Of a stretch of 64,000 nt of DNA, positions 1 through 64,000 are shown in pieces. The translations under genes were made by a program, and so were the position numbers. The notes under the pieces were generated by a model. The model saw only the letters and a program-made list of their open reading frames with translations, did not search any database and had not been told where the DNA came from. Location of the stretch: positions 643-64,642 of the forward strand of contig NZ_JAQTYM010000004.1 of the NCBI RefSeq assembly GCF_028688295.1, written 5' to 3'. This DNA comes from Sulfuricurvum sp. (GTDB taxonomy: Bacteria > Campylobacterota > Campylobacteria > Campylobacterales > Sulfurimonadaceae). Within the stretch, counting starts at the first letter, position 1. The number at the start of each line of letters is the position of its first letter.

Positions 1-1492
1 TATCCATAGGATCACGTTTTATTTTTAGTTTGAGTTTTTGATCATTGGTATCTTTTCGATTCACAAAACGGCGTAACGTATCTTCGTAATAGGTAATGTC
101 CTCTAAAGTGATTCCATTGCGCTGGACAGTACGATAAAAAGTAGGAAGGAGCGATATGCGGATATGCTCGTCATCTTCGATCATAGCGGGGAGAATACCG
201 ACTTGCGGATTATTCTCGTCTTCCTCGATACCGAACTGGTATCGTTGCAATGGGGTGGTTTCGATTCCGTTATGGTAGGTCTTATGATAGATGTTTACAA
301 TGTACTGTGTCAACCATTTTTCGAGTTCTTGGATAGTTAGAGAAGCTTGCTTCTCTGAATCATAACTACCGCGTTCTTTGACATTGGAAAAGGTAGCTCC
401 AGGAAGGTTATGTATCTCCTTATTGATTGTTCCGAAAATTCGTTCTACATGTCCACCAAATTGAGGTCGCGCTACGGGGCGTTTTTCGATCGAAATACCG
501 TACTCTTCACAGACTCGTTGAACTTCGGTCCCAACTAGCTCAGCACCATTATCCACGTGGATTACGCGCGGAGTTCCATAGATGGGCCATTCACCTTCGA
601 TATGGAGTTTTTTGAGATAGCGTTCTTTTGGGAGAAAGCATTGATAGAGGCATTGTCCAACGTTGAAAAAGCCAGGTCCTTGGAAAGAGAGGAAAAAGCC
701 AGCAACCATCCGACTGTAGACATCGATAGCCAGTGTGAGATAGGGTCTGCCGATTGGAAGTCGGCGAAGATCATCTACAAGGATGATATCAAGTGGTGTA
801 TGATCGATTTGATAGACATCAAGAGGATAGTTGCCGTTTTTGAATTCTCCTGAAAAGTCACCGTATTGCGATAGAGCAGTTTTGTAGTTTTCTCGGCGTT
901 TGAGCATATACATCGGATCAATCTCTTTAATCCGATTGCGGACGGTATTTTCACTAGGCACTGGAGTGTTTTTATGAAGACAGGCTTGATTGATTTTCAT
1001 ATAAGTTCGTTTGAATGAATGTTTTTGTTTTTTGAGATAGTAATTCTCAAGAAAATCGTCAATGATCTCATTTGTATCTTTGTGAAGGCGTTTTTCTTTA
1101 GGACCGCGCTTTTTGGTTTGCGGTATTAGCGCACTTAATGTTGGGTTGGATTCAAAAGTTGATAGCCAACGATAAACGGTGGCTTGTCCAATGTGATTAG
1201 CATCAGCTATTTTTTTAATATCTGCTTCGCTACGCTTTATGCCTACAAGAGGCTTGATAATTTCCAATCTTTTTTTAGCTGTGTTCCATTCGTTCTCAGT
1301 GTGATCATTTAAATCGATAGTAGGTGAATCATTGTGGGGTTTCGTAGAGAGTTCAGTAATAGAAATGGATGCAACATTACCATATTTTGTATGTTTGATA
1401 TTGACTTTAGTGAGCCCATCGGCTCCCACCACTTTATACTCTTCATCGTCCCAATAAACGGTTGCACCATAACTGAAGTCTACTTTTGCCAT
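1..1492 (-). CDS. tnsB: TnsB/TniA-family DDE transposase (3' end outside window; absent from the ORF track)
   Basis: Manual translation from ATG 1492 is open to the window edge (~497 codons): MAKVDFSYG...HTH-like GQATVYRWL...YQIDHTPLDIILVD...GRPYLTLAIDVYSRMVAGF...IHVDNGAEL...GGHVERIFGTIN. D-D-E triad intact; start overlaps the tnsA stop by 13 nt. Confidence 0.93.
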   Translation of the reverse strand, partial: MAKVDFSYGATVYWDDEEYKVVGADGLTKVNIKHTKYGNVASISITELSTKPHNDSPTIDLNDHTENEWNTAKKRLEIIKPLVGIKRSEADIKKIADANHIGQATVYRWLSTFESNPTLSALIPQTKKRGPKEKRLHKDTNEIIDDFLENYYLKKQKHSFKRTYMKINQACLHKNTPVPSENTVRNRIKEIDPMYMLKRRENYKTALSQYGDFSGEFKNGNYPLDVYQIDHTPLDIILVDDLRRLPIGRPYLTLAIDVYSRMVAGFFLSFQGPGFFNVGQCLYQCFLPKERYLKKLHIEGEWPIYGTPRVIHVDNGAELVGTEVQRVCEEYGISIEKRPVARPQFGGHVERIFGTINKEIHNLPGATFSNVKERGSYDSEKQASLTIQELEKWLTQYIVNIYHKTYHNGIETTPLQRYQFGIEEDENNPQVGILPAMIEDDEHIRISLLPTFYRTVQRNGITLEDITYYEDTLRRFVNRKDTNDQKLKLKIKRDPMD

Positions 1493-2127
1493 GTAATATC
1501 CTTAATAAGGAGTGAATTCATTGAAAGTTTCTGGGTCAAGTCTATTGTGTTTGGGTTCAATGCAAGAAAGTGCCAAAGGTAGGGGATGACTTTCCCATGA
1601 TTTGAGTTATCGGTATCGATAGCATATAAAAAATCCATCAGAGATATAGGACCAGAAAGATCTTCGTAAACACTTATAAAGCGTTCGTCAAACTTTTCTG
1701 TATTTTTCAAAAATGCGAATTTGTATAGGAACTTTAGATTTTGCAAATAAACCTGATCAAATGTCGCATCAGTGTAAATCATAAAATTGTATTTACCTTC
1801 ACTCTCAATTTGATTGGTGATACAAGAAAGTTTTTGCCGTAATTCCTCATCAGCATCAAGTTCATTTTTGTACTTGACTTCAAAAACTGTCGAAGAGTTA
1901 TGATAATGAACAAGTGCGTCCGGAGTATAAAAACGGTTGCTTCCATCGAACTCATACCGAAGTTTAAAAGGTTGTTCTTCAAATGAAACCACGGATGGAT
2001 CGAATTCAAGTGTTAGAAAAAAGTCATGCTCAAGTGTTGATTCGAATGCAAGCTGTCGATTATTCTTGCGGCTCATAAAGTATCCGGTAACAGAGCGATA
2101 GCTCTTTTTGATTTTTCTAACTGCCAT
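1480..2127 (-). CDS. tnsA: TnsA-family endonuclease subunit of a heteromeric transposase
   Basis: FESTLEHDFFLTLEFDPSVVSFEEQP...YTPDALV...FEVK matches the TnsA N-terminal PD-(D/E)xK pattern; lies directly upstream of tnsB. Confidence 0.9.
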   Translation of the reverse strand: MAVRKIKKSYRSVTGYFMSRKNNRQLAFESTLEHDFFLTLEFDPSVVSFEEQPFKLRYEFDGSNRFYTPDALVHYHNSSTVFEVKYKNELDADEELRQKLSCITNQIESEGKYNFMIYTDATFDQVYLQNLKFLYKFAFLKNTEKFDERFISVYEDLSGPISLMDFLYAIDTDNSNHGKVIPYLWHFLALNPNTIDLTQKLSMNSLLIKDITWQK

Positions 2128-2169
2128 GAAAAAATCTTACAACTTTTGTAAAAAATTAGCAAGTGTAAT

Positions 2170-2328
2170 AAATTATTATTAATTAGTGTATTAAGTAATA
2201 TATTATCATTTATAGCTGTATTTATTATCATGATATATTTCCTATGATTTCTCATTAAATAGGCACTTTTAAGTAGTTTTACGAGTATAATCATGCAGAT
2301 TTATTCTCATTAATTGTTGCGTATGACA
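2170..2328 (-). repeat. Transposon end with terminal TGT and repeated putative TnsB-binding sites
   Basis: Minus strand: TGTCATACGCAACAATTAATGAGAAT. Core ATGA(G/T)AAT-like copies at + coordinates 2303-2310, 2287-2294 (degenerate), 2247-2255, 2224-2231 and 2202-2209. Very AT-rich. Confidence 0.75.
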
Positions 2329-2937
2329 AAAAAACTCTCTTTATCCGGTATGGTTGTCGTAAGCGGTGCTGCTGCAGGGGTTGATCAAATCGCCCATGAG
2401 GGAGCAGGGGCTGAGAATACTATTGCCGTTTTACCTAGCGGTATCGATGTACGTTATCCTGCTTCGAATCAGAAGCTTATTGAAAATATCGAAATGAAAG
2501 GGCTCACACTGAGTCAGTTCGAACCTGATTTTGTAGCGCGTGAGTGGAGTTTTGTTGTACGCAATGAGATCGTTGTGGCTCTGGGTGACGTATTAATCGT
2601 CTCAGAGGCTGATATCGGCAGCGGTAGCATGAGAAGTGTTGAATTTGCATTAGCAATGCAGAAACCCATATATGTACTTCCTCATCGTTTACGTGAGAGC
2701 AATGCTACCCGTCAACTGCTGGCTGAAGGGAAAGCTAGTGCGATTGATGATATCGATTTATTTATTGCACTGATGAGTCAAAAGGGGCGTAATGCAATCA
2801 ATGATACACCATTTATTGCATTTTGTCGTAATCATCCAACCTATGACGAGGCGATGGGTGCATTTCCTGCAGAGATTTTTGAGGCAGAACTCAGTGGTGT
2901 GATAGAGGTTAAAAATGGGAGAATTGAGGTGGTCTAA
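2329..2937 (+). pseudogene. dprA: DNA-processing protein DprA, 5'-truncated by the transposon insertion
   Basis: VVSGAAAGVDQIAH, RNEIVVALGD, SGSMRS and the short Campylobacterota-type C-terminus are present. The N-terminal part, including the usual IVGTR motif, is missing (about 202 aa remain). The ORF start at 2314/2323 lies inside the transposon end. Confidence 0.85.
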
Positions 2938-2944
2938 TCAGGAG

Positions 2945-3259
2945 TTAATGTCCTGATTGTACTTCATAGCCGTAGTGTTTTACGAGATAGTTAATAATAG
3001 TTTGTTGATCCTCTTTTGCGATAGGGGCTTTGAACTCATTCACCATTTTAGCAACGGTACCCGTCCAATAAGGACGGCTTTTTTTCCCTTGATTTAGAAC
3101 GTATCCCCATGAATGGCAGATGAGACAGTATTGTTGTGCAACTTCATCATGATCCCCTTTTACCATTGGATAATCGACATAAGGCATTTCGATCGGTTTC
3201 GAAACTTGAGCGAATAGTGATACGCTCAAGGCGAGAGTGATTAGGAATAATTTTTTCAT
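2945..3259 (-). CDS. sorB: Monoheme cytochrome c, SorB-like subunit of sulfite:cytochrome c oxidoreductase
   Basis: Signal peptide, single CLICH heme motif, directly downstream of the sulfite-oxidase-family gene. Confidence 0.75.
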   Translation of the reverse strand: MKKLFLITLALSVSLFAQVSKPIEMPYVDYPMVKGDHDEVAQQYCLICHSWGYVLNQGKKSRPYWTGTVAKMVNEFKAPIAKEDQQTIINYLVKHYGYEVQSGH

Positions 3260-3268
3260 AGTAAAGCC

Positions 3269-4489
3269 TTAGACGATTTTAACGTTGACACTGTCAACCG
3301 CGTTGTATTGGTATCCACCGGCATTCCAACCGATTTCATTGACTTGTGGCTGAATATTACCGATACGGTTGATGGCCCGAACCATAATTGTATATTCACC
3401 TTTTGCCTTTGGTTCCCATTGGTAGGTCCATTGACGATAAGCGTATTTACCGTAATCTTTTTGAAGTTCAGTAGTACTCCAGCTTTTTCCGCCATCGATG
3501 GAGATCATAACCTCTTTAATCCCTTTGCCTTGATCAAATGCAACTCCGGTCACTTTGACACGTGAACCTTTTTTGATAATGGTATTTGGGGTTGGGTAAC
3601 CGATAACCGACTTGACTTTCATAACTGCGATCGGTTTGCGTTTGTATTCGAAATCGCTTCCGGATATGACACATTCACAGTCATTGTCAGGGACAGTGTA
3701 GGCGACATCCATAAAAAAGCTTTTTTGGTATTCGTCAAATACGGTAATTTCTGAGAGCATTTTAACCCAGCTATCCGAGAAGTGACCCGGTATTACGAGG
3801 CGAAGCGGAAAACCGTTGAGATACGGCAAATCTTCACCATTCATCTCATACGCAACAATGAGTTCACCGCTAAGTGCTTCATCGATATTCATTTCACGGA
3901 AAAATTTTGCTGTTGCTTCCATGGCTGGTTTTTCTAAACCATTGACTCCGACCCATTTTGCAGACCCTTTAACCCCTGCATGGTTGAGTAGGTCTTTAAG
4001 ACGTACTCCTTTCCATACGGCGCATCCCATCGCCCCATGTCCCCATTGCACACCGTGGGTTGCTGGGCCTGTACCGGCAAAGTAGCGTCGGCTGTTTCCT
4101 CCGCATTGGAGAACTGAGGTGATCTCTACAGGCTCAAATTTGCTTTTGAGATCATCGACACTAAGGGAGAGTGGTTTTTCGACAGACCCTTTTACTTCGA
4201 GTCTGAATTCGTTTAAATCGATATACGTTGGGATATCTGGCATGTGCCATCGAACGAAAAACTGATCATTCGGTGTAATCGCTTGGGTAAAAATATCACG
4301 CGGTGATTCGAGAAGCGGAGGGCGATCGGAGATCGTTTTCATTGGCTTTTTTTCAGGAAATGCAACCATAGGGGGAACATATTCGCTTGAACTGGTGATA
4401 ATTTTTTTCGGAGTCTCTTTTCCTAAAAGGGTAGACGCACCTAACAGGAGGCCTGCACCTAAAAAATTTCTGCGGTTAATATTGCTCAT
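3269..4489 (-). CDS. sorA: Sulfite oxidase family molybdoenzyme (SorA-like), Tat-exported
   Basis: RRNFL Tat motif; FFVRWH; Mo-ligand CGGNSR; NGFPLRLVIPG; C-terminal Ig-like dimerisation domain. Confidence 0.85.
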   Translation of the reverse strand: MSNINRRNFLGAGLLLGASTLLGKETPKKIITSSSEYVPPMVAFPEKKPMKTISDRPPLLESPRDIFTQAITPNDQFFVRWHMPDIPTYIDLNEFRLEVKGSVEKPLSLSVDDLKSKFEPVEITSVLQCGGNSRRYFAGTGPATHGVQWGHGAMGCAVWKGVRLKDLLNHAGVKGSAKWVGVNGLEKPAMEATAKFFREMNIDEALSGELIVAYEMNGEDLPYLNGFPLRLVIPGHFSDSWVKMLSEITVFDEYQKSFFMDVAYTVPDNDCECVISGSDFEYKRKPIAVMKVKSVIGYPTPNTIIKKGSRVKVTGVAFDQGKGIKEVMISIDGGKSWSTTELQKDYGKYAYRQWTYQWEPKAKGEYTIMVRAINRIGNIQPQVNEIGWNAGGYQYNAVDSVNVKIV

Positions 4490-4540
4490 GATAATGCCTT
4501 GCGGTTATTGTAATCTAATTGTAACATAACGTGGAGTAAT

Positions 4541-5569
4541 TTAGAGGATAAGCATAGCATCACCATAAGAGAAAAAGCGGTATTTTTCATCAATGGCTTC
4601 TTTGTATATACGGTGGGTCTCTTCCAGACCGACAAACGAGGCGACGAGCATCAGCAACGTTGATTGCGGAAGGTGGAAGTTGGTGAGGAGATGATTAATC
4701 CGTTTTGGGGGATTGTTTGGGTGTAAAAAGAGGTTGGCTTCACCCTGTGTTTCCTGGGTTCGTACATGATACTCTACCGTGCGGGTAGGAGTTGTTCCGA
4801 TCGAGAGGAGGGGGATGTCACTGTGAATGAGCACTTGTGTCGATGGACTAATATCAAAATATTCCGAGTGCATCGGATGATCCGTAATAATCTTTGCTTC
4901 GACCGGTTTAAAGGTTCCTGATCCGACATGGAGGGTGACAAAAGCATGAGGATGAGCGGAACAAACGGCTGCATATAGCTCATCGGTAAAATGGAGCGAT
5001 GCGGTAGGTGCTGCTACTGCCCCCTCATAGTGGGCGAAAACACTTTGGTATTCCCGCTCATCTTCGGAGTTATCTTCACGTCCTAGATAAGGGGGGAGGG
5101 GGATATGACCGACACGTTCCAAAATAGGGAGGAGCTCTTCAAATCGGATGAGTGAATCACGGTGGTAAAAATTAACTTCACGTGAACCATCATCGTGTAG
5201 TTTGATGACACGGGCACTTAACTCTTCGTCAAAGTGCAATAATGTCCCCTCTTTGACTCGCCCTTTGATGTAAACATTGATGGCGTGGGCATCATGTGGA
5301 CGATTGATCAGAAGCTCTATCGCTCCGCCACTCTCTTTTTTCCCGTAAATCCTAGCTTTGATCACTTTTGTATCGTTGAAGATGATTCCGCAGTTTTTAG
5401 GGAGAAACGATTCGAGCGCATCGAAACGGGTGTGAGTAATGGATCTGTCTGTACGATTGTAGACCAGGAGGCGAGCATGATCTCTGGGATGGATCGGATG
5501 GGTTGCTATAAGCTCTGCTGGGAGCTCATAGTGGTAACTGGTCGTTTGAAGAGGGTCGAGATTAACCAA
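4541..5569 (-). CDS. queA: S-adenosylmethionine:tRNA ribosyltransferase-isomerase
   Basis: YELPAELIA..P, VFNDTKVIKAR-like, GAVAAPTASLHF, LHVGSGTFKPV, NFHLPQSTLLMLV, YRFFSYGDAMLI. Confidence 0.96.
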   Translation of the reverse strand: MVNLDPLQTTSYHYELPAELIATHPIHPRDHARLLVYNRTDRSITHTRFDALESFLPKNCGIIFNDTKVIKARIYGKKESGGAIELLINRPHDAHAINVYIKGRVKEGTLLHFDEELSARVIKLHDDGSREVNFYHRDSLIRFEELLPILERVGHIPLPPYLGREDNSEDEREYQSVFAHYEGAVAAPTASLHFTDELYAAVCSAHPHAFVTLHVGSGTFKPVEAKIITDHPMHSEYFDISPSTQVLIHSDIPLLSIGTTPTRTVEYHVRTQETQGEANLFLHPNNPPKRINHLLTNFHLPQSTLLMLVASFVGLEETHRIYKEAIDEKYRFFSYGDAMLIL

Positions 5570-6344
5570 TCGTCTCTTCTTCGTCTTCAGCTATGTAGGC
5601 CTCTTCTTTTGGTGCAGGATTGACAGCACGTACGATAAGAATAGAAATTCCATAGAGGAGAATGAGTGGCATTGCCATCAAAATTTGGGTAATAACGTCA
5701 GGAGGTGTTAAGATCGCCGCGATGATAAAGATCAAAACGATGGCATAGCGGAAAAATCCGATCATCGCTTTATCATCAATAAGTCCCATAAGCGCAAGAA
5801 AATAACAGATAACTGGGAGTTCAAAAGAGAGCCCAAAACCGAACATAATTTTGGTGAAAAACTCAACATAATCCTCAATATTAATCATTGGAACGAAAGA
5901 GGCACTTCCAAAGGCGATTAGGTAGCTAAAACCAAAGGGGGTAACCACATAATAAGCAAATGCAGCACCCATCGCGAACATAACGGTTCCGCCCACGACA
6001 AACGGGATGAGCATTTTTTTCTCATTGGCATAAAGACCTGGAGCGATAAAAAGCCAAAATTGCATTAGAATGATAGGAAGTGCCACGAGTAATCCGGCAA
6101 AGAAGGAGACTTTCATCGCTACGAAAAAAGTTCCCCCAAGTTGGGTCGTAGTGATCATCCCCTCGGCTGCTTTGGTAGAGACTTTAGCCACAGAAGCGAT
6201 CGCTTCAGCCAGTGGTGCAGTGACCCAAGCTAAAAGGGCTTCGTGAAAGTTGAACATCACAAAAAACATGATGATAACTGCGGCTACACTGATACCGAGC
6301 CGTTTGCGTAATTCGGCTAAATGGGGCTTTAAATCTTCAAACAT
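5562..6344 (-). CDS. tatC: Twin-arginine translocase subunit TatC
   Basis: HLAELRKRL, FIAPGLYANEK, FGLSFELPV, LTPPDVITQ; about 6 TM helices. Confidence 0.96.
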   Translation of the reverse strand: MFEDLKPHLAELRKRLGISVAAVIIMFFVMFNFHEALLAWVTAPLAEAIASVAKVSTKAAEGMITTTQLGGTFFVAMKVSFFAGLLVALPIILMQFWLFIAPGLYANEKKMLIPFVVGGTVMFAMGAAFAYYVVTPFGFSYLIAFGSASFVPMINIEDYVEFFTKIMFGFGLSFELPVICYFLALMGLIDDKAMIGFFRYAIVLIFIIAAILTPPDVITQILMAMPLILLYGISILIVRAVNPAPKEEAYIAEDEEETIG

Positions 6345-6751
6345 TAGGCTTTCTCGTCTTCAAATTCTAGTTTTGGTTGTTGTTTGGCTTTAGGGGCAAA
6401 AGTGATCACTTCAGGTTCTTTCGGTGCAGAAGGGGTAGGTTTTGAATCGGTATCGAGATTAAAATCATTTTTGATACCTGTAAGTTCGCTACCAATTTCA
6501 GTAACATTCGTCATTCTCTCTAGTTCGGCACTCGCGTCGGTGAGCTCTTTTTTGTAATTGAGAGCACTCTCTTTCATCTCAGAGAATTTCATCTCTTCTT
6601 CAAGCGTTGCTTTGGCACTGCTGACCGTTCCTTTAACACTGCGGAAAAACTTAGCGATATCCACCATTGTAGAGGGAAGTTTATCCGGCCCTAAAAATAA
6701 TATTGCGATAATAACGATAAGAAGTATTTCGCCGATACCCATTCCAAACAT
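6344..6751 (-). CDS. tatB: Twin-arginine translocase subunit TatB
   Basis: MFGMGIGEILLIVIIAILFLGPDKLP N-terminus; adjacent to tatC. Confidence 0.93.
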   Translation of the reverse strand: MFGMGIGEILLIVIIAILFLGPDKLPSTMVDIAKFFRSVKGTVSSAKATLEEEMKFSEMKESALNYKKELTDASAELERMTNVTEIGSELTGIKNDFNLDTDSKPTPSAPKEPEVITFAPKAKQQPKLEFEDEKA

Positions 6752-6806
6752 AATAACTGCCTAATGTATATATTTTATAGTATTGGGGATTTTACCCAAA
6801 GAAAGT

Positions 6807-7868
6807 TTAAAACCCTTCTACCCTTAGCGCAATTTCATCGGCAAGTAAAAAATCACTGTTGAAATAGCGTCCATCATGATGAGCAAGAATTCCCTCGCTC
6901 GTAAGCATGTTTGCATGAATTTTTTGTTTATTAGTGAGTAGGGTATCATCAACCCCGACACAACTACGAAAGCCTAAAAAAAGTTTTTCACTCATTAGGG
7001 CATCTTTATCAATTGTTTCTGTGGTGATTTCACACGGATTTTGAACGTAGTGCTCAACGCTGGTACTAGGATAATAGCGGTGATGATCTAAAAAACCGAC
7101 CGCACCTGAACCCAAACCTATATAGGGCTTATGCTCCCAATACCCGATATTATGGCGTGAGCGATATTTGCCGAAATTTGAGATTTCGTACTGCTCATAT
7201 CCTTTGGCAGAAATTTCGCGAAAGAGCCAGCGGGTAAGTTCTAACTCTTCTTGTGCAATTTCAGGAGTTTTTTCAAAAGCGGTCTCTTCTTCGATGGTGA
7301 GGGCATAAAGACTGATGTGGTCGATGGGGAGGAGAAACGCTTGAGCAATATCGGCTTTAAGCAACTCTTTCGTATCGCCGCGTACCCCATAGATTAAATC
7401 GATACTGAGGTGTTTATATCCAATTGCTGAAGCAGTACGGATCGCTTCGAGGGCGTGTTGCGTATGGTGAGCACGTCCAAGGGTTTTGAGTTTTTCATTA
7501 TTAAAACTTTGAACCCCGAAGCTGAGACGATTCACCCCTAATTCAAACATCCCTTCTAGCCATGTCCGAGTTGCACTGTTCGGATTGGCTTCGGAGCTAA
7601 TTTCACAATTTTTGACCAAATAAGGGTCAATCATCTCTAATAAAGGTCTATATAGAGAAGGTTCTATCGTAGAAGGAGTTCCTCCTCCGATAAAAACACT
7701 CTCAATGGGATTGGAAGTACTGACATTGAAACGGAGAAGCTCAGATTTGAGCTGAGTGAGAAGAGAATTCATATACGCTTCGCGATATGAAAATTTATCG
7801 ACATAAGAGTTAAAAGCACAGTAAGAGCATTTGCTATCGCAAAAAGGGATGTGAATGTATAAAAGCAT
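6807..7868 (-). CDS. hemW: Radical SAM heme chaperone HemW (HemN-like)
   Basis: LYIHIPFCDSKCSYCAF radical SAM motif, GGGTPS, YEISNF, HNIGYW. Confidence 0.85.
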   Translation of the reverse strand: MLLYIHIPFCDSKCSYCAFNSYVDKFSYREAYMNSLLTQLKSELLRFNVSTSNPIESVFIGGGTPSTIEPSLYRPLLEMIDPYLVKNCEISSEANPNSATRTWLEGMFELGVNRLSFGVQSFNNEKLKTLGRAHHTQHALEAIRTASAIGYKHLSIDLIYGVRGDTKELLKADIAQAFLLPIDHISLYALTIEEETAFEKTPEIAQEELELTRWLFREISAKGYEQYEISNFGKYRSRHNIGYWEHKPYIGLGSGAVGFLDHHRYYPSTSVEHYVQNPCEITTETIDKDALMSEKLFLGFRSCVGVDDTLLTNKQKIHANMLTSEGILAHHDGRYFNSDFLLADEIALRVEGF

Positions 7869-8058
7869 AAGGGATTATATCATTGTGTATATATGATCTT
7901 GGTATGCTGTTTTTGGAGATAAAGAATCACGAGAACGATGTTATATATAAAAGTGAAGTGTCTATTTAACGCATGACCTTAATTGAATAAACAATTATAC
8001 TTTTTTTAATGAGCAATAGCTTACAATACCCCTTTAAAAATAGACTAAAAGATGGTGA

Positions 8059-8529
8059 ATGACCGAAAAAAAGTTCTACCGACCGAATGTGGCGGCGATT
8101 ATTGTTTCTCATGAGTATCCTGAGATCAAAGATATTTTTATCGCCGAGCGGAGTGATTTGGAGGGGGTGTGGCAGTTTCCTCAAGGGGGAATTGATGAGG
8201 GAGAATCGGCAGAGCAGGCACTTTTTCGAGAGCTTGAGGAAGAGATCGGTACTAAAAAAGTAGAGATTATCGCTGAGTATCCTGAGTGGATCGCCTACGA
8301 TTTCCCATCCCATGTTGCTGCTAAAATGGCTCCGTATGCGGGACAAAAACAGCGCTATTTCTTAGTACGCCTGAAACAAGGGGCTAAAATCGATTTGGCT
8401 ACCAAACATCCTGAATTCAAAGCGTATCGATTTGTCAAGATTGATGAGTTGTTAAGTAATATCGCCCATTTCAAAAAACCGGTTTATGAACGTGTTATTT
8501 CTCATTTTAGAACCAAGGGGTATCTGTAA
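8059..8529 (+). CDS. rppH: RNA pyrophosphohydrolase (Nudix)
   Basis: [33 protein letters not shown] Nudix box, GQKQRYF. Confidence 0.93.
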
Positions 8530-9740
8530 TGCTAATTGTCCAAAAATTTGGCGGAACCAGTGTCGGCGATTTGGAGCGAATCCAAAATGTTGCTAATCGT
8601 GTCTCTCAAACACTTAAAGAGGGACATCAAGTCGTCGTAGTTGTTTCGGCAATGAGCGGTGAAACAAACAAACTCATTGCGTATGCGGAACATTATACCG
8701 CTACCCCTGAGCGTAGTGAAGTGGACATGCTTCTGAGCTCTGGTGAGCGGGTAACGGCTGCCTTGCTTTCCATTGCCCTCAATGCAATGGGGCACAGTGC
8801 CACCTCGATGAGCGGGCGTCGAGCAGGGATCGTGACCGATAGTATCCATACGAAAGCACGGATTGAGAGTATTGATCCATCCACAATGCACTCAGAGCTC
8901 GCAAGCGGTAAAGTCGTTGTTGTTGCCGGATTTCAAGGGGTGAGTGAGAGCGGTCAAGTGACCACGCTAGGTCGTGGAGGATCGGATCTCTCTGCTGTAG
9001 CTCTCGCAGGGGCTTTGAAAGCTGATTTATGTGAAATTTATACCGATGTTGACGGTATTTATACTACCGATCCGCGAATTGAACCACGTGCTAAAAAGAT
9101 GGATAAAATCAGCTATGATGAAATGCTCGAACTCGCATCTCTCGGTGCTAAAGTACTGCAAAACCGCTCAGTAGAGCTTGCCAAAAAACTAAACGTTAAC
9201 CTCGTAACCCGATCCAGCTTTAGCGACGCGGAGGGGACACTTATTACAAAGGAAGAGAATATTATGGAAAAACCACTTGTCAGCGGTATCGCACTCGATA
9301 AAAACCAAGCACGTGTATCTTTGAGCGGCGTGATCGATCGTCCTGGAATCGCTTCGGACATCTTTACCCGTTTGGCTGACAATAGTGTCAATATCGATAT
9401 GATTATCCAAACTTCAGGGCATGATGGCAAAACCAATCTTGATTTTACGGTTCCTAAAACAGAATTATTGGATGCAAAAAAAGTGGTGGAAACGTTTATC
9501 GCCGAAGATGAGATATCCGAAGCATCATACGATGAAAACATTTGTAAAGTCTCTATCGTCGGTGTCGGGATGAAATCGCATACCGGTGTCGCAGCAAAAG
9601 CGTTCCAAACCATGGCACGTGAAAATATCAATATCATGATGATCTCTACCTCAGAGATTAAAGTATCGATGGTCGTTGATGAAAAATACGCAGAGTTAGC
9701 GGTTAGATCATTGCACAGTGCTTACGCGTTGGACAAGTAG
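8529..9740 (+). CDS. lysC: Aspartate kinase
   Basis: VQKFGGTSV, TTLGRGGSDLSA, two C-terminal ACT domains. Confidence 0.96.
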   Translation: MLIVQKFGGTSVGDLERIQNVANRVSQTLKEGHQVVVVVSAMSGETNKLIAYAEHYTATPERSEVDMLLSSGERVTAALLSIALNAMGHSATSMSGRRAGIVTDSIHTKARIESIDPSTMHSELASGKVVVVAGFQGVSESGQVTTLGRGGSDLSAVALAGALKADLCEIYTDVDGIYTTDPRIEPRAKKMDKISYDEMLELASLGAKVLQNRSVELAKKLNVNLVTRSSFSDAEGTLITKEENIMEKPLVSGIALDKNQARVSLSGVIDRPGIASDIFTRLADNSVNIDMIIQTSGHDGKTNLDFTVPKTELLDAKKVVETFIAEDEISEASYDENICKVSIVGVGMKSHTGVAAKAFQTMARENINIMMISTSEIKVSMVVDEKYAELAVRSLHSAYALDK

Positions 9741-10288
9741 TGCGCAAATTTGATCAGTGGACATTAGAATCAATCCGCTCTGTCGGAGCATCGATGAGCT
9801 GGTTCGAAGAGCAGCGTTTTGAATGGACTCCTGCACTTGCTAACGCCATGGATCAAATGATGGGAGGGAAAAGTATTGTCCTTGTTACCGATAATGATCG
9901 ACAATGGTTTTCCCATTACATAACTGCTTCACTAAACAAGCGGACGCAAGATCGTCCTATGATTCCGATCGTTTGTATTGATGCCCTTTATCCTCATTAT
10001 GATTCTATTAGTGGCGGAGAATCGATTGATATGTTGAGCGATATGCTCGATATCACTTTTAAAGGTGAATACTTCTTTTGGTATATCGGTCGCGGTGATG
10101 ATCGTCGTGCCGATATCGCCAAACGTAATACGAACTCTTTGTTATGGATTATGGACGAACGATTTCAAAATGCGTTAGTCTTGCGCTCTCATGATGAACT
10201 TATCGACATCAAATTGCTACAACTTTACCGACTTTTCGACAAAACACTCAGTGCGGTATTATTTGGGGAGATCAATGTTCGAGAATGA
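9740..10288 (+). CDS. hobA: HobA family DnaA-binding replication regulator
   Basis: Size and sequence (WFEEQRFEW, RPMIP, YFFWYIG) plus the conserved Campylobacterota order lysC-hobA-holB-folP; GTG start. Confidence 0.85.
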   Translation: MRKFDQWTLESIRSVGASMSWFEEQRFEWTPALANAMDQMMGGKSIVLVTDNDRQWFSHYITASLNKRTQDRPMIPIVCIDALYPHYDSISGGESIDMLSDMLDITFKGEYFFWYIGRGDDRRADIAKRNTNSLLWIMDERFQNALVLRSHDELIDIKLLQLYRLFDKTLSAVLFGEINVRE

Positions 10289-10898
10289 GCGAGGCGGTAT
10301 TCTCATCACCGCCGAGATGGAAGAGCGTGCGCGTGAAATCGAAGAATCCCGGCATCCTCTGCGTTGCGTCACCTTTATGCGGGATGATTTTAAAATCGAA
10401 GACGCCAAAGAGGTTATTAGCGAAGCCTATCGAAGTGAAGAAAATACTAAAACGTTGATTTTGGGTGCCAAAAGTTTTACCATACCGGCACAAAATGCTC
10501 TTCTAAAAATACTCGAAGAACCTCCTCGGAACATTGTTTTTATCCTCCTCGCTCCAAACAAAAGCACTTTCCTCCCCACTGTACGTTCGCGGCTCAGCCT
10601 AAAGCAAGAACACCATGAACGTCTTTATGAATCTTTACCTATAGCCCTTAAAAATCTTGATCTCTCAGGGTTATTTACCTTTGTTAAACAACATGATCGG
10701 CTCAAAAAACATGAAGCTAAAGGGTTGATCGAGCAGCTGATGCATCAGGCAATTCATGTCGAAAAATTGTCGCTTACTACAGCACAGCTCGAAGGATTCG
10801 AGAAGGCTCTGCGTCTGATTGAGCTCAATAGCCGTTTACAAAGTGTATTGGTCATGGTATTGATGAATTTCCTCAAAGAGGTCAAACGTGGTCGTTGA
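10275..10898 (+). CDS. holB: DNA polymerase III subunit delta'
   Basis: AQNALLKILEEPP...FLPTVRSR. Start moved from the track's 10191 to the in-frame ATG at 10275 after GGGGAG. Confidence 0.88.
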   Translation: MFENERGGILITAEMEERAREIEESRHPLRCVTFMRDDFKIEDAKEVISEAYRSEENTKTLILGAKSFTIPAQNALLKILEEPPRNIVFILLAPNKSTFLPTVRSRLSLKQEHHERLYESLPIALKNLDLSGLFTFVKQHDRLKKHEAKGLIEQLMHQAIHVEKLSLTTAQLEGFEKALRLIELNSRLQSVLVMVLMNFLKEVKRGR

Positions 10899-12027
10899 AA
10901 AACTCTCCAACACTATTGATTTGCACCGTGAACTAAAACAGTTAGGCGTCGATGGTGGCGGGGTATCCATTTTAGAAGACAAAGGCTTAGTCCATCTGAT
11001 CCGTATTCGTGATTTGCACGTGGGTGCTGCTAATATTCTCAAACAAGATGCTCTCAGTATCGGTGCAGATTTAGCAGTTCCTAGAGGGACGGTAACCGCA
11101 ACGACGCCGCGTGTGGATACATTGTTGATTGCAACAGAGCGACAACTGCAAGAATTGGTCAAAAAAGAGAAAGCACAGCCATTTGGTTTGAAACAGCTCT
11201 CATTAGAACTGGAGAGTTTTTGCCATCTAAAATACAATGAAGAGATCTCTATTATGGGGATTCTAAACGCGAATGATGATAGTTTTTATCATGGGAGCAG
11301 GTTTCAAGGCTCTGCTGCGATAGAACGGATTGAGACAATGATTATGGAAGGGGCTGATATCATCGATCTAGGCGGTGTATCGAGCCGTCCGGGCTCCGTA
11401 GCGGTAAGTGCGGAAGAAGAGCTTATGCGCGTACGCCCTATCATCGATGCATTGTATGAACAGCGCCTTTATGAAAAAGCAACGTTTAGCTTGGACAGTT
11501 ACGCCCCACTTGTCATTGAGTATGCGCTAGAACGAGGGTTTCGGGTCATTAACGATATTACCGGATTAGAGAATGATGAGGTAGCACGACTCTGTGGCAG
11601 TTACGGTGCAACGGCTGTGATTATGCACATGAGGGGGTCCCCTCAAACGATGCAGGAAAATCCTACTTATGAAAATATCCTGAGTGAAGTTGAAAACTTT
11701 TTCAAAGAGCGTCTTGCTAAAGCCTCTTCTTTTGGGATCAAAGAGACAATGCTCGATTGCGGAATCGGATTTGGAAAACGGCTTGAAGATAATCTTGCGC
11801 TCATTACCCATCAAAGCCATTTTTTGCGCTTGGGTAAACCGCTTCTGGTCGGGGCAAGCCGTAAATCGTTGATCGATAAAGTCTCCTTTTCATCTTCGGA
11901 CGACCGTTTGGGTGGGAGTATCGCTATCCATCTTAAAGCACTTGAGGCGGGGGCATCGATTCTTCGTGTTCATGATGTGAAAGAACATGTTCAAGCGATA
12001 AAACTGTGGCAAGCATTGAGGGGATGA
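10888..12027 (+). CDS. folP: Dihydropteroate synthase with Campylobacterota-type N-terminal extension
   Basis: IMGILNANDDSF, DLGGVSSRPG, DCGIGFGK, GASRKS, LRVHDV; extra ~110-aa N-terminal domain as in Helicobacter FolP. Confidence 0.92.
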   Translation: MVVEKLSNTIDLHRELKQLGVDGGGVSILEDKGLVHLIRIRDLHVGAANILKQDALSIGADLAVPRGTVTATTPRVDTLLIATERQLQELVKKEKAQPFGLKQLSLELESFCHLKYNEEISIMGILNANDDSFYHGSRFQGSAAIERIETMIMEGADIIDLGGVSSRPGSVAVSAEEELMRVRPIIDALYEQRLYEKATFSLDSYAPLVIEYALERGFRVINDITGLENDEVARLCGSYGATAVIMHMRGSPQTMQENPTYENILSEVENFFKERLAKASSFGIKETMLDCGIGFGKRLEDNLALITHQSHFLRLGKPLLVGASRKSLIDKVSFSSSDDRLGGSIAIHLKALEAGASILRVHDVKEHVQAIKLWQALRG

Positions 12028-12028
12028 G

Positions 12029-13189
12029 ATGAGCAATACTATTGTTATTATTACCCTCTCTTTACTCGTCATGCTCTCTCCATTTTTGTCTCGTGTTAGC
12101 CGTATGCCTGTGGTTGTTGTGGAGATATTGTTAGGGAGTTTAGCCGGATATTTTGGCCTATTGGTTGAAAATGAACTGTTTAAAATTATTGCCAAAGTAG
12201 GATTCTTATACCTGATGTTTTTAGCAGGGATGGAGGTAAATCTCAAAGCATTCGGTTTTGAAAAATCGTCTCTTCTGCGACGTACCGTGATATATTTTGC
12301 GATGTTGTACGGATGTTCGTTGGCACTCTTTTATTATCTCGATCTTAGCGCCGTTTATCTGGTTGCTTTCCCAATTTTCTCACTAGGGATGTTGATGGCC
12401 CTTGTCAAAGAGTATGGTAAAAATGAACCATGGTTGGCACTGGCTCTTAATATTGGAATTATCGGCGAATTGGTGAGTATCATGGCACTTACCATTCTAA
12501 GCGGAGGATTGGAATATGGTTTTAACCGTGAGTTTGCTTTTGTTTTGGGAGGATTATTTACCTTTTTAATCGGATTTGTCCTCTTTTTCCGTGGAATACG
12601 TATTTTATTTTGGTGGTATCCAACCCTAAAAACCCTTATCATGCCCCATGAAGATAGTAAAGATCAAGATGTCCGTTTTTCTATGGCATTGATGTTTATT
12701 ATGGTAGCTGTGATGCTTTATCTTAAAATTGATGTGGTTTTGGGAGCATTTTTGGCAGGTATGTTTATTGCCACCTATTTTAAACACAAAACCGAGCTTC
12801 CTGAGAAGCTATCTTCGTTCGGATTCGGATTTTTGGTACCGATCTTTTTTATCCATGTTGGCTCAACACTTTCATTGGAGGCATTTGTAGATCCTAAAAT
12901 TCTTGAGCTTGCACTTTTTATTGCAACGGCAATTATTGGAATTCGGCTTATCAGCTCTTTAGTCGCGTATGGAGGATATTTAGGGCTTAAAAATACGGTG
13001 TTATTTTCCCTTAGCGATTCGATGCCACTTACGTTTTTAGTAGCGATTGCAACATTGGGATATCAAGCAAATGCGATTACCCATGATGAATATTATGCAT
13101 TTATTGTTGCGAGTATGGGGAGCGGGATCTTTTTGATGATTCTGATCAAAATCCTCTACACCTTTTTTAAAAAAGGTGAGACGACCTAA
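12029..13189 (+). CDS. Cation:proton antiporter (CPA2 family)
   Basis: About 12 hydrophobic segments; GFLYLMFLAGMEV, LGAFLAG, FLVPIFFIHVG. Confidence 0.85.
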   Translation: MSNTIVIITLSLLVMLSPFLSRVSRMPVVVVEILLGSLAGYFGLLVENELFKIIAKVGFLYLMFLAGMEVNLKAFGFEKSSLLRRTVIYFAMLYGCSLALFYYLDLSAVYLVAFPIFSLGMLMALVKEYGKNEPWLALALNIGIIGELVSIMALTILSGGLEYGFNREFAFVLGGLFTFLIGFVLFFRGIRILFWWYPTLKTLIMPHEDSKDQDVRFSMALMFIMVAVMLYLKIDVVLGAFLAGMFIATYFKHKTELPEKLSSFGFGFLVPIFFIHVGSTLSLEAFVDPKILELALFIATAIIGIRLISSLVAYGGYLGLKNTVLFSLSDSMPLTFLVAIATLGYQANAITHDEYYAFIVASMGSGIFLMILIKILYTFFKKGETT

Positions 13190-13192
13190 GGG

Positions 13193-13846
13193 TTAGATTT
13201 TTTTACTAAGCGCTTCGATATGAGAACTGTTTCCTAGAACGACTAAAATATCCCCTTTTTCGAGAATATCGTCTTTTTCAAACGAGGTATACCAGATTCC
13301 TTGGTGCTTATAGGCGATCGGTTTGACTTCGTAATCATTTTCAAACATTGGGGATAAGATCGATGTTCCGATCCAAAATGAAGGTACCGTGAGTTTGGCA
13401 ATTTTCATCGTGATAGAGAGATCGATCGTTTCATAATGCATGTTGGCGACCATTTTTTTAACGATTTTTTTAGCTGATTCCATCTCTGGATAGATCACTT
13501 TAGCCGCTCCGAGTTTTGAAAGAATTTGACCATGTACGGTGGTAATCGCTTTAGCGATTACGGTCTCTACCCCTAACTCTTTAAGTGCCATAACGGTGAG
13601 TATACTCGCTTCGATATTTTCACCGATACTGACGACGGCGACATCAACATTGGCTATACCGGCTTCACGTAATGCACGCATATCAGTAGAATCAAGAATA
13701 ATCGCATCTTGAACAAATTCATTAATTTCTCTGACTTGATCCTCGTCTTGATCGATGGCAATGACACTAAGTCCTTGTTGAGCCAACCCTTTGGCAACGT
13801 GAAATCCGAATTTTCCTAAACCGAGTACGGCATAATTTTGATTCAT
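13193..13846 (-). CDS. ktrA: Trk/Ktr K+ uptake NAD-binding subunit (KtrA/TrkA)
   Basis: VLGLGKFG Rossmann motif, GDSTD-like DSTD, VIYPEMESA; RCK domain. Confidence 0.88.
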   Translation of the reverse strand: MNQNYAVLGLGKFGFHVAKGLAQQGLSVIAIDQDEDQVREINEFVQDAIILDSTDMRALREAGIANVDVAVVSIGENIEASILTVMALKELGVETVIAKAITTVHGQILSKLGAAKVIYPEMESAKKIVKKMVANMHYETIDLSITMKIAKLTVPSFWIGTSILSPMFENDYEVKPIAYKHQGIWYTSFEKDDILEKGDILVVLGNSSHIEALSKKI

Positions 13847-15150
13847 AATACAACCTTTGCTTCTGCATATTTGATACGGCTTTGTACCGCTTTACCGACG
13901 ATAACGAGGGTAAATGCGAACACCCCGATACGTCCCATAAACATTAAAAGAATGATATTTGCTTTACCCCAGTCACTAAACAAAGCACTGTAGCTAAGGG
14001 TTCCTCCATTACCTGTGGATAAACCGACTGTACCGAATGCTGAGCATGCTTCAAACAGAGTTCTTAAAAACGGTAATCGCTCGACTTCACTGAGGAGCAC
14101 GGTAGAAAAAACGACATAGATTGATGCGATGAAAATAATCGCATAGGCTTTGTTGATTTGGTACTGAGAAATTGAACGGCGAAATATATGGGCATGGGTA
14201 TCACCTCGCAGCGTATACCATACGCCGATAAGGGCTAATGCCACGGCTGTGATTTTGATCCCTCCGGCTGTTCCGCCCGGTGCCCCACCAATCATCATAA
14301 AAAAGGTAGAAAAAAAGAGGTTGGCATCGCTCAGGGTTGAGAGGTCTATGGTGTTAAAACCTGCTGTACGGTAGTTAACTGAAGCAAACCATGCGGCAAG
14401 GAGTTTTTCATCCCAAGAAAATGATTTTAAGGCATTATTCCATTCCAAAGAGAGGAGTAACCCCATCCCTAACACGATAAGTATTATCGTCATAATCAAT
14501 ACGATTTTGGTATGAGTAGAGAGGCGTAAAATCTCTTTTTTACGGTAGTGATAGAGTTCGGTGAGGACAAGATAACCCACCCCCCCTAAAATGATCAAGA
14601 TAGGGATCGTCAGATTGATCACCCAATCTTTTGAGTATCCCATCATGTTATCACTAAAGAGAGAAAATCCGGCATTGTTAAACGCTGAAATGGCATGAAA
14701 AATCCCATACCAAGCCGCTTTTTCTATCGGCATATCGACCCAAAAACGGAGGGTTAAGACAATCATACCGATCACTTCAATAATGAAAATCGAGCCAAAG
14801 ACAATTTTTAAAAATCGTACAAGCCCGTCCATACCTGGATAATTGAGGGATTCTTGGAGGATCAGTCGATCGCGATGACCGATTTTTTGACGGCGCATAA
14901 CGGCTAAGAAGGTAACCGCTGTCATGTATCCTAATCCCCCGATTTGGATGAGGAGCATAATAATCACTTGCCCCATAGGGGTAAAATCAACAGGGGTATC
15001 TTTTACAATCAATCCGGTTACGCACACTGCAGAAGTAGAGGTAAAAAGTGCATCGATAAATCGAAGCTCTCCGTAATGGGCAAAAGGCATAAGTAGTAGT
15101 AACGTTCCGAATCCGATTAGCCCTATAAAGCTGAATAGGATTAGTTTCAT
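13843..15150 (-). CDS. ktrB: Trk/Ktr K+ uptake membrane subunit (KtrB/TrkH)
   Basis: Four pore loops: SAVCVTGL, SAFNNAGF, RTAGFNT, SAFGTVGLS; GGTAGGIK. Confidence 0.92.
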   Translation of the reverse strand: MKLILFSFIGLIGFGTLLLLMPFAHYGELRFIDALFTSTSAVCVTGLIVKDTPVDFTPMGQVIIMLLIQIGGLGYMTAVTFLAVMRRQKIGHRDRLILQESLNYPGMDGLVRFLKIVFGSIFIIEVIGMIVLTLRFWVDMPIEKAAWYGIFHAISAFNNAGFSLFSDNMMGYSKDWVINLTIPILIILGGVGYLVLTELYHYRKKEILRLSTHTKIVLIMTIILIVLGMGLLLSLEWNNALKSFSWDEKLLAAWFASVNYRTAGFNTIDLSTLSDANLFFSTFFMMIGGAPGGTAGGIKITAVALALIGVWYTLRGDTHAHIFRRSISQYQINKAYAIIFIASIYVVFSTVLLSEVERLPFLRTLFEACSAFGTVGLSTGNGGTLSYSALFSDWGKANIILLMFMGRIGVFAFTLVIVGKAVQSRIKYAEAKVVL

Positions 15151-15168
15151 TTCATTGGTATGTATGGT

Positions 15169-15873
15169 TTACTCCTTTGGGTAAGATGAATTTTCACAAA
15201 AAAAACGGTAGCCAATCCCCATCTCTGTCATGATGTAGTGGGGGCGGGTAGGGTCATCTTCGATTTTTTTTCGTAAAGAGTTAATAAACGTTCGAAGATA
15301 CTGCATCTCTTGTTGATATCCGACCCCCCAAACTTCTTTGAGTAAACGTGCATGGACTAACACTTGATTGGGATGGAGCATACAGTATTTGAGAAGATTG
15401 AATTCGGTTGGGGTGAGTTTTAGAAGCTGCGTATGTTTGTAGGCACTATGGAGTTGTGTGTCGATCGATAATGAACCGCATGTCAGAATAGGTGATGATG
15501 AATTCAAACCTGATGCGCGGCGATAAGCGCTCCGCATCCGAGCAAATAATTCATGCATTGAGAAAGGTTTCGTGACATAATCATCGGCACCCATATCGAG
15601 TGAAGTGACAATCTCTTTTTCATCATTACGGGCTGAGAGGATAATAATCGGTGTTGTCACTTCATGGCGTACCATTTTGATAAAGCTTTTGCCATCGCCA
15701 TCTGGCAATCCTAAATCGAGGAGAATAATATCGGGCTTATGTACTTGAAAATGGCGGTGAGCACTTTTTAGATCTTCAGCAATGAGTGATTTGTATCCCT
15801 CTTGTTCCAAAGCAAACGAGAGCATTTTATGAAGCGCTTTGTCATCTTCAATGATGAGGACGAGTTCTTTCAT
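15169..15873 (-). CDS. kdpE: KdpE-like OmpR-family response regulator
   Basis: DLGLPDGDG, GADDYVTKPF, LTPTEF, YLRTFINSLRKKIEDDPTRPHYIMTEMGIGYRF. Confidence 0.82.
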   Translation of the reverse strand: MKELVLIIEDDKALHKMLSFALEQEGYKSLIAEDLKSAHRHFQVHKPDIILLDLGLPDGDGKSFIKMVRHEVTTPIIILSARNDEKEIVTSLDMGADDYVTKPFSMHELFARMRSAYRRASGLNSSSPILTCGSLSIDTQLHSAYKHTQLLKLTPTEFNLLKYCMLHPNQVLVHARLLKEVWGVGYQQEMQYLRTFINSLRKKIEDDPTRPHYIMTEMGIGYRFFCENSSYPKE

Positions 15874-16889
15874 AATAACTCTTTTGGACGAATATCAGGG
15901 TGTTTGATCGTCGGTAATATCACCTCTAAAAAGACTCCTCCATTGCCGTTATACGCAGTAATGACTCCTTGATGTGCGGTAACTATCTTTTTACAGATCG
16001 ATAGTCCAATACCACTTCCCCCCATATCGGCAGTGTTCTCTAAACGGTAGAATTTTTCAAACATATTTTTGAGATCGGCTTTTTTGATGGGAGGGCTTTG
16101 ATTAAAGACGCTAATCTGAATCGAATCGTTGAGGCTTTGGATCGTGAGCGAGATCAAGGTGTCGTCATTGGAATATTTTATTCCATTATCGAGGAGATTG
16201 ACCAAAAGCCGCACCAGTAAAGCGGTATCTCCCCAAAAGAGAGGAAGCTCAGGATCGATAGAAGAGGCAATGAGTTGATGATCTTGATCAAACTCTTGGA
16301 GAGCAATACCCACTAAATCTTCCCAATCACACCATTGGGGCTGTAATAACGTTTGGGTATTTTGGAGTCGTGCACTGTCGAGGAGGTTGAGAATCAAGCG
16401 ATTCATTTGTTGGCTTGATTGTTTGATTTGGACAACAATACGGTTATGATCTGATTCATTCAGCTTCTCTCTTTTGTGAAGGAGGGAAATATTTCCTATG
16501 ATCGAGGAGAGCGGTGTTTTAAGATCATGCGAAAGGGTACTGAGCAATACATCTTTGATTGCAGTGGAATGGAGCCTTCGGGATTGAAACGTAATGATAT
16601 AGCCGACAACGTAAAAAAGGATAAAACTCCATGCGTATATGAGATTATGGACATTGAAACTGTATTTAGGAGGGATGTAGAGCAAATCGAAAAGGATGAC
16701 AGAGATCGTGGTGATAATCATAGTAGCAACCATATCACCGCGTAATGCGATGACCAATACAGGGATAAGATGAAGAATTGCAATATTGATCAAACCGATA
16801 GATTCAGTGAATCTTGTACCGATGAGTGTAATAAACACTTGTATAAAAAAAGGTAAGAAATAGTGTCGATAAGGGCGCAAGAAAATCAT
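15870..16889 (-). CDS. Minimal KdpD-like sensor histidine kinase (4-TM DUF4118-type domain + HisKA + HATPase)
   Basis: FDLLYIPPKYSF (KdpD TM motif), LSHDLKTPL H-box, NLLDNGIKY, GSGIGLSIC. Only 339 aa; no KdpD N-terminal, Usp or GAF domains. Confidence 0.82.
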   Translation of the reverse strand: MIFLRPYRHYFLPFFIQVFITLIGTRFTESIGLINIAILHLIPVLVIALRGDMVATMIITTISVILFDLLYIPPKYSFNVHNLIYAWSFILFYVVGYIITFQSRRLHSTAIKDVLLSTLSHDLKTPLSSIIGNISLLHKREKLNESDHNRIVVQIKQSSQQMNRLILNLLDSARLQNTQTLLQPQWCDWEDLVGIALQEFDQDHQLIASSIDPELPLFWGDTALLVRLLVNLLDNGIKYSNDDTLISLTIQSLNDSIQISVFNQSPPIKKADLKNMFEKFYRLENTADMGGSGIGLSICKKIVTAHQGVITAYNGNGGVFLEVILPTIKHPDIRPKELL

Positions 16890-16990
16890 TTATTAAGTGT
16901 TGAAGCCAATTTTACTAACACGGTAATCACCAATCCGAATAAGATAACAAACTCTGTAATAACTAGCCAAATATTATCCAAAAAGTGCAT
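16886..16990 (-). CDS. Unannotated 34-aa single-pass membrane peptide (MHFLDNIWLVITEFVILFGLVITVLVKLASTLNK)
   Basis: AAGGA SD 6 nt upstream of the ATG; one hydrophobic helix; its TGA overlaps the kinase ATG (ATGA); TATAAT -10 at 17018-17023. Confidence 0.72.
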   Translation of the reverse strand: MHFLDNIWLVITEFVILFGLVITVLVKLASTLNK

Positions 16991-17017
16991 GGATGTTCCT
17001 TGATTTTTTGTAAGGAA

Positions 17018-17050
17018 ATTATAGAGTGTATGGTATCAATGAGGTATCAA
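17018..17050 (-). promoter_or_regulatory. Promoter (-10 TATAAT) with 11-bp-phased direct repeat TTGATACC-TCA-TTGATACC; candidate KdpE-like operator
   Basis: ggtatcaa at 17032-17039 and 17043-17050 on +; attata at 17018-17023. A second degenerate pair lies at 17156-17173. Confidence 0.6.
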
Positions 17051-17187
17051 GATTGACTAGGAGAGAGATTCCATAAATAAATGACTTTGCATAGGGTGAT
17101 CTTGTTACGATTTGGCAAAGCAGTTATTTATGGAAATGAAATTTTAGTGTAGAGTGTATCAAAAAGGGATCAAAAAAGTGGTTCGGC

Positions 17188-18669
17188 TCAGTAGCCGAAC
17201 ATCATTTTGAGAATAAAGAAGAAAAGTGCTGCCATACCTGCTGCTGCGGGGAGGGTGATAATCCATGCCATAGCGATAGGTTTCATCAGTTTCCAGTTTG
17301 CATCTCGGTTGAGCATACCGATACCGATTACAGCACCGACGAGGATATGGGTGGAGGATACCGGAATCCCCATGACGGTTGCGAGGAGGATAACGAGTGT
17401 CGCACCCAACTCTGCGGCAAACCCGGTGACCGGGAAAATTTCAGTGATACGACTTCCGACAGTATCGATAACTTCTTTTCCGATAAACCAGAGTCCTGCT
17501 ACCAACGCGACACCGAATGTTGCCATAGCAATGAAAGGGACGGGTGACTCGGTATTGATTTGTCCTGTTGCCAAAATATCGATAATAGCTGCAAATGGCC
17601 CGATAGCATTTGCGATGTCATTAGCCCCATGACTAAACGCGAAAGATGACGCGGTGAGGACTTGAAGCATGCTAAAAACACGCATTGTTGCTTTGTGAGG
17701 TGTATCTTTGTGCATTACTTTGATAATCGCATACACAACACCGTACATGAGGGTTGACATGACGGCAAGCAGCATATAGATTTGTACATCATTCAAACCC
17801 AGATCAGCATTTTTAAGCCCTTTAAACAACAACATCCCGGCAATCATCGCAGTTCCGAATGCTGCAACGATCGGGGCATGCGTACGTAGGGCATAAAAAG
17901 CATTTTGTTTTTTCTTGAGACGGTTTAGCTCATGTACCTGATCTTCATGCTGTGCTTTCTCTTCAGCAGTTGCCGTGGTTTCATCGTGCGCTGATTTTAA
18001 CGTTGTGATTTGGGTTTTGATGTCATCAATATGGGCTTGTACGTTGTCGTTATAATCGAGGATATTCTTTTTCAAATACCAATAAATTCCATACGAGGCC
18101 ATTCCTCCGAGTACAGGAGAAACCACCCAACTGATAGCAATCTTGACAATTTGATCCCAGTGAACGAGGGCAAAAACTGATTCACCTACTTCCATTGTTA
18201 CATATCCAAGTGCGACAGATCCACCTAAAACCCCTCCAACGATTGAATGGGTTGTAGAGACAGGGTAGCCTTTAAAGGTTGCATACAGAAGCCATGTCCC
18301 TGCAGAGAGGAGGGACCCCATCATAACGAAAACAAGGAGCATTGGATCAAAATCCATTGCCGAAACATCGACAATCCCTTTTCGGATCGTATTCGTAACT
18401 TCCGCACCGGCGAGCATCGCACCGCCGAGTTCGAAAATAGCGGCAATCATTAGAGCTTGTTTAACAGTAAGTGTTTTAGCCCCTACACTCGTGCCAAAGG
18501 AGTTAGCAACATCGTTACCGCCGATATTGAATGCCATAAAGACCCCAAAAAGGGTAGCTAAAACAAAAAGAGTATAGTTGTTTTCGAGATAGTTAAATCC
18601 CCAGACCAAAAAAAATGTGGTCATAAGAACGAAAATACCGCCAAAAAAAAGATTGTCGCGTGAGAACAT
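17188..18669 (-). CDS. Inorganic phosphate transporter (PiT/PHO4 family)
   Basis: Both signature motifs: GGNDVANSFGTSVG and HGANDIANAIGP; PVSTTHS / PVSSTHI. Confidence 0.93.
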   Translation of the reverse strand: MFSRDNLFFGGIFVLMTTFFLVWGFNYLENNYTLFVLATLFGVFMAFNIGGNDVANSFGTSVGAKTLTVKQALMIAAIFELGGAMLAGAEVTNTIRKGIVDVSAMDFDPMLLVFVMMGSLLSAGTWLLYATFKGYPVSTTHSIVGGVLGGSVALGYVTMEVGESVFALVHWDQIVKIAISWVVSPVLGGMASYGIYWYLKKNILDYNDNVQAHIDDIKTQITTLKSAHDETTATAEEKAQHEDQVHELNRLKKKQNAFYALRTHAPIVAAFGTAMIAGMLLFKGLKNADLGLNDVQIYMLLAVMSTLMYGVVYAIIKVMHKDTPHKATMRVFSMLQVLTASSFAFSHGANDIANAIGPFAAIIDILATGQINTESPVPFIAMATFGVALVAGLWFIGKEVIDTVGSRITEIFPVTGFAAELGATLVILLATVMGIPVSSTHILVGAVIGIGMLNRDANWKLMKPIAMAWIITLPAAAGMAALFFFILKMMFGY

Positions 18670-18681
18670 GAAAGCTCCAAG

Positions 18682-18742
18682 TGTAATATAACTGTAATTA
18701 TATTACATAACAGCTACGAAAACATTACAAATTGATTACAAA
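18682..18742. promoter_or_regulatory. TGTAAT/ATTACA repeat cluster upstream of the PiT gene
   Basis: 9-bp perfect inverted repeat TGTAATATA (18682-18690) / TATATTACA (18699-18707), plus ATTACAAA direct repeats at 18724 and 18735 (11-bp period). Confidence 0.5.
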
Positions 18743-18780
18743 CTAGAAATGGAGAGTTTTGCCGCTAAAGGGCAAAACAT

Positions 18781-19314
18781 TTATGGGAGAAGCGTTGCTT
18801 TAATAATTTTTTGAGTTTGAAGCGGTTTGTCACCACTGCGTTGTCCGTTGGTTTGAACATTATTAAGTTTTGACAATACATCATTCCCTGAAACAACACG
18901 ACCGAAGATGGTATGGTACCCGTTAAGCCACGGAGTCGGTGCAGTCGTAATAAAAAACTGACTGCCATTAGTGCGAGGCCCCGCATTAGCCATTGCTAAA
19001 ATACCTGCTTTATCAAAGACAACACCCGATTTAAATTCATCTTTGAACGGTTTTTTCCAGATAGATTCACCGCCGGCACCGGTTCCGGTTGGATCCCCGC
19101 CTTGTACCATAAAGTTTTTGATGATACGATGGAATGTCAAACCGTTGTAATAGCCGTTTTTGACATGAGTCGTAAAGTTTTCAACGGCCAGTGGGGCAAC
19201 ATTTTCATATAGCTCAAGGGTAATAGTACCTTGTGTCGTTTCCAAAGAAACACGTGGATGTTCTGCAGCTAAACTGAGGATTGACGTTAGTAATAAGGCA
19301 AGAATAAGGCGCAT
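18781..19314 (-). CDS. Periplasmic cyclophilin-type peptidyl-prolyl cis-trans isomerase
   Basis: FHRIIKNFMVQGGDPTGTG, LAMANAGPRTNGSQFFIT; signal peptide; ATG at 19314 overlaps the msrB stop. Confidence 0.93.
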   Translation of the reverse strand: MRLILALLLTSILSLAAEHPRVSLETTQGTITLELYENVAPLAVENFTTHVKNGYYNGLTFHRIIKNFMVQGGDPTGTGAGGESIWKKPFKDEFKSGVVFDKAGILAMANAGPRTNGSQFFITTAPTPWLNGYHTIFGRVVSGNDVLSKLNNVQTNGQRSGDKPLQTQKIIKATLLP

Positions 19315-19718
19315 TAGCACTCCTGTGAACGTGGGTTGAATTTAAGACAAACAGAGTTGATACAATAGCGTAAACCAGTAGTTTTTGGGCCATCTGGAAA
19401 GACGTGTCCTAGATGAGCATCACAGGTATCGCATACTATTTCAACACGAATCATTCCGTGGCTTATATCACGATTTTCTTTGAGGGCATCAGGGGAAATA
19501 GGCTGATCATAACTTGGCCATCCAGTACCTGAATCAAATTTAGCGGAAGAATCGAACAAAGGGGTGCCACAGCACACACAGGTGTAGATTCCATCTCCTT
19601 TAAAATCGGCGTATTCTCCACTAAATGCTCGTTCCGTACCATGGTGACGAGCAACAGAATAGGCTTCAGGAGAAAGTAGTGTTTTCCACTCTTCATCACT
19701 CTTGATGATTTTCGGCAT
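19314..19718 (-). CDS. msrB: Peptide methionine-R-sulfoxide reductase
   Basis: [45 protein letters not shown]. Confidence 0.96.
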
Positions 19719-21147
19719 TACAGACCTCCGTTTTTAGTTTAGAATAGGAGATTATAGTCGCTGTTTCTGATGCACGGCTTAGCGCATAGTTGTAATTTTC
19801 AGAAGGGTCTGAAGTTAGCAGCAATAGATGCGAACACGATATACCGCTTAAGCACTCGATACTTGTAATGATAAGATCATCCATGTCTTGAGATTGCAGA
19901 CTAAAATCAAGGGTTAACTTACGCGCATTGAGAGCTAAATATTCATCAATAGGGTCTTTATATAAGGGGATAAAGTTTGCATCTGCAACGACAAGAATTA
20001 CCCCTTTCCCCCCATCAGAAGTATACTTTCGAAGTTCACAGAGGAGAGTAGGAAGAATTTCTTTATCGGTACATTCTACTGTTGATAATGAAGGTCTGCT
20101 GCGATATCCATAGGTTAAATGGACGTTGGTTTGTGAATCTAAGTTTTCATCTATGGAAGTGAAGAGAAGTGTTTTCGTAGGCATCTTAGCTTTGAGTTTT
20201 TCAATAAATCCGCTATCCATGCGATAACTATCATCACAAAAAATTGCCGTCGCATCTTGATAGGATTTAAGGTTATCAATTTCTTCTCGAATGTGAGTAA
20301 AAATAATTCGATTTAAATCGATGCTCAGTGCCCCATAGTACATCAAAGAGACAAACGCATCACGTAATAATTCGGATGCTAAAAGGGTAGGAGCTAGAAT
20401 AACGACTTTCTCTTCATTATTGGTTAAAAGCATTAGCATTGCTTTTCGGATTAAGAGGGTACTTTTTCCACTTCCATAATCCCCATACAAGGTAGTACTG
20501 CCATGAAGCGTTATGGCTAAAAAATGATTTTGCTGCGGAGAGAGAAGTGAGCCGATTGGGTAGTTTGGAGTTGGTAAAAGAAATGTATGAGAGGCTAAAG
20601 CACCGATAATTTGAATACTAGAGAGAGGAACTGATTGATATTCACCGACTGTGTGGAGTTTGCTTTTGATGATATCGACGGTATCGTTTCCAAAAAGAAT
20701 ACGCTCTTTCGGGAGTAACGTATGAAAAGAAGAATCGAGAGCATCAAATTCAATTTCCGAGAGATTTTTCATCCAAATAAAACGTTGTACAGGGGTAAAG
20801 TTAAAAGAAAGGACATCTTCGAGTTTGGAGCGTATTTTTGCTTCTACCCCTTCTAAATGCGTTTCAGCCGGTCGTTTACTTTGTCGTGAAGAGCGTTCTA
20901 CGGTTGCATTCTCAAGGTCAGAGGCTTTCCACTCGAGAGTTTCTCCAAAAAAGATACCATAGTGAGGGAGAAAAATAAGGGTATCGATTGGGGTAATACT
21001 ATGGTGATGGTAGAGTTTAAATTGATGAAAAAATTTCCCTCCCTCTTTAATGACAAAAATTTTTAAAGGGATATTATCTTCAGATACATTGATGATTGGT
21101 TCTTTAGGTTTTGATGAAAAAAAGCGTGTTAAAAAAGAAAAGAACAC
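19696..21147 (-). CDS. NERD-like domain fused to a degenerate UvrD/SF1-like P-loop domain
   Basis: N-terminal [20 protein letters not shown] resembles NERD; Walker A GDYGSGKS; [10 protein letters not shown] (motif Ia-like); Walker B-like IFCDDS. Confidence 0.6.
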
Positions 21148-21260
21148 CGAAAAAACCTTTTAACATAATTTTAGTTGATTGTTGAGAGTATGGTTTGCAA
21201 TAACGATTATAACCAATTTTCAATGTTACAATGTAAATATAGGAAGAAATGAGAGAAGAG

Positions 21261-21278
21261 AGGGGGATAATTCCCCCT
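21261..21278 (-). terminator. Intrinsic terminator downstream of hup
   Basis: AGGGGG-ATAATT-CCCCCT hairpin followed on the minus strand by a pyrimidine-rich tract. Confidence 0.65.
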
Positions 21279-21292
21279 GACATGAGAAGGAA

Positions 21293-21577
21293 TTATTTTC
21301 CAGCAGCAACAGAATCTTTAAGACTTTTGCCTGGTTTGAATTTTGGAACCATTTTATCAGCAGTGCTGTAAGTTTTGGTTGTTCCTGGAACTTTACCGCT
21401 TTTCCCTTTTTGAAGAGAAGCTGCAAAACTTCCGAATCCTACCAATGAAACTTCTTCTTTCGCAACAAGAGCAGCAGTTACCGCTTCTGTGAAAGCTTTA
21501 ATAGCTGTTTCAGCTTCAACTTTTGTTTTGTAACTACCACTTTTTTGAACCAACTCTACGAATTGCGCTTTATTCAT
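21293..21577 (-). CDS. hup: Histone-like DNA-binding protein HU
   Basis: MNKAQFVE, VSLVGFGSF, VPKFKPGKSLKD. Confidence 0.95.
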   Translation of the reverse strand: MNKAQFVELVQKSGSYKTKVEAETAIKAFTEAVTAALVAKEEVSLVGFGSFAASLQKGKSGKVPGTTKTYSTADKMVPKFKPGKSLKDSVAAGK

Positions 21578-21682
21578 TTATTGCCCTTGATTTAGATATG
21601 CGAATAACACTCAAACTCCCCATGTACACGAGGTGTTAATAGGAAAAGTGTTTTAGCCGCGAATACTTTAATATCTCTTAGC

Positions 21683-21931
21683 TTAAATTTTTCTTCTTTT
21701 TTGTATTTTATTGAATAGTTTGGTGATTTTGTGGTTTTTTAGGCTTATTTTGAGCCAATTTTTTGTACTACGGGGTAATAAGAGAGACGTGTTTAAGATT
21801 TTAGTATCTAAATGACGTGAAAGATTTTTACTCCAAACAGACCATTTTTGTGTGAAATTTCCCGAAGATGATATGGATAAAAAAACATCTTCCAATCCGA
21901 TACGTTCTTGTTCACTTAAACTGCTGCTCAT
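21683..21931 (-). CDS. Small basic hypothetical protein (82 aa)
   Basis: ATG 3 nt after the stop of the upstream HTH gene, preceded by GAGG; no recognisable motif. Confidence 0.5.
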   Translation of the reverse strand: MSSSLSEQERIGLEDVFLSISSSGNFTQKWSVWSKNLSRHLDTKILNTSLLLPRSTKNWLKISLKNHKITKLFNKIQKRRKI

Positions 21932-21934
21932 CCT

Positions 21935-22174
21935 CTACCCTTTTAGTTTATTTATTTTTCGGACGACCCGAATGATTTCATCATCTTCTAACATACCCAA
22001 CATATCGATGACTGCTTTTGCAGCTTGAGGTTTTGCGTTCCCCAGTCTCCAGTCTTGATACGTTCGCATGGAAATACCAAGTTCTCCAGCCATCTCTTTT
22101 TGAGATATCTTCTTACCGTTGTGTCCCGCCTCAACGGCATTGTGAAGAAGATTAAAGAGATCACTCATTTCCAT
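21935..22174 (-). CDS. XRE-type helix-turn-helix protein conserved in Campylobacterota
   Basis: ISQKEMAGELGISMRTYQDWRLG HTH. Start set to ATG 22174 after GGAG. Confidence 0.8.
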   Translation of the reverse strand: MEMSDLFNLLHNAVEAGHNGKKISQKEMAGELGISMRTYQDWRLGNAKPQAAKAVIDMLGMLEDDEIIRVVRKINKLKG

Positions 22175-22489
22175 CGCTCCATTGTAATATCCTTTTCTTA
22201 AAATAAACATTAAACCGTATAAAGTATTCGTAATAAATTACTAAAACTTCGTATATATGTATTAAAGTAACATAATAATTTATAAAGCATTTGTTATACC
22301 AGTTTTAAAATCAAATAAACAGTATGAAATATACAGAATACCGTATATAAGTTGCATCTTAATTTAGAAATTTGTAGAATAAATGTGGTATGAGCATGAG
22401 AGATTGTGGTACTGAGATAAGTGAGTGGTTAAAGCGAAGCAAAAATTAGTAGAAGAATTTAGAAGAGGGCCAAGCCCTTTTAAGTGATA

Positions 22490-23152
22490 TTAAGAGAGAA
22501 AATCGGTGTAATCGTATTTTGAGAGGTCGACGTAAAACTCTCCCTCTTTTTGTATGACACGGATATCTGATCCATAGGAAAGTTCAAATCGGCGTTTTAC
22601 CATTTTGCGCGCTTCGGAACCCATGCCGATAAATTTAAGGTACCGTTTTAGCTCAATGACTCCTGTCGGAAGCGTAGGCGATACTGCCGTTGGGGTACTG
22701 ATGTCTACATCGTGGATTGCGTTGTTTTGTGAAAGTAGCAGTTTGGTATTAATAACGTCTAAAAGATTTTTGAGCTGTTCATCTTTTGAGGTGTAGATCT
22801 CTTCGATCCGTTCGCGTTCAGCAATGAGCATTTGCTCTTTGTCATTAACTAAGCGATCTACTTTGGCTTCAAGTTCTTTGATTTTGAGTTTAAGTTGTTG
22901 ATTCTCTTTTTGGTAGAGAGCAATAATCATCCCCACGGTTGTTTTTTGAGGTGCTGGTGCTGGAGGCGGAGTAGGTTTAGTACTTTGGGAAATTTCGAGA
23001 CGTTTTTCTTCATCCAGTGAACTTCGAGGAACAATAATATAGGTTATCCCCCCCTCAATAATATAGTTGAGACGTTTGGTTCGTAGTTTATTTTGGATCA
23101 TCTCTTTTGACATTTTAAATGTCTTTGCATATTCATCGATTGTAAAACGCAC
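22490..23152 (-). CDS. Campylobacterota coiled-coil protein with N-terminal HTH-like segment (DUF3972-like)
   Basis: MRFTIDEYAKTFKMSKEMI, central heptad repeat (LKLKIKELEAKVDRL); GGAGG SD before the GTG start. Confidence 0.6.
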   Translation of the reverse strand: MRFTIDEYAKTFKMSKEMIQNKLRTKRLNYIIEGGITYIIVPRSSLDEEKRLEISQSTKPTPPPAPAPQKTTVGMIIALYQKENQQLKLKIKELEAKVDRLVNDKEQMLIAERERIEEIYTSKDEQLKNLLDVINTKLLLSQNNAIHDVDISTPTAVSPTLPTGVIELKRYLKFIGMGSEARKMVKRRFELSYGSDIRVIQKEGEFYVDLSKYDYTDFLS

Positions 23153-23178
23153 ACATCCTCCTTTTTTATGATGTTAAG

Positions 23179-23233
23179 CACTTTCCGGGCAAAGCCCTAA
23201 AAGTGGCAGGGACAAATGTCCCTACAACCCCCT
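23179..23233. repeat. Intergenic double-hairpin, REP-like palindromic element
   Basis: CACTTT-CC-GGGC-AAA-GCCC-TA-AAAGTG followed by GCAGGGAC-AAAT-GTCCCTAC; a related AGGGC-CAA-GCCCT hairpin occurs near 22465-22480. Confidence 0.45.
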
Positions 23234-23288
23234 AAAGCTTCTCGCATAACTGATTGTGTTATCTTACCAAAAAAATCATTGCAGAGAA

Positions 23289-23942
23289 TTATCGTTTTTT
23301 TGGAGGGGGTGAAAAGCTAATTTTTGGAGGGGGGATAATCCCTCCATGTCGCATCCAAATAAGATAACCGTTACGGGTAATGTTGTGTTTGTCTTGGAAA
23401 GTATGAAGAGAGCTGTGGCGAAAGTCACATTTTTCGAGGAGAAGGCGGAAATCATTGTGGTGCATTAAAAACTCTTGGAGTGTTGTATAAGCACGATCTG
23501 AAATAATGACGGTACTGATAATGAGGTTTTTAATCTCTATGTAGCGGGCACATTCATTGAGTCCATCGCCGACGAAATTTTCATGTCCTAAAATATCTTC
23601 AAAACGATGTACTTTTCCCGTATGTACAGCAACTCTAATCCCTTTAAAATAAGGGTACTCATTAGCGATAAAATCAGAAAAATGGATCAAAGAGAGCCCT
23701 AAAATAGGGCCAAATCCTTTGAGGCTTGGATGTAAAATACAGTAAAACCCATCTCCGGTAGGGATAATGCCCTGAAGCATTTTCGCCATAGGAATGTCGG
23801 AAGATGTGAGCATTTTTTGAATCATTTTTTTGTAGGTGAGAGAGAGATACGAGATTAGCTCTAACTGTTCATCCATCGATAGTCGAGAGAAGTCAATAAT
23901 GTCAATAAGGACAATGTCAGTATCAATAGCTCGTGCGCTCAT
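23289..23942 (-). CDS. Stand-alone class III nucleotidyl (adenylate/guanylate-type) cyclase
   Basis: VLIDIIDFS (first Asp), TGDGF (second Asp), IRVAVHTG, GDGLNECAR (N-x-x-x-R). Confidence 0.78.
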   Translation of the reverse strand: MSARAIDTDIVLIDIIDFSRLSMDEQLELISYLSLTYKKMIQKMLTSSDIPMAKMLQGIIPTGDGFYCILHPSLKGFGPILGLSLIHFSDFIANEYPYFKGIRVAVHTGKVHRFEDILGHENFVGDGLNECARYIEIKNLIISTVIISDRAYTTLQEFLMHHNDFRLLLEKCDFRHSSLHTFQDKHNITRNGYLIWMRHGGIIPPPKISFSPPPKKR

Positions 23943-24082
23943 AAGTTAATCCAGATGGTTTTGTAATATAATCATTGTAATCTAATTTGGCTGAGAGAGC
24001 CTAAATATTCACGAGTGAGTTTTCGAAAATGTTTCGAAAATGTGTTAGTATTCCCGAAATCTATAGTATTAGGCCCTTGAGC

Positions 24083-25579
24083 ATGCAAAAAAGAACGAAA
24101 ATATTAGCGACTGTCGGTCCCGCTTCTGATAAAGTAGAAACCCTTAGTGCTTTGATTAAAGCAGGTGTTAATGTTTTTCGGCTCAATTTTTCGCATGGGA
24201 ATCATGAATACCATGCAGAAGTTCTCTCAAATATCCGTACCGCAATGCGTGAAACCGGATTAATCGTAGGGGTGATGCAAGATATTAGCGGACCGAAAAT
24301 TCGTGTCGGTAAGCTCAAAGAAGATTTTTACTTTGAAAGTGGGGATAGACTCGATTTTTACTATGAAAGTGAGATTGGAGAGCAAATTTCCGCAAATCAT
24401 TATCGTATTTCGATCACTGAAAGTACTATTTTGCGGATGTTAAAGAGTGGCGATTTCGTCTATTTGTATGATGGGCTTATTCGTGCCCGTATTGTGGCTG
24501 TAAACGAAGAGTATCTCCAAGCAGTGATCGAAAATAAAGGAAAGCTCTCCTCCAATAAAGGGATTAATTTTCCAAATACACGACTCGGCATCAACATTTT
24601 GACTGAAAAAGACAAAGTGGATATGGCATGGGGAATCGCTAACAAAGTTGATTTTATGGCGATCTCTTTTGTCCAAAATGGCCAAGATATGATAAATGCG
24701 CGTGAGGTGATTCGCTCATGTAACGGAGATGTTCAGCTTTTCGCAAAAATTGAAAAATTTGATGCTGTGGAGAACATCGACGAAATTTTGCGCCATTCGG
24801 ATGGGATCATGGTTGCACGGGGAGATTTGGGGATTGAGGTTCCCTATTATCGTGTTCCGACCATTCAAAAAATGTTGATTGAGAAAGCGAATGAACACTC
24901 AAAACCGGTCATTACTGCAACGCAGATGTTATTATCGATGACGGAAAAAGATATGGCGACACGTGCAGAGATCAGTGATGTCGCGAATGCGGTTTTGGAT
25001 GGGACGGATGCGGTAATGCTTTCTGAGGAGAGTGCCATTGGTCACAATCCTGTCCTTAGTGTTGAAACGATGGTAAATACGATTCAAGCGATCGAAGAGA
25101 TCTATCCGTTCGGTAAGTTTGATTTTGCCTATAATGATGCGATGGACGTGGTGAATGAATCAGCTGTTCGATTGGGCGATTCATTGAGTGCGGAGGGGAT
25201 TATTGCGATGACAACATCAGGTTCTTCGGCCAAAAAACTCTCTCGATACCGCCCACGTATGACGATATATGCTGCGACGCACGAAGAAAGAATTGCACGA
25301 TTGCTAACAATTGTGTGGGGTGTAGTGCCTGCTTATCTCATTAAAAAAGGTCGTATTGAAGAGATGTTAAGTGACATTATCAAAAGTGGTTTGAAGCGGG
25401 AAATAATTGATAAAAGCCAAACTTATATCTTTACGGCAGGATATCCGATCGGCACCCCTGGCACGACCAATATCATCCGGATTTTACGCGAAAATGAGAT
25501 CACTTTTTTCGGAGAGACAAAGTCTTATCCAAGTAAAACTAAAAAAAGTGACGAAAACGCGATTGCTACCTTGTTTTAA
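24083..25579 (+). CDS. pyk: Pyruvate kinase
   Basis: KRTKILATVGPAS, RLNFSHG, IMVARGDLGIE, ATQMLLSM, DAVMLSEE. Start set to ATG 24083. Confidence 0.96.
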   Translation: MQKRTKILATVGPASDKVETLSALIKAGVNVFRLNFSHGNHEYHAEVLSNIRTAMRETGLIVGVMQDISGPKIRVGKLKEDFYFESGDRLDFYYESEIGEQISANHYRISITESTILRMLKSGDFVYLYDGLIRARIVAVNEEYLQAVIENKGKLSSNKGINFPNTRLGINILTEKDKVDMAWGIANKVDFMAISFVQNGQDMINAREVIRSCNGDVQLFAKIEKFDAVENIDEILRHSDGIMVARGDLGIEVPYYRVPTIQKMLIEKANEHSKPVITATQMLLSMTEKDMATRAEISDVANAVLDGTDAVMLSEESAIGHNPVLSVETMVNTIQAIEEIYPFGKFDFAYNDAMDVVNESAVRLGDSLSAEGIIAMTTSGSSAKKLSRYRPRMTIYAATHEERIARLLTIVWGVVPAYLIKKGRIEEMLSDIIKSGLKREIIDKSQTYIFTAGYPIGTPGTTNIIRILRENEITFFGETKSYPSKTKKSDENAIATLF

Positions 25580-25702
25580 ATTTTACAACCGTGTGCAAAT
25601 CATGGACTAAAAATTGCTTTTATCCGCCGAGGGGCCTAAACGTTTGTTTCGTCACATCTTTTGCCCCTCAAAACCGCTCACCTTTACGCTACAATTACCC
25701 TT

Positions 25703-26419
25703 ATGAAAACCGATACCGTATTTACCAAACCCATTTCAAAACAGTTTGAATTTGATGCTGAAGTTGCTGCTGTCTTTGATGATATGCTTCTGCGTTCTGT
25801 CCCCTTTTATAAAGAGTCACAGACCCTTACGCGCCGATTTGCGATGAACGCCCTAAATGATGGAGGAATCGTCTATGACTTAGGGTGCTCCACCGCTTCT
25901 TTACTGCTTGAAATTGAGCGCTCGGTAGGAAAAAATACAGGAACCCGATTAATCGGAATTGATAATTCCTCGGCAATGATAGAACATGCCCGTAAAAAAA
26001 TTGAAGTATACGGTTCACAGATCGAATTACATGAGGGAGATATTTTGAAATTCACTTATGAGCGAGCCCAAGTAATTATCAGTAACTATACCTTACAGTT
26101 TATTCGTCCGATGCTCCGTGACACCCTTGTAAGAACGATCGGAGATACTTTAAATGAGGGTGGGGTCTTTATTTTCAGTGAAAAAGTGGTGAGTGAAGAT
26201 CCGAAACTAAACAAAGAGTTGATTGATTGTTACTATGATTTTAAAAAGGTACAAGGATACAGCGAATACGAGATTGTCCAAAAACGCGAAGCCCTTGAAA
26301 ATGTTCTTATCCCCTATACGATGAACGAAAACATACAAATGGCCAAAAACAATGGGTTTAAAACTTGTGAAGTACTTTTTCGTTGGGCTAATTTCGCCAC
26401 GTTTATCGCTATCAAATAA
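25703..26419 (+). CDS. cmoA: Carboxy-S-adenosyl-L-methionine synthase
   Basis: [51 protein letters not shown]. Confidence 0.92.
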
Positions 26420-26422
26420 ATA

Positions 26423-26656
26423 TTAGCGGACACTTCCGATACTAGGATCTTGGGAGGGTTTGAGGACATCAATGACCTCTTGGTACTCAACGATATTTTT
26501 ATCGCATTGTTTATGATAGTACCCTTGTGCATCGTAATACTCTTCACAATTGTTGTAATACTTTAGACTTACCCCTCGGTCGTTAAAGCATCCGCTTAAA
26601 AAGAGAGGCAACAAAAAAAATAAAGTATGTATTTTCATAAAGTTATTGTATCTCAT
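26423..26656 (-). CDS. Small lipoprotein
   Basis: Lipobox LSGC; YYDAQGYYHKQC; ATG overlaps the nth stop (ATGA). Confidence 0.7.
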   Translation of the reverse strand: MRYNNFMKIHTLFFLLPLFLSGCFNDRGVSLKYYNNCEEYYDAQGYYHKQCDKNIVEYQEVIDVLKPSQDPSIGSVR

Positions 26657-27300
26657 CTGGGTTTAAACCCATCCTTACTCTTACAAAATTCCTGTAAAAA
26701 ACATTCGCTATCACATTTTGGATTCTTGGCGGTACAGATATAGCGCCCGAATAAAACCAAACCTTGATGGAGCTGATGAAGATTGGTTTTAAATTTTTTG
26801 ACCAAAGTCTCTTCGGTAGCAATCGCGCTCACATCACTACTCAATCCTAATCGGTGTGAGACCCGAAAGACGTGAGTATCAACCGCCATGAGGTTTGCTT
26901 GTGTGTATTCGATTAAGACAACGTGTGCGGTTTTTTGACCCACACCTGCTAGGGTTACCAGCTCTTTTTCATCCAGAGGGATTTTTCCGCCGTACACATT
27001 AACCACCCGCTTTGCCATGCTAATAAGGTTGATTGCTTTATTATTGAAAAATGAACAGCTTTGAATTAGTTTTTTGACCTCTTGGATATCCGCATTTGCA
27101 AGATCTTCAGGAGTTGGATAGGATTCAAATAAGGCGGGAGTGATGAGATTAACCCGTTTGTCAGTACACTGAGCAGAGAGGGCTACCGCAATAACCAACT
27201 CATAAGCATTAGTGTAGCTGAGTTCCGTTACCGCCTCGGAGTATCGCTCCACAAGAGATGATTTAATCGCGTCAATCTCTTTTTTGGTTGCTTTTTTCAT
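26653..27300 (-). CDS. nth: Endonuclease III
   Basis: LSAQCTDKRVN, HhH GVGQKTA, AVDTHVFRV, C-terminal CTAKNPKCDSECFLQEFC Fe-S motif. Confidence 0.96.
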   Translation of the reverse strand: MKKATKKEIDAIKSSLVERYSEAVTELSYTNAYELVIAVALSAQCTDKRVNLITPALFESYPTPEDLANADIQEVKKLIQSCSFFNNKAINLISMAKRVVNVYGGKIPLDEKELVTLAGVGQKTAHVVLIEYTQANLMAVDTHVFRVSHRLGLSSDVSAIATEETLVKKFKTNLHQLHQGLVLFGRYICTAKNPKCDSECFLQEFCKSKDGFKPR

Positions 27301-27405
27301 CCCTAAAATCCATTTTTTGATGCGTATTGTAACATGTGTGTTGAAAAATAGTTGGTGAGTGAGAATTTTGTGTTACAATAAACACTTTCAATTAAAATAG
27401 AGGAG

Positions 27406-29358
27406 ATGGTTTTGGGATTACTCGGTGCACTTCAAAAATTTTTCAGTAAAGATAAAAATCGTTTTGCCCAAGAGGGTGAACAAACGATCAATAAAGACCT
27501 TTTTTATAAAGTCTTGGATACCGATACGGATCCGCTCCTTTTTTTTACCAAAGAGAACGGATGGATAGGGGCAAATAAAGCATTTTTCAATTTAGTACCT
27601 ATCCAAAATATCGAACAGCTTCGAAACAATTATGAAAGCATTCGGGAACTCTTTGATCATGAAGATGAAGAGGTATTTACTGAATTTGATAAAAGTTGGC
27701 TTGATTATATTCGCACCCATTGTACAAGCGGGTATGGGTTGGGGATTATCGACCCTTCGGGGAAAATGCATGCAATGTCAGCTACTTCTACTCTGATACA
27801 AGAGGGGGGTACCGATTTATATCTGCTTCGACTTGCAGATCAAAGCAATTTGGTAGATCTTAAAGCAGAAGTGGTTAAAGTCGAACAGCTAAAAAGTAAA
27901 TTTTTAGCCAACATCGGACATGAATTTCGCACCCCGATGAATGGTATCTTGGGCTTTATCGAACTCCTCTCCAAAACATCTCCAAATGATACACAGCTAG
28001 AATACATCCATTCTGTCCAAGGTTCTGCACGTAATCTAATGTCTAATATTGAAAATCTTCTGGATTTAGCTCAAATGCAAAACGGTCGATTAAGCATCAG
28101 TAAAAGCGAATTTAATATTGTTGCCGAAATGGAAGAGTTAGCTCGCAGTTCAGCCTCTATGGGAATTGATAAAGGGGTAGGGATTTTATGTTTTATTGAT
28201 CCGAAACTCCCTACATATATTACTGGTGATATTCGTAAAATTAAGCAAGTGATCAATAATCTTTTTAGCAATGCTCTTAAATTTACCCATTCGGGCGGAC
28301 GAATAACGATTGAAGTAAAACTTTTGAAACGCAATACGACTGGAACATGTAATATAGGGTTTAGCGTCAAAGATACAGGAAAAGGGATTAGCAAATCAGA
28401 ATTGAGCTATATCACCAGACCTTTTGTTTCCGGTGATCATGCGGATAACCGTTTGGGGGTTGGGCTCAGTCTTTCTCACGGTTTGATTTCATTAATGGGT
28501 GGAGAACTTAAAATTACCAGTGATGAAGGGAAAGGTTCTTCTTTTAGTTTCGCATTGACATTGGAGGGTTCATCTGATCATGCAATGCAGATGATTAATG
28601 CCCATAATGTTAAAGTAGTGCTTGTAGATGAGAAAAAGCTAGATGATGCCAACCATTTGACCAACTATTTACGTAGTTTTGGAGTCAGTGTTACCAAAGC
28701 ACAAGTGATCGATGAGACTATTTTTAACGATACCGAAGTGGTTTATTTGATCGGGTCACAAGAAAAAAGCGATTGGGCGATAAACCTCGCACGATTAAAG
28801 CGGGAGTGCAAAACGGTTCTATTACTGGAAGAACATGAACGACTGCAAGCAAAAATGCTCCATGTCGTTGATCTCTCTTTGTCTAAACCGCTTTTACCTA
28901 CTTCTTTATTGGAGCATTTGATTGAGGTATTTGGTATTGTAAAAGAGATACCGATAACGATTCCTCAAATTCAACGGGGAATAAGTGCATTGGTTGTTGA
29001 GGATAATCTCATCAATCAACGTTTGATCAAGCTTTTACTTAAAGAATATGGGATCAATGTTATTGCAGTTTCGAATGGGGATGAAGCGGTAGAAACATGC
29101 CGAGAGAAAACATTTGACATTGTCTTTATGGATATCGATATGCCGATTAAAGATGGAATCTTAGCAACGCAGGAGATCAAAGCAGAAGAGGGACCTACTC
29201 GTGTAGGACGTATGCCGATTATCGCGTTGACGGCTTTGGCGATGGAAGGTGATCGGGAGTATATCTTAGGACGTGGTTTGGATGATTATCTATCAAAACC
29301 ACTTACGCGTGAAAAATTGGAGTATGTTCTTCACAAATACTTACATGTAAAAGTATAA
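27406..29358 (+). CDS. Cytoplasmic hybrid sensor histidine kinase (PAS-like, HisKA, HATPase, degenerate REC, REC)
   Basis: HEFRTPMN, NLFSNALKF, DTGKG, C-terminal FMDIDMP...LSKP receiver. Confidence 0.9.
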   Translation: MVLGLLGALQKFFSKDKNRFAQEGEQTINKDLFYKVLDTDTDPLLFFTKENGWIGANKAFFNLVPIQNIEQLRNNYESIRELFDHEDEEVFTEFDKSWLDYIRTHCTSGYGLGIIDPSGKMHAMSATSTLIQEGGTDLYLLRLADQSNLVDLKAEVVKVEQLKSKFLANIGHEFRTPMNGILGFIELLSKTSPNDTQLEYIHSVQGSARNLMSNIENLLDLAQMQNGRLSISKSEFNIVAEMEELARSSASMGIDKGVGILCFIDPKLPTYITGDIRKIKQVINNLFSNALKFTHSGGRITIEVKLLKRNTTGTCNIGFSVKDTGKGISKSELSYITRPFVSGDHADNRLGVGLSLSHGLISLMGGELKITSDEGKGSSFSFALTLEGSSDHAMQMINAHNVKVVLVDEKKLDDANHLTNYLRSFGVSVTKAQVIDETIFNDTEVVYLIGSQEKSDWAINLARLKRECKTVLLLEEHERLQAKMLHVVDLSLSKPLLPTSLLEHLIEVFGIVKEIPITIPQIQRGISALVVEDNLINQRLIKLLLKEYGINVIAVSNGDEAVETCREKTFDIVFMDIDMPIKDGILATQEIKAEEGPTRVGRMPIIALTALAMEGDREYILGRGLDDYLSKPLTREKLEYVLHKYLHVKV

Positions 29359-29367
29359 GGAATAATA

Positions 29368-31284
29368 ATGATTTACAGAGAAAGTTTTGAAAATGATTAC
29401 CCTTCTTTAATCGGCTTACTCACCTCTTGTGCCCATTTACATTCTGATCCGATGGTTTACACCGATTTAGCCGGAACGTTCATTGGATGCAATGAGCTGC
29501 TAATGGAGCTTTTGCACGTTGAACACTTGGATGATATCCCCCCTTTGAACGATTGGTTTTTTCCGCAGGGGGTAGATATCTCCTACCTTCTTTCAAAATC
29601 AGGGGATTATCGCGGGAAAATCCATACTGAAGATACAAATTATGATGTTTCGGTGAAATCGGAAGTGTTTGTATTAGAAGCTTATCCTGTTGTTGGTGTG
29701 GTATTCCGAGATGTGTCGATCATTGAACGTGCGCGCGCGGCTGAACGTTATTTTGATCAGTTCAAAAATAAATTTTTAACCAATATTTCCCATGAATTCC
29801 GTACTCCGATGAATGCGATTATCGGATTTAGTGATTTGCTTAAAAGCTCTCCTTTGAGTTCATGGCAACAAGAATACGTGCAGATGAGCAGTCGAAGCGC
29901 CCAATCCATGATGCGTAATATTGAAAATCTTTTAGAACTGATGCAGGTTGAAAGCGGAAGTGTCCATACGAATCCTACTTTGTTTAATCCTTTAGAAGTA
30001 TTTGAGAATTTTTCGCAGCAATTTTGTGATTTAGCACTTTCCAAAGAGATTGGGCTGATGTTCTTAATTGATCCGCATTTGCCAAAAACGATGATTGGTG
30101 ATCAAGATAAACTTCTTGCTATTATGCGTAATCTGATCCAAAACGGTGTTAAATTTACCGAAGAGGGCGGGCGTGTTCTTGTTGAGATTCTTATCGTTCA
30201 AGAAGAAGGGAATTTCGTCGAAGTCGAATATGCCGTGAGTGATACGGGGTGTGGTATTGAGCAGGAAAAAATCAAAACGCTTCTCCGTCCGTTTGCTTCA
30301 GCTTGGGATAATCAGCGACGCGGTAAAGATGGACTGGGAATCGGTTTGAGTTTAAGTCATAAATACGTAGATATGATGGATTCTCATTTAATGCTTGCAT
30401 CAGAAAATGGTAAAGGGTCACGTTTTTCTTTCCGTGTCATGCATCAGATCAATGAAGAGGGAATCTTTGATTTTGTCGAAGGGACCCGTGCGGCGATTTA
30501 TGCTCCGGAACATCAACTTTCTCCTCAAGGTGCTTTACTTTATAAATATCTTGAACTTTTTCATGTTGAGACGAAAAGCGTACACGATTTCATTAATACG
30601 ACATTATCTGAGAGTGATATTCTGTTTATCGACCTACCGCATATTCCAAAAGCCCAAATCGATGCCATTAAGTCTACGTATCCAAATTTGGGGATAGTAC
30701 CACTAATGAAACTCGATTATGGGGAAAAAGCCGATTCTATTATCGACACCGTCTCGTCGATTGTAACGTTGCCGATTTTACCAAGTTCGCTTCATAAAAC
30801 CTTGGCTGTTATCTGGAAAACGATGCCAAAAGAGTATGTTTCGAACTCTTTAGAAGCACAAAGTATCCCACGTGCAGAAAATATTAAAATCTTAGTGGCT
30901 GAAGATAATCTTATTAATCTAAAACTGCTTGAGACGATTTTACTACAAGAACATTTCCGCGTTGTCGCGGTAGATAATGGTCAAAAAGCAGTTGATGTGT
31001 ATTTGAAAGATCATTTTGATTTGGTTTTGATGGATATTGATATGCCGGTTATGGACGGATTGATGGCAAATCGATTGATTAAAGAGATTGACAAGCGTGA
31101 TAACAGAGGTTTCGTCCCTGTGATTGCCTTGACGGCACATGCATTGATCGGCGATCGCGAACGGATTGTTGCCGCTGGTTTGGATGCCCATTTGGCAAAA
31201 CCTATCGATAAACATTTCCTGTTACAGACAATCGATCGATATTTAAAAATTGCACAGCAGAAACGACAAAGTAACATCGTTTAA
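29368..31284 (+). CDS. Cytoplasmic hybrid sensor histidine kinase, paralog of the upstream gene
   Basis: HEFRTPMN, NLIQNGVKF, DTGCG, GLGIG, LMDIDMP...LAKP. Confidence 0.9.
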   Translation: MIYRESFENDYPSLIGLLTSCAHLHSDPMVYTDLAGTFIGCNELLMELLHVEHLDDIPPLNDWFFPQGVDISYLLSKSGDYRGKIHTEDTNYDVSVKSEVFVLEAYPVVGVVFRDVSIIERARAAERYFDQFKNKFLTNISHEFRTPMNAIIGFSDLLKSSPLSSWQQEYVQMSSRSAQSMMRNIENLLELMQVESGSVHTNPTLFNPLEVFENFSQQFCDLALSKEIGLMFLIDPHLPKTMIGDQDKLLAIMRNLIQNGVKFTEEGGRVLVEILIVQEEGNFVEVEYAVSDTGCGIEQEKIKTLLRPFASAWDNQRRGKDGLGIGLSLSHKYVDMMDSHLMLASENGKGSRFSFRVMHQINEEGIFDFVEGTRAAIYAPEHQLSPQGALLYKYLELFHVETKSVHDFINTTLSESDILFIDLPHIPKAQIDAIKSTYPNLGIVPLMKLDYGEKADSIIDTVSSIVTLPILPSSLHKTLAVIWKTMPKEYVSNSLEAQSIPRAENIKILVAEDNLINLKLLETILLQEHFRVVAVDNGQKAVDVYLKDHFDLVLMDIDMPVMDGLMANRLIKEIDKRDNRGFVPVIALTAHALIGDRERIVAAGLDAHLAKPIDKHFLLQTIDRYLKIAQQKRQSNIV

Positions 31285-31376
31285 TATTGATTATTTTTTG
31301 CGTACTATACTTGCAAATGTATTATAATGCCGAAATCAAATCCCTTGGTAAAAAAAGGGAACATACAAGGATAGCA

Positions 31377-32219
31377 ATGAAGCGATATTACAGCGCTTGG
31401 ATTTTGGGAGTATTGTTGAGTGCACAATGTGCATCAGCGACTGTTTTAGTAACAGTCAATGGAGATGAAATTACCTCTGAAGAGGTCAATAAAGTATTAA
31501 TGGAAGGGACACAAGGTCGTTTTGACTCATTGCCCGCTGATAAACAAAATGAATTACGTCAACGCATTATAGAGGGGATGATTGCACAAGAACTCGTTTT
31601 CGATGATGCAAAACGAACCGGTGTGCTTGAATCAAAAGAGTATAAACAAGAACTTGAAAAACTTGTGGATCGTCTCAAAATTCAACTTGCAGCCAAAGTA
31701 TGGGAGCAAGAGCAGTTTGAAGCAATCAAAGTAGACGCTAGAGAAGTTAAATCTTATTTCGATGCTAATCCTGATGAATTTGTTGATAAAGAGAAAATCC
31801 GTGCACGCCATATTTTGGTGAAAACAGAGGCTGAAGCGCAAGCGGTTATCCGAAGTATGAAAGCACTAAGCGGTGAGAAACTAAAAAATGAGTTTATTAC
31901 TCAGGCAAAATCAAAATCAACCGGACCAAGTGCAGCTAAAGGTGGAGATTTAGGTTATTTCCCACGTGGACAGATGGTACCGTCATTCAATGACGCAGCA
32001 TTCGCGATGAAAGAAGGGACTATCTCTACAGCTCCTGTTCAAAGCCAGTTCGGATATCATGTTATTTATGTTGAAGATAAAAAAGTAGCGAAAAAGTTGA
32101 GTTTTGAAGAAGTAAAAAACTTTATCGAACAGCGTTTAAAAATGGATAAGTTTAAAGCAACGATGGAGAAAAAAATGTCTTCACTTCGTGAAAAAGCAAA
32201 AATCACTTACACTAAATAA
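31377..32219 (+). CDS. Periplasmic parvulin/PpiC-type PPIase chaperone (PEB4/Cbf2-like)
   Basis: Signal peptide; RARHILV, GGDLGYF, MVPSFNDAAF, QFGYHVI. Start set to ATG 31377. Confidence 0.9.
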   Translation: MKRYYSAWILGVLLSAQCASATVLVTVNGDEITSEEVNKVLMEGTQGRFDSLPADKQNELRQRIIEGMIAQELVFDDAKRTGVLESKEYKQELEKLVDRLKIQLAAKVWEQEQFEAIKVDAREVKSYFDANPDEFVDKEKIRARHILVKTEAEAQAVIRSMKALSGEKLKNEFITQAKSKSTGPSAAKGGDLGYFPRGQMVPSFNDAAFAMKEGTISTAPVQSQFGYHVIYVEDKKVAKKLSFEEVKNFIEQRLKMDKFKATMEKKMSSLREKAKITYTK

Positions 32220-32267
32220 TTATCTCTTTACTCATTCCCGTCTATGTGCGGGAGTCTAAATCGTGCA

Positions 32268-35200
32268 TTAAAATGATTTGTAAAAGCTTTCAAAAGCTGA
32301 TGCTTCCATCGGTTTAGCGAAATGGTACCCTTGCACTTCATCGCATCCATAGGTCTCGATCACAGAAAGCACTTGAGCATTTTCAACCCCCTCGGCGATG
32401 GTTTTTAGGTTAAGATTTTTCGCCATTTGAATGATGGTTTTAACGATTGCCGCATCATCACGATCTTGGAGGATGTCGCGGACAAACGATTGATCAATTT
32501 TTAGTTTATCGACTGCGAACCGTTTGAGGTAGGATAGGCTCGAATATCCAGTGCCGAAATCATCGATTGAGAGCTGTACTCCCAGTGCTTTTAGATTACG
32601 AACTGACTGGAGGGTGTTGTCAGCATCGTGCATGATGATCGACTCGGTGAGTTCGAGTTCGAGACGATCCGGATTGATTTGAGAAGAGCGGATAGCATTT
32701 TTCACTATCTCTTCGAGATTTCCCCGTTTGAACTGCATGGCAGAGATGTTGACCGCGACGCCAATCTCTATCCCTTTTGTATGCCAAAGGGCAACTTGTC
32801 GACATGATTCTTCGATGACCCATTGACCGATTTGGACGATCAATCCACTGCTCTCAGCAATAGGAATAAAACTCATTGGAGGCATCATCCCCAACATCGG
32901 ATGGCGCCACCGTATTAGAGCTTCAACCCCCGTAATGGCGTTTGTTGCTAAATCGATTTGAGGTTGATAGTGGAGGATTAATTCATCTTTTTCCAATGCT
33001 GCTTTGAGGTCACTCTGGATTTTAAATTGTCCTATCATGTGATGAGTCATTTGTTGGGTATAAAAATGATAGCTATTTTTCCCTGACTCTTTGGCTTTGT
33101 ACATTGCGGTATCGGCACTTTGGAACAATGTTTCAAATGTATCACCGTGATCTGGGTAAGTAGCTATCCCTATAGAGCCTGATACGGATAAGGTATTGGA
33201 ATTGATCACAAACGGTTTTTCTAACTTTATTAAAATCTTTTTAGCTATCAAAGCGATATCATTGTTTGCTTGAACGTCTGATAGGATCAATAAAAACTCA
33301 TCTCCCCCCTGACGACTAATATTATCGCTTTCACGAATAAATTTTTTTAGACGTGATGCTATGGTTTTGAGCATCATATCTCCTACAGAATGCCCCAATG
33401 TATCGTTAATCTCTTTGAACCCATCTAAATCGATGAAGAGAAAAGCTACTTTAGTTCCGTAACGTTTGGATTGAGCCATTATCTGCTCAGCTCTTATTTT
33501 AGCAAGGGTACGGTTTGGCAACCCTGTAAGAGCATCGTGGTGCGCCATATGGTAGATTTTTTGTTCGTTCTCTTTACGCTCGGTAATATCCTGTGTCACC
33601 ACAATAGTTTGGATAGGATCGGTATTAGGGATGACAATCACCGAAACACTGTGTTCTCTTCTCGTTCCGTCCGTTTGAATAACCCCTAATTCGTAGGTGC
33701 TGGGAACATCTTCTCCTCGAATGCGACGTGTGTACATATCGAGTGCTTTTGCTCGATCATCAGGATGGATCGTCTCTAGAAAATTAGGTTTAACATCCAT
33801 AATCGTTTCATCATAGCCGTATTGTTTTGCTTTTTCTATATCATTTGTATAGACATATTTTCCATCTTCGATGACATGTATCCCGAGTCCTGCTTCAGCG
33901 ATACTGAGTAATAGGGTATTTTGGAAATCTTTTTGTTTTTTAATTTCAGATTCCATTTTTTTTCGATCGGTGATATCGAAGCCGATCAAAAGCATACTCC
34001 TAATGTGACCTGACGCGTCTTTTTCGGGTATGATGCGCATGTGATGAAACACTTCACCTCTATCATTTGTAGGAGGAAAGATCATATCAAAAGTTTTTGG
34101 ATTACCGTCGACCAAAACTTCTTGTATCGTTTTTGCCAATTCGACATAATGATCATTTTTAAAGGCTTCTGTAATTTTTTCCCCAATTAGATGTTCAGAA
34201 GAGATGCCAAGAAATGATTCAAGCTTTGGATTAAGGTATAGAATCCGTAAATCACGATCATAGCGGATAATATGATCGGGAGAATTTTCAGCCAAAGAAC
34301 GAAACTCCTGCTCTCGTGATGCTAATTTGGATTCCATTCGTTTACGCTCACTAATATCACGCGAAAGGATGATATAGGTACCACTAGATTTTCTTATAGA
34401 GGCGGAGAGTTCGAAGTATTTTCTCCCCTCAGGCAAGTCGATATATATCATGTTTCCTAGAGAGTGACCCATAACATCCACTTCTCGGATGGTTTTATAG
34501 CAGATTTCTACTGTATCAGTGGGTAATATATCACGGATATTTTTGCCGATCAGAAGCGCTTTTTGCTCTGCAAGGAGTTTCTCATCCTGCGCCCAAATGT
34601 TGAGGTAGGTTCCCTCTGAGTCTAATTCGAAGAGCAAATCAGGGATCGTATTGATAATCTCTTCGTTAAATTCCATCGCTTGCTGTAATCGTTGTTCTGC
34701 TTGTTTTCGTTCTGTGATGTCGTGAATATATCCGTACCAAATGATACCACCTTGTGGATGGGATTGCGGCATCGTATTGCTCTCCATCCATCGCTCTCCC
34801 TTGGTTGGATGGATGATACGAAACTCTTCGTGCCAAACGCTCATCGTTCTAGCCGATTCGGCAATGGTTTCGAATATCCGATCATTATCATCAGGATGGT
34901 GAAGTTTAGCAAGCGCGCTGGTGTCGTTTGCTACATTCTCTGGGGTTAATCCGAATAAATCAACAATGTTCGGCGAAACATACGGCATACAGGTAGAACC
35001 ATCGGGGCGGAGATAGAAGCTCCCCATCATACCAGGAGATGAATCGGCTAAAGAGCGAAATTCCCTCTCTCGTGATGCTAATGCAGACTCTATGTGTTTA
35101 CGATTGGAAATATCGATGATATTAGCAATCCGTTGTTTGATAACCCCGTTTTCATCTGTGATGACGGTGATATGAACCGAGACGGGGACGGGGGATCCAT

Positions 35201-35471
35201 CTTTTCGGATGTGGGTAGTTTCGAACGAAACATCGTTGATAGCGCAGGATAGTGATTGTTCATGCGCTTCAAGACGGATCATACATTCGGGGGCAAACAC
35301 TTCCCCAGGAGAGGCTCCGATCAGCTCATGAGGCTCATAACCATGAATGGCGGCAAAAGCAGGATTAACCATCTCAAGTTTATTATCTTCAGCGTTACAG
35401 ATCGCGATACCGACTCTGGCATTATCGAAAATGTATTTTAATTTTTCGGTATGCGGTTCCATTACAGACAT
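32268..35471 (-). CDS. Five-PAS diguanylate cyclase/phosphodiesterase (GGDEF-EAL)
   Basis: Five PAS/PAC repeats ending in DI(S/T)(N/E/D)RK; intact RQGGDEF; intact EALIRW, ELELTES, IDDFGTGYSSL, KIDQSF. Confidence 0.93.
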   Translation of the reverse strand: MSVMEPHTEKLKYIFDNARVGIAICNAEDNKLEMVNPAFAAIHGYEPHELIGASPGEVFAPECMIRLEAHEQSLSCAINDVSFETTHIRKDGSPVPVSVHITVITDENGVIKQRIANIIDISNRKHIESALASREREFRSLADSSPGMMGSFYLRPDGSTCMPYVSPNIVDLFGLTPENVANDTSALAKLHHPDDNDRIFETIAESARTMSVWHEEFRIIHPTKGERWMESNTMPQSHPQGGIIWYGYIHDITERKQAEQRLQQAMEFNEEIINTIPDLLFELDSEGTYLNIWAQDEKLLAEQKALLIGKNIRDILPTDTVEICYKTIREVDVMGHSLGNMIYIDLPEGRKYFELSASIRKSSGTYIILSRDISERKRMESKLASREQEFRSLAENSPDHIIRYDRDLRILYLNPKLESFLGISSEHLIGEKITEAFKNDHYVELAKTIQEVLVDGNPKTFDMIFPPTNDRGEVFHHMRIIPEKDASGHIRSMLLIGFDITDRKKMESEIKKQKDFQNTLLLSIAEAGLGIHVIEDGKYVYTNDIEKAKQYGYDETIMDVKPNFLETIHPDDRAKALDMYTRRIRGEDVPSTYELGVIQTDGTRREHSVSVIVIPNTDPIQTIVVTQDITERKENEQKIYHMAHHDALTGLPNRTLAKIRAEQIMAQSKRYGTKVAFLFIDLDGFKEINDTLGHSVGDMMLKTIASRLKKFIRESDNISRQGGDEFLLILSDVQANNDIALIAKKILIKLEKPFVINSNTLSVSGSIGIATYPDHGDTFETLFQSADTAMYKAKESGKNSYHFYTQQMTHHMIGQFKIQSDLKAALEKDELILHYQPQIDLATNAITGVEALIRWRHPMLGMMPPMSFIPIAESSGLIVQIGQWVIEESCRQVALWHTKGIEIGVAVNISAMQFKRGNLEEIVKNAIRSSQINPDRLELELTESIIMHDADNTLQSVRNLKALGVQLSIDDFGTGYSSLSYLKRFAVDKLKIDQSFVRDILQDRDDAAIVKTIIQMAKNLNLKTIAEGVENAQVLSVIETYGCDEVQGYHFAKPMEASAFESFYKSF

Positions 35472-35559
35472 GCAGAACCTATATTTGAGTTAATGATAAA
35501 TTCTTCAACCATACAAACCGTTCCTCATACTAAACTCTATCTTATATTAACAACATTTA

Positions 35560-35580
35560 GGTCACATATCAGTCACGTAT
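35560..35580. promoter_or_regulatory. RGTCAY direct-repeat box (11-bp period) upstream of the GGDEF-EAL gene
   Basis: GGTCACATAT (35560) and AGTCACGTAT (35571). Confidence 0.55.
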
Positions 35581-35713
35581 TTTTGCAATAATTGAGACCG
35601 AAATGTGCTAAAAAAAGGTGTAGACAAAAGGAGAGTTAAATACAGAGGAAAAGTAGATAACATGAGAAATAACTATGACACTAATAAACTTATTCGCTCC
35701 ATTCCAAAGCTTG

Positions 35714-38218
35714 TTAAAGTTGTAATGTCCGCTCCTTAACTTTTTGTTCAAGCGTAGCATTAAGTTCTTTGATCATTTCTTCTTTTTGTCTTCGTTCAGT
35801 AATGTCTTGTACTGTACCGATAGACAACACAGGATTTCCATCCGCATCATATTGAGTTTCACAACTCTCTAAAACATATTTGATGCGACCGTCGATCACT
35901 ATCCTATGGATGATTTCGAATGGCAGTTTTGTTTTTAGCGATTCCTCAAATACTTTATTCACGATTTCCCTATCATCAGGATGGACAGAATCATAAAATA
36001 TTGTATGCAACTCACCTTTTTGTTCTGGGTCAATCTCAAATATCCGATATGTCTCATTCGACCATGTCAGTTTTTGACTTGGAAGTTCTAATTCCCAACT
36101 GCCAATTTTAGCAATTTTTTGCGCCTCATTGAGACTTTTTTCGCTTTGCGTTAGTTGCTCTTCGATTTTTTTGCGCTCGGTGATATCACGGGAGAGGGCA
36201 ATGTAGTTACCGCTTGTTTTTTTCTTGGATACGGAGAGTTCAAACCACCGTTTCCCCTCAGAAAGATTGAGACTGTAGGTTTTGCCTAGAGAGAATCCTT
36301 TTTCATCCACCTCCCTCATCGCTTGAAATGAGATGATGACGACGTCCGGCGGAAGTATTTCTTGGAATTTTTTTCCAAGAAGTATCTCTTTTTGGGCTGC
36401 CAGCATTGCTTCATCCTGTGCCCATATACCGACGTAGGTCCCATCGGGTGCAATTTCGAACAGCAGATCAGGGATGGCTCCGATAATACCTTCGATAAAC
36501 TCAAGTGCATTTTGGAGTTCTTCCGTACGTTCATTTACCCGTTTTTCAAGTGATAGATTGAGATTTCGGATTGCTTCTTCAGCTTTTTTACGTTCGGTGA
36601 TGTTACGGGAAATGTTGAGGCTATAGCTGTGCCCTTTATATATGAAAAAATTGGCATTAACCTCTGCTGGGAAGATCGACCCATCTTTATGGCGGTGTCG
36701 GGTTTCAATCAAAAGGGATTTCTCTCTTTTGAGATGCTCTAATGACTCTTTGTATCGCTCTTGTGACCAATCAGGATCGATATCTGAGACCCCCATGGTG
36801 AGCAGCTCTTCACGCGTATAACCAAGTTTATTGCATGCTGAGGTGTTAACGAACGTCATCATCCCCTCTTCATCCGTCATAAATACGGCTTCGGCGATAT
36901 GTTCGAGGGCGAATTTTTTCAGCTGTAGCCGTTCTTCGGCCACTTTTTTCTCGGTTAAATCCCAAACATTTGCGATATGATAGAGTATGTCCCCCTCATC
37001 GTCTTTGATTACAATGAGCTCTACCGAGACGGGAAACGTCGTACCGTCTTTACGTTTGTGTACCGCTTCAAAAGCTATATATCCTTTGTCAAAAGCCTCT
37101 TTTTGAATGATTGGGAATATTTTGAGAGAATCGGTGCTAAAAAGGTCAGGAACGCTGATGTGACTAAGTTCTTGCTTTGTATACCCGTATAAATTATGAA
37201 ATGCGGCATTGGTAAGTTCAAACGTATTACTTGTTCCAACATGCATTGCGATCCCCCAATGTGCCATTTTAAAGATATCGGCCCATTTTTTGAGAGCTTT
37301 TTCAATCTCTTCAAGTTCGATAACTTTTCGGGAGAGCTGATTGATCCGATTCAAAGAGAGCTTTTCATCGAGAGTTACAATATCACTATAATGATCTCCG
37401 TATTCGGAATAGGGTATCTCGATGGTAAAACAGGCTCCCCCATTTTTATTGTTAACCGATATTTTTCCGCCGAATCGCTGCTCTATGATTTTTTTGGTCA
37501 TAAAAAGTCCCAGACCCGAACCCGATTCTTTGGTCGTAATGTGCAGATCAAAAACCATATCGATCGGTTTTAGACGGATACCTCCGGCATTATCGGAGAC
37601 GGTGAGTATACAGGTTTGATTTTTCTCACTTACATGGACGGTAATGGTGGGAGTTTCGATCGAAGAATTGTCAAACGCATCTTTGGCGTTGAGGATGAGG
37701 TTGAGCATCGAGTGGGTAAACTCGTTAGCATTTCCATGAATCGTCGGATTGATCTCCAAATCAAAATTCAGGGTAATATTGCTATTTTCAAACGAATATT
37801 CGGTGATTTTGCGAACTTTGTCCAACTCATCGGCAATGGAGAAACGCATAGTCGCATTATTTCGCTGTGACAAAAAGCTGTAAAACGTATCGATGGTTTC
37901 AGCCAAATGCTGTAGCAGTTTAAAGCTGGTTTCAACCGAGTTTAAAAGTTTCTCTTTGGAGATTTCACCTTGAAAAATGAGGGAGGCTTTGATAGAGTTT
38001 TGAATTGCACTGATGGCATTAAGCGGCTGTTTCCACTGATGGGCGATATCCCCTACCGTCTCCCCCATCGAAGTGTAGCGCGATTTTAGAAAGAGGATTT
38101 TAGCCTCTTCTTTGGTTTCATTGAGGAGAGCATCACGCTCTTTTTGCAGGGATTTTACTTTGTACGCAAGAAAAATACTCATACAAGAGGTAATCGCCAA
38201 TAAAGTATAAAGCACCAT
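35714..38218 (-). CDS. Histidine kinase with inverted architecture (TM-HisKA-HATPase followed by four PAS domains); C-terminus appears truncated
   Basis: IAHQWKQPLN, NLILNAKDA, DNAGG, GSGLGL all lie in the first ~270 aa, then four PAS/PAC units; ends in the linker helix LEQKVKERTLQL*. Confidence 0.85.
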   Translation of the reverse strand: MVLYTLLAITSCMSIFLAYKVKSLQKERDALLNETKEEAKILFLKSRYTSMGETVGDIAHQWKQPLNAISAIQNSIKASLIFQGEISKEKLLNSVETSFKLLQHLAETIDTFYSFLSQRNNATMRFSIADELDKVRKITEYSFENSNITLNFDLEINPTIHGNANEFTHSMLNLILNAKDAFDNSSIETPTITVHVSEKNQTCILTVSDNAGGIRLKPIDMVFDLHITTKESGSGLGLFMTKKIIEQRFGGKISVNNKNGGACFTIEIPYSEYGDHYSDIVTLDEKLSLNRINQLSRKVIELEEIEKALKKWADIFKMAHWGIAMHVGTSNTFELTNAAFHNLYGYTKQELSHISVPDLFSTDSLKIFPIIQKEAFDKGYIAFEAVHKRKDGTTFPVSVELIVIKDDEGDILYHIANVWDLTEKKVAEERLQLKKFALEHIAEAVFMTDEEGMMTFVNTSACNKLGYTREELLTMGVSDIDPDWSQERYKESLEHLKREKSLLIETRHRHKDGSIFPAEVNANFFIYKGHSYSLNISRNITERKKAEEAIRNLNLSLEKRVNERTEELQNALEFIEGIIGAIPDLLFEIAPDGTYVGIWAQDEAMLAAQKEILLGKKFQEILPPDVVIISFQAMREVDEKGFSLGKTYSLNLSEGKRWFELSVSKKKTSGNYIALSRDITERKKIEEQLTQSEKSLNEAQKIAKIGSWELELPSQKLTWSNETYRIFEIDPEQKGELHTIFYDSVHPDDREIVNKVFEESLKTKLPFEIIHRIVIDGRIKYVLESCETQYDADGNPVLSIGTVQDITERRQKEEMIKELNATLEQKVKERTLQL

Positions 38219-38220
38219 TT

Positions 38221-38919
38221 TTAGCGTGCACTTTCACGTGTATCGAGACGATACCCAATTCCTCGAACAGAGATAATAATATCAATCCCCAGTTTTTTAC
38301 GAAGACGTAAAACGATATTTTTAATGGCAGATTCACAGATAGAATCGAGTGGCCAGAGAGATTTGCCTATTTCATCTTTGGTGACAGTTTTATAACGATT
38401 TTTCATCAGAAGCGAGAGAAACTCTTGTTCTTTAACCCCTAGCGGAACGATTTTACCACGCTTGTAAAGCTCTTGTGTTGCAGAGTTATAATAGAGATTT
38501 TTACCAAGAACAATTAATCCACCTGTTTTATGTGTCCTTTGAATTGCTGTGCATATGGTAGAGGTTAATTTTTCAAGTTCTACCGGTTTGACCAAATATC
38601 CATCAATGGATAGATTTGCGGCACTGTAAAGCAACTCCTGTTCGGCAAAACTGGTGAGTAAAATAATCGGGATAGTGTAGTCATTTTGACGAATTCTTCG
38701 GATTAGACTCAAACCATCTTGTTTAGGCATTTTGATATCGCTAATGAGAATATCGGGTGTTTCGTCTTCGTATATGCTATAAGCCTCGTCACCATCAGAA
38801 GCTGTATATACTGTTCCAAAGATCATCTCTAAGATTTCTGTCATTTGGATTCGGCTTATCGTATCATCTTCAGCGAAAAGGACACTTTTTTCTTTGAGTA
38901 TGAACATATTCTGTATCAT
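38221..38919 (-). CDS. OmpR-family response regulator
   Basis: FAEDD, ISDIKMP (phospho-Asp intact), YLVKPV, winged helix LRLRKKLG...RGIGYRL. Start moved from the track's 39060 to ATG 38919 after AAGG. Confidence 0.9.
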   Translation of the reverse strand: MIQNMFILKEKSVLFAEDDTISRIQMTEILEMIFGTVYTASDGDEAYSIYEDETPDILISDIKMPKQDGLSLIRRIRQNDYTIPIILLTSFAEQELLYSAANLSIDGYLVKPVELEKLTSTICTAIQRTHKTGGLIVLGKNLYYNSATQELYKRGKIVPLGVKEQEFLSLLMKNRYKTVTKDEIGKSLWPLDSICESAIKNIVLRLRKKLGIDIIISVRGIGYRLDTRESAR

Positions 38920-38987
38920 TAATATCATCCTTGTTTTGCGCTTAGTACACTTAATATATTGTATTGTTTTTTTTCGTTCCATAATAT

Positions 38988-39030
38988 AGTCATATTTTAC
39001 CATCAAAACAGTCATAAAATGGTCACGTCT
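38988..39030. promoter_or_regulatory. RGTCAY boxes upstream of the response regulator
   Basis: AGTCAT at 38988, AGTCAT at 39010 and GGTCAC at 39021 (22- and 11-bp spacing). Confidence 0.55.
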
Positions 39031-39168
39031 ATCGGTGTTTATGTTATGAAGCATTATCAAAAATATTTATTATTGAATATATCACAGCACAAAGTATACG
39101 TTTTAAAGTATAAAGCTTATTTTTCCATCGTTCCCGCTAAATGTATCAGAGCTAAAACCCATATAAAA

Positions 39169-39189
39169 AGTCATATATTAGTCATATAT
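39169..39189. promoter_or_regulatory. RGTCAY direct repeat upstream of the PAS-MCP operon
   Basis: Perfect AGTCATATAT repeat at 39169 and 39180. Confidence 0.58.
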
Positions 39190-39261
39190 CTATAGTATAT
39201 TATGACCTTATCGAGTCTATGAAAACAGTATGATGCGCCCAATAATTTACGAAAGATAAAC

Positions 39262-39648
39262 ATGAACCAAGAATATCTACTGCACGAAAGTGACTTTTTA
39301 GTATCTGAGACTGATGAACAAGGGATAATACTTTTTGCGAACGATGATTTTTGTAAAGTTGCCGGTTATTCTCTAGACGAACTTATCGCTCAACCGCATA
39401 GTATAGTACGTCATCCCGATATGCCAAAAACTGCATTTAAAGATTTATGGGAAACCATCAAACGGGGTGAAACATGGAGCGGATATGTGAAAAACCGCAC
39501 TAAAAATGGTGATTTCTATTGGGTGTTTGCGATGGTATATGCGATACGCAGTGGTAACAATAATGAACTAACATACATCTCGTGCCGGAGAAGACCGAGC
39601 AGGGAAGAGATCAACAATGCTTCAGAACTCTATCAAACAATGTATTAA
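39262..39648 (+). CDS. Stand-alone Aer-type PAS protein (CetB-like)
   Basis: LVSETDEQGIILFANDDF, PHSIVRHPDMPKTAFKDLWETI, KNRTKNGDFYWV (FAD-binding Aer PAS signature). Confidence 0.88.
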   Translation: MNQEYLLHESDFLVSETDEQGIILFANDDFCKVAGYSLDELIAQPHSIVRHPDMPKTAFKDLWETIKRGETWSGYVKNRTKNGDFYWVFAMVYAIRSGNNNELTYISCRRRPSREEINNASELYQTMY

Positions 39649-39662
39649 TCAAAAGGTAATTT

Positions 39663-40763
39663 ATGAAACGATATACAGAATCAGCCGTGTTAATATTATT
39701 GTCTATTTTTGCACTAATCTTTTGGAGTATGACAAATAGTACATTAGGGGGGATGGCGATTACAGTACTGCTCACAGTAACAAGTCTATGGATGATTAAC
39801 CGTAAAATACCGCAAGATGAAACCTATATTAGAAATCGCTTAGATGCGTTTAGAGAGCTGATCGAGAACAAACGGACTAAAGTCCCCCTCACTGATGCAG
39901 ATAAATACAGTACTGATGGACAATTAAACACCATCATACAAACACATGAGAGTGCGTTAATAACTGACACAAAAGTTGCGGGAGAGATGGTGTTGCTCGC
40001 GGATAAGGTAAAGCGGGGATATTATGATAATCGTGTTATAACGAATTCCAAAACTCCCCATATCCATTTATTAAAAAAGACGATGAATACGATGCTTGAT
40101 TCAATCGAATCGAGCATCGATGATATGATGAGTGTGTTAAAAGAGCTTACAAACGGTAATTACGAAACACGAGCCAATATTGCAGTAGAGGGAAAAATGG
40201 GAGTTCTACTCGAAGAGGTCAATGAACTCGGAAATGCCTTATACGCAATGCAACAGCAAAGTAACGAATCGACTCAGAGGTTAAATAATAAAACGCAAGA
40301 GTTTAAAGTGATGCGTGATACCAAATTCGTCGAACTCAACAAAATGATCGAATCGACGGTTTACAAGATTCAAAATGTTGCTGATGAAGAGCATCATCTC
40401 GCGGATAATTTACTAACTTTGGTCGGGAACGCACGAGAAACAAAAGAGATTTTAGTCACCATCGGTGATATTGCCGAACAAACTAATCTCCTCGCACTCA
40501 ACGCCGCGATCGAAGCAGCACGTGCAGGTGAACACGGTAGGGGATTTGCGGTCGTTGCTGATGAAGTACGTAAGCTCGCCGAGAGAACACAAAAAAGTTT
40601 AGCCGAGAGTTCCGCCACCATCAATGTACTTATCCAAGCGATTAGTGACAATAGTGACATACTCAACAAAAATATGAAAGAGATGAACTTATTAACTCAC
40701 TATGTTACAAATCTCGACACACAAATGCATGAGCTGATGAGTGCCATGGATAGTATGCATTAA
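39663..40763 (+). CDS. Methyl-accepting chemotaxis protein (CetA-like partner)
   Basis: Two short N-terminal TM helices with no periplasmic domain; [38 protein letters not shown]. Confidence 0.88.
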
Positions 40764-40772
40764 TCCCCAGCG

Positions 40773-41855
40773 TTAGTTTCTATCGATCGCGTTTAGATCA
40801 TTGAACGCTACTTTTACTCGATTCACCAATGTTTTTTGTCCGGCTTGGAGCCATTTGCGTGGATCGTAGTATTTTTTATTTGGTTTCTCTTCACCCTCTG
40901 GATTTCCGATTTGTCCTTGTAGGTAATCTTTGTATTTTTCATAGTAATCTTTTACCCCTTCCCATGTTGCCCATTGTGTATCAGTGTCGATATTCATTTT
41001 GATAACACCATAGCTGATTGCTTCACGGATCTCTTCGAGAGTTGAACCTGAACCGCCGTGGAAAACAAAGTTGACCGGTTTGTCGGAGACGGTAGCAAAT
41101 TTCTCTTTGATGTATTTTTGAGAATTATCGAGAATAATCGGAGTGAGGACAACGTTGCCAGGTTTGTAAACACCATGAACATTTCCAAAGGATGCGGCAA
41201 TGGTAAAGTTTTTACTCACTGCACTCAATCTTTCATACGCGTAAGCTACATCTTCAGGCTGTGTATAGAGTAGCGCGTTATCGATATTGGTATTATCCAC
41301 ACCGTCTTCTTCTCCTCCTGTGACACCAAGTTCGATTTCAAGTGTCATCCCTATTTTGTCCATACGCTTCATGTACTCAACGCAGGTTGCCACGTTTTCT
41401 TCCAACGACTCTTCTGAGAGGTCGAGCATGTGCGAACTAAAGAGGGGTTTACCGTGCTGTGCAAAATGTTTTTCACCTGCATCAAGCAGAGCATCAATCC
41501 ATGGAAGAAGGTGGCGCGCCGCATGGTCAGTATGCAAAATAACAGGGAGACCGTAGGCTTCTGCCATCATGTGGGTATGAATCGCTCCACTGATTGCTCC
41601 GGCAATGGCGGCTTTTTCATTTTCGTTGCTTAACCCTTTACCTGCATAGTAGCTGGCACCACCGTTTGAAAACTGAATAATTACGGGAGAATTAACCAAT
41701 TTAGCAGCTTCAAGGACAGCATTGATAGAATCTGTTCCGACAACATTGACGGCTGGCAATGCAAAACCTTCCGCTTTGGCAATCTCAAATAGTTTTTGAA
41801 CATCATCACCAAATATGACACCGGGTTTCATCTCTTCTAAAATACGTTTGGACAT
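40773..41855 (-). CDS. fbaA: Class II fructose-bisphosphate aldolase
   Basis: VILHTDHA, HMLDLSEE, EIELGVTGGEEDG, FGNVHGVY, FHGGSGS, KMNIDTD. Confidence 0.96.
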   Translation of the reverse strand: MSKRILEEMKPGVIFGDDVQKLFEIAKAEGFALPAVNVVGTDSINAVLEAAKLVNSPVIIQFSNGGASYYAGKGLSNENEKAAIAGAISGAIHTHMMAEAYGLPVILHTDHAARHLLPWIDALLDAGEKHFAQHGKPLFSSHMLDLSEESLEENVATCVEYMKRMDKIGMTLEIELGVTGGEEDGVDNTNIDNALLYTQPEDVAYAYERLSAVSKNFTIAASFGNVHGVYKPGNVVLTPIILDNSQKYIKEKFATVSDKPVNFVFHGGSGSTLEEIREAISYGVIKMNIDTDTQWATWEGVKDYYEKYKDYLQGQIGNPEGEEKPNKKYYDPRKWLQAGQKTLVNRVKVAFNDLNAIDRN

Positions 41856-41928
41856 TCTTTACCCCACAGTTAAAATTGACGATATTATACTCTTAGAGCA
41901 ATAATGATAGAATTAAAAAAAAACGGAG

Positions 41929-43308
41929 TTGATGTTGAGGCGTTTAGGTTTCTTCCTTTTTTTTCTTACACACTCACTTTTAGCTACGTCGACCCCCTTA
42001 TTATTTGGGACATTAGCGGAACCACTGCAAAAAAGTATTATTCCCGTTGAAAGGTTAAGCCGCACGCAGGCTATGGCTTCAAATCAAGTTTTATTGAAAA
42101 GTTTTTTGAATAGTGTGGAAGGAACGTTAAGCGTCGGAAAAGAGCTAAACAGTGGAAAAGAGGTCGATAAAGAATTATTGAGTAGTTACCTTAAAGAGTT
42201 ACGACTTCTCTCGCAAACGAAAGAATCAATAGATACACTGTATCGTAAATCTTTAAATACGGCGATAGCCAAAAGCGATAAAAAAAGCTTTGAAGATTTG
42301 ATTTCAGTTCAACTCGATCCTCTGCATCATCCCCGTGTCCGTGCAGAGGTAATTGCTTTTTATCGCGAAAATTATCCTCATCAATCGATAAAAAGTATTG
42401 AAGTGTTATGTGACGAACAAGTATTAGAGCAAAAAAGTATTCAGGTGGCGATTGAACAAGAACAAGCCTATGAAGAGCATTTACGCATTTTGAAACGCTC
42501 CGAAGTTTCTGCAGTTAAAAAAATGGCACAAATTGGTTCACGTAACAGCGTCATCCTAAGTGCTGAGCGTAACGGAGCCGGAGGATTTGAGTTTGAAGCC
42601 GAAAATCTAAATCCTTATACCGTGACAATGAGTATCGATTTTGAATCATTGAGTAATTTAAAGGCTTCGAGCCGACTTCCTTTATTTATTGAAGTTCCGG
42701 GAAGAAGCAAAAAGAGAGTGTTAGAACTTTCTCGAATGTCGTCAGTATCGGGTGTTGATTATCGATCGTCTTATGGGTGGGTAAGAGGGTCGGCATTTGC
42801 AAAGCACCAAGATGACTACCTCTATCGTCTCCCTTTTCTCAGAGGGGCTAATGTACGTGTTTCTCAAGGATATTATGGAGATACCTCGCATAAAGGATTG
42901 TCCGCCTATGCGGTTGATTTTCCGATTCCTGTCGGTACACCGATATATGCAGCGCGTGAGGGGATCGTCGTAGGCTCAGAAGGATCTAATAATGTCGGAG
43001 GGGGGAGTCCCGAATATCGTAAATATGCCAACTATGTTATTCTTGAACACAGTGATGGGACGATGGGAAATTATTACCATTTGAAACAAGGCGGTGCGAT
43101 TGCGGTGATTGGACAAAAGGTTCTAAAAGGTGATCTTATCGGCTATTCGGGTAATACAGGGTATAGCAGTGGCCCCCATTTACATTTTAGTGTGAGTAAA
43201 GTCGATCCGATTTCAATGCGCCGACCGATGAATTTGCCGATTAAAATGGAAACGCTGCAAGGAATTGTCACAAATCCTCGCAAAGGTGACCGATATACGG
43301 TACAATAA
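41929..43308 (+). CDS. M23 family metallopeptidase with large N-terminal region
   Basis: Signal peptide; HKG..AVDF, GTPIYAAREG, YYHL, GYSGNTGYSSGPHLHF. Confidence 0.88.
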   Translation: MMLRRLGFFLFFLTHSLLATSTPLLFGTLAEPLQKSIIPVERLSRTQAMASNQVLLKSFLNSVEGTLSVGKELNSGKEVDKELLSSYLKELRLLSQTKESIDTLYRKSLNTAIAKSDKKSFEDLISVQLDPLHHPRVRAEVIAFYRENYPHQSIKSIEVLCDEQVLEQKSIQVAIEQEQAYEEHLRILKRSEVSAVKKMAQIGSRNSVILSAERNGAGGFEFEAENLNPYTVTMSIDFESLSNLKASSRLPLFIEVPGRSKKRVLELSRMSSVSGVDYRSSYGWVRGSAFAKHQDDYLYRLPFLRGANVRVSQGYYGDTSHKGLSAYAVDFPIPVGTPIYAAREGIVVGSEGSNNVGGGSPEYRKYANYVILEHSDGTMGNYYHLKQGGAIAVIGQKVLKGDLIGYSGNTGYSSGPHLHFSVSKVDPISMRRPMNLPIKMETLQGIVTNPRKGDRYTVQ

Positions 43309-43338
43309 ATCCACAGATTATAACGACGGAGTATATAG

Positions 43339-44925
43339 ATGTTTGATACGGTTAAATCAAAAATTATTTTTACAACATTGCTCTTTAGCTTTTTAGGTTT
43401 AGGGACAATATATTGGTACCTAACGACCAATTTTCATGATTTTTCGAATGAGACGGCAAAACGTTCTCTTAATATGTTGAGCCAATCCATTTTTCAAACC
43501 CTCTCAGGAAGTATGTTGGCGGGTGATCCGGCAGTTGTCGCCGAAGCGATAGCCAATGCGCAAAAAATAGATGGCATTGAAGCGTTAAAAGTAGAAAAAT
43601 CACAAGCGGTAATCGATTTGCTCTCACCTGAATCCAAATTTACCGAAGAACCGCTGATTCGTGAAATTTTTAAAAATAAAATGCCTAAAGTGATTGAAAA
43701 TACTAATGGAACGCACACAATACGTTTATTGCAACCGCTCATTGCTGAGGAACGATGTCTTTCTTGTCATGGTAATGTGCAAACAGGAGATATTTTAGGT
43801 GTTATGGATTTAGTGATTTCGTTAGAAAAAAATGACGATGAGATCAGTAAAACAGAAACGATTTTGTTGATTGCATTGAGTGTTGTCGTCGTCGTTTTTG
43901 TCAGTGTACTTAATATCTTTTTTGGAAGAGAAGTGCTTATTCCGCTTGAGGGGCTTAGAAATAGAATCCGTGCACTGGTAAGCGGTGATAAAGATTTGAC
44001 CAAGCGTCTTGAAGTATCAAAAAAAGATGAGTTCTCACAAGCTGCATTGGCTGTTAATAATTTTGTCTCCATGGTTCAAGAGACGGTCAATGAAGTTAAA
44101 GATTTAGGAAAACAAAACTCGACCATAGCGATGACCATTACCGATGCGACGCGTGCAATTTCAGCTGGAGTAGAACAAGAACGTCTCATCGTCGAAGCAA
44201 CAACACAAAAAAGTCATTCGATTAAAGAGATTCTTTCCGGAGCGATTTCGGTATCAGAACAGACACAACGTAATGTTGCTAATGCAAACGGTGAGCTAGT
44301 TACGGCAAAAGATGCCTTGTACCGTCTTGTCGGCGAGGTAGAAGGGTACATTGAAAACGAACATGAGATGTCTTCGCAGTTGGTATCTCTCCGTCACGAT
44401 GCAGATCAAGTGAAAAGCGTATTAGGTGTTATTAAAGATATTGCCGATCAAACCAACCTATTAGCGCTCAATGCAGCGATTGAAGCAGCGCGTGCAGGTG
44501 AACACGGACGAGGGTTTGCGGTAGTCGCCGATGAGGTACGAAAACTGGCAGAACGGACCCAAAAAAGTTTAACTGAGATCGAAATCAGTGTCGGAACTAT
44601 CGTTCAGGCGATTAATGATGTGAGTGATAGAATGGGTGAAAATGCCCGTAACATGAATGATCTAACCGTTATCTCTAACGAAGTCGAAGAGAAAATATCG
44701 GCAACCTCATCTGAGATGGAACGCTCCGTCTTGGTAGCAGAGAGATCATACAATGACTCGGTTGAAGTGGTGGGTCATATCGAATGGATTATTGATAAAA
44801 TTTCCCAGATTAATGATGTCTCAGAATCAAATCGTCACAGTGTTGAACAGATTGAAAGTGACTCAAAACAATTGCTCGAAGTTGCTAACTCACTTTCAGC
44901 TCGTATTAACGAATTCAAGAGCTAA
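43339..44925 (+). CDS. MCP with periplasmic CxxCH (heme c) sensor domain and HAMP
   Basis: TM - sensor domain with [22 protein letters not shown] - TM - HAMP - MCP signalling hairpin. Confidence 0.88.
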
Positions 44926-45223
44926 AAACTCCGAGCCAAAGGGCATCACTAGAGGTTGATAAAACCTGATGCTTGGTGTGAGCAGGGATAAAACAATAAT
45001 CTCCTGCAGACAGAGTCAGCCTCTGCTCATTAACTTCGAGCGAGGCTTCTCCGATTAACAATACTACCCATTCATCTTCTTGCTGATCGTAGATTTCTCC
45101 GGGTGCTTTGAGCCATGAGCGGATTGATTCTATTTTGAGTGTTTTGTTTTGAAAAAGAGGGGTAAAGATTTCACTGTTGGAAACTGGAGTTTCAGTGCGA
45201 TAAAGGTTGTTTAGAGTGATCAA
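44915..45223 (-). CDS. Cupin-domain protein
   Basis: [25 protein letters not shown]. Confidence 0.8.
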
Positions 45224-45285
45224 GAAAGTCTCCTAAGTTAACGCGTGATATGATGTCACCATTATAAACCAACATCAGAGAATTT

Positions 45286-45792
45286 ATGAAAAACGTTGTC
45301 TTAATCGGTTTTATGGGGGTCGGTAAAGGCTCGGTAGCACGTGAGATTGTGAAACAATCCAATTTGGTTGCTCTGGATACAGATGATATCATCGAGAGTA
45401 TGGAAAACCGCCGCATCAAAAAAATCTTTGCCGAAGAGGGCGAAGAGTATTTTCGTGAGTTAGAACGCAAAGTTGCTCAGTGGCTCCAAAAAGAGGTCAG
45501 AGGAACATTAATCTCTACCGGAGGCGGTTTTTTTAAAGTACCGAATTTGAAAAAAATCGGTACGGTTATTTATCTTTCAGCTCCGTTTGAGACGATACAT
45601 AATCGCATTTTAGCTCATCCTGATGCTGCAAAAAAATTACGCAAACGCCCTTTGTTTCAAGATATCGATAAAGCGATCAAACTGTATGATGAACGCTCTG
45701 CTATGTATAAGAAAGTGGCGGACATTGTTATTGATGTGAGTAATAAAGATATTCCTGACATCGCCAAAGAGATTTTAAAAAAGGTGAAATGA
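45286..45792 (+). CDS. aroK: Shikimate kinase
   Basis: LIGFMGVGKGS, DTD, GEEYFRELE, ISTGGG, RPL. Confidence 0.93.
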   Translation: MKNVVLIGFMGVGKGSVAREIVKQSNLVALDTDDIIESMENRRIKKIFAEEGEEYFRELERKVAQWLQKEVRGTLISTGGGFFKVPNLKKIGTVIYLSAPFETIHNRILAHPDAAKKLRKRPLFQDIDKAIKLYDERSAMYKKVADIVIDVSNKDIPDIAKEILKKVK

Positions 45793-45793
45793 G

Positions 45794-46213
45794 ATGAAAA
45801 AAATAGTTTTAATGCTACTGATGTGTGTAAGCATCGTGTTAAGTGCTGAGATTAAGTGGGAAAAAGATTATTCTACCGCAATCACTAAAGCAAAAGCGCT
45901 CAAGAAACCGGTGATGTTTGTTGTTTCTAATCATCATTGTCGTTTTTGTGTTCAGTTCGAAAGTACGACGTTGAAAAATCCAAAAGTTGTTCAAAAACTC
46001 AATTCCGATTTTATCAGTGCAATCGTATACATAGATGAAAATCCCATTTTTCCGCGCCATTTAAATGTTCCAGGAACACCGGGAACATGGTTTTTAAAAT
46101 CGGATGGTGAACCGATGTATGAACCTATCATGGGAGCTGTTGAGAGTGAGCAATTTGTAGGTGCACTCGATACCGTTAAGCAAGAATTCAAAAAAAGTAC
46201 AACGAGTAAGTAA
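45794..46213 (+). CDS. Periplasmic thioredoxin-fold protein (CxxC; SoxW/DsbD-associated type)
   Basis: Signal peptide, CRFC motif, GTPGTWF cis-Pro region. Confidence 0.75.
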   Translation: MKKIVLMLLMCVSIVLSAEIKWEKDYSTAITKAKALKKPVMFVVSNHHCRFCVQFESTTLKNPKVVQKLNSDFISAIVYIDENPIFPRHLNVPGTPGTWFLKSDGEPMYEPIMGAVESEQFVGALDTVKQEFKKSTTSK

Positions 46214-46224
46214 AAGGATAGTTA

Positions 46225-47517
46225 ATGACCCTAATTCATACCAATGAACCCAATTTTAAATCTGTTTTCAGTGAGCTTTTAGGGCGTGGAAAAATGGATA
46301 TGGAACATGTATCCACCATTGTTAAAGGGCTTATCGATGAGATTCGTGCTGATGATGATGCCGCATTGATACGGCATATCTCGAAATTCGATCGATGGAA
46401 CCCCTCATCCGGTGCAGAATTGCGTATTGATACGGCGGATATGAAACGTGCGTATGATGCACTCGAACCGACACTCAAAGCATCATTGCATTTGGCGTAT
46501 GACCGCATCCGCGTTTATCACGAAAAACAGCTTCCGAAAAGCTGGTTTGATACCGAGGCAAACGGAACGATTTTAGGGCAAAAAGTGACTCCGGTGGATC
46601 GTGCGGGTCTTTATATCCCCGGAGGAAAAGCGGCCTATCCTAGTTCTTTGCTTATGAATGTGATCCCCGCTCAAGTCGCAGGGGTCGAACACATTGTGGT
46701 TACTACACCTACTCCTGATAATGAGCCGAATGAACTGTTACTGGCGGCGTGTCATTTGTGCGGTGTAACTGAAGTGTTTAAAGTCGGAGGAGCGAGCGCG
46801 ATTGCGGCGATGGCGTATGGCACAGAAACGATCCCAAAAGTGGATGTTATCACAGGACCGGGAAATATTTTCGTCGCAACGGCTAAAAAAATGGTATTCG
46901 GAGAGGTTAATATCGACATGATAGCAGGACCGAGTGAGATTGGTGTGCTCGCAGATGATTCGGCGAATCCTGTACATATTGCTATTGATTTGCTTTCTCA
47001 GGCGGAACACGATGAGATGGCAAGCTCTATTTTGATCACACCGTCTCAAAAATTTGCGGATGCGTGTGCGGTCGAGATTGAAAATTGGCTCAAAAAACTT
47101 CCGCGTGAAGAGATCGCCCGCAAATCGATTGAAGAGCGTGCTGCGATTATCGTAACCGAGACGATGGAAGAGGCGGTAGCTCTGATGAACGAGATCGCCC
47201 CTGAACATCTCGAAGTAGCGACCGACAACCCTTTTGCACTTCTCCCTTCGATCAAACATGCAGGGGCGATATTCTTGGGTCACTACACTCCCGAAGCGAT
47301 CGGTGATTACGTTGCAGGACCGAATCACACCCTCCCTACCGGAGGGACAGCGAAGTTCTATTCACCGCTTGGGGTTGAGAACTTTATGAAAAAATCCTCT
47401 ATTATCTCTTTTTCACGCCAAGCGATCAATGAGATTGGTGAAGCGTGTGCACTTATAGCCCATACCGAAGGGCTTGGTGCCCATGAAGCATCGGTTCGCT
47501 GCAGATTAGATAAATAA
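46225..47517 (+). CDS. hisD: Histidinol dehydrogenase
   Basis: GLYIPGGKAAYPSS, GPGNIFVA, DMIAGPSE, LSQAEHD, APEHLE, GPNHTLPT. Confidence 0.96.
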   Translation: MTLIHTNEPNFKSVFSELLGRGKMDMEHVSTIVKGLIDEIRADDDAALIRHISKFDRWNPSSGAELRIDTADMKRAYDALEPTLKASLHLAYDRIRVYHEKQLPKSWFDTEANGTILGQKVTPVDRAGLYIPGGKAAYPSSLLMNVIPAQVAGVEHIVVTTPTPDNEPNELLLAACHLCGVTEVFKVGGASAIAAMAYGTETIPKVDVITGPGNIFVATAKKMVFGEVNIDMIAGPSEIGVLADDSANPVHIAIDLLSQAEHDEMASSILITPSQKFADACAVEIENWLKKLPREEIARKSIEERAAIIVTETMEEAVALMNEIAPEHLEVATDNPFALLPSIKHAGAIFLGHYTPEAIGDYVAGPNHTLPTGGTAKFYSPLGVENFMKKSSIISFSRQAINEIGEACALIAHTEGLGAHEASVRCRLDK

Positions 47518-47648
47518 ACCTTTCTCATTCTATCATTCCCCTTTGCGGGAAACATTTCCAAACGGTTACATATCAAAAAGTTATAGCAAAAACGGGTTTG
47601 CTTTTAGTTTCGGTTAAAGCTTATTTAGCTACTATCAACCCAGCAGAA

Positions 47649-47713
47649 ATGCCGTCAAATGCCTGTAATCACGGCATCAAATAAAGATTATTCATGTATC
47701 TTATGACATGAAT
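47649..47713 (+). promoter_or_regulatory. Two inverted repeats in the leader of the molybdoenzyme operon
   Basis: ATGCCGT/ACGGCAT (47649-47655 / 47671-47677) and ATTCATGT/ACATGAAT (47690-47697 / 47706-47713). Confidence 0.45.
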
Positions 47714-47746
47714 GGCAGCAACGTGAGTTAGGAATAAGGAGAATAT

Positions 47747-48382
47747 ATGCAATTGGGTTTCTTGGTAGACCTTCGCCTATGTATGGGGTGTAAGGGCTGT
47801 GAGATCGCATGTAAGGTGGAAAACGAAGTTCCACTAAGTACATGGCGTCTACGTGTCAAATATGTTGATGTGGGAACATTCCCAGAGACCAAGCGGACAT
47901 TTACACCGCTTCGCTGTAATCATTGTGCCAATGCACCGTGTGAACGTATTTGCCCGGTTAGTGCGTTGCACTATCTTGAAAATGGCATCGTTAATATCGA
48001 TAAAGAGCGCTGTATCGGATGTGCAGGGTGTGTTCTGGCGTGCCCATACGGTGCGATCTACATCGATCCTCAAACCCAAACAGCTGATAAATGTACCTAT
48101 TGTGCACACCGTGTTGCCAGTTCAATGATGCCATCATGTGTTGTAGCGTGTCCGGTAGAGGCGAATATTTTCGGTGATTTGGATGATCCGATGTCAAACA
48201 TCAGTAAATACATTCAATCTCATCAAGGGAACGTACAAGTGCGTAAACCGGAAAAAGGTACATTCCCTCACCATTATTACGTCGGTGGCGGTAACGTAAC
48301 GTTGAACCCGCTAGCATCGTTCAGAGGCGAGGGGCACAATCTCTTCAATAATCTTAAACATCTCCCTATAGGAGGGCACTAA
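47747..48382 (+). CDS. 4x[4Fe-4S] electron-transfer subunit (PsrB/TtrB/NrfC family)
   Basis: CMGCKGCEIAC, CNHCANAPCERICP, CIGCAGCVLACPY, KCTYC...CVVACP. Confidence 0.93.
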   Translation: MQLGFLVDLRLCMGCKGCEIACKVENEVPLSTWRLRVKYVDVGTFPETKRTFTPLRCNHCANAPCERICPVSALHYLENGIVNIDKERCIGCAGCVLACPYGAIYIDPQTQTADKCTYCAHRVASSMMPSCVVACPVEANIFGDLDDPMSNISKYIQSHQGNVQVRKPEKGTFPHHYYVGGGNVTLNPLASFRGEGHNLFNNLKHLPIGGH

Positions 48383-49281
48383 TGGTACACGAAACAATAG
48401 CGGCAACAAACGCGGTTGTAACTCTTGACGTTGCTCTTCCGGGAATCGTTTGGGGTTGGATTATTACCATGAACATGTGGGCAAAAAGTATCGGTACGGG
48501 GATTATTTTCCTCGGATTTTATTTGCTTAAAAAACACCCTGAGCAAACCGGATTTATCCGTTTTCCCGTAGTGGCGATTTCGATCGTATTTATCCATATT
48601 TTCTTGTTCTTTACGGTCATCGATTTGCACCAAATGTTCCGCTTCTGGCATATTTTCTTCTATCCACATTTGACATCGGCGATTACGATCGGTGCATGGA
48701 TGGCAACAGGTTTCGTAGGATTGCTCCTTGCAATGGCGTACTCCATCTATATGAAAAAAGATGAAGCGATGTATGATAAGCTCCTCGGATGGACCGTACT
48801 TTTAGCTATTCCGGTAACGTTGTATACTGCGGGACTTATGGCACAATCAACAGCGCGTGAGTTGTGGCAAATGCCGACAGAATCGGCGCAAATGATATTA
48901 GCGGCACTTTTAGCGGGATCGGCTACGATGATTCTCCTCGGCGGAAATAAATTCTCTGACGCAGTGAAAAAAGATTTGGCGATTGTTTTGGGACTTAGCG
49001 CTGCGGCGGCATTTATCCTTTATATGGCAGAGATCATTTTTGGTCCTATGAAAGCTGAAGAGGTTGCAGCGGTTCTCCATTACATCAAAGGCGGCGAATA
49101 CACCGTTATGTTCTGGATCGGTCAAGTGATGGCATTCTTGGTTCCAATGGCTTTAGTATGTCTAAGCCTCAAAAATCAATCGTATTATTTGCTGAAAATT
49201 GCTGCGGTATCAGCATTGATCGGCTTGTGGGTGAGCAAACACGTTTGGCTCGTTATTCCACAATTGTTACCAATGAGCTAA
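48382..49281 (+). CDS. NrfD/PsrC-family membrane anchor (quinol site)
   Basis: About 8 TM helices, DLHQMFRFW, SAITIGAW, YTAGLMAQS..RELW; position between the Fe-S and Mo subunits. Confidence 0.88.
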   Translation: MVHETIAATNAVVTLDVALPGIVWGWIITMNMWAKSIGTGIIFLGFYLLKKHPEQTGFIRFPVVAISIVFIHIFLFFTVIDLHQMFRFWHIFFYPHLTSAITIGAWMATGFVGLLLAMAYSIYMKKDEAMYDKLLGWTVLLAIPVTLYTAGLMAQSTARELWQMPTESAQMILAALLAGSATMILLGGNKFSDAVKKDLAIVLGLSAAAAFILYMAEIIFGPMKAEEVAAVLHYIKGGEYTVMFWIGQVMAFLVPMALVCLSLKNQSYYLLKIAAVSALIGLWVSKHVWLVIPQLLPMS

Positions 49282-49293
49282 AGAGGATTAACT

Positions 49294-52200
49294 ATGATGT
49301 ATTTAGAAAGTAGAAGAACATTTTTAAAAGGGACCGCACTCACCGTAGCGGGTGCCGCAATCGCTAAAGGGGTTTTTACCGTTGATGCGGCGGCTGAATC
49401 GGTAAAAGAGAGCAAATTTACCAATACACCGGATACTCTTTCGTTCTATCCTCCACAAGATCAATGGAATCACTTCCAAGAACTTAGCGGGGTAGACTGG
49501 AAACGTGGCGGTATCGATCGTCACGGTGTTCAAAGTGAAAATAATCCAGACGGTATCTACGTCAACGATTTTATGATTGTTCCGACAGCGTGTTCAAACT
49601 GTGAAGCGGCATGCGGACTTACGGCATGGATTGACAAAAAGACCTTTACCGTTAAAAAATATATGGGTAACCCGCTTCACCCCGGCTCACGCGGTCGTAA
49701 CTGTGCCAAAGGGTACGCGGTTCAATCGCAAATGTACGATCCGGATCGTATCCCGTTTCCATTGAAACGTGCACCGGGCTCTAAGCGTGGTGAGGGAAAA
49801 TGGATCCGTACAACGTGGGATGAGGCGATGAGCACTATCGGTAAAAAAATGGCCGATACTATCCGAAAAGGGGATCTACTCTCTAAAAAATCGGTGATGT
49901 ACCATGTCGGTCGCCCGAATGAGAATGGATTTGTTCCACAAATTTGGGAAACATTAGGTCTTGACTCGTACAACTCCCATACCAACATCTGTTCTTCCAA
50001 TGGTCGTACTCCGACGATTTGGACAGCAAATGATGACCGAACCAGTCCAGACTGGGCAAATGCGAAATTAATTTTCTTGAACTCTTCTCATGCAGCGGAC
50101 GCGGGTCACTACTTTCAACAATCGGCTAGTTTTATTGCGGATGCCCGTAAAAAAGGTGCCAGACTTGTTGTTATGGACCCTCGTATGTCAAACTCTGCGG
50201 GGATGTCGGATTTGTGGATTGCGGCATGGCCTGGGACGGAAGCGGCAATTTATCTCTATTTGGCAAACCGTATTCTCAATGAAAATATGACCGACAAAAA
50301 GTTTGTCAAAAAATGGTTCAACTGGGAAACGTTGATGAACGATTCTGAGCATCTTAACTTTATGCTTGAAAAAGGTCAAATCACCAAGCTTCCAGCAGAT
50401 CGCAGTTTTGAAAGTTATATGGAATTGCTCAAAGACATGTATGCTCCCTATACCCTTGATTATGCGGTAAAAGAGACCCATGTTCCGGCGTATAAACTTG
50501 AAAAACTCTATGAGATGTTTATTTGGGCTGGCGATGCGATCTCTACGTATATCTGGCGTGCAGCGGCTGCGGGTAACCGTGGTGCATGGATGGGTGGACG
50601 TGCGGCCTATTTCTGTATCGGTCTTCGCGGAGCTATCGGAACTGAGGGAGGAACCTTCTTCCACCACTGGCACGTTATTTCCGTTTCCGGTAAAGGGGGT
50701 AGCTCTACCGTAGGTCAAGGGATTTCCGGTGCCGATGTACCGAAAGTTCAAGCTTATAATGAGCTTACATGGCCACCGGAATGGCCGTTGTCAACGTATG
50801 AACTTTCATATCTTCTCCCCCATCTTTTGAGTGATACGGCGTGGCAGAAAAAATGGAATGATCGCGGCTTAACAGTACCAAGTAAACTTGCGGTATGGAT
50901 TCCTCGTATGTACAATCCGGTGTGGATTAATCCGGACGGATTCCGTTGGATCGAAGTACTCAAAGATGAGTCAAAAATGGAACTTACCATGAATCTCTCG
51001 CCGGTATGGTCGGAGACAAACTGGTACATGGACTATGTTCTCCCTGTCGGACTTGCGGGTGAGCGTCATGACCAACACTCTGAAGCAACGATGCCGGCAC
51101 GATGGACAAGTTTCCGTCAACCGGTACTGCGTGTAGCATTGGAAAAATCGGGTTGGAAACCGAAAAATCCGGCTCGTGCAACTCTTGAAGCGCACATTAA
51201 AGCAGGCCTTGGTGAAGTATGGGAAGAGAATGAGTTCTGGTTCCAATTGTGTACCGATTATATCGATCCAGACGGTTCTCTCGGTGTCCGAAAAATGTGG
51301 GAATCCAAGCGCCATCCGGGCAAAACTGTTACCATCGCTGAGTGGTACGATGCGGCGTTCGGGGATAACTTGCCAAAACTCAAAGAGACGGCAACCAATG
51401 ATCCACGTTATATGAACGAAGAGTTCCCGGTTTACTCGTATCTCCGTGATTACGGTGTGTGGATGGAAGAGGATAAAATCTTCAACGCACAAGAACGTGA
51501 ACTTAAATTTGAAGACGGTGAAGTAGTTTCACACGGTCATAAATTTGCAGCACACACAATGAGTGTCGGTGCAGGCGGTGTTATCTCTGCACAAGATCAC
51601 AACGGCAAAGAGAAAAAAATCGGTATCGAAATCGACGGTAAGAAAATGGAAGGATTTGCAACTCTAACCAAAAAATTAGAGTTCTATACTCAATGGGCGA
51701 CCGATTGGAAGTGGAGAGAGTACGCTATGCCGTTCTATCCGCGTAATGATGAGGAGAAAAATGAGTACGTTCACTTGGTTTCTCATGTCAACCACAAATA
51801 TATGACGGAAGAGAACTCATTTGCGCTCAATACGGTATTCCGTTTGCCGTATAACATTCATACCCGTTCAGCAAACTCGAAACATCTTATGGAGATTAGC
51901 CAAAACCATGACCCAATCTGGATTTCGACTAAAGATGCACAGCGTCTCGGATTCAAACGCGGTGATGCAATCCGTGTCCGTATCGTCGATACCGTTTCAG
52001 GGTTAGAGGGTGGACATTTCGTTGCAATGGCGGTTCCTACTGAGGGTGTTCTTCCGGGTACACTCGCGTGTTCACACCACGGCGGACGCTGGAAACTTAC
52101 CAATGCGGTTACGATTCCAAATGGCGTTAGCGATGGAAAAGTGGCACCGGGTGTAGCTCCTCGTGATTTGAACAACAAAGAGTTCCTTGCTGAATCTCCG

Positions 52201-52686
52201 GCGAATGTCGGTAAAGCAGGTGGACAAAGCATTATCGATAATTATGAGGGGACTACGGGGCTTAATAGCTTCGGTGTTCCGGTCGCTGAGATCCAAATGG
52301 ATGGCAAAGTAGGTAAACTCAAATATGTTGAGGGGATCAAACCCTTCCATACAGAACGTTTTGCCGATTACAACCGAGATTCGGGCAATATCTGGTGGGA
52401 TGGTTTGAGCGGTTCATGGCAAAATGCCGTTGCAGCTCCACATCCAGACCCGGTTTCAGGTATGCACTGCTGGCACCATAAAGTTCTACTAGAGCCGGCT
52501 CAGGCGGGTGATAAAATCGGGGATATTTTCGTAAACTACGATAATAACTTTAAAGTCTATCAAGCATGGAGAGATACATTGACTCGCGGATTGGATGCAA
52601 ATTCAACCCTTCGTCGTCCTCGCCACATCAAACGCCCATGGGTCAATCTCGATCCATCGGTTTATGAGGTCAGTATCAAGTCGTAA
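49294..52686 (+). CDS. Tat-exported DMSO-reductase-family molybdo-bis(MGD) catalytic subunit (Psr/Phs/Ttr/Arr clade), 1130 aa
   Basis: SRRTFLK Tat motif; FS0 motif CSNCEAAC...CAKG; HTNIC with putative Cys Mo ligand; VVMDPRMS; molydopterin-binding C-terminal domain (WISTKDAQRLG). Confidence 0.92.
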   Translation: MMYLESRRTFLKGTALTVAGAAIAKGVFTVDAAAESVKESKFTNTPDTLSFYPPQDQWNHFQELSGVDWKRGGIDRHGVQSENNPDGIYVNDFMIVPTACSNCEAACGLTAWIDKKTFTVKKYMGNPLHPGSRGRNCAKGYAVQSQMYDPDRIPFPLKRAPGSKRGEGKWIRTTWDEAMSTIGKKMADTIRKGDLLSKKSVMYHVGRPNENGFVPQIWETLGLDSYNSHTNICSSNGRTPTIWTANDDRTSPDWANAKLIFLNSSHAADAGHYFQQSASFIADARKKGARLVVMDPRMSNSAGMSDLWIAAWPGTEAAIYLYLANRILNENMTDKKFVKKWFNWETLMNDSEHLNFMLEKGQITKLPADRSFESYMELLKDMYAPYTLDYAVKETHVPAYKLEKLYEMFIWAGDAISTYIWRAAAAGNRGAWMGGRAAYFCIGLRGAIGTEGGTFFHHWHVISVSGKGGSSTVGQGISGADVPKVQAYNELTWPPEWPLSTYELSYLLPHLLSDTAWQKKWNDRGLTVPSKLAVWIPRMYNPVWINPDGFRWIEVLKDESKMELTMNLSPVWSETNWYMDYVLPVGLAGERHDQHSEATMPARWTSFRQPVLRVALEKSGWKPKNPARATLEAHIKAGLGEVWEENEFWFQLCTDYIDPDGSLGVRKMWESKRHPGKTVTIAEWYDAAFGDNLPKLKETATNDPRYMNEEFPVYSYLRDYGVWMEEDKIFNAQERELKFEDGEVVSHGHKFAAHTMSVGAGGVISAQDHNGKEKKIGIEIDGKKMEGFATLTKKLEFYTQWATDWKWREYAMPFYPRNDEEKNEYVHLVSHVNHKYMTEENSFALNTVFRLPYNIHTRSANSKHLMEISQNHDPIWISTKDAQRLGFKRGDAIRVRIVDTVSGLEGGHFVAMAVPTEGVLPGTLACSHHGGRWKLTNAVTIPNGVSDGKVAPGVAPRDLNNKEFLAESPANVGKAGGQSIIDNYEGTTGLNSFGVPVAEIQMDGKVGKLKYVEGIKPFHTERFADYNRDSGNIWWDGLSGSWQNAVAAPHPDPVSGMHCWHHKVLLEPAQAGDKIGDIFVNYDNNFKVYQAWRDTLTRGLDANSTLRRPRHIKRPWVNLDPSVYEVSIKS

Positions 52687-52778
52687 GGCTTGATATCCAC
52701 CCCTTATAATCTCCACCTCTTATGCGCTTTTCAGCGGTATAAGCTACAATCACGTTTACTTTATTAAAGGTCATTTTT

Positions 52779-53396
52779 ATGGATGAAATTATCGCACGCA
52801 GTAATTTATACGCGTTGTTATCACGAATATTACTCCAAGAGTTGGATGTGGAGCGTTTGGAAATTTTACGAAATGACGAAACAGTTTTAGAATTTATGCC
52901 CCATTGGCGTGATTGGGAACCTCGTAAAAATATCGAAGCGCAACAGCTTTTAGAAGAGTATTTGAATCCTGATTTTACGAACCTCTCTTTGCTCCATTTG
53001 GTCCCGTATGAGACTTTTTATACACGAAGTGACCAAATGATCGAGACAGGTGGTGCTAACCCCGTTACCGACATCTATAGCGCGTATGATTTTCTCGTTG
53101 ATTATGAAGTAGCACGTGTTGTCTCTTCGGATCATATCGGTATCGAAATGGAGTTTATGCACCATTTGTGTGAAGCACAGGTAAAAGCATTCGAACAAGC
53201 CGATCATGAAGCAGTACAAGAATTGATCAATGTTCAGTATAACTTTTTAAACTCCCATTTGTTGAAATGGGCACCAATGTATCTGATCAACATGAAATAC
53301 GAATCCCGTACACCTCTGTATTATGATACGGCTGAGATGGCATTGGAATTTATCCTCTCTGATAACGAAACATTGAGTGCTCTGGTAGCTGCGTGA
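52779..53396 (+). CDS. TorD/DmsD-family molybdoenzyme maturation chaperone
   Basis: PYETFY, SSDHIGIEMEFM, HLLKW. Confidence 0.9.
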   Translation: MDEIIARSNLYALLSRILLQELDVERLEILRNDETVLEFMPHWRDWEPRKNIEAQQLLEEYLNPDFTNLSLLHLVPYETFYTRSDQMIETGGANPVTDIYSAYDFLVDYEVARVVSSDHIGIEMEFMHHLCEAQVKAFEQADHEAVQELINVQYNFLNSHLLKWAPMYLINMKYESRTPLYYDTAEMALEFILSDNETLSALVAA

Positions 53397-54490
53397 GTCT
53401 ACTAGAGCTATCACCCGCACGATGCGTCCGCGCCTTGAGTGTAAACTCACTCTGCTCGCTATGTGCAGATGTTTGTCCTACAAATGCCATTGCATTAGGC
53501 GGACGCCTCCCCTCGATCAACCAATCTCTCTGTGTCGGATGTTCAGGGTGTGTTAGCGTATGTCCGAGTGAAGCGCTGGTATTGGATGATTTTAATCCGA
53601 CGGAGTTTTTCTTTAGCTTCGCCTCGGAAGAGGGGAATCTGGTATCGTGCCAAAAAAATCTCCCTTGTATCGCTGCTCTTTCATGTGAGCATTTGATATC
53701 ATTGTGCAGCCTTAAAAAAGGGTTGCTTCTTGATATAGGTCATTGCAGTGGTTGTGACATCGGTACCAAAGTGCTAGAAGTGATGGAGGAGAGAATCCAG
53801 AGTGCAAATTATCTCCTCGAAGCGATAGAGGTAGAGAGCCGCGTTGTCTCTGAAGATATCGGCTATCGTAGTAGCGAGGTAGATGAGCATAAAGATCGGA
53901 GAGATTTTTTCAAAACGTTTCATCTGCGTGGGATGGCGAAAGCCAAACATGATTTTGACAAAGAGGTACAAAGCACGACCGATGAATTTGTCGAAATGAG
54001 GATAGAGAGTTCTCATACCCAAGAGCTACGGACGAAAAAGATTACGGATCGTCGAAAACTCTTTTTTACGGCATTGAAGCGGGTAGATAAACCATCGCAG
54101 TTTCATGTCGTTGATGGAGCCATGATCTCTTTTACCTCTCAGAAAATCATGGATGAGGCTAAATGCACCGCCTGTCAGATGTGTTATCGTGTTTGCCCTA
54201 CGGCGGCACTAACGTCGGATATGCGCAACTCTCGAATCGATTTTGACCCGTTTTTATGTGTCAAATGCCATTTGTGCCATGACGTCTGTGAAAGTGATGC
54301 GATCAGTGTCTCAACCTCGTATAATCTCACCGAGTGGTTTGAACCAAAGGTGCAAAATCTCATCACCTTTTTGGTGCGTCGATGCGATGAGTGTGATGCT
54401 CTTTTTAGCTCAGTAGGCGGTGAAAAAATTTGCCGTCGTTGTCAACTCGAAGAGGAAGAAGCTTTAGAATTGTGGGGATTGAATAAATGA
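53393..54490 (+). CDS. Polyferredoxin-like 4Fe-4S protein
   Basis: CSLCADVCP, CVGCSGCVSVCP, CTACQMCYRVCP, CVKCHLCHDVC, plus CDEC/CRRC. Confidence 0.88.
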   Translation: MSLLELSPARCVRALSVNSLCSLCADVCPTNAIALGGRLPSINQSLCVGCSGCVSVCPSEALVLDDFNPTEFFFSFASEEGNLVSCQKNLPCIAALSCEHLISLCSLKKGLLLDIGHCSGCDIGTKVLEVMEERIQSANYLLEAIEVESRVVSEDIGYRSSEVDEHKDRRDFFKTFHLRGMAKAKHDFDKEVQSTTDEFVEMRIESSHTQELRTKKITDRRKLFFTALKRVDKPSQFHVVDGAMISFTSQKIMDEAKCTACQMCYRVCPTAALTSDMRNSRIDFDPFLCVKCHLCHDVCESDAISVSTSYNLTEWFEPKVQNLITFLVRRCDECDALFSSVGGEKICRRCQLEEEEALELWGLNK

Positions 54491-54924
54491 TGAACAACGA
54501 TAACTCAATTACAGTAATGACGAAACTTTATGGGTATATTGCCGAAAATGCACATAGCAGTCGCTTCTCAGTTACTCTGAATAAGCTTTATAAAGAGACC
54601 GGGATTGACGCAATGATGATTCCGATGAATATACGTAGCGATGATGTTACCTTTACAATATCCCAAATGCGCAGTTCTAAACTGAACGGTGCCCTAATAG
54701 GGAGTGAGTACCAAGAAGAGGCACTATCATTGGTCGATGAAGCCTCTAGTGAGGCTTTAGAGGGGGGCTATTGCGACTCTATTATGATACGTGAGGGGAA
54801 ATTGATCGGTGATTTGATCATGCCGAGAGCATTAGAACGCTATGCCGATCGAGACGATTTTGTGGATGATGTCGCGATGCGCTCACAGTGTCACTATTTT
54901 TATGATTTAACTACAGGAGAATAA
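54487..54924 (+). CDS. Shikimate-dehydrogenase substrate-binding-domain-like protein, catalytically degenerate
   Basis: YGYIAENAHSSRFS...G.DA...NGALIGSEYQE...L.DE.S.EA...CDSI...GKLIGD aligns with the AroE N-terminal domain; PxK lysine, NTD motif and the NADP domain are missing. Confidence 0.6.
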   Translation: MMNNDNSITVMTKLYGYIAENAHSSRFSVTLNKLYKETGIDAMMIPMNIRSDDVTFTISQMRSSKLNGALIGSEYQEEALSLVDEASSEALEGGYCDSIMIREGKLIGDLIMPRALERYADRDDFVDDVAMRSQCHYFYDLTTGE

Positions 54925-54925
54925 A

Positions 54926-55420
54926 ATGAAAGCAAACGATTTTAGCGATTTAAAGGCTGAATTTGATGAATTTGTGCGGGGAAAATGTGATAGCGGAAGC
55001 TGTGATACATCAACAGAAGAGAATAATCCTGATGATGAACCAGTCCCGAGTTTTGTGGATGAACTCTCCGATAAGCTCTTAGCCCCTTATCATAGCGGAG
55101 TCTATTTTTCACGCCTTGATATCAAGCGCGTTGCCGAGGCAGTCGATGAGTCGATTCCGATCAAAGAGCGTAAAAAAATGATCAAAGCACTCTTTCGTCA
55201 CACGACATCAAAAGGGTATTTACGCTCGGCGTTTGATGAGTTTAATCGTCATTTCGGCGGTCGTATTTTGATCTATCAAGAGCTCTCTGAAGCGTTTCCA
55301 GCCTCAAAAACACTCTTTGATGAGAATATCGCTAAAATTAAAAAGACACAAAAAATGCTTGATCAGATTGTAGAGGATTTCGAAGAGATCGAACCCACTG
55401 ATGAGCCGATGATGATTTAA
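54926..55420 (+). CDS. Acidic hypothetical protein, last gene of the molybdoenzyme operon
   Basis: AGGAG SD, 1 nt after the previous stop; CDSGSC motif near the N-terminus. Confidence 0.7.
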   Translation: MKANDFSDLKAEFDEFVRGKCDSGSCDTSTEENNPDDEPVPSFVDELSDKLLAPYHSGVYFSRLDIKRVAEAVDESIPIKERKKMIKALFRHTTSKGYLRSAFDEFNRHFGGRILIYQELSEAFPASKTLFDENIAKIKKTQKMLDQIVEDFEEIEPTDEPMMI

Positions 55421-55926
55421 ATAGAAAGCAATCCTGATTTTAAAACTAACTGCCAGAGTATTGCGGAAGTGATACCTGCGGCGAATCCGGCGATGATGTC
55501 ATCTCCCATCACACCCAATCCCCCTTTGGCTTCACGATCGATTCGGCCGATAATTGAGGGTTTTTTGATATCATAAATGCGAAAAAAGATAAAGCTAAGA
55601 ACTATTTGGAACGCGATACCGTTATTCCACTGCATCAGTGTCGCCATGTCAAATCCGATCCCCGGAGCGATAGAGAGGGCGAACCATAATCCGACGAGTT
55701 CATCGATAACAATCCTCTGATCATCATGATTTCCAGAGGAAGCTTCATAGGCATTGATACTTTTAATCGCGATGAGGGTGATGAGTAATGCAGCCAAGAA
55801 GAGGGTTTGGGGACCGAGATATAAGAGGATTGCCACTCCTAATGGGAGGGATGCAAGGGTTCCCATTGTTCCGGGTGCTTTGGGAGAAAGTCCGCTGTAT
55901 CCGACGGTAAGAAAAAACCAATTCAT
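55417..55926 (-). CDS. pgpA: Phosphatidylglycerophosphatase A
   Basis: GLSPKAPGTMGT, IVIDELVG, FFRIYDIKKP, GVMGDDIIAG. Confidence 0.94.
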   Translation of the reverse strand: MNWFFLTVGYSGLSPKAPGTMGTLASLPLGVAILLYLGPQTLFLAALLITLIAIKSINAYEASSGNHDDQRIVIDELVGLWFALSIAPGIGFDMATLMQWNNGIAFQIVLSFIFFRIYDIKKPSIIGRIDREAKGGLGVMGDDIIAGFAAGITSAILWQLVLKSGLLSI

Positions 55927-55934
55927 AAAGAGCC

Positions 55935-57125
55935 TTACGTTAAAGAGGTAGTTTGGTATAAGCGCATAAGTTCGACGTAAAAATCTTTTTCGGTGTGCTC
56001 TTCGAGGAGACCGTTGACGGGCATGATGTCATAATAGAGCTTCGCGAGATTTTTAAATCGGTTCGGGTAAAGTGACGCGACAATCATAGATGATATCTCT
56101 TTACGTACCAACACTGCTGGAGGAAGAAGTCCTTGTTGCATCAGTTCTAAAATTGATTCGGAATGGTACGAGATGTGGTGATGGTGTCCGTGTGGACAGG
56201 TTTGTATACTCACTAATGTTTTACACTGATTACAGTAAACGTATTCACTCGAAATCCCCACTTCGATATCAATCCCGACAAGTCTATCGATAATCGATTT
56301 ATTGGCATTGTGGTCGTAATACATCCCGATTCCGGCATGATTTTGGCCGATCATGAGACGATTACACCCATAGTTTTTGGCAACGATAGCATCGAGGATG
56401 ACTTCATTACTTCCGGCAAAAATATAGCTGCTCTCCAAAGGGACGATGACAACACGATTTTGAGGGAGATAGTTCTCCACAAAAAATTCCAGCGTTTGGT
56501 AGCGGAGATCGTATTTGAGATCCGCATTATTGTAGGGTTTTAGGAGGAAAATAATGATTAAATCGGTACGTTCTAAGCTTTGACGAATAAGGCGTTCATG
56601 GGCACGATGAAGTGGATTTGCCGCCATAAACAAAGCGGTTACATGCGTTGCCCCAATTTGTTCTTTGGCTTCTTTAATCATCGATTGTATGGATTGCACA
56701 CTGCTTAAATTAATCGAATAATCACCGCAGATAGCATATTTTCCGAGTCGTTTATGGGTCGCATTTACCCCCGGGTGAGAAAGGTCTTCTGTACCGTAAA
56801 TTTGATGCAAGCGTTCACGTGGATCGATGGGGTAAACTTCATCCACACACAGTTCACCAACGAGGATATTGTCGCAAATCAGATCAAGGATTTCCCCTTT
56901 ATATGCGGTCGTAAGAATAGTTTCATTTACTTTTCCATTGGGGGAAAGAATGAGGGGAAAAGGGAAGGTTTTTCCCATAAACATGCCACTGCTAAGAACT
57001 TCTTTGCTTTGCTTTTCATTCATGAGTGCCGTTACCGGACTGAGCATTCCGGATTTAAGAAGAGTGAGGGCGGATACGGCCTCTTGGTCGATAAAGAGAG
57101 CTCTATTTTTTCTTGACGATGCCAT
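55935..57125 (-). CDS. ATP sulfurylase (Sat)-like protein with degenerate active-site motif
   Basis: Sat fold: NPLHRAHE, NYGCNRLMIGQNHAG, Zn site CNQC..CPH. The canonical QTRN is replaced by MAAN. Confidence 0.8.
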   Translation of the reverse strand: MASSRKNRALFIDQEAVSALTLLKSGMLSPVTALMNEKQSKEVLSSGMFMGKTFPFPLILSPNGKVNETILTTAYKGEILDLICDNILVGELCVDEVYPIDPRERLHQIYGTEDLSHPGVNATHKRLGKYAICGDYSINLSSVQSIQSMIKEAKEQIGATHVTALFMAANPLHRAHERLIRQSLERTDLIIIFLLKPYNNADLKYDLRYQTLEFFVENYLPQNRVVIVPLESSYIFAGSNEVILDAIVAKNYGCNRLMIGQNHAGIGMYYDHNANKSIIDRLVGIDIEVGISSEYVYCNQCKTLVSIQTCPHGHHHHISYHSESILELMQQGLLPPAVLVRKEISSMIVASLYPNRFKNLAKLYYDIMPVNGLLEEHTEKDFYVELMRLYQTTSLT

Positions 57126-57990
57126 ATTTCTTTCTCTTTTCCCATAAGCTTTTACGTGATATACCGAGTTTTTTAGAGAGTTCCGTATCAGGGAAACGGT
57201 TTTGGAAATGGATCATGATGTATTTTACATATTCTTCGATCGGTAAAATTTCTCCTTGATCGAATAGGTGGCTTTCACTTTCGATTTCAATTAATTTGAA
57301 AGGGGGATTGTCGATGGGATCGGTACTGGCAATAATGCATTTTTTACCACTAATAAGTTCATAAAAAGCTTTATGCTCACTTTTTTTAAGATTTTGAAAA
57401 TCGGTAATAAAGAGGAGAACATCTTCACCTAATGCGGTAATATCTGCAAATGCTTTTGCGGAAGCAAGAGAGATAAACTGCAGAGGTTTATCATGGTGTG
57501 CCGCGTAGCGAAATGCAAAAGCATCAGCATATTTTTGATATCCGCTGCAGATAAAGAGAGGCAGTTCGGTTTTGTCCATATCTTCATCAACATTGATCGA
57601 ATTAAAGGTGTGGGTGAGATAACGCTCATAGGTTTGATTTTGACGACGGAGACGTTCATGGTTTTGAAAGTGTTGGATTTTACGGATAAGTTCTTCGATC
57701 ATAAACGGTTTGAGGATGTAATCTTTGGCACCTGCTGCGAGGGGTTTAGAGACGGTATCGTTACTCACGTAGCTCACCATCAAGATAACAACGGCATTTT
57801 TATACGCTTCAATAACGGGATAAATATCTTGACCACTAATGTTGGTTGAGAGGAGAACCACATCATAGGGGGCCCCTTTTAGACCCTCTTTGGTTGAACT
57901 GGAGATATCACAGTTGTGACTTAAGTCACTGAGCTTTGAAGCAATACTTTGCGCCAAGTAAATTTCATTTTCGATAATGAGTATGTTCAT
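57103..57990 (-). CDS. Atypical orphan response regulator (HP1021/Cj1608-like) with Fis-type HTH
   Basis: REC with YDVVLLS (Ser at the phospho-Asp position), YILKPF, C-terminal DTELSKKLGISRKSLWEKRKK; ATG overlaps the ispDF stop. Confidence 0.82.
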   Translation of the reverse strand: MNILIIENEIYLAQSIASKLSDLSHNCDISSSTKEGLKGAPYDVVLLSTNISGQDIYPVIEAYKNAVVILMVSYVSNDTVSKPLAAGAKDYILKPFMIEELIRKIQHFQNHERLRRQNQTYERYLTHTFNSINVDEDMDKTELPLFICSGYQKYADAFAFRYAAHHDKPLQFISLASAKAFADITALGEDVLLFITDFQNLKKSEHKAFYELISGKKCIIASTDPIDNPPFKLIEIESESHLFDQGEILPIEEYVKYIMIHFQNRFPDTELSKKLGISRKSLWEKRKKYGIVKKK

Positions 57991-59108
57991 CCGTTTTTCC
58001 AATCAAAATAGTGTACTGATGCAGTGGCAATGACACCGAGTCCTTCTTTTCGCCCGATAAATCCTAAATGCTCCGTTGTTGTTGCTTTGATGTTCACACG
58101 CGCAGTAGGAATGTGAAGTAATGAGGCGAGGCGTGATCGCATCAAATCTTTATAAGGGGCAATTTTCGGGGCTTGTGCGATGATCGTAATATCCGCGTGG
58201 AGTATCACAAAACCAAAATGGTGGAGCTTTTCGACACATCGCTCTAAGAGCACTTTTGAATCGATATTCTTATAAGCAGTGTCTGTATCTGGAAATAACA
58301 TCCCAATATCTCCCAAACAAGCGGCACCAAGAAGAGCATCAATGAGGGCGTGTATCGCTACATCACCATCGCTATGGGCTTTAAAGCCAACAGGGCTATC
58401 GATCTCTACACCCGCGAGTACCATTGGTTTTCCCTCTTCGAAAGGGTGAACATCAAACCCATTCCCGGTAAAGACATAGTGTGCTGGAGGGCTTAGACAC
58501 TCAAGTGCGGTAATGTCTCCTGCTAGGGTTAGTTTGGCTGCGCGTTCATCACCAGGGATAAAATGGCGTGTTCCTCCATAGGCAACAACGGCACTGCTCT
58601 CATCGGTATATTCGATATCGCTTTCTAAGGCACGGCGTAATATATCGGTTCTGGAGAGCTGCGGGGTTTGTATCCGTTTGACGTGTTCACGGGTGATGGT
58701 CTCATTGTTGTAGACAACGGTATCGTGAACCTCTAGCGCAGGAACAATCGTATCGGCTACTCCTTGATGCGCAATCAAGCGTTTAATTAGTTCAGGATCG
58801 ACACAGGCCCGAGCAATATCGCTCACCATAACATAAGGGGTTTTGACCTCTTTGAGGGCATTTTTAAGTGATTGTTGGCGGGTATCTCCCCCGGAAACAA
58901 CCCTAAAATCGCATAAAGGGGTTATAAAAGGGATTTCATTAGCATGAGCAGAGAGGATAATCGTAACTTCGGGGAGAGATTCTTTGATACGGTTGGTAAC
59001 ATAAAGCCATAACGGATCATGCCCAATACGAAGCCATTGTTTTTTGACGGGAATTTTAAAACGGGTTGAATTACCTGCGGCAAGCAAAACAAGGGTCAAA
59101 TCAGACAA
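57987..59108 (-). CDS. ispDF: Bifunctional IspD/IspF
   Basis: LAAGNSTRF...KQWL (IspD); GNGFDVHPF, HSDGDVAIHAL.DALLGA, GDIGMLFPD, NIKATTTE (IspF). TTG start after AGGA. Confidence 0.95.
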   Translation of the reverse strand: MSDLTLVLLAAGNSTRFKIPVKKQWLRIGHDPLWLYVTNRIKESLPEVTIILSAHANEIPFITPLCDFRVVSGGDTRQQSLKNALKEVKTPYVMVSDIARACVDPELIKRLIAHQGVADTIVPALEVHDTVVYNNETITREHVKRIQTPQLSRTDILRRALESDIEYTDESSAVVAYGGTRHFIPGDERAAKLTLAGDITALECLSPPAHYVFTGNGFDVHPFEEGKPMVLAGVEIDSPVGFKAHSDGDVAIHALIDALLGAACLGDIGMLFPDTDTAYKNIDSKVLLERCVEKLHHFGFVILHADITIIAQAPKIAPYKDLMRSRLASLLHIPTARVNIKATTTEHLGFIGRKEGLGVIATASVHYFDWKNG

Positions 59109-59314
59109 AATGTATCCTATTTTGAAAACTGTTACGAAATTATACACTCAAAAAGCTTTTTTTTATCTTGTTTTTGATAAATTATAGAATAGAGCTAAAG
59201 AAGATGCAGGTATCATTTCCTAAATCCTCTTGAAATTTTTCATCTACATTAAAAGAGAGTCTACCCTTTTAGGGGCTCTTCTTTATAAGTCCAATATCGT
59301 TTATTAAAAAATGA

Positions 59315-60760
<1,446 letters not shown>

Positions 60761-60782
60761 AAATTATTAAGGAGATACAAAT

Positions 60783-61955
60783 ATGACAGAAGAAATTGTA
60801 AAATCAGCATTATCAAAAGTTACTTATCCGGGATTCACAAAAGACATCGTGACCTTCGGATTCGTCAAAGAGATTAAAATTGAGGGCTCAAACGTTAGTG
60901 TAACGGTTGATATTACTTCAAGTGCACCTGAAGTGGCACATCAAATTACGGTAGAAGCAACCGATGAGCTTAAACGTGCCGGTGCAAATGATGTGGTAGT
61001 TAATATCACAGCTCCAAAAATGCCTCGTGAGAGCTCATCCAAGGGTAAAAATATAGCTCCTCAGGTGAAAAACTTTATCATGGTAAGTTCAGGTAAAGGG
61101 GGAGTCGGTAAATCGACCACTTCGGTTAACCTCGCGGTAGCTCTTGCGATGCAGGGGAAAAAAGTGGGTCTTTTGGATGCTGATATTTATGGTCCTAATA
61201 TTCCTCGTATGATGGGGCTTGATGGTCAAAAACCTGAAGTGGTTGGAAACAAAGTTCTCCCATTAAAAGCGTATGGTGTCGAAGTGATGTCAATGGGCTC
61301 ACTTATGGAAGAGGGGCAATCGCTCATCTGGCGCGGTGCGATGATCATGAAAGCGATCGAGCAGTTCTTGCGCGATATTCTATGGTCGGATTTGGACTGT
61401 CTCGTTATCGATATGCCTCCGGGTACCGGTGATGCACAACTCACGTTGGCGCAAAGTGTTCCGGTAACCGTAGGGGTTACAGTGACAACACCACAAATGG
61501 TCTCCCTCGATGATTCTCGCCGTAGTTTGGATATGTTTAAAAAACTTCATATCCCGATCGCAGGTGTTATCGAAAATATGTCTGGGTTTATCGCTCCCGA
61601 TACCGGAGTTGAGTATGACATTTTCGGAAAAGGGACATCAAAAGTGATGGCGGATCAGTTTGAGACGTGCATCCTTGCCGAAATCCCAATCGAGCCCGCT
61701 ATCCGAACGGGTGGGGATGAAGGGAAACCGGTAACCTACTACGCACCGACTTCTGAAACGGCGAAACGTTATATGAAGGCGGCGGAAGATCTTTGGGCTA
61801 CCATCGAGAAAATTAACGAAGAGGGTGGTGTCGATAACCAAGCGATACAGCCGAATACCCCTCCGGGTGTTTCAGCGTGTTCCACTGCCGCTGCACCAAA
61901 ACAAGAAGCACCTGCTTCTAGCGGAAGTTGCGGCACAGGTTGCGGCTGTCACTAA
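60783..61955 (+). CDS. mrp: Mrp/ApbC Fe-S cluster carrier ATPase
   Basis: N-terminal DUF59-like domain, SGKGGVGKST, DADIYGPNIP, DMPPGTGD, ENMS; Cys-rich tail SCGTGCGCH. Confidence 0.93.
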   Translation: MTEEIVKSALSKVTYPGFTKDIVTFGFVKEIKIEGSNVSVTVDITSSAPEVAHQITVEATDELKRAGANDVVVNITAPKMPRESSSKGKNIAPQVKNFIMVSSGKGGVGKSTTSVNLAVALAMQGKKVGLLDADIYGPNIPRMMGLDGQKPEVVGNKVLPLKAYGVEVMSMGSLMEEGQSLIWRGAMIMKAIEQFLRDILWSDLDCLVIDMPPGTGDAQLTLAQSVPVTVGVTVTTPQMVSLDDSRRSLDMFKKLHIPIAGVIENMSGFIAPDTGVEYDIFGKGTSKVMADQFETCILAEIPIEPAIRTGGDEGKPVTYYAPTSETAKRYMKAAEDLWATIEKINEEGGVDNQAIQPNTPPGVSACSTAAAPKQEAPASSGSCGTGCGCH

Positions 61956-61963
61956 CTCTTTTA

Positions 61964-61988
61964 TTTTCCCCTTGAAATGAGGGGAAAA
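61964..61988 (+). terminator. Hairpin/intrinsic terminator after mrp
   Basis: TTTTCCCCT-TGAAATG-AGGGGAAAA. Confidence 0.6.
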
Positions 61989-62058
61989 GACATCTTTTTT
62001 ATAACTCTAATCTTTTTTTCAGTATAATCGATTACTTTACGTAACGAAGTCAGGAATA

Positions 62059-63855
62059 ATGAAAAAAAAGAGTACATTTTTTACCCTCTCCCTCTCTATC
62101 GTCTCCATAATAATCTTGTTTGTTGTGATTATAGCTGCAACGTTTCGCTACATGGCATTGGACTCTGCACAGAGTAGAGCAGAGTTGGCCGGAAATATTG
62201 TCCGAGAATCATTAACCTCTCATATGATTACAGGCAGTTCTGATTATCAAGAGAAGCTTTTGAAACAAATCGATGCTGTAGAGGGGATGAGGGCCGCTTG
62301 GGTAGTACGGTCAGAATCGCTTACGCGCCAATATGGACAAGGTATTTATCTGCAAGAAGCGCGTGATGATATTGATCATGCAGTATTACGAACTGGAAAG
62401 TCTGTCAATAACGTTTCGGGAACATTATTCTCTAATACCCTTTATCGCCTCTCAATTCCTTATATTGCAACAACAGAGCACGGTAAAATCGATTGCTTGA
62501 GCTGTCATAATGCCGCAGTAGGGGATGTTTTAGGTGTTGTATCGATTGAGATGGAGATTAATGATCTTAAAGTGAGCGGTTTGGTTGCTACTCTTATCGC
62601 TATCATCGTTCTAATCACGTTGGGGGTCTATCTCCTCAAGAGTGTTCGTCGTTTTATTAAATCGTATAAAGAGACACTCGATGATATTGCAGTAACGATG
62701 GAGAGGGCTGAGGGGGGTGATTATACCCATCGTGTTACGCAGAGTGAGAATGCTGATGGGCATTATGCCGCGATGTGGACCAACTCTTTGATGGAAAAAT
62801 TAGAGACTACGCTGATTGATAGCAGTGAGAAAATGGGCTCATTAATCCAGTTGGACAAGCCCAACACCGATCCTCTTTATACACTGCAAATGGGAGTTCA
62901 TCAGCTTTTTGAAGTTGAACGTTTCCGAAAAGCGATCGAAAAAGATCAAAATATCGAAGAGGTATACGGACGGATTATTGCCTTGCTCCGAACTCGTTGG
63001 AATTTGAGTGATTTTAATATTTTAGAAGTAAATCCTCTGGATAAATCGACCCATGTAGTTCACAGTGAAAAGACACTTTTGTGTGATGCTGCCAGCGGAT
63101 GCCGTGCTGATAGAACAACGGATACAGTAGACTCAAGCCAATGTGAGGTTGCGTGTCCAAAAATGATCGATCCTAGTGCTCATTATATATGTCGAAGTTA
63201 TCCTATCGTTGATGAACTCGATATTGTGATTTCACTCGTGAGTTATGATTCTCGTGATAGTGTAAAATTTCGTTTAGTATTGGAACAGTTGGGGAATTAT
63301 ATTAATGCTTCACGTCTTCAAATAATCAATAAGAAATTACAAAATACCGTTCGTATCGACCTACTCACACGGCTTTATAACCGTGCTTATCTCGAAGAGC
63401 TGAGTAGATTGATTAATGCTCAGTCAAAACGAATTATGATCCCTTATGGGGTACTGATGGTAGATATGGATGGATTTGATGCCATTAATCAATCATATGA
63501 TGCGAATGTTGCGGATGAGGTGATAAAAGCGATGGCACGTAATATCCAAGAGACGTTGCAGCAAGGAGATATCCTCATTCGTTATGGCGGAGATACCTTT
63601 GCCGTTGTCTTGTATGACTACGAGGCTGATAGAGTTCAAGAGATTGCAGAGGCGATTCACACTCTCTTTAAAAAGAAAATTCGTGTCAATACGTATGCTA
63701 TTTTGAAAACCGTGAGTATCGGTATTACCCTCTTTCCTGAACAGACGCAAGATATGATTGAGGGGATTGAGTTTGCAAAACGCTCATTGTTAGAAGCTAA
63801 ACACCAAGGGGGAAATTGCTCCCTTGTTTATGATCCAAAAAGAATGATTATTTAA
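62059..63855 (+). CDS. Membrane sensor: heme-c (CxxCH) periplasmic domain, HAMP-like, Cys-rich GAF-like, degenerate GGDEF
   Basis: RLSIPYIA...DCLSCH..GDVLGV; RIDLLTRLYNR; RYGGDTF; SIGITLFP. Confidence 0.85.
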   Translation: MKKKSTFFTLSLSIVSIIILFVVIIAATFRYMALDSAQSRAELAGNIVRESLTSHMITGSSDYQEKLLKQIDAVEGMRAAWVVRSESLTRQYGQGIYLQEARDDIDHAVLRTGKSVNNVSGTLFSNTLYRLSIPYIATTEHGKIDCLSCHNAAVGDVLGVVSIEMEINDLKVSGLVATLIAIIVLITLGVYLLKSVRRFIKSYKETLDDIAVTMERAEGGDYTHRVTQSENADGHYAAMWTNSLMEKLETTLIDSSEKMGSLIQLDKPNTDPLYTLQMGVHQLFEVERFRKAIEKDQNIEEVYGRIIALLRTRWNLSDFNILEVNPLDKSTHVVHSEKTLLCDAASGCRADRTTDTVDSSQCEVACPKMIDPSAHYICRSYPIVDELDIVISLVSYDSRDSVKFRLVLEQLGNYINASRLQIINKKLQNTVRIDLLTRLYNRAYLEELSRLINAQSKRIMIPYGVLMVDMDGFDAINQSYDANVADEVIKAMARNIQETLQQGDILIRYGGDTFAVVLYDYEADRVQEIAEAIHTLFKKKIRVNTYAILKTVSIGITLFPEQTQDMIEGIEFAKRSLLEAKHQGGNCSLVYDPKRMII

Positions 63856-63864
63856 AGCGATACA

Positions 63865-64000
63865 TTAAAATTGATCGCCGCTGTGCATACTGGCCTCAAA
63901 CTCGATAACACGGTTACGTCCGGTGTGCTTCCCTTCATAAAGAGCCAAGTCGGCGTATTTAATCACTTTCCAGATAGAATCGGCTTGCGTTGGGAAATGG
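63865..64000 (-). CDS. 3' end of a GGDEF-domain protein (gene starts beyond the right edge)
   Basis: Manual translation HFPTQADSIWKVIKYADLALYEGKHTGRNRVIEF...* matches the C-terminus of a GGDEF domain. Confidence 0.85.
   Translation of the reverse strand, partial: HFPTQADSIWKVIKYADLALYEGKHTGRNRVIEFEASMHSGDQF

Follow-up and report, generated by a model that had tools for sequence, protein, structure and literature searches.

Sequence comparisons show that Tn7-like elements of one group, spread across Campylobacterales, use the gene dprA as a dedicated, programmed attachment site; dprA is needed for natural DNA uptake. The window (the whole 64,000-nucleotide stretch analysed, from a Sulfuricurvum genome designated G000) begins with the right end of such a transposon, which occupies positions 1-2328 and splits the host dprA. 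The comparisons establish the anatomy of the element, its site specificity and its horizontal spread, and show that the dprA aboard it is conserved under purifying selection. The explanation that best accounts for the whole, and that we consider probable, is that a Tn7-like element homes into dprA by means of a TniQ selector and carries a foreign dprA allele (dprA2) that would act as a substitute for the gene it breaks.

The transposon and the split host gene

G000 is a metagenome-assembled genome of 137 contigs (93% complete, 1.3% contamination). The element is at least 24 kb in length, has a core of tnsA, tnsB, a TniB-type tnsC and tniQ, and is spread over three contigs: C111, to which the window belongs, and C132 and C122, which carry the remainder. 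At its left end C111 shares 127 bases with C132. For the ends still open, on C122 and C132, a search for partners overlapping by at least 12 bases gave none, and thus the G000 element stays unclosed, with one gap. Features of the window are given in Table 1.

Table 1. Features at the right end of the element and in the adjoining part of dprA (positions in the window).
Feature	Position	Strand	Basis
tnsB (DDE transposase)	2..1492	-	Pfam rve, Mu-transpos_C, HTH_Tnp_Mu_2
tnsA (endonuclease subunit of the heteromeric transposase), 215 aa	1480..2127	-	Pfam Tn7_TnsA-like_N (E 1e-12) and Tn7_Tnp_TnsA_C (families PF08722 and PF08721); NCBIfam TnsA-like
Transposon right end	2128..2328	-	Terminal sequence 5'-TGTCATACGCAACAA on the - strand
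5-bp target duplication AAAAA, right copy	2329..2333	+	Left copy at C122:9006-9010
Host dprA 3' part, codons 58-259 and stop	2329..2937	+	Pfam DNA_processg_A positions 65-208 (profile length 212); alignment with intact relatives
Region predicted to be recognised by TniQ (+21 to +75, counted from the insertion point), codons for VVVSGAAAGVDQIAHEG	2349..2403	+	Inferred

A first-pass annotation of this DNA had proposed tnsA and tnsB genes with intact catalytic motifs, and the comparisons agree: besides the Pfam assignments, the DDE triad of TnsB (D230/D314/E350) is invariant in 21 homologs, and the catalytic residues of TnsA (E29/E33, D70 in YTPD and K85 in EVK) are invariant in five diverse homologs. 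The full tnsB reading frame comprises 622 codons: the first 497 lie inside the window and the frame ends approximately 370 bases to its left, on C111. Extension in this direction, which the annotation had recommended as a means of finding tnsC and tniQ, revealed both genes on C111 and C132. The tnsC frame follows tnsB and runs from C111 into C132. Its product of 311 aa, an AAA+ regulator, matches Pfam TniB (E 2.6e-60) and has a Walker A motif, GEGNNGKS, and a Walker B motif, LVIDEIH, both legible directly in the sequence; the tniQ product has 381 aa (Pfam TniQ, E 5e-23). The order tnsA-tnsB-tnsC-tniQ is unbroken on single contigs in the related elements L019, L027 and L029.

The plus strand at 2321-2328 reads ...GTATGACA – that is, 5'-TGTCAT on the element strand – so that the terminal ...ATGACA stands at 2328. 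The right end, which shares 87-89% identity with its counterparts in L019 and L029, contains four to five or so direct copies of the motif (A/T)TTAATGA(G/T)AAT, presumably TnsB-binding sites. Its first 15 bases mirror the left end, TGTCATTTCCAACAA, at C122:9011; the two ends of the G000 element have the termini TGT...ACA and repeated internal motifs.

The earlier reading that dprA resumes mid-gene at 2329, directly after a TGT end at 2328, is correct: the host gene is split between codons 57 and 58. The frame from 2329 (KKLSLSGMVVVSG..., stop at 2937) is still open, and the transposon-terminal ATG-ACA is in frame with it. The 57 codons absent from the window, a number within the estimate of roughly 50-65 residues made at first pass, are located at C122:8838-9010 (MNGT...ISIVGTRRPNPYTRAITYELSK) and are followed directly by TGTCATTTCCAAC... 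The junction flanks (junction marked by a slash) are ...CTCTCTAAAAA/TGTCAT on the left and ATGACA/AAAAAACTCTCT on the right. C122 thus supplies the other end, the 5' half of dprA and the second copy of AAAAA, the duplication that the annotation had predicted. Removal in silico of the element and one AAAAA yields a dprA ORF of 259 codons that can be aligned over its whole length with the intact gene of ten relatives in the genus. These relatives have an empty site and a common gene order (ilvC-deacetylase-dprA-cytochrome-soxC).

Recurrent occupation of dprA

Occupied dprA genes number 15, at two exact positions and with the right end always towards the 3' part. Site 1 lies 33 nt ahead of the Ser-Gly codons in the DprA motif SGxAxGVD, and in ten host lineages a related element is inserted there at one and the same nucleotide: G000, L019, L020, L027/28, L029, L030, L033, L049, L051 and G330 (Aliarcobacter cryaerophilus ATCC 43158). 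The site-1 loci differ in host flanks, and the duplications read at both junctions are AAAAA (three cases), AGAAA (one) and TCCAA (one). Site 2 is a second fixed spot near codon 89/90, occupied in five further Campylobacterales genomes (G276, G262, G316, G396 and G096, the last shifted by 2 nt), with the duplications ATACT, GTTTC, GTGGC, GTTGT and TGATT. Besides G000, both junctions with a 5-bp duplication were found in nine elements.

If a single ancient insertion had been passed on vertically, or if the insertions were due to chance, then dprA would not be a programmed target. In favor of such a history it can be said that one genus supplies most site-1 cases and that a close TniQ is carried by only 3 of 66 species representatives. 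The history is, however, already contradicted, and we give it almost no credence. Divergence from G000 is far lower in element genes (dS 0.06-0.95) than in the host genes soxC, queA, tatC and the cytochrome genes (dS 1.1-2.1 or saturated); the DprA tree scatters the occupied hosts among empty-site species; duplications at the same position vary with host sequence; and dprA is struck also in Arcobacteraceae, in Sulfurospirillum and in one further family. The 3' parts of disrupted site-1 genes are still open frames in all seven examined. Values of pN and pS for disrupted copies are no different from those of intact ones, which – synonymous sites being saturated – signifies no more than 'no visible decay'.

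The literature searched contained no paper with dprA as a Tn7 target, nor any joining dprA with Tn7 and TniQ, and two major Tn7 surveys make no mention of dprA: as a target site it has apparently not been described so far. The first-pass annotation had put dprA forward as a possible new target site from one insertion, and the proposal gains substance from the 15 occupied genes, the two exact positions, the independent duplications and elements much younger than their hosts.

Selection of the target site

In the proposed mechanism TniQ, which is a TnsD/TniQ-type protein with a zinc ribbon, would read the strongly conserved DNA encoding the DprA motif (V/I)xSGxAxG(V/I)D..AH. Bound at dprA it would bring in TnsC and then the TnsAB transposase, which would place the element a set distance upstream of the motif, right end facing it, and produce the 5-bp duplication. 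Both TniQ as the reader of the site and the exact region bound are inferred from several features. In 10 of 10 site-1 insertions the Ser codon lies 33 nt away from the insertion point, and invariant bases cluster in the predicted recognition region (Table 1). This geometry is analogous to that of TnsD at attTn7. In the TniQ phylogeny site 1, site 2 and a site adjacent to argJ correspond to separate clades, with site-2 TniQ as the sister clade of site-1 TniQ; the correlation of TniQ with site is not perfect, since the TniQ of the A. cryaerophilus site-1 element lies on a long branch outside the Sulfuricurvum site-1 clade. The Cys/His zinc-ribbon columns are conserved, and there are sequence matches to CAST TniQ and TnsD. 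The best Foldseek match of the TniQ model, itself of moderate quality (mean pLDDT 67.6), is the TnsD-TnsC-DNA complex 8v32, with a probability of 0.92 and as a weak match (E 2e-3, TM ~0.2-0.3).

The first-pass annotation had also entertained an RNA-guided or a TnsF-type selector, and a conserved protein of approximately 565 aa encoded at the left end of the element might itself be the true reader of the site. This left-end protein is kept across the whole family (33-50% identity). Searches of Pfam, NCBIfam, PADLOC and PDB with the single sequence or with a profile gave no match, and the AlphaFold model of the protein (pLDDT 43.5) is too poor for use; having no recognisable domain, the protein could take part in targeting. 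Its identity, however, is no higher between elements at the same site (48%, G000 vs L019) than between dprA-site and argJ-site elements (47-50%), and in L033 and L051 it is shortened to about 280 aa while both elements sit exactly at site 1. No cas domain was detected in any ORF searched, and no recombinase domain, in the complete L019 element or the G000 contigs; CRISPR arrays were absent from the same material, and neither L017 nor L019 contains a CRISPR or repeat array. Each element has a different gene after tniQ (an Eco57I-like methylase, DUF6471, KfrA_N and others). CRISPR-guided (CAST-type) targeting was therefore rejected for lack of arrays and cas domains, and a TnsF-type selector for lack of both a conserved gene after tniQ and a recombinase domain. 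That one of these three, and not TniQ alone, directs the element to dprA is improbable; TniQ phylogeny tracks the site.

A complete dprA aboard the element

The defence-type cargo of the G000 element consists of a methyltransferase with a GHKL ATPase, an RnlA/RnlB toxin-antitoxin pair and four phosphoesterases. On C132 the element also carries dprA2, an intact foreign allele of 258 aa that is 60% identical to the host gene and is the only complete dprA in G000. DprA2 has a full DNA_processg_A domain (Pfam E 1e-54) and scores 175 bits with the NCBIfam dprA model, under the model cut-off of 191. Its alignment with Helicobacter pylori DprA is full-length (residues 9-208 of 4LJK/4LJR, E 6e-48, plus the C-terminal domain 6GW7). 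The gene is kept in seven related elements whose remaining cargo differs, and dN/dS of 0.06-0.13 at dS 0.43-0.77 denotes purifying selection. In the DprA tree dprA2 branches inside Sulfuricurvum DprA, as a clade whose sister group is the native dprA of two further Sulfuricurvum species. Purifying selection is what speaks for a functional dprA2, which would presumably be expressed, bind ssDNA, load RecA and support transformation; selection could also favor a function that serves the element and not the host.

Since G000 is a bin of 137 contigs, since C111 and C132 are joined through no more than 127 shared bases, and since dprA2 is most similar to native dprA of other Sulfuricurvum species, it could be a binning or assembly artefact: the gene of another organism, lying outside the element. 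We consider this very improbable. In L019, L020, L027, L028 and L029 the split host dprA, tnsABC-tniQ, cargo and an intact dprA2 (84-92% identical) are found on single contigs, and in L050 and L052 dprA2 is contiguous with tnsABC-tniQ; on C132, moreover, it stands amid cargo-type genes and not in the native ilvC-deacetylase or cytochrome-soxC context.

A separately derived intact dprA is present in the site-2 element of G276, directly behind the left-end gene, where the host dprA promoter could read into it. Two complete site-1 elements (L033 and L051) and five genomes have no replacement dprA: a replacement is thus not required in this element family. That dprA2 escapes targeting through a diverged site was rejected, because it keeps all bases that are invariant among targeted sites and is as similar to these as they are to each other. 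Protection in cis would presumably have to come from target immunity.

The annotation had supposed that the element switches off natural transformation. In its full form this proposal holds that disruption of dprA is the selected effect, shielding the element from removal by incoming wild-type DNA, and that dprA2 is inactive, unexpressed or otherwise used. The host gene is indeed broken at codon 58, ahead of most of the fold; in five other genomes whose dprA bears an element, among them A. cryaerophilus ATCC 43158, no intact dprA is left; two complete Sulfuricurvum-type elements lack dprA2; and the literature interprets the targeting of comM by Tn6022 in the same manner (PMC10293859; bioRxiv 10.1101/2025.07.27.667033). 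For hosts without any intact dprA it is plausible that competence is switched off. For G000 the proposal is undercut by a full-length dprA2 with dN/dS of ~0.1, maintained in seven elements of differing cargo. This conservation, together with the independent capture of dprA by a second element lineage, is hard to square with loss of DprA as the benefit, and for G000 we judge the proposal unlikely. The G000 element, with its own complete dprA, probably replaces the broken gene: dprA2 would most likely substitute for the gene destroyed, and a conserved competence gene would thereby become a nearly cost-free landing site. A broader form of this reading – self-complementing homing, with a universally conserved competence gene as the address and a working foreign dprA aboard, the host either losing nothing or depending on the element for transformation, and the trait gained at least twice – seems to us evenly poised between true and false.

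Known systems share parts of this arrangement. Tn7 (TnsABC with TnsD, into attTn7 behind glmS) has the heteromeric TnsA/TnsB, the AAA+ adaptor, a selector of the TniQ/TnsD family, TGT...ACA ends with several internal transposase-binding repeats, the 5-bp duplication and a single orientation, right end beside a recognised conserved coding sequence and insertion at a fixed distance from it. In the dprA elements, however, the recognised sequence belongs to the interrupted gene itself, downstream of the insertion point, so that dprA is split whereas the target gene of Tn7 is spared; TnsC (311 aa, TniB-type) and TniQ (381 aa) are short, TnsE is absent, and the conserved ~565-aa protein stands at the left end. 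Elements of the Tn6022/AbaR type in Acinetobacter comM (PMC10293859, PMC11014353) likewise disrupt a natural-transformation gene from a site inside it and carry defence or resistance cargo, but the gene here is dprA, no TnsF-like gene follows tniQ, two positions are used by two TniQ clades, and many elements carry a complete replacement of the target gene. The only precedent for such a replacement on a Tn7-like element in the literature searched is archaeal: an element of Heimdallarchaeota disrupts a DNA methylase gene from a site inside it and carries a methylase 75% identical to the one disrupted, for which the authors suggest functional replacement (bioRxiv 10.1101/2025.07.27.667033). That is a single archaeal element and another gene, whereas the dprA replacement is found in seven bacterial elements under measurable purifying selection and was gained a second time in another element lineage.

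These findings touch on the debate as to whether mobile elements disrupt competence genes in order to escape deletion via transformation. In one family some elements leave the host without any dprA (including those of cultured type strains) and others bring an intact replacement under purifying selection, and thus the two hypotheses are experimentally separable. Tn7-like elements are prized for precise integration, programmed by protein or RNA. Each new attachment site means another DNA-reading TniQ, and dprA adds two fixed positions and two TniQ clades. If self-complementing homing is true, then a single element family would offer a natural contrast between DprA function kept and DprA function abolished: a contrast that would bear on whether competence genes are hit to block the element's own removal, or merely because they are conserved.

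The insertion and the element

The catalytic residues of the two transposase genes at the start of the window (C111:643-64642, in G000, an assembly of 137 contigs) are intact and invariant among homologs (D230/D314/E350 in TnsB; E29/E33, D70 and K85 in TnsA). On the plus strand the element terminates in ...GTATGACA, with last base 2328, and is followed by AAAAAACTCTCTTTATCCGGT..., translated as KKLSLSGMVVVSG (stop at 2937): the match of this reading frame to Pfam DNA_processg_A begins only at profile position 65. The first-pass observation at positions 1-2937 – intact tnsA and tnsB, a TGT-type end at 2328, and a dprA resuming mid-gene at 2329 – is thus confirmed. When the entire assembly was scanned with Pfam as a guide, three pieces of dprA emerged. 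The 5' part, expected by the first-pass annotation at the element's other end, does adjoin the left end: it reads MNGT...ISIVGTRRPNPYTRAITYELSK, ends ...CTCTCTAAAAA and runs directly into TGTCATTTCCAACAAAAAACGAGAAT..., the first 15 bases of which mirror the window's end TGTCATACGCAACAA. The predicted 5-bp duplication, AAAAA, is common to both flanks (on C122 and C111). Joined minus one AAAAA, these give a dprA of 259 codons that aligns without gaps with the intact dprA in ten congeneric species, and C122 followed by C111 restores exactly the ilvC-to-tatC gene order of those species (ilvC – polysaccharide deacetylase – dprA – cytochrome – soxC-like – queA – tatC).

C111 breaks off within tnsC at its left end, where it shares a 127-base overlap with the end of C132; across this joint TnsC comprises 311 aa and is TniB-type (Pfam TniB, E 3e-60). 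TniQ (381 aa; Pfam TniQ, E 5e-23) is followed by an Eco57I-like methyltransferase and a GHKL ATPase of 761 aa, then by unknown ORFs and a complete dprA of 258 aa oriented as the split host gene (dprA2); beyond it lie an RnlA/RnlB toxin-antitoxin pair and an RNase H-domain protein. The left-end portion on C122 encodes two unknown proteins, one of 565 aa that is conserved and one of 390 aa, together with four metallophosphoesterases. This puts the length of the element at 24 kb or more, with one unclosed gap; it lies on three contigs of a metagenome bin. The motif (A/T)TTAATGA(G/T)AAT occurs as four to five direct copies in the right end and as fewer in the left, an asymmetry typical of Tn7.

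The 565-aa left-end protein is kept across the whole element family (48% identity in L019; 47-50% in L032, L035 and L036, which occupy an argJ site; 33% in genome G276); in L033 and L051 truncation leaves about 280 aa. Searches of Pfam, NCBIfam, PADLOC and PDB gave no match for the protein, and its AlphaFold model is of poor quality; it may represent a fifth core component of this Tn7-like lineage that has gone unrecognised. The block of four tandem calcineurin-like metallophosphoesterase genes recurs as cargo in L052, though the TniQ proteins of the two elements are only 57% identical.

Coordinates of features in the element and in related loci
Feature	Location	Strand	Remarks
tnsB, first 497 residues	window 2..1492	-	Pfam rve, Mu-transpos_C, HTH_Tnp_Mu_2
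tnsA, 215 aa	window 1480..2127	-	Pfam Tn7_TnsA-like_N, TnsA_C
Junction with right-end terminal ATGACA	window 2323-2334		in frame with dprA 3' part
dprA 3' part	window (C111)		
dprA 5' part	C122		
dprA, complete gene	C132		
Left-end protein, about 565 aa	L018 (G000:C122) 9058-10755	+	right inside left end
Metallophosphoesterase block	L018 (G000:C122) 12122-15489		
Metallophosphoesterase block	L052 6247-9742		
Extra right-end DNA, 4.2 kb	L020 2279-6569		
Extra right-end DNA, 1264-aa helicase gene	L033 2217-6590		
dprA C-terminal remnant	L019 14399-14533	-	aa 217-257
Two-partner secretion cargo of G276	L084 3534-11071		

Fixed insertion sites within dprA

Related loci were obtained by TniQ searches of GTDB genomes, of the genus and of 5.8 billion proteins, and their genomic contexts were compared. 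Wherever TniQ identity reaches 51% or more and the contig includes the junction, the tnsA-proximal end adjoins a truncated dprA. The junction falls at one identical nucleotide, 33 nt upstream of the AGC/AGT serine codon of (V/I)xSGxAxG(V/I)D (site 1: G000, L019, L020, L027/L028, L029, L030, L033, L049 and L051), while host flanks differ at synonymous sites and at the duplicated pentamer (AAAAA in G000, L019 and L033; AGAAA in L051). With TnsA as query, 401 Campylobacterales genomes were scanned, and six more showed a dprA fragment beside tnsA. Aliarcobacter cryaerophilus ATCC 43158 carries its element at site 1 (duplication TCCAA); five genomes, including Arcobacter roscoffensis and Sulfurospirillum arsenophilum, carry one at site 2, near codon 89/90 and 12 nt upstream of the G(I/L)D(I/V)RYP codons (duplications ATACT, GTGGC, GTTTC, GTTGT and TGATT, the last offset by 2 nt and adjoining a decayed tnsA). 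Orientation is always the same. That dprA is a new attachment site for Tn7-like elements, raised as a possibility in the first-pass annotation, is strongly supported by these same-nucleotide insertions with separate duplications in a single orientation.

The 200-202-codon frame of the disrupted site-1 3' parts is open in all seven examined. The in-frame terminal ATGACA or GTGACA also occurs in L019, L020, L029, L030, L033, L049, L051, G276 and G316. Translation of a DprA shortened at its N terminus could begin there with Met-Thr; no clear ribosome-binding site is visible. Extra DNA separates the terminal right-end repeat from tnsA in L020, L028 (an SDH_protease gene) and L033, and L027 (host sequence as L028) entirely lacks the terminal right-end sequence; these anomalies may reflect tandem or secondary insertions at a reused site, or end decay.

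Synonymous divergence (dS) from G000 is 0.06-0.64 for tnsA, 0.12-0.58 for tnsB, 0.16-0.38 for tnsC and 0.53-0.95 for tniQ; for host soxC, queA, tatC and cytochrome genes from the same genome pairs it is 1.1-2.1 or saturated. Because element-gene values lie well under those of host genes, the elements are much younger than their hosts and represent separate arrivals. Between G000 and L027 the values are 0.06 for tnsA and 0.12 for tnsB, but 0.95 for tniQ, which indicates a mosaic core module in which recombination exchanges the selector gene among elements.

The elements share their machinery and geometry with Tn7/TnsD. The biology resembles that of Tn6022 in comM (PMC10293859), from which the dprA elements differ in the gene hit and in having no TnsF. 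Full-text literature searches found no paper in which dprA occurs together with Tn7 and TniQ; five papers with both dprA and 'Tn7-like' mention dprA once each, one of them in an unrelated context, and the two major surveys of Tn7 targets and cargo leave it unmentioned.

Selection of the target

TniQ proteins fall into separate, well-supported clades that track the site: a Sulfuricurvum site-1 group (support 98/99), a site-2 group (100/95) and a third group located beside argJ-trkA-rpmB rather than dprA (100/100). The A. cryaerophilus TniQ is a long branch outside all three. Members of the third, sister clade (L032, from Sulfurimonas lithotrophica CP043617, L035 and L036; 37-39% identical to the G000 TniQ) always adjoin argJ-trkA-rpmB on the left-end side, the tnsA side being variable, a pattern that points to a further fixed attachment site, perhaps with elements in tandem.

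The first-pass annotation had offered either a TniQ/TnsD/TnsF-type or an RNA-guided selector. Neither cas genes nor a CRISPR array nor a recombinase-like gene is present, and what follows tniQ differs from element to element: RNA guidance is not borne out, nor is TnsF, while the TniQ/TnsD part stands, given the presence of TniQ and clades that track the site. By gene content and phylogeny, then, targeting appears to be TniQ-directed and not RNA-guided. At attTn7, TnsD reads conserved coding DNA to the right of the insertion point; the TniQ model (pLDDT 67.6) finds its best, albeit weak, match in TnsD of the TnsD-TnsC-DNA complex. Like TnsD, TniQ would read conserved coding DNA, the putative binding region lying 20-75 bp right of the insertion point.

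Element-borne dprA and transformation

dprA2 is the sole complete dprA in G000; it has a full DprA domain and aligns with H. pylori DprA over the Rossmann-type and C-terminal domains. It is 84-92% identical in L019, L020, L027/28, L029, L050 and L052, elements whose remaining cargo is unrelated (Wadjet JetABCD, a Dpd-like 7-deazaguanine system, R-M-like genes, phosphoesterases), with pairwise dN/dS of 0.06-0.13 at dS 0.43-0.77. Identity to the host genes split by the elements is only about 60%. The dprA2 clade is sister to the native dprA, in normal chromosomal context, of two other Sulfuricurvum species, and dprA2 was therefore captured from another lineage of the genus. The site-2 element of G276 carries a different intact dprA (51% identical to the host gene, outside the dprA2 clade), which lies 3 bases past the stop of the left-end gene and is oriented as the host dprA promoter is: a second, independent capture. 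Beside it lies a two-partner secretion pair, a ShlB/CdiB-type transporter and a 1926-aa CdiA-like protein with a PT-VENN pre-toxin domain. The one precedent found for a replacement copy is a Heimdallarchaeota element, which likewise carries a homolog of the gene it disrupts, a methylase 75% identical to the broken one (bioRxiv 10.1101/2025.07.27.667033).

Sequence immunity of dprA2 was rejected, every base invariant among targeted sites being retained. dprA2 is thus probably a potential target itself and would be protected in cis by target immunity, by analogy with Tn7, Tn6022 (PMC11014353) and the archaeal element (bioRxiv 10.1101/2025.07.27.667033). In L019 a dprA remnant, 63% identical to dprA2 and with one stop codon, lies about 2.2 kb from the intact dprA2 and may be left over from an earlier event in which an element-borne dprA was inserted into or deleted.

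The complete elements of L033 and L051 contain no internal dprA, and genomes G330, G396, G316, G262 and G096 have no intact dprA anywhere. The first-pass claim that the insertion switches off natural transformation is probably wrong for the G000 element, because the element supplies an intact dprA; in relatives that carry no replacement copy, it is plausible that transformation is switched off.

Follow-up and report, generated by a model that had tools for sequence, protein, structure and literature searches.

The potassium uptake operon on the minus strand of the window (the whole stretch of 64,000 nucleotides of DNA that was analysed) begins with a gene for a 34-residue membrane peptide. With a probability of about 0.5, this peptide is a co-translated accessory "fifth helix" partner of the intramembrane-sensing mini-KdpD kinase encoded directly downstream. 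The operon encodes the peptide, the kinase, a KdpE-like regulator, ktrB, and ktrA, in this order, and has the following features:

17181..17200, minus strand: intrinsic terminator of the PHO4 phosphate-transporter gene, the 5' limit of the operon
17034..17050, minus strand: direct repeat TTGATA-N5-TTGATA with an 11-bp period; 10 nt separate its end from the -10 hexamer
17018..17023, minus strand: TATAAT, the likely -10 hexamer; the TAYAAT and its spacing from the repeat are conserved
16997..17001, minus strand: Shine-Dalgarno sequence AAGGA, with the peptide ATG six bases downstream
16886..16990, minus strand: peptide gene, 34 codons and TGA, product MHFLDNIWLVITEFVILFGLVITVLVKLASTLNK
16886..16889, minus strand: ATGA, stop of the peptide and start of the kinase, presumed termination-reinitiation site
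15870..16889, minus strand: minimal KdpD-type histidine kinase of 339 aa (DUF4118, HisKA, and HATPase_c)
15169..15873, minus strand: response regulator of the OmpR family; KdpE is its best match in NCBIfam but scores under the curated cut-off
13843..15150, minus strand: KtrB/TrkH-family K+ translocating subunit
13193..13846, minus strand: KtrA gating subunit (TrkA_N and TrkA_C), last gene of the operon

The ORF has exactly the properties that an earlier note on this DNA ascribed to it: a good Shine-Dalgarno sequence, one hydrophobic helix, and an ATGA overlap in which the stop codon TGA (16888-16886) shares bases with the kinase ATG (16889-16887). Homologues of 32–35 residues occur in one family of the Campylobacterales, in 22 or more genomes. 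The conservation and dN/dS check proposed in the note came out in favor of a coding function: the frame is open at 32–35 codons in these genomes despite saturated synonymous sites (pooled pS of 0.75 versus pN of 0.30), and the differences per codon position are 0.455, 0.182, and 0.582. This conservation indicates that the ORF is a real gene, under selection as a protein. The ORF is short, and most copies are open in the antisense frame too, as might be expected of a chance open frame in the 5' leader or of a structured RNA element. However, the conservation across at least 22 genomes has a coding pattern, and the antisense frame is interrupted by stops in genomes G027 and G315. A riboswitch or other RNA element was rejected for both the leader and the ORF: Rfam gave no match with E < 0.9, and the predicted fold is not more stable than those of shuffled sequences (z = 0.48). 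The ORF is almost certainly not a chance frame, and this reading is refuted as far as sequence comparison goes.

The terminator, the direct repeat, and the TATAAT hexamer are all located upstream of the peptide gene, which is therefore the first cistron, as had been noted before. The leader from the putative start to the peptide ATG is ~20–27 nt long. Almost every one of the 22 peptide loci has the layout TTGAYW-N5-TTGAYW-N10-TAYAAT, which deviates slightly in G027, G510, and genus g104, and operons of other families (G056, G092, and G083) also have the repeat and -10 layout. The direct repeat is a candidate binding box, to which the operon's own OmpR/KdpE-type regulator would bind. A sigma-70 scan requiring a -35 element found nothing upstream of the peptide, which is expected because the promoter would be activator-dependent. 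The strict repeat pattern has six matches in the own genome, compared to three expected. That the TTGATA-N5-TTGAYA box serves a larger regulon in this genome was rejected, since no other match is convincingly placed. The direct repeat resembles a Pho box.

The AF2 model of the peptide is a single helix formed by residues 2–33, with a pLDDT of 91.5. The N-terminus is predicted to be outside and the C-terminus inside, based on the acidic N-terminus and on K27 and K34 at the C-terminus. Residues W8, E13, and L20 are invariant among 18 distinct peptide sequences, and N6, K34, and the basic K/R27 are nearly so. The exact seven-residue spacing of N6, E13, L20, K/R27, and K34 positions them on one helix face, and the strongest periodicity in the family, of ~155°, is the third harmonic of the heptad. 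A search of the family profile against 1.84 billion representatives matched solely free-standing proteins of 25–35 residues. Since the profile never matches a longer protein, the peptide is a free-standing subunit, and gene fission from a five-TM kinase was rejected on the same grounds. The peptide is thus a free-standing single-pass protein that evolves under purifying selection and is found together with a single kinase lineage. No match was obtained with the peptide in Pfam at E up to 10, or with three members of the family in NCBIfam at E up to 1.

A 26-residue sister peptide, here called type B to distinguish it from the 32–35-residue type A, is encoded upstream of a sister kinase subclade in 16 genomes, with a TAATG overlap. 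The two types have the same arrangement, although their sequences have diverged nearly beyond recognition. In their alignment, K27, L20, and E13 of type A correspond to K22, L15, and M8 of type B. The buried glutamate emphasized in the earlier note is therefore invariant in the 32–35-residue type, but its place is taken by methionine in the 26-residue type. In an order-wide sample of 401 genomes, the type-A profile matches 3; within the family, it matches 19 of 353. Outside the family, it gave no real match in the order-wide sample; the weak matches in G041 and G135 are inside unrelated genes and were rejected as noise. A peptide of type A or B is present in 37 of the 44 family genomes that have this kinase clade (19 were found with the type-A profile, 3 by eye, and 15 with the type-B profile). 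In the kinase tree, the peptide maps to the root of the clade of this family and was lost once. A gene of 26–35 codons thus heads these operons and is usually unnamed or uncalled, which matters for annotation. To this extent the peptide is "hidden", as it had been described; however, NCBI, JGI, ENA, and Logan records do call identical or sister peptides as unnamed genes.

Heptad stripes with intramembrane Asn and Glu are known to drive the self-association of transmembrane helices. The peptide could thus function independently of both neighbors, for instance as a homo-oligomer with a cation-conducting or cation-binding ring of glutamates, or it could connect the kinase with KtrB and report transport flux, and it does occur with either partner alone. 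However, nothing specific favors such a function, type B peptides lack the glutamate, and the family is confined to this operon context with one copy per genome, which makes an independent peptide very unlikely.

The link of the peptide to the kinase is tight. The ATGA overlap is present in all 19 loci in which the kinase is directly downstream of the peptide. Of the 19 orthologous loci, 12 have an SD-like 4-mer before the peptide and the rest weaker purine runs, whereas a single locus has such a 4-mer before the kinase and the other 18 lack it. Neither a terminator nor a promoter was found between the peptide and the kinase, and we infer that the two genes are on a shared transcript. The locus thus has the layout of the CbrX type, in which a kinase gene without its own ribosome-binding site shares its transcript with an ORF that runs over the kinase start in a different frame. 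Like the peptide gene, cbrX of Pseudomonas putida is a small conserved membrane-helix ORF and the first cistron, and it overlaps the start of the co-transcribed kinase gene, cbrA. The dependence of the kinase on translation of the ORF has been shown for CbrX-CbrA (PMC6591292), and is suggested here by the ATGA and the missing SD. The CbrX peptide differs in having two predicted helices, a 17-nt overlap, and no sequence similarity to the peptide; CbrA is an unrelated kinase with an SLC5-like transmembrane domain and a PAS domain.

Translation of the small ORF mattered in the CbrX-CbrA system but the identity of the peptide did not, and CbrA was again produced in P. putida when CbrX was replaced by a scrambled version of equal length (PMC6591292). 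By analogy, the ORF described here could be mainly a cis-acting translational device, which delivers ribosomes to the SD-less kinase start; its hydrophobic product may bring the complex to the membrane, and the released peptide would have no regulatory role. The kinase start always overlaps the ORF, and the arrangement is kept in types A and B despite their extreme divergence. In the kinase paralogues that lack the peptide, initiation is arranged differently: TACAAT is located seven bases upstream of the ATG, and their starts look leaderless. In G056, which belongs to another family, a 42-residue ORF with a TM helix occupies the same place; homology of this ORF to the peptide family was rejected (hhalign probability 2%), and the contig of the sole close relative of G056 begins within the kinase. 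However, a translational device would not preserve an invariant glutamate in the helix, an invariant tryptophan, and a stripe of five residues spaced exactly seven apart while synonymous sites are saturated, nor would it fix the length at 32–35 codons. Genome G036 keeps the ORF and its hallmark residues with no kinase behind it. Whereas the identity of CbrX is dispensable for kinase production, the invariant Trp, Glu, and Leu and the heptad stripe argue that here the product itself is selected. A purely translational role is possible but, on balance, somewhat unlikely. It is compatible with the fifth-helix reading, because coupling is part of the latter.

The membrane part of the kinase is formed by four TM helices (DUF4118), of which TM4 is continuous with the DHp helix, and the catalytic domain follows. 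In the AF2 model of the kinase, which has a mean pLDDT of 72.5, the helix of residues 83–138 is uninterrupted. A domain search found no KdpD_N, Usp, or GAF domain in the kinase, which differs in this from the full KdpD architecture of KdpD_N, Usp, DUF4118, GAF, HisKA, and HATPase (~900 aa). The NCBIfam KdpD model is the best match of the kinase, but the match covers only model positions 662–890 and scores 185 bits versus a cut-off of 1123. Judged by its sequence, the kinase is a relative of the KdpD core and not a full KdpD. When used as a single-protein query against the genome contigs, it found one true relative only. The regulator gene overlaps the kinase stop by 4 nt, and ktrA overlaps ktrB by 4 nt; ktrB follows the regulator in eight type-A operons and in further loci.

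The earlier note had tied the peptide to the kinase as a possible modulator that replaces the missing N-terminal sensory domains. The tie itself is borne out by the ATGA overlap in 19 of 19 loci and by the peptide following the kinase into loci without ktrBA. The replacement of sensory domains is not: a helix of 34 residues cannot substitute for ~500 residues of cytoplasmic domains, and mini-KdpD kinases of the same architecture exist without the peptide. These are the paralogues L042–L047, one of which is in the own genome, the kinase of G009, where a family scan with the peptide profile gave no match, and the kinases of G092 and G083 from other families, which also have KtrB operons.

The other proposal of the note, a KdpF-like partner of KtrB, has two parts. 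That the peptide is itself a KdpF was rejected by the sequence comparisons. A comparison of the 18-sequence profile with E. coli KdpF (PF09604/TIGR02115) gave an hhalign probability of 1.2% over 4 columns, in line with the lack of Pfam and NCBIfam matches. KdpA (PF03814) is absent from the 93%-complete genome, and was detected in control genomes. KdpF is the first gene of kdpFABC, whereas the operon described here has ktrB-ktrA instead. The peptide does have the single TM helix of ~26–30 residues characteristic of KdpF; however, this trait is generic and does not discriminate. KdpF is not known to have a buried glutamate.

The second part, that the peptide is a small KtrAB subunit bound to KtrB as KdpF is to KdpA, and precedes the kinase merely as the first gene of the operon, has more in its favor. 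KtrB and KdpA belong to one transporter superfamily, most type-A loci have ktrB-ktrA in the same operon, and kinases of this type manage without the peptide. KdpA binds the single-helix KdpF (PMC12648545, PMC6255902). Furthermore, an intact peptide is located directly before ktrBA in G036 (locus L073), where the kinase and regulator have apparently been deleted, and in the independently assembled Logan contig L077; both peptides have all the hallmark residues. Given the divergence of its KtrB, the G036 orphan has a rather low identity to the other peptides, although it is no outlier. However, the G036 locus may be decaying, because it has ATC at the position aligned with the ktrB start codon. 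The universal tight link of the peptide is with the kinase and never with ktrB, and at least six sampled lineages have the peptide, kinase, and regulator without ktrBA in the operon. Type B peptides accompany the kinase without ktrBA in G356, G241, and G651. The peptide and kinase of G022 adjoin motAB, whereas ktrBA is on another contig, in a locus without the peptide. Contigs P0014 and P0017 have the order MotA, MotB, peptide, kinase, and regulator. The KtrB operons of G092 and G083 likewise lack the peptide, the type-A profile has the narrow distribution given above, and the peptide is not similar in sequence to KdpF. It is therefore unlikely that the peptide is a subunit of KtrAB.

The fifth-helix reading may be outlined as follows. 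Ribosomes that terminate at the end of the peptide would re-initiate on the kinase AUG, so that the two proteins would be made at the same place and in a fixed ratio. The charges of the peptide suggest that it inserts N-out/C-in, and the kinase begins in the cytoplasm and runs from in to out. Because of this opposite insertion, the pair would resemble two consecutive helices of one protein that has been split in a cytoplasmic loop. The face formed by N6, E13, L20, K/R27, and K34 is proposed to pack against the DUF4118 bundle. The kinase has neither a periplasmic nor a cytoplasmic sensor domain, and its TM4 leads without a break into the DHp helix. Input can therefore plausibly enter only through the membrane bundle, where an attached helix might fix or adjust the ratio of kinase to phosphatase activity, by which ktrBA and the operon itself are thought to be controlled. 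It may be speculated that the membrane glutamate pairs with a polar residue of TM2 (N35 or H40 in the motif NIAxxH) or, alternatively, that it senses cations or protons.

Several observations speak against a partnership with the kinase. Kinases of the same architecture do without the peptide, the glutamate is not universal, and G036 retains the peptide without the kinase. In the closest studied case, CbrX-CbrA, the identity of the peptide did not matter (PMC6591292). The distance correlations do not favor the TM domain of the kinase. Mirror-tree correlations with the peptide distances, which also reflect shared phylogeny (n = 9), are about equal, with r of 0.64 for the kinase, 0.66 for the regulator, 0.56 for KtrB, and 0.71 for KtrA; when the g104 genome G468 is omitted, r falls to 0.56 (kinase) and 0.23 (KtrB). 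No residues in the kinase TM region that track the presence or absence of the peptide, such as a basic partner for E13, were found; the sole group-specific columns there are A37 and N/D82, and neither is a charge partner.

The partnership of the peptide and kinase is most likely a new example of a known theme. The small membrane proteins MgrB, SafA, UgtS, and YoaI bind sensor kinases (PMC12648545), and ScrA acts within the membrane on SaeS (PMC12239555). Similar to the peptide, these proteins, which address PhoQ (MgrB, SafA, and UgtS), EnvZ (YoaI), and SaeS (ScrA), are single-pass and have ~30–65 residues. Their established or proposed target is the TM or periplasmic portion of a histidine kinase, and the peptide may have a target of this kind. 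As in the case of mgrB, the peptide gene is apparently controlled by the system that it would modulate. However, these proteins are separately transcribed conditional regulators that are not homologous to the peptide. Because the peptide gene is an obligate first cistron, co-translated with the kinase, its product rather resembles a constitutive subunit. KdpF, a 29-residue subunit of KdpFABC, also has a single helix and is encoded by the first gene of a K+ uptake operon under KdpE-type control, and the partner candidates of the peptide, the KdpD core and KtrB as a relative of KdpA, are from the same families. Mycobacterial KdpF interacts with KdpD in a two-hybrid assay, and its N-terminus is cytoplasmic (PMC3618439), an orientation opposite to that predicted for the peptide. 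Moreover, the peptide has no profile similarity to KdpF, the genome has no kdpABC, and the peptide is coupled to the kinase rather than to the transporter.

The pairs LiaF-LiaS, BceAB-BceS, and SaeP/SaeQ-SaeS are examples of intramembrane-sensing kinases with accessory membrane proteins. As proposed for the mini-KdpD, a kinase without an extramembrane sensor obtains its input from a co-encoded membrane partner. However, LiaF, BceAB, and SaeP/SaeQ are full-size proteins or transporters, whereas the candidate partner described here is a helix of 34 residues, and the paralogues without the peptide show that it is not obligatory for the kinase fold.

A more far-reaching version, which we regard as improbable, is that the peptide is the missing input element of the sensor-less mini-KdpD, and that its glutamate and Asn6 form a cation- or proton-responsive site with the NIAxxH motif. 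If so, external K+ would be read inside the membrane, and the helix might also dock on KtrB, letting the kinase read the occupancy of the transporter. The replacement of Glu by Met in the 26-residue type would then mark lineages with a changed or lost input.

The mechanism by which KdpD-type kinases sense K+ is debated. The kinase described here is a four-helix bundle fused to a catalytic core, so its input must pass through the membrane domain. A separable co-translated helix would offer a simple handle on K+ sensing, consisting of one peptide with one invariant glutamate, and type A, type B, and the peptide-less paralogues in the same genome provide natural variants for comparison. Besides CbrX-CbrA, the locus is apparently a second case in nature in which a kinase may depend on a micro-ORF for its translation. 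It adds to the biology of two-component systems an unnamed family of small membrane proteins, linked to such systems in more than 35 genomes and comprising two sequence types.

The peptide ORF lies at the head of a same-strand operon. The elements that the earlier note listed were all found in the window where it places them. The operon head has this layout:

17200-17181, - strand: predicted terminator closing the upstream PHO4 gene
17050-17034, - strand: direct repeat TTGATA-N5-TTGATA, between the PHO4 terminator and the peptide ORF
17023-17018, - strand: TATAAT, 10 nt past the direct repeat, from reading the sequence
17001-16997, - strand: Shine-Dalgarno AAGGA, 6 bases 5' of the peptide ATG, from reading the sequence
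16990..16886, - strand: peptide ORF, 34 codons, MHFLDNIWLVITEFVILFGLVITVLVKLASTLNK, from reading the sequence
16888-16886, - strand: peptide stop TGA, overlapping the kinase ATG (16889-16887) to form ATGA
15870-16889, - strand: mini-KdpD sensor kinase, 339 aa, with DUF4118, HisKA and HATPase_c from a domain search

The kinase is followed by an OmpR-family regulator (best model KdpE), KtrB/TrkH and KtrA. The kinase/regulator and ktrB/ktrA junctions are 4-nt overlaps, and the gap between regulator and ktrB is about 18 nt.

The earlier note proposed looking upstream of orthologous kinases for a conserved ORF and determining its dN/dS. The kinase was searched in related genomes, and the DNA upstream of each match was read. 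Genomes G001, G021, G010, G014, G022, G027, G348 and G315 all have a homologous ORF there, and its length is fixed at 32-35 codons. A family-wide profile scan places this type-A peptide in 19 of 353 genomes, and three more copies were recognised by eye (G470, G472 and G132). In nine aligned ORFs the pooled pS is 0.75 (saturated) and pN 0.30; pairs of ORFs differ on average by 0.455, 0.182 and 0.582 at the first, second and third codon positions. Residues W8, E13 and L20 are invariant among 18 distinct sequences, N6 and K34 are nearly so, and position 27 is Lys or Arg in every copy. N6, E13, L20, K27 and K34 have an exact 7-residue spacing, and the periodicity of conservation is strongest near 155°, the third harmonic of the heptad. 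AlphaFold2, run on the alignment, predicts one helix from residue 2 to 33 (pLDDT 91.5). The peptide profile has only ten matches among 1.84 billion representative proteins, all 25-35 residues long and none a segment of a larger protein; some copies are already in public records as unnamed gene calls. The ORF and leader RNA matched no Rfam family and folded no better than shuffles. Judged by these comparisons, the ORF codes for a protein, and purifying selection acts on it.

The ATGA junction, from which the earlier note proposed coupling to the kinase, is kept in 19/19 loci with the kinase directly downstream. An SD-like 4-mer precedes the peptide in 12 of these 19 loci, as against the kinase in one. 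Termination-reinitiation is a known mode of translation at overlapping stop and start codons. Since the overlap is constant and the kinase nearly always lacks such a 4-mer, its translation most likely depends on ribosomes terminating on the peptide. Copies from genus g104 (e.g. MSATWELGLEVFILVILVIIILVKLAFNNTKN) are separated from the next gene by 6 nt, with no overlap. The ORF could be a pure translational-coupling device, for which experiments on CbrX-CbrA give a direct precedent: kinase production was restored there by a scrambled peptide of equal length (PMC6591292). That reading is unlikely; Glu, Trp and Leu never vary in the peptide studied here, which speaks for selection on the product. 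Coupling and partnership with the kinase are mutually compatible.

The promoter layout, TTGAYW-N5-TTGAYW followed after 10 nt by TAYAAT, is kept in nearly all 22 peptide loci (G027, G510 and genus g104 deviate slightly) and recurs in operons of other families of the order (box loci: window 17034-17050 on the - strand, L031, L048-L054, L062-L080, L055, L058 and L059). The box has the geometry of Pho boxes, and OmpR/PhoB-family sites typically show the same 11-bp phasing; KdpE half-sites are TTTATA-N5-TTTACA. The box is probably the site at which the regulator encoded in the operon activates its own expression. At L058 (G092:C2), a leader of about 220 nt between box/promoter and kinase contains two tandem GC-rich elements of about 70 nt, gcgcgggcgttgcg...caaaactcagcgttagcgtagtctttagagctttgc, in AT-rich surroundings; they could be a REP-like repeat or give the leader a structure.

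The best NCBIfam model for the kinase is KdpD, of which only positions 662-890 match (185 bits, cut-off 1123). The kinase comprises the KdpD core; KdpD_N, Usp and GAF are missing. AlphaFold2 (mean pLDDT 72.5) predicts four transmembrane helices, the fourth of which (residues 83-138) runs on into the DHp helix bearing H121. No sensor domain, periplasmic or cytoplasmic, appears in the domain search or the model; input must therefore enter through the membrane bundle or partners. By charge, the acidic N-terminus of the peptide should lie outside and its C-terminus, with K27 and K34, inside, whereas the N-terminus of the kinase, which carries R5, R8 and H9, should be in the cytoplasm. Because the two N-termini would face opposite sides, the peptide and the first kinase helix could be equivalent to a helical hairpin split in its cytoplasmic loop.

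Synteny of the peptide, kinase, regulator, ktrB and ktrA was scored by tblastn. This five-gene order occurs in the window, G001, G021, G010, G014, G027, G348 and G315, and also in G468, G470, G472 and G132. In G022, peptide-kinase-regulator adjoins motAB, and ktrBA lies on a separate contig after PHO4, without a peptide. Metagenome contigs P0014 and P0017, with G022-like peptides, have the order MotA-MotB-peptide-kinase (4-nt overlap)-regulator. G036 has an intact peptide, ATAA in place of ATGA, and an N-terminal kinase relic (FYPF) fused to the regulator-ktrB spacer, followed by ktrB; an independently assembled Logan contig has the same PHO4-peptide-TrkH-KtrA order.

It is about an even chance (roughly 0.5) that the peptide serves the kinase as an accessory helix translated along with it. 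This reading is favoured because the tightest and most general link of the peptide is to the kinase, because the two stay together in at least six sampled lineages without ktrBA in the operon, and because the one-sided conserved stripe, with Asn and Glu within the membrane, fits a specific helix-helix contact. The existence of same-architecture kinases without the peptide and the orphan G036 peptide, with no kinase behind it, speak against it; no kinase residue covarying with the peptide was found, and a mirror-tree comparison gave no clear preference for the kinase. It is quite improbable that the peptide is a KtrB subunit, an idea that draws on G036, where it is retained ahead of ktrB without a kinase, and on the KdpF/KdpA analogy. 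The peptide is not a KdpF, to which the earlier note likened it: KdpF has no profile similarity to the peptide, and the genome has no KdpA.

At the ktrBA loci of the two genomes that have lost kinase and regulator there (L073 ~1690-1745, G036:C1; L081 ~2490-2530, G022:C4), ATC stands where the alignment has the ktrB ATG. KtrB is otherwise intact (82-86% identity, no stops); either ATC acts as a rare, non-canonical start here, or the locus has begun to decay.

Several small membrane proteins are known to target sensor kinases, among them MgrB, SafA, UgtS, YoaI and ScrA (PMC12648545; PMC12239555), and a two-hybrid assay showed an interaction of mycobacterial KdpF with KdpD (PMC3618439). The proposed accessory helix would resemble the former five in mode of action, without homology. 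Unlike all of these, the peptide is an obligate, overlapping first cistron.

The kinase clade is present in 44/353 family genomes. Six paralogous kinase-regulator pairs, one in the window's own genome (G000:C28), have neither peptide nor ktr. TACAAT lies seven bases 5' of the kinase ATG in five of the six, which look to be translated from leaderless mRNAs, in contrast to the coupled initiation of the window copy. In the kinase tree, the peptide-bearing G022 copy is sister to these paralogues (99/96), and both are sister to the peptide-plus-Ktr clade; this topology indicates that the peptide is ancestral and was lost once. The own-genome pair (G000:C28:8799-9785; L042 5979-6998, - strand; 50% identity; other copies L043-L047) adjoins no K+ transporter and has a divergent biotin carboxylase gene upstream. 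The TTGAYW-N5-TTGAYW repeat is present at the paralogues too, in reverse orientation and some 75 nt 5' of the kinase ATG.

G092 and G083 belong to other families of the order; they share the box, kinase, regulator and ktrB and lack the peptide. In G056:C25 (L055 rc 323-460), from another family, the same box/promoter and the kinase flank a single-TM ORF of 42-45 residues, MIFFDVIASFVLLLLMALVIYKLIIAYKKDMGSKYIKNIDKK, which has a strong SD. It is unrelated to the peptide and suggests that a leader TM micro-ORF was gained independently. A single in-frame TGA in five kinase homologues (G295:C73, G682:C24, G540:C3, G586:C103 and G017:C63) could reflect recoding or a common pseudogene, if its position is shared, or assembly errors; the G469 kinase (L075) is broken by a frameshift. 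A third mini-KdpD clade of the same genus (34-37% identity; L011-L023, e.g. G029:C99, G023:C1 and G035:C1) is directly preceded by a gene that, judged by eye, resembles a Kup-type K+ transporter. In this lineage, KdpD cores without a sensor thus seem to have combined more than once with K+ uptake genes other than Kdp (Ktr, Kup). Some genomes of the genus also have a full-length KdpD (~896 aa).

In genus g26, a kinase subclade (45-50% identity) is preceded in 16 genomes by a 26-residue peptide, e.g. MSVADIAMIVILVILTVIVLIKLPNA, whose TAA overlaps the kinase ATG as TAATG. Its invariant residues are M8, L15, K22, L23, P24 and A26. ktrBA follows the regulator in G412 and G539 and is absent there in G356, G241 and G651. 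The profile-profile alignment of the two peptide types is weak (probability 21%; register K27/K22, L20/L15, E13/M8); as aligned, the conserved stripe is kept, with Glu replaced by Met. Together, the two sequence types make up a peptide family that has no name and is restricted to one Campylobacterales family, where more than 35 genomes carry it.
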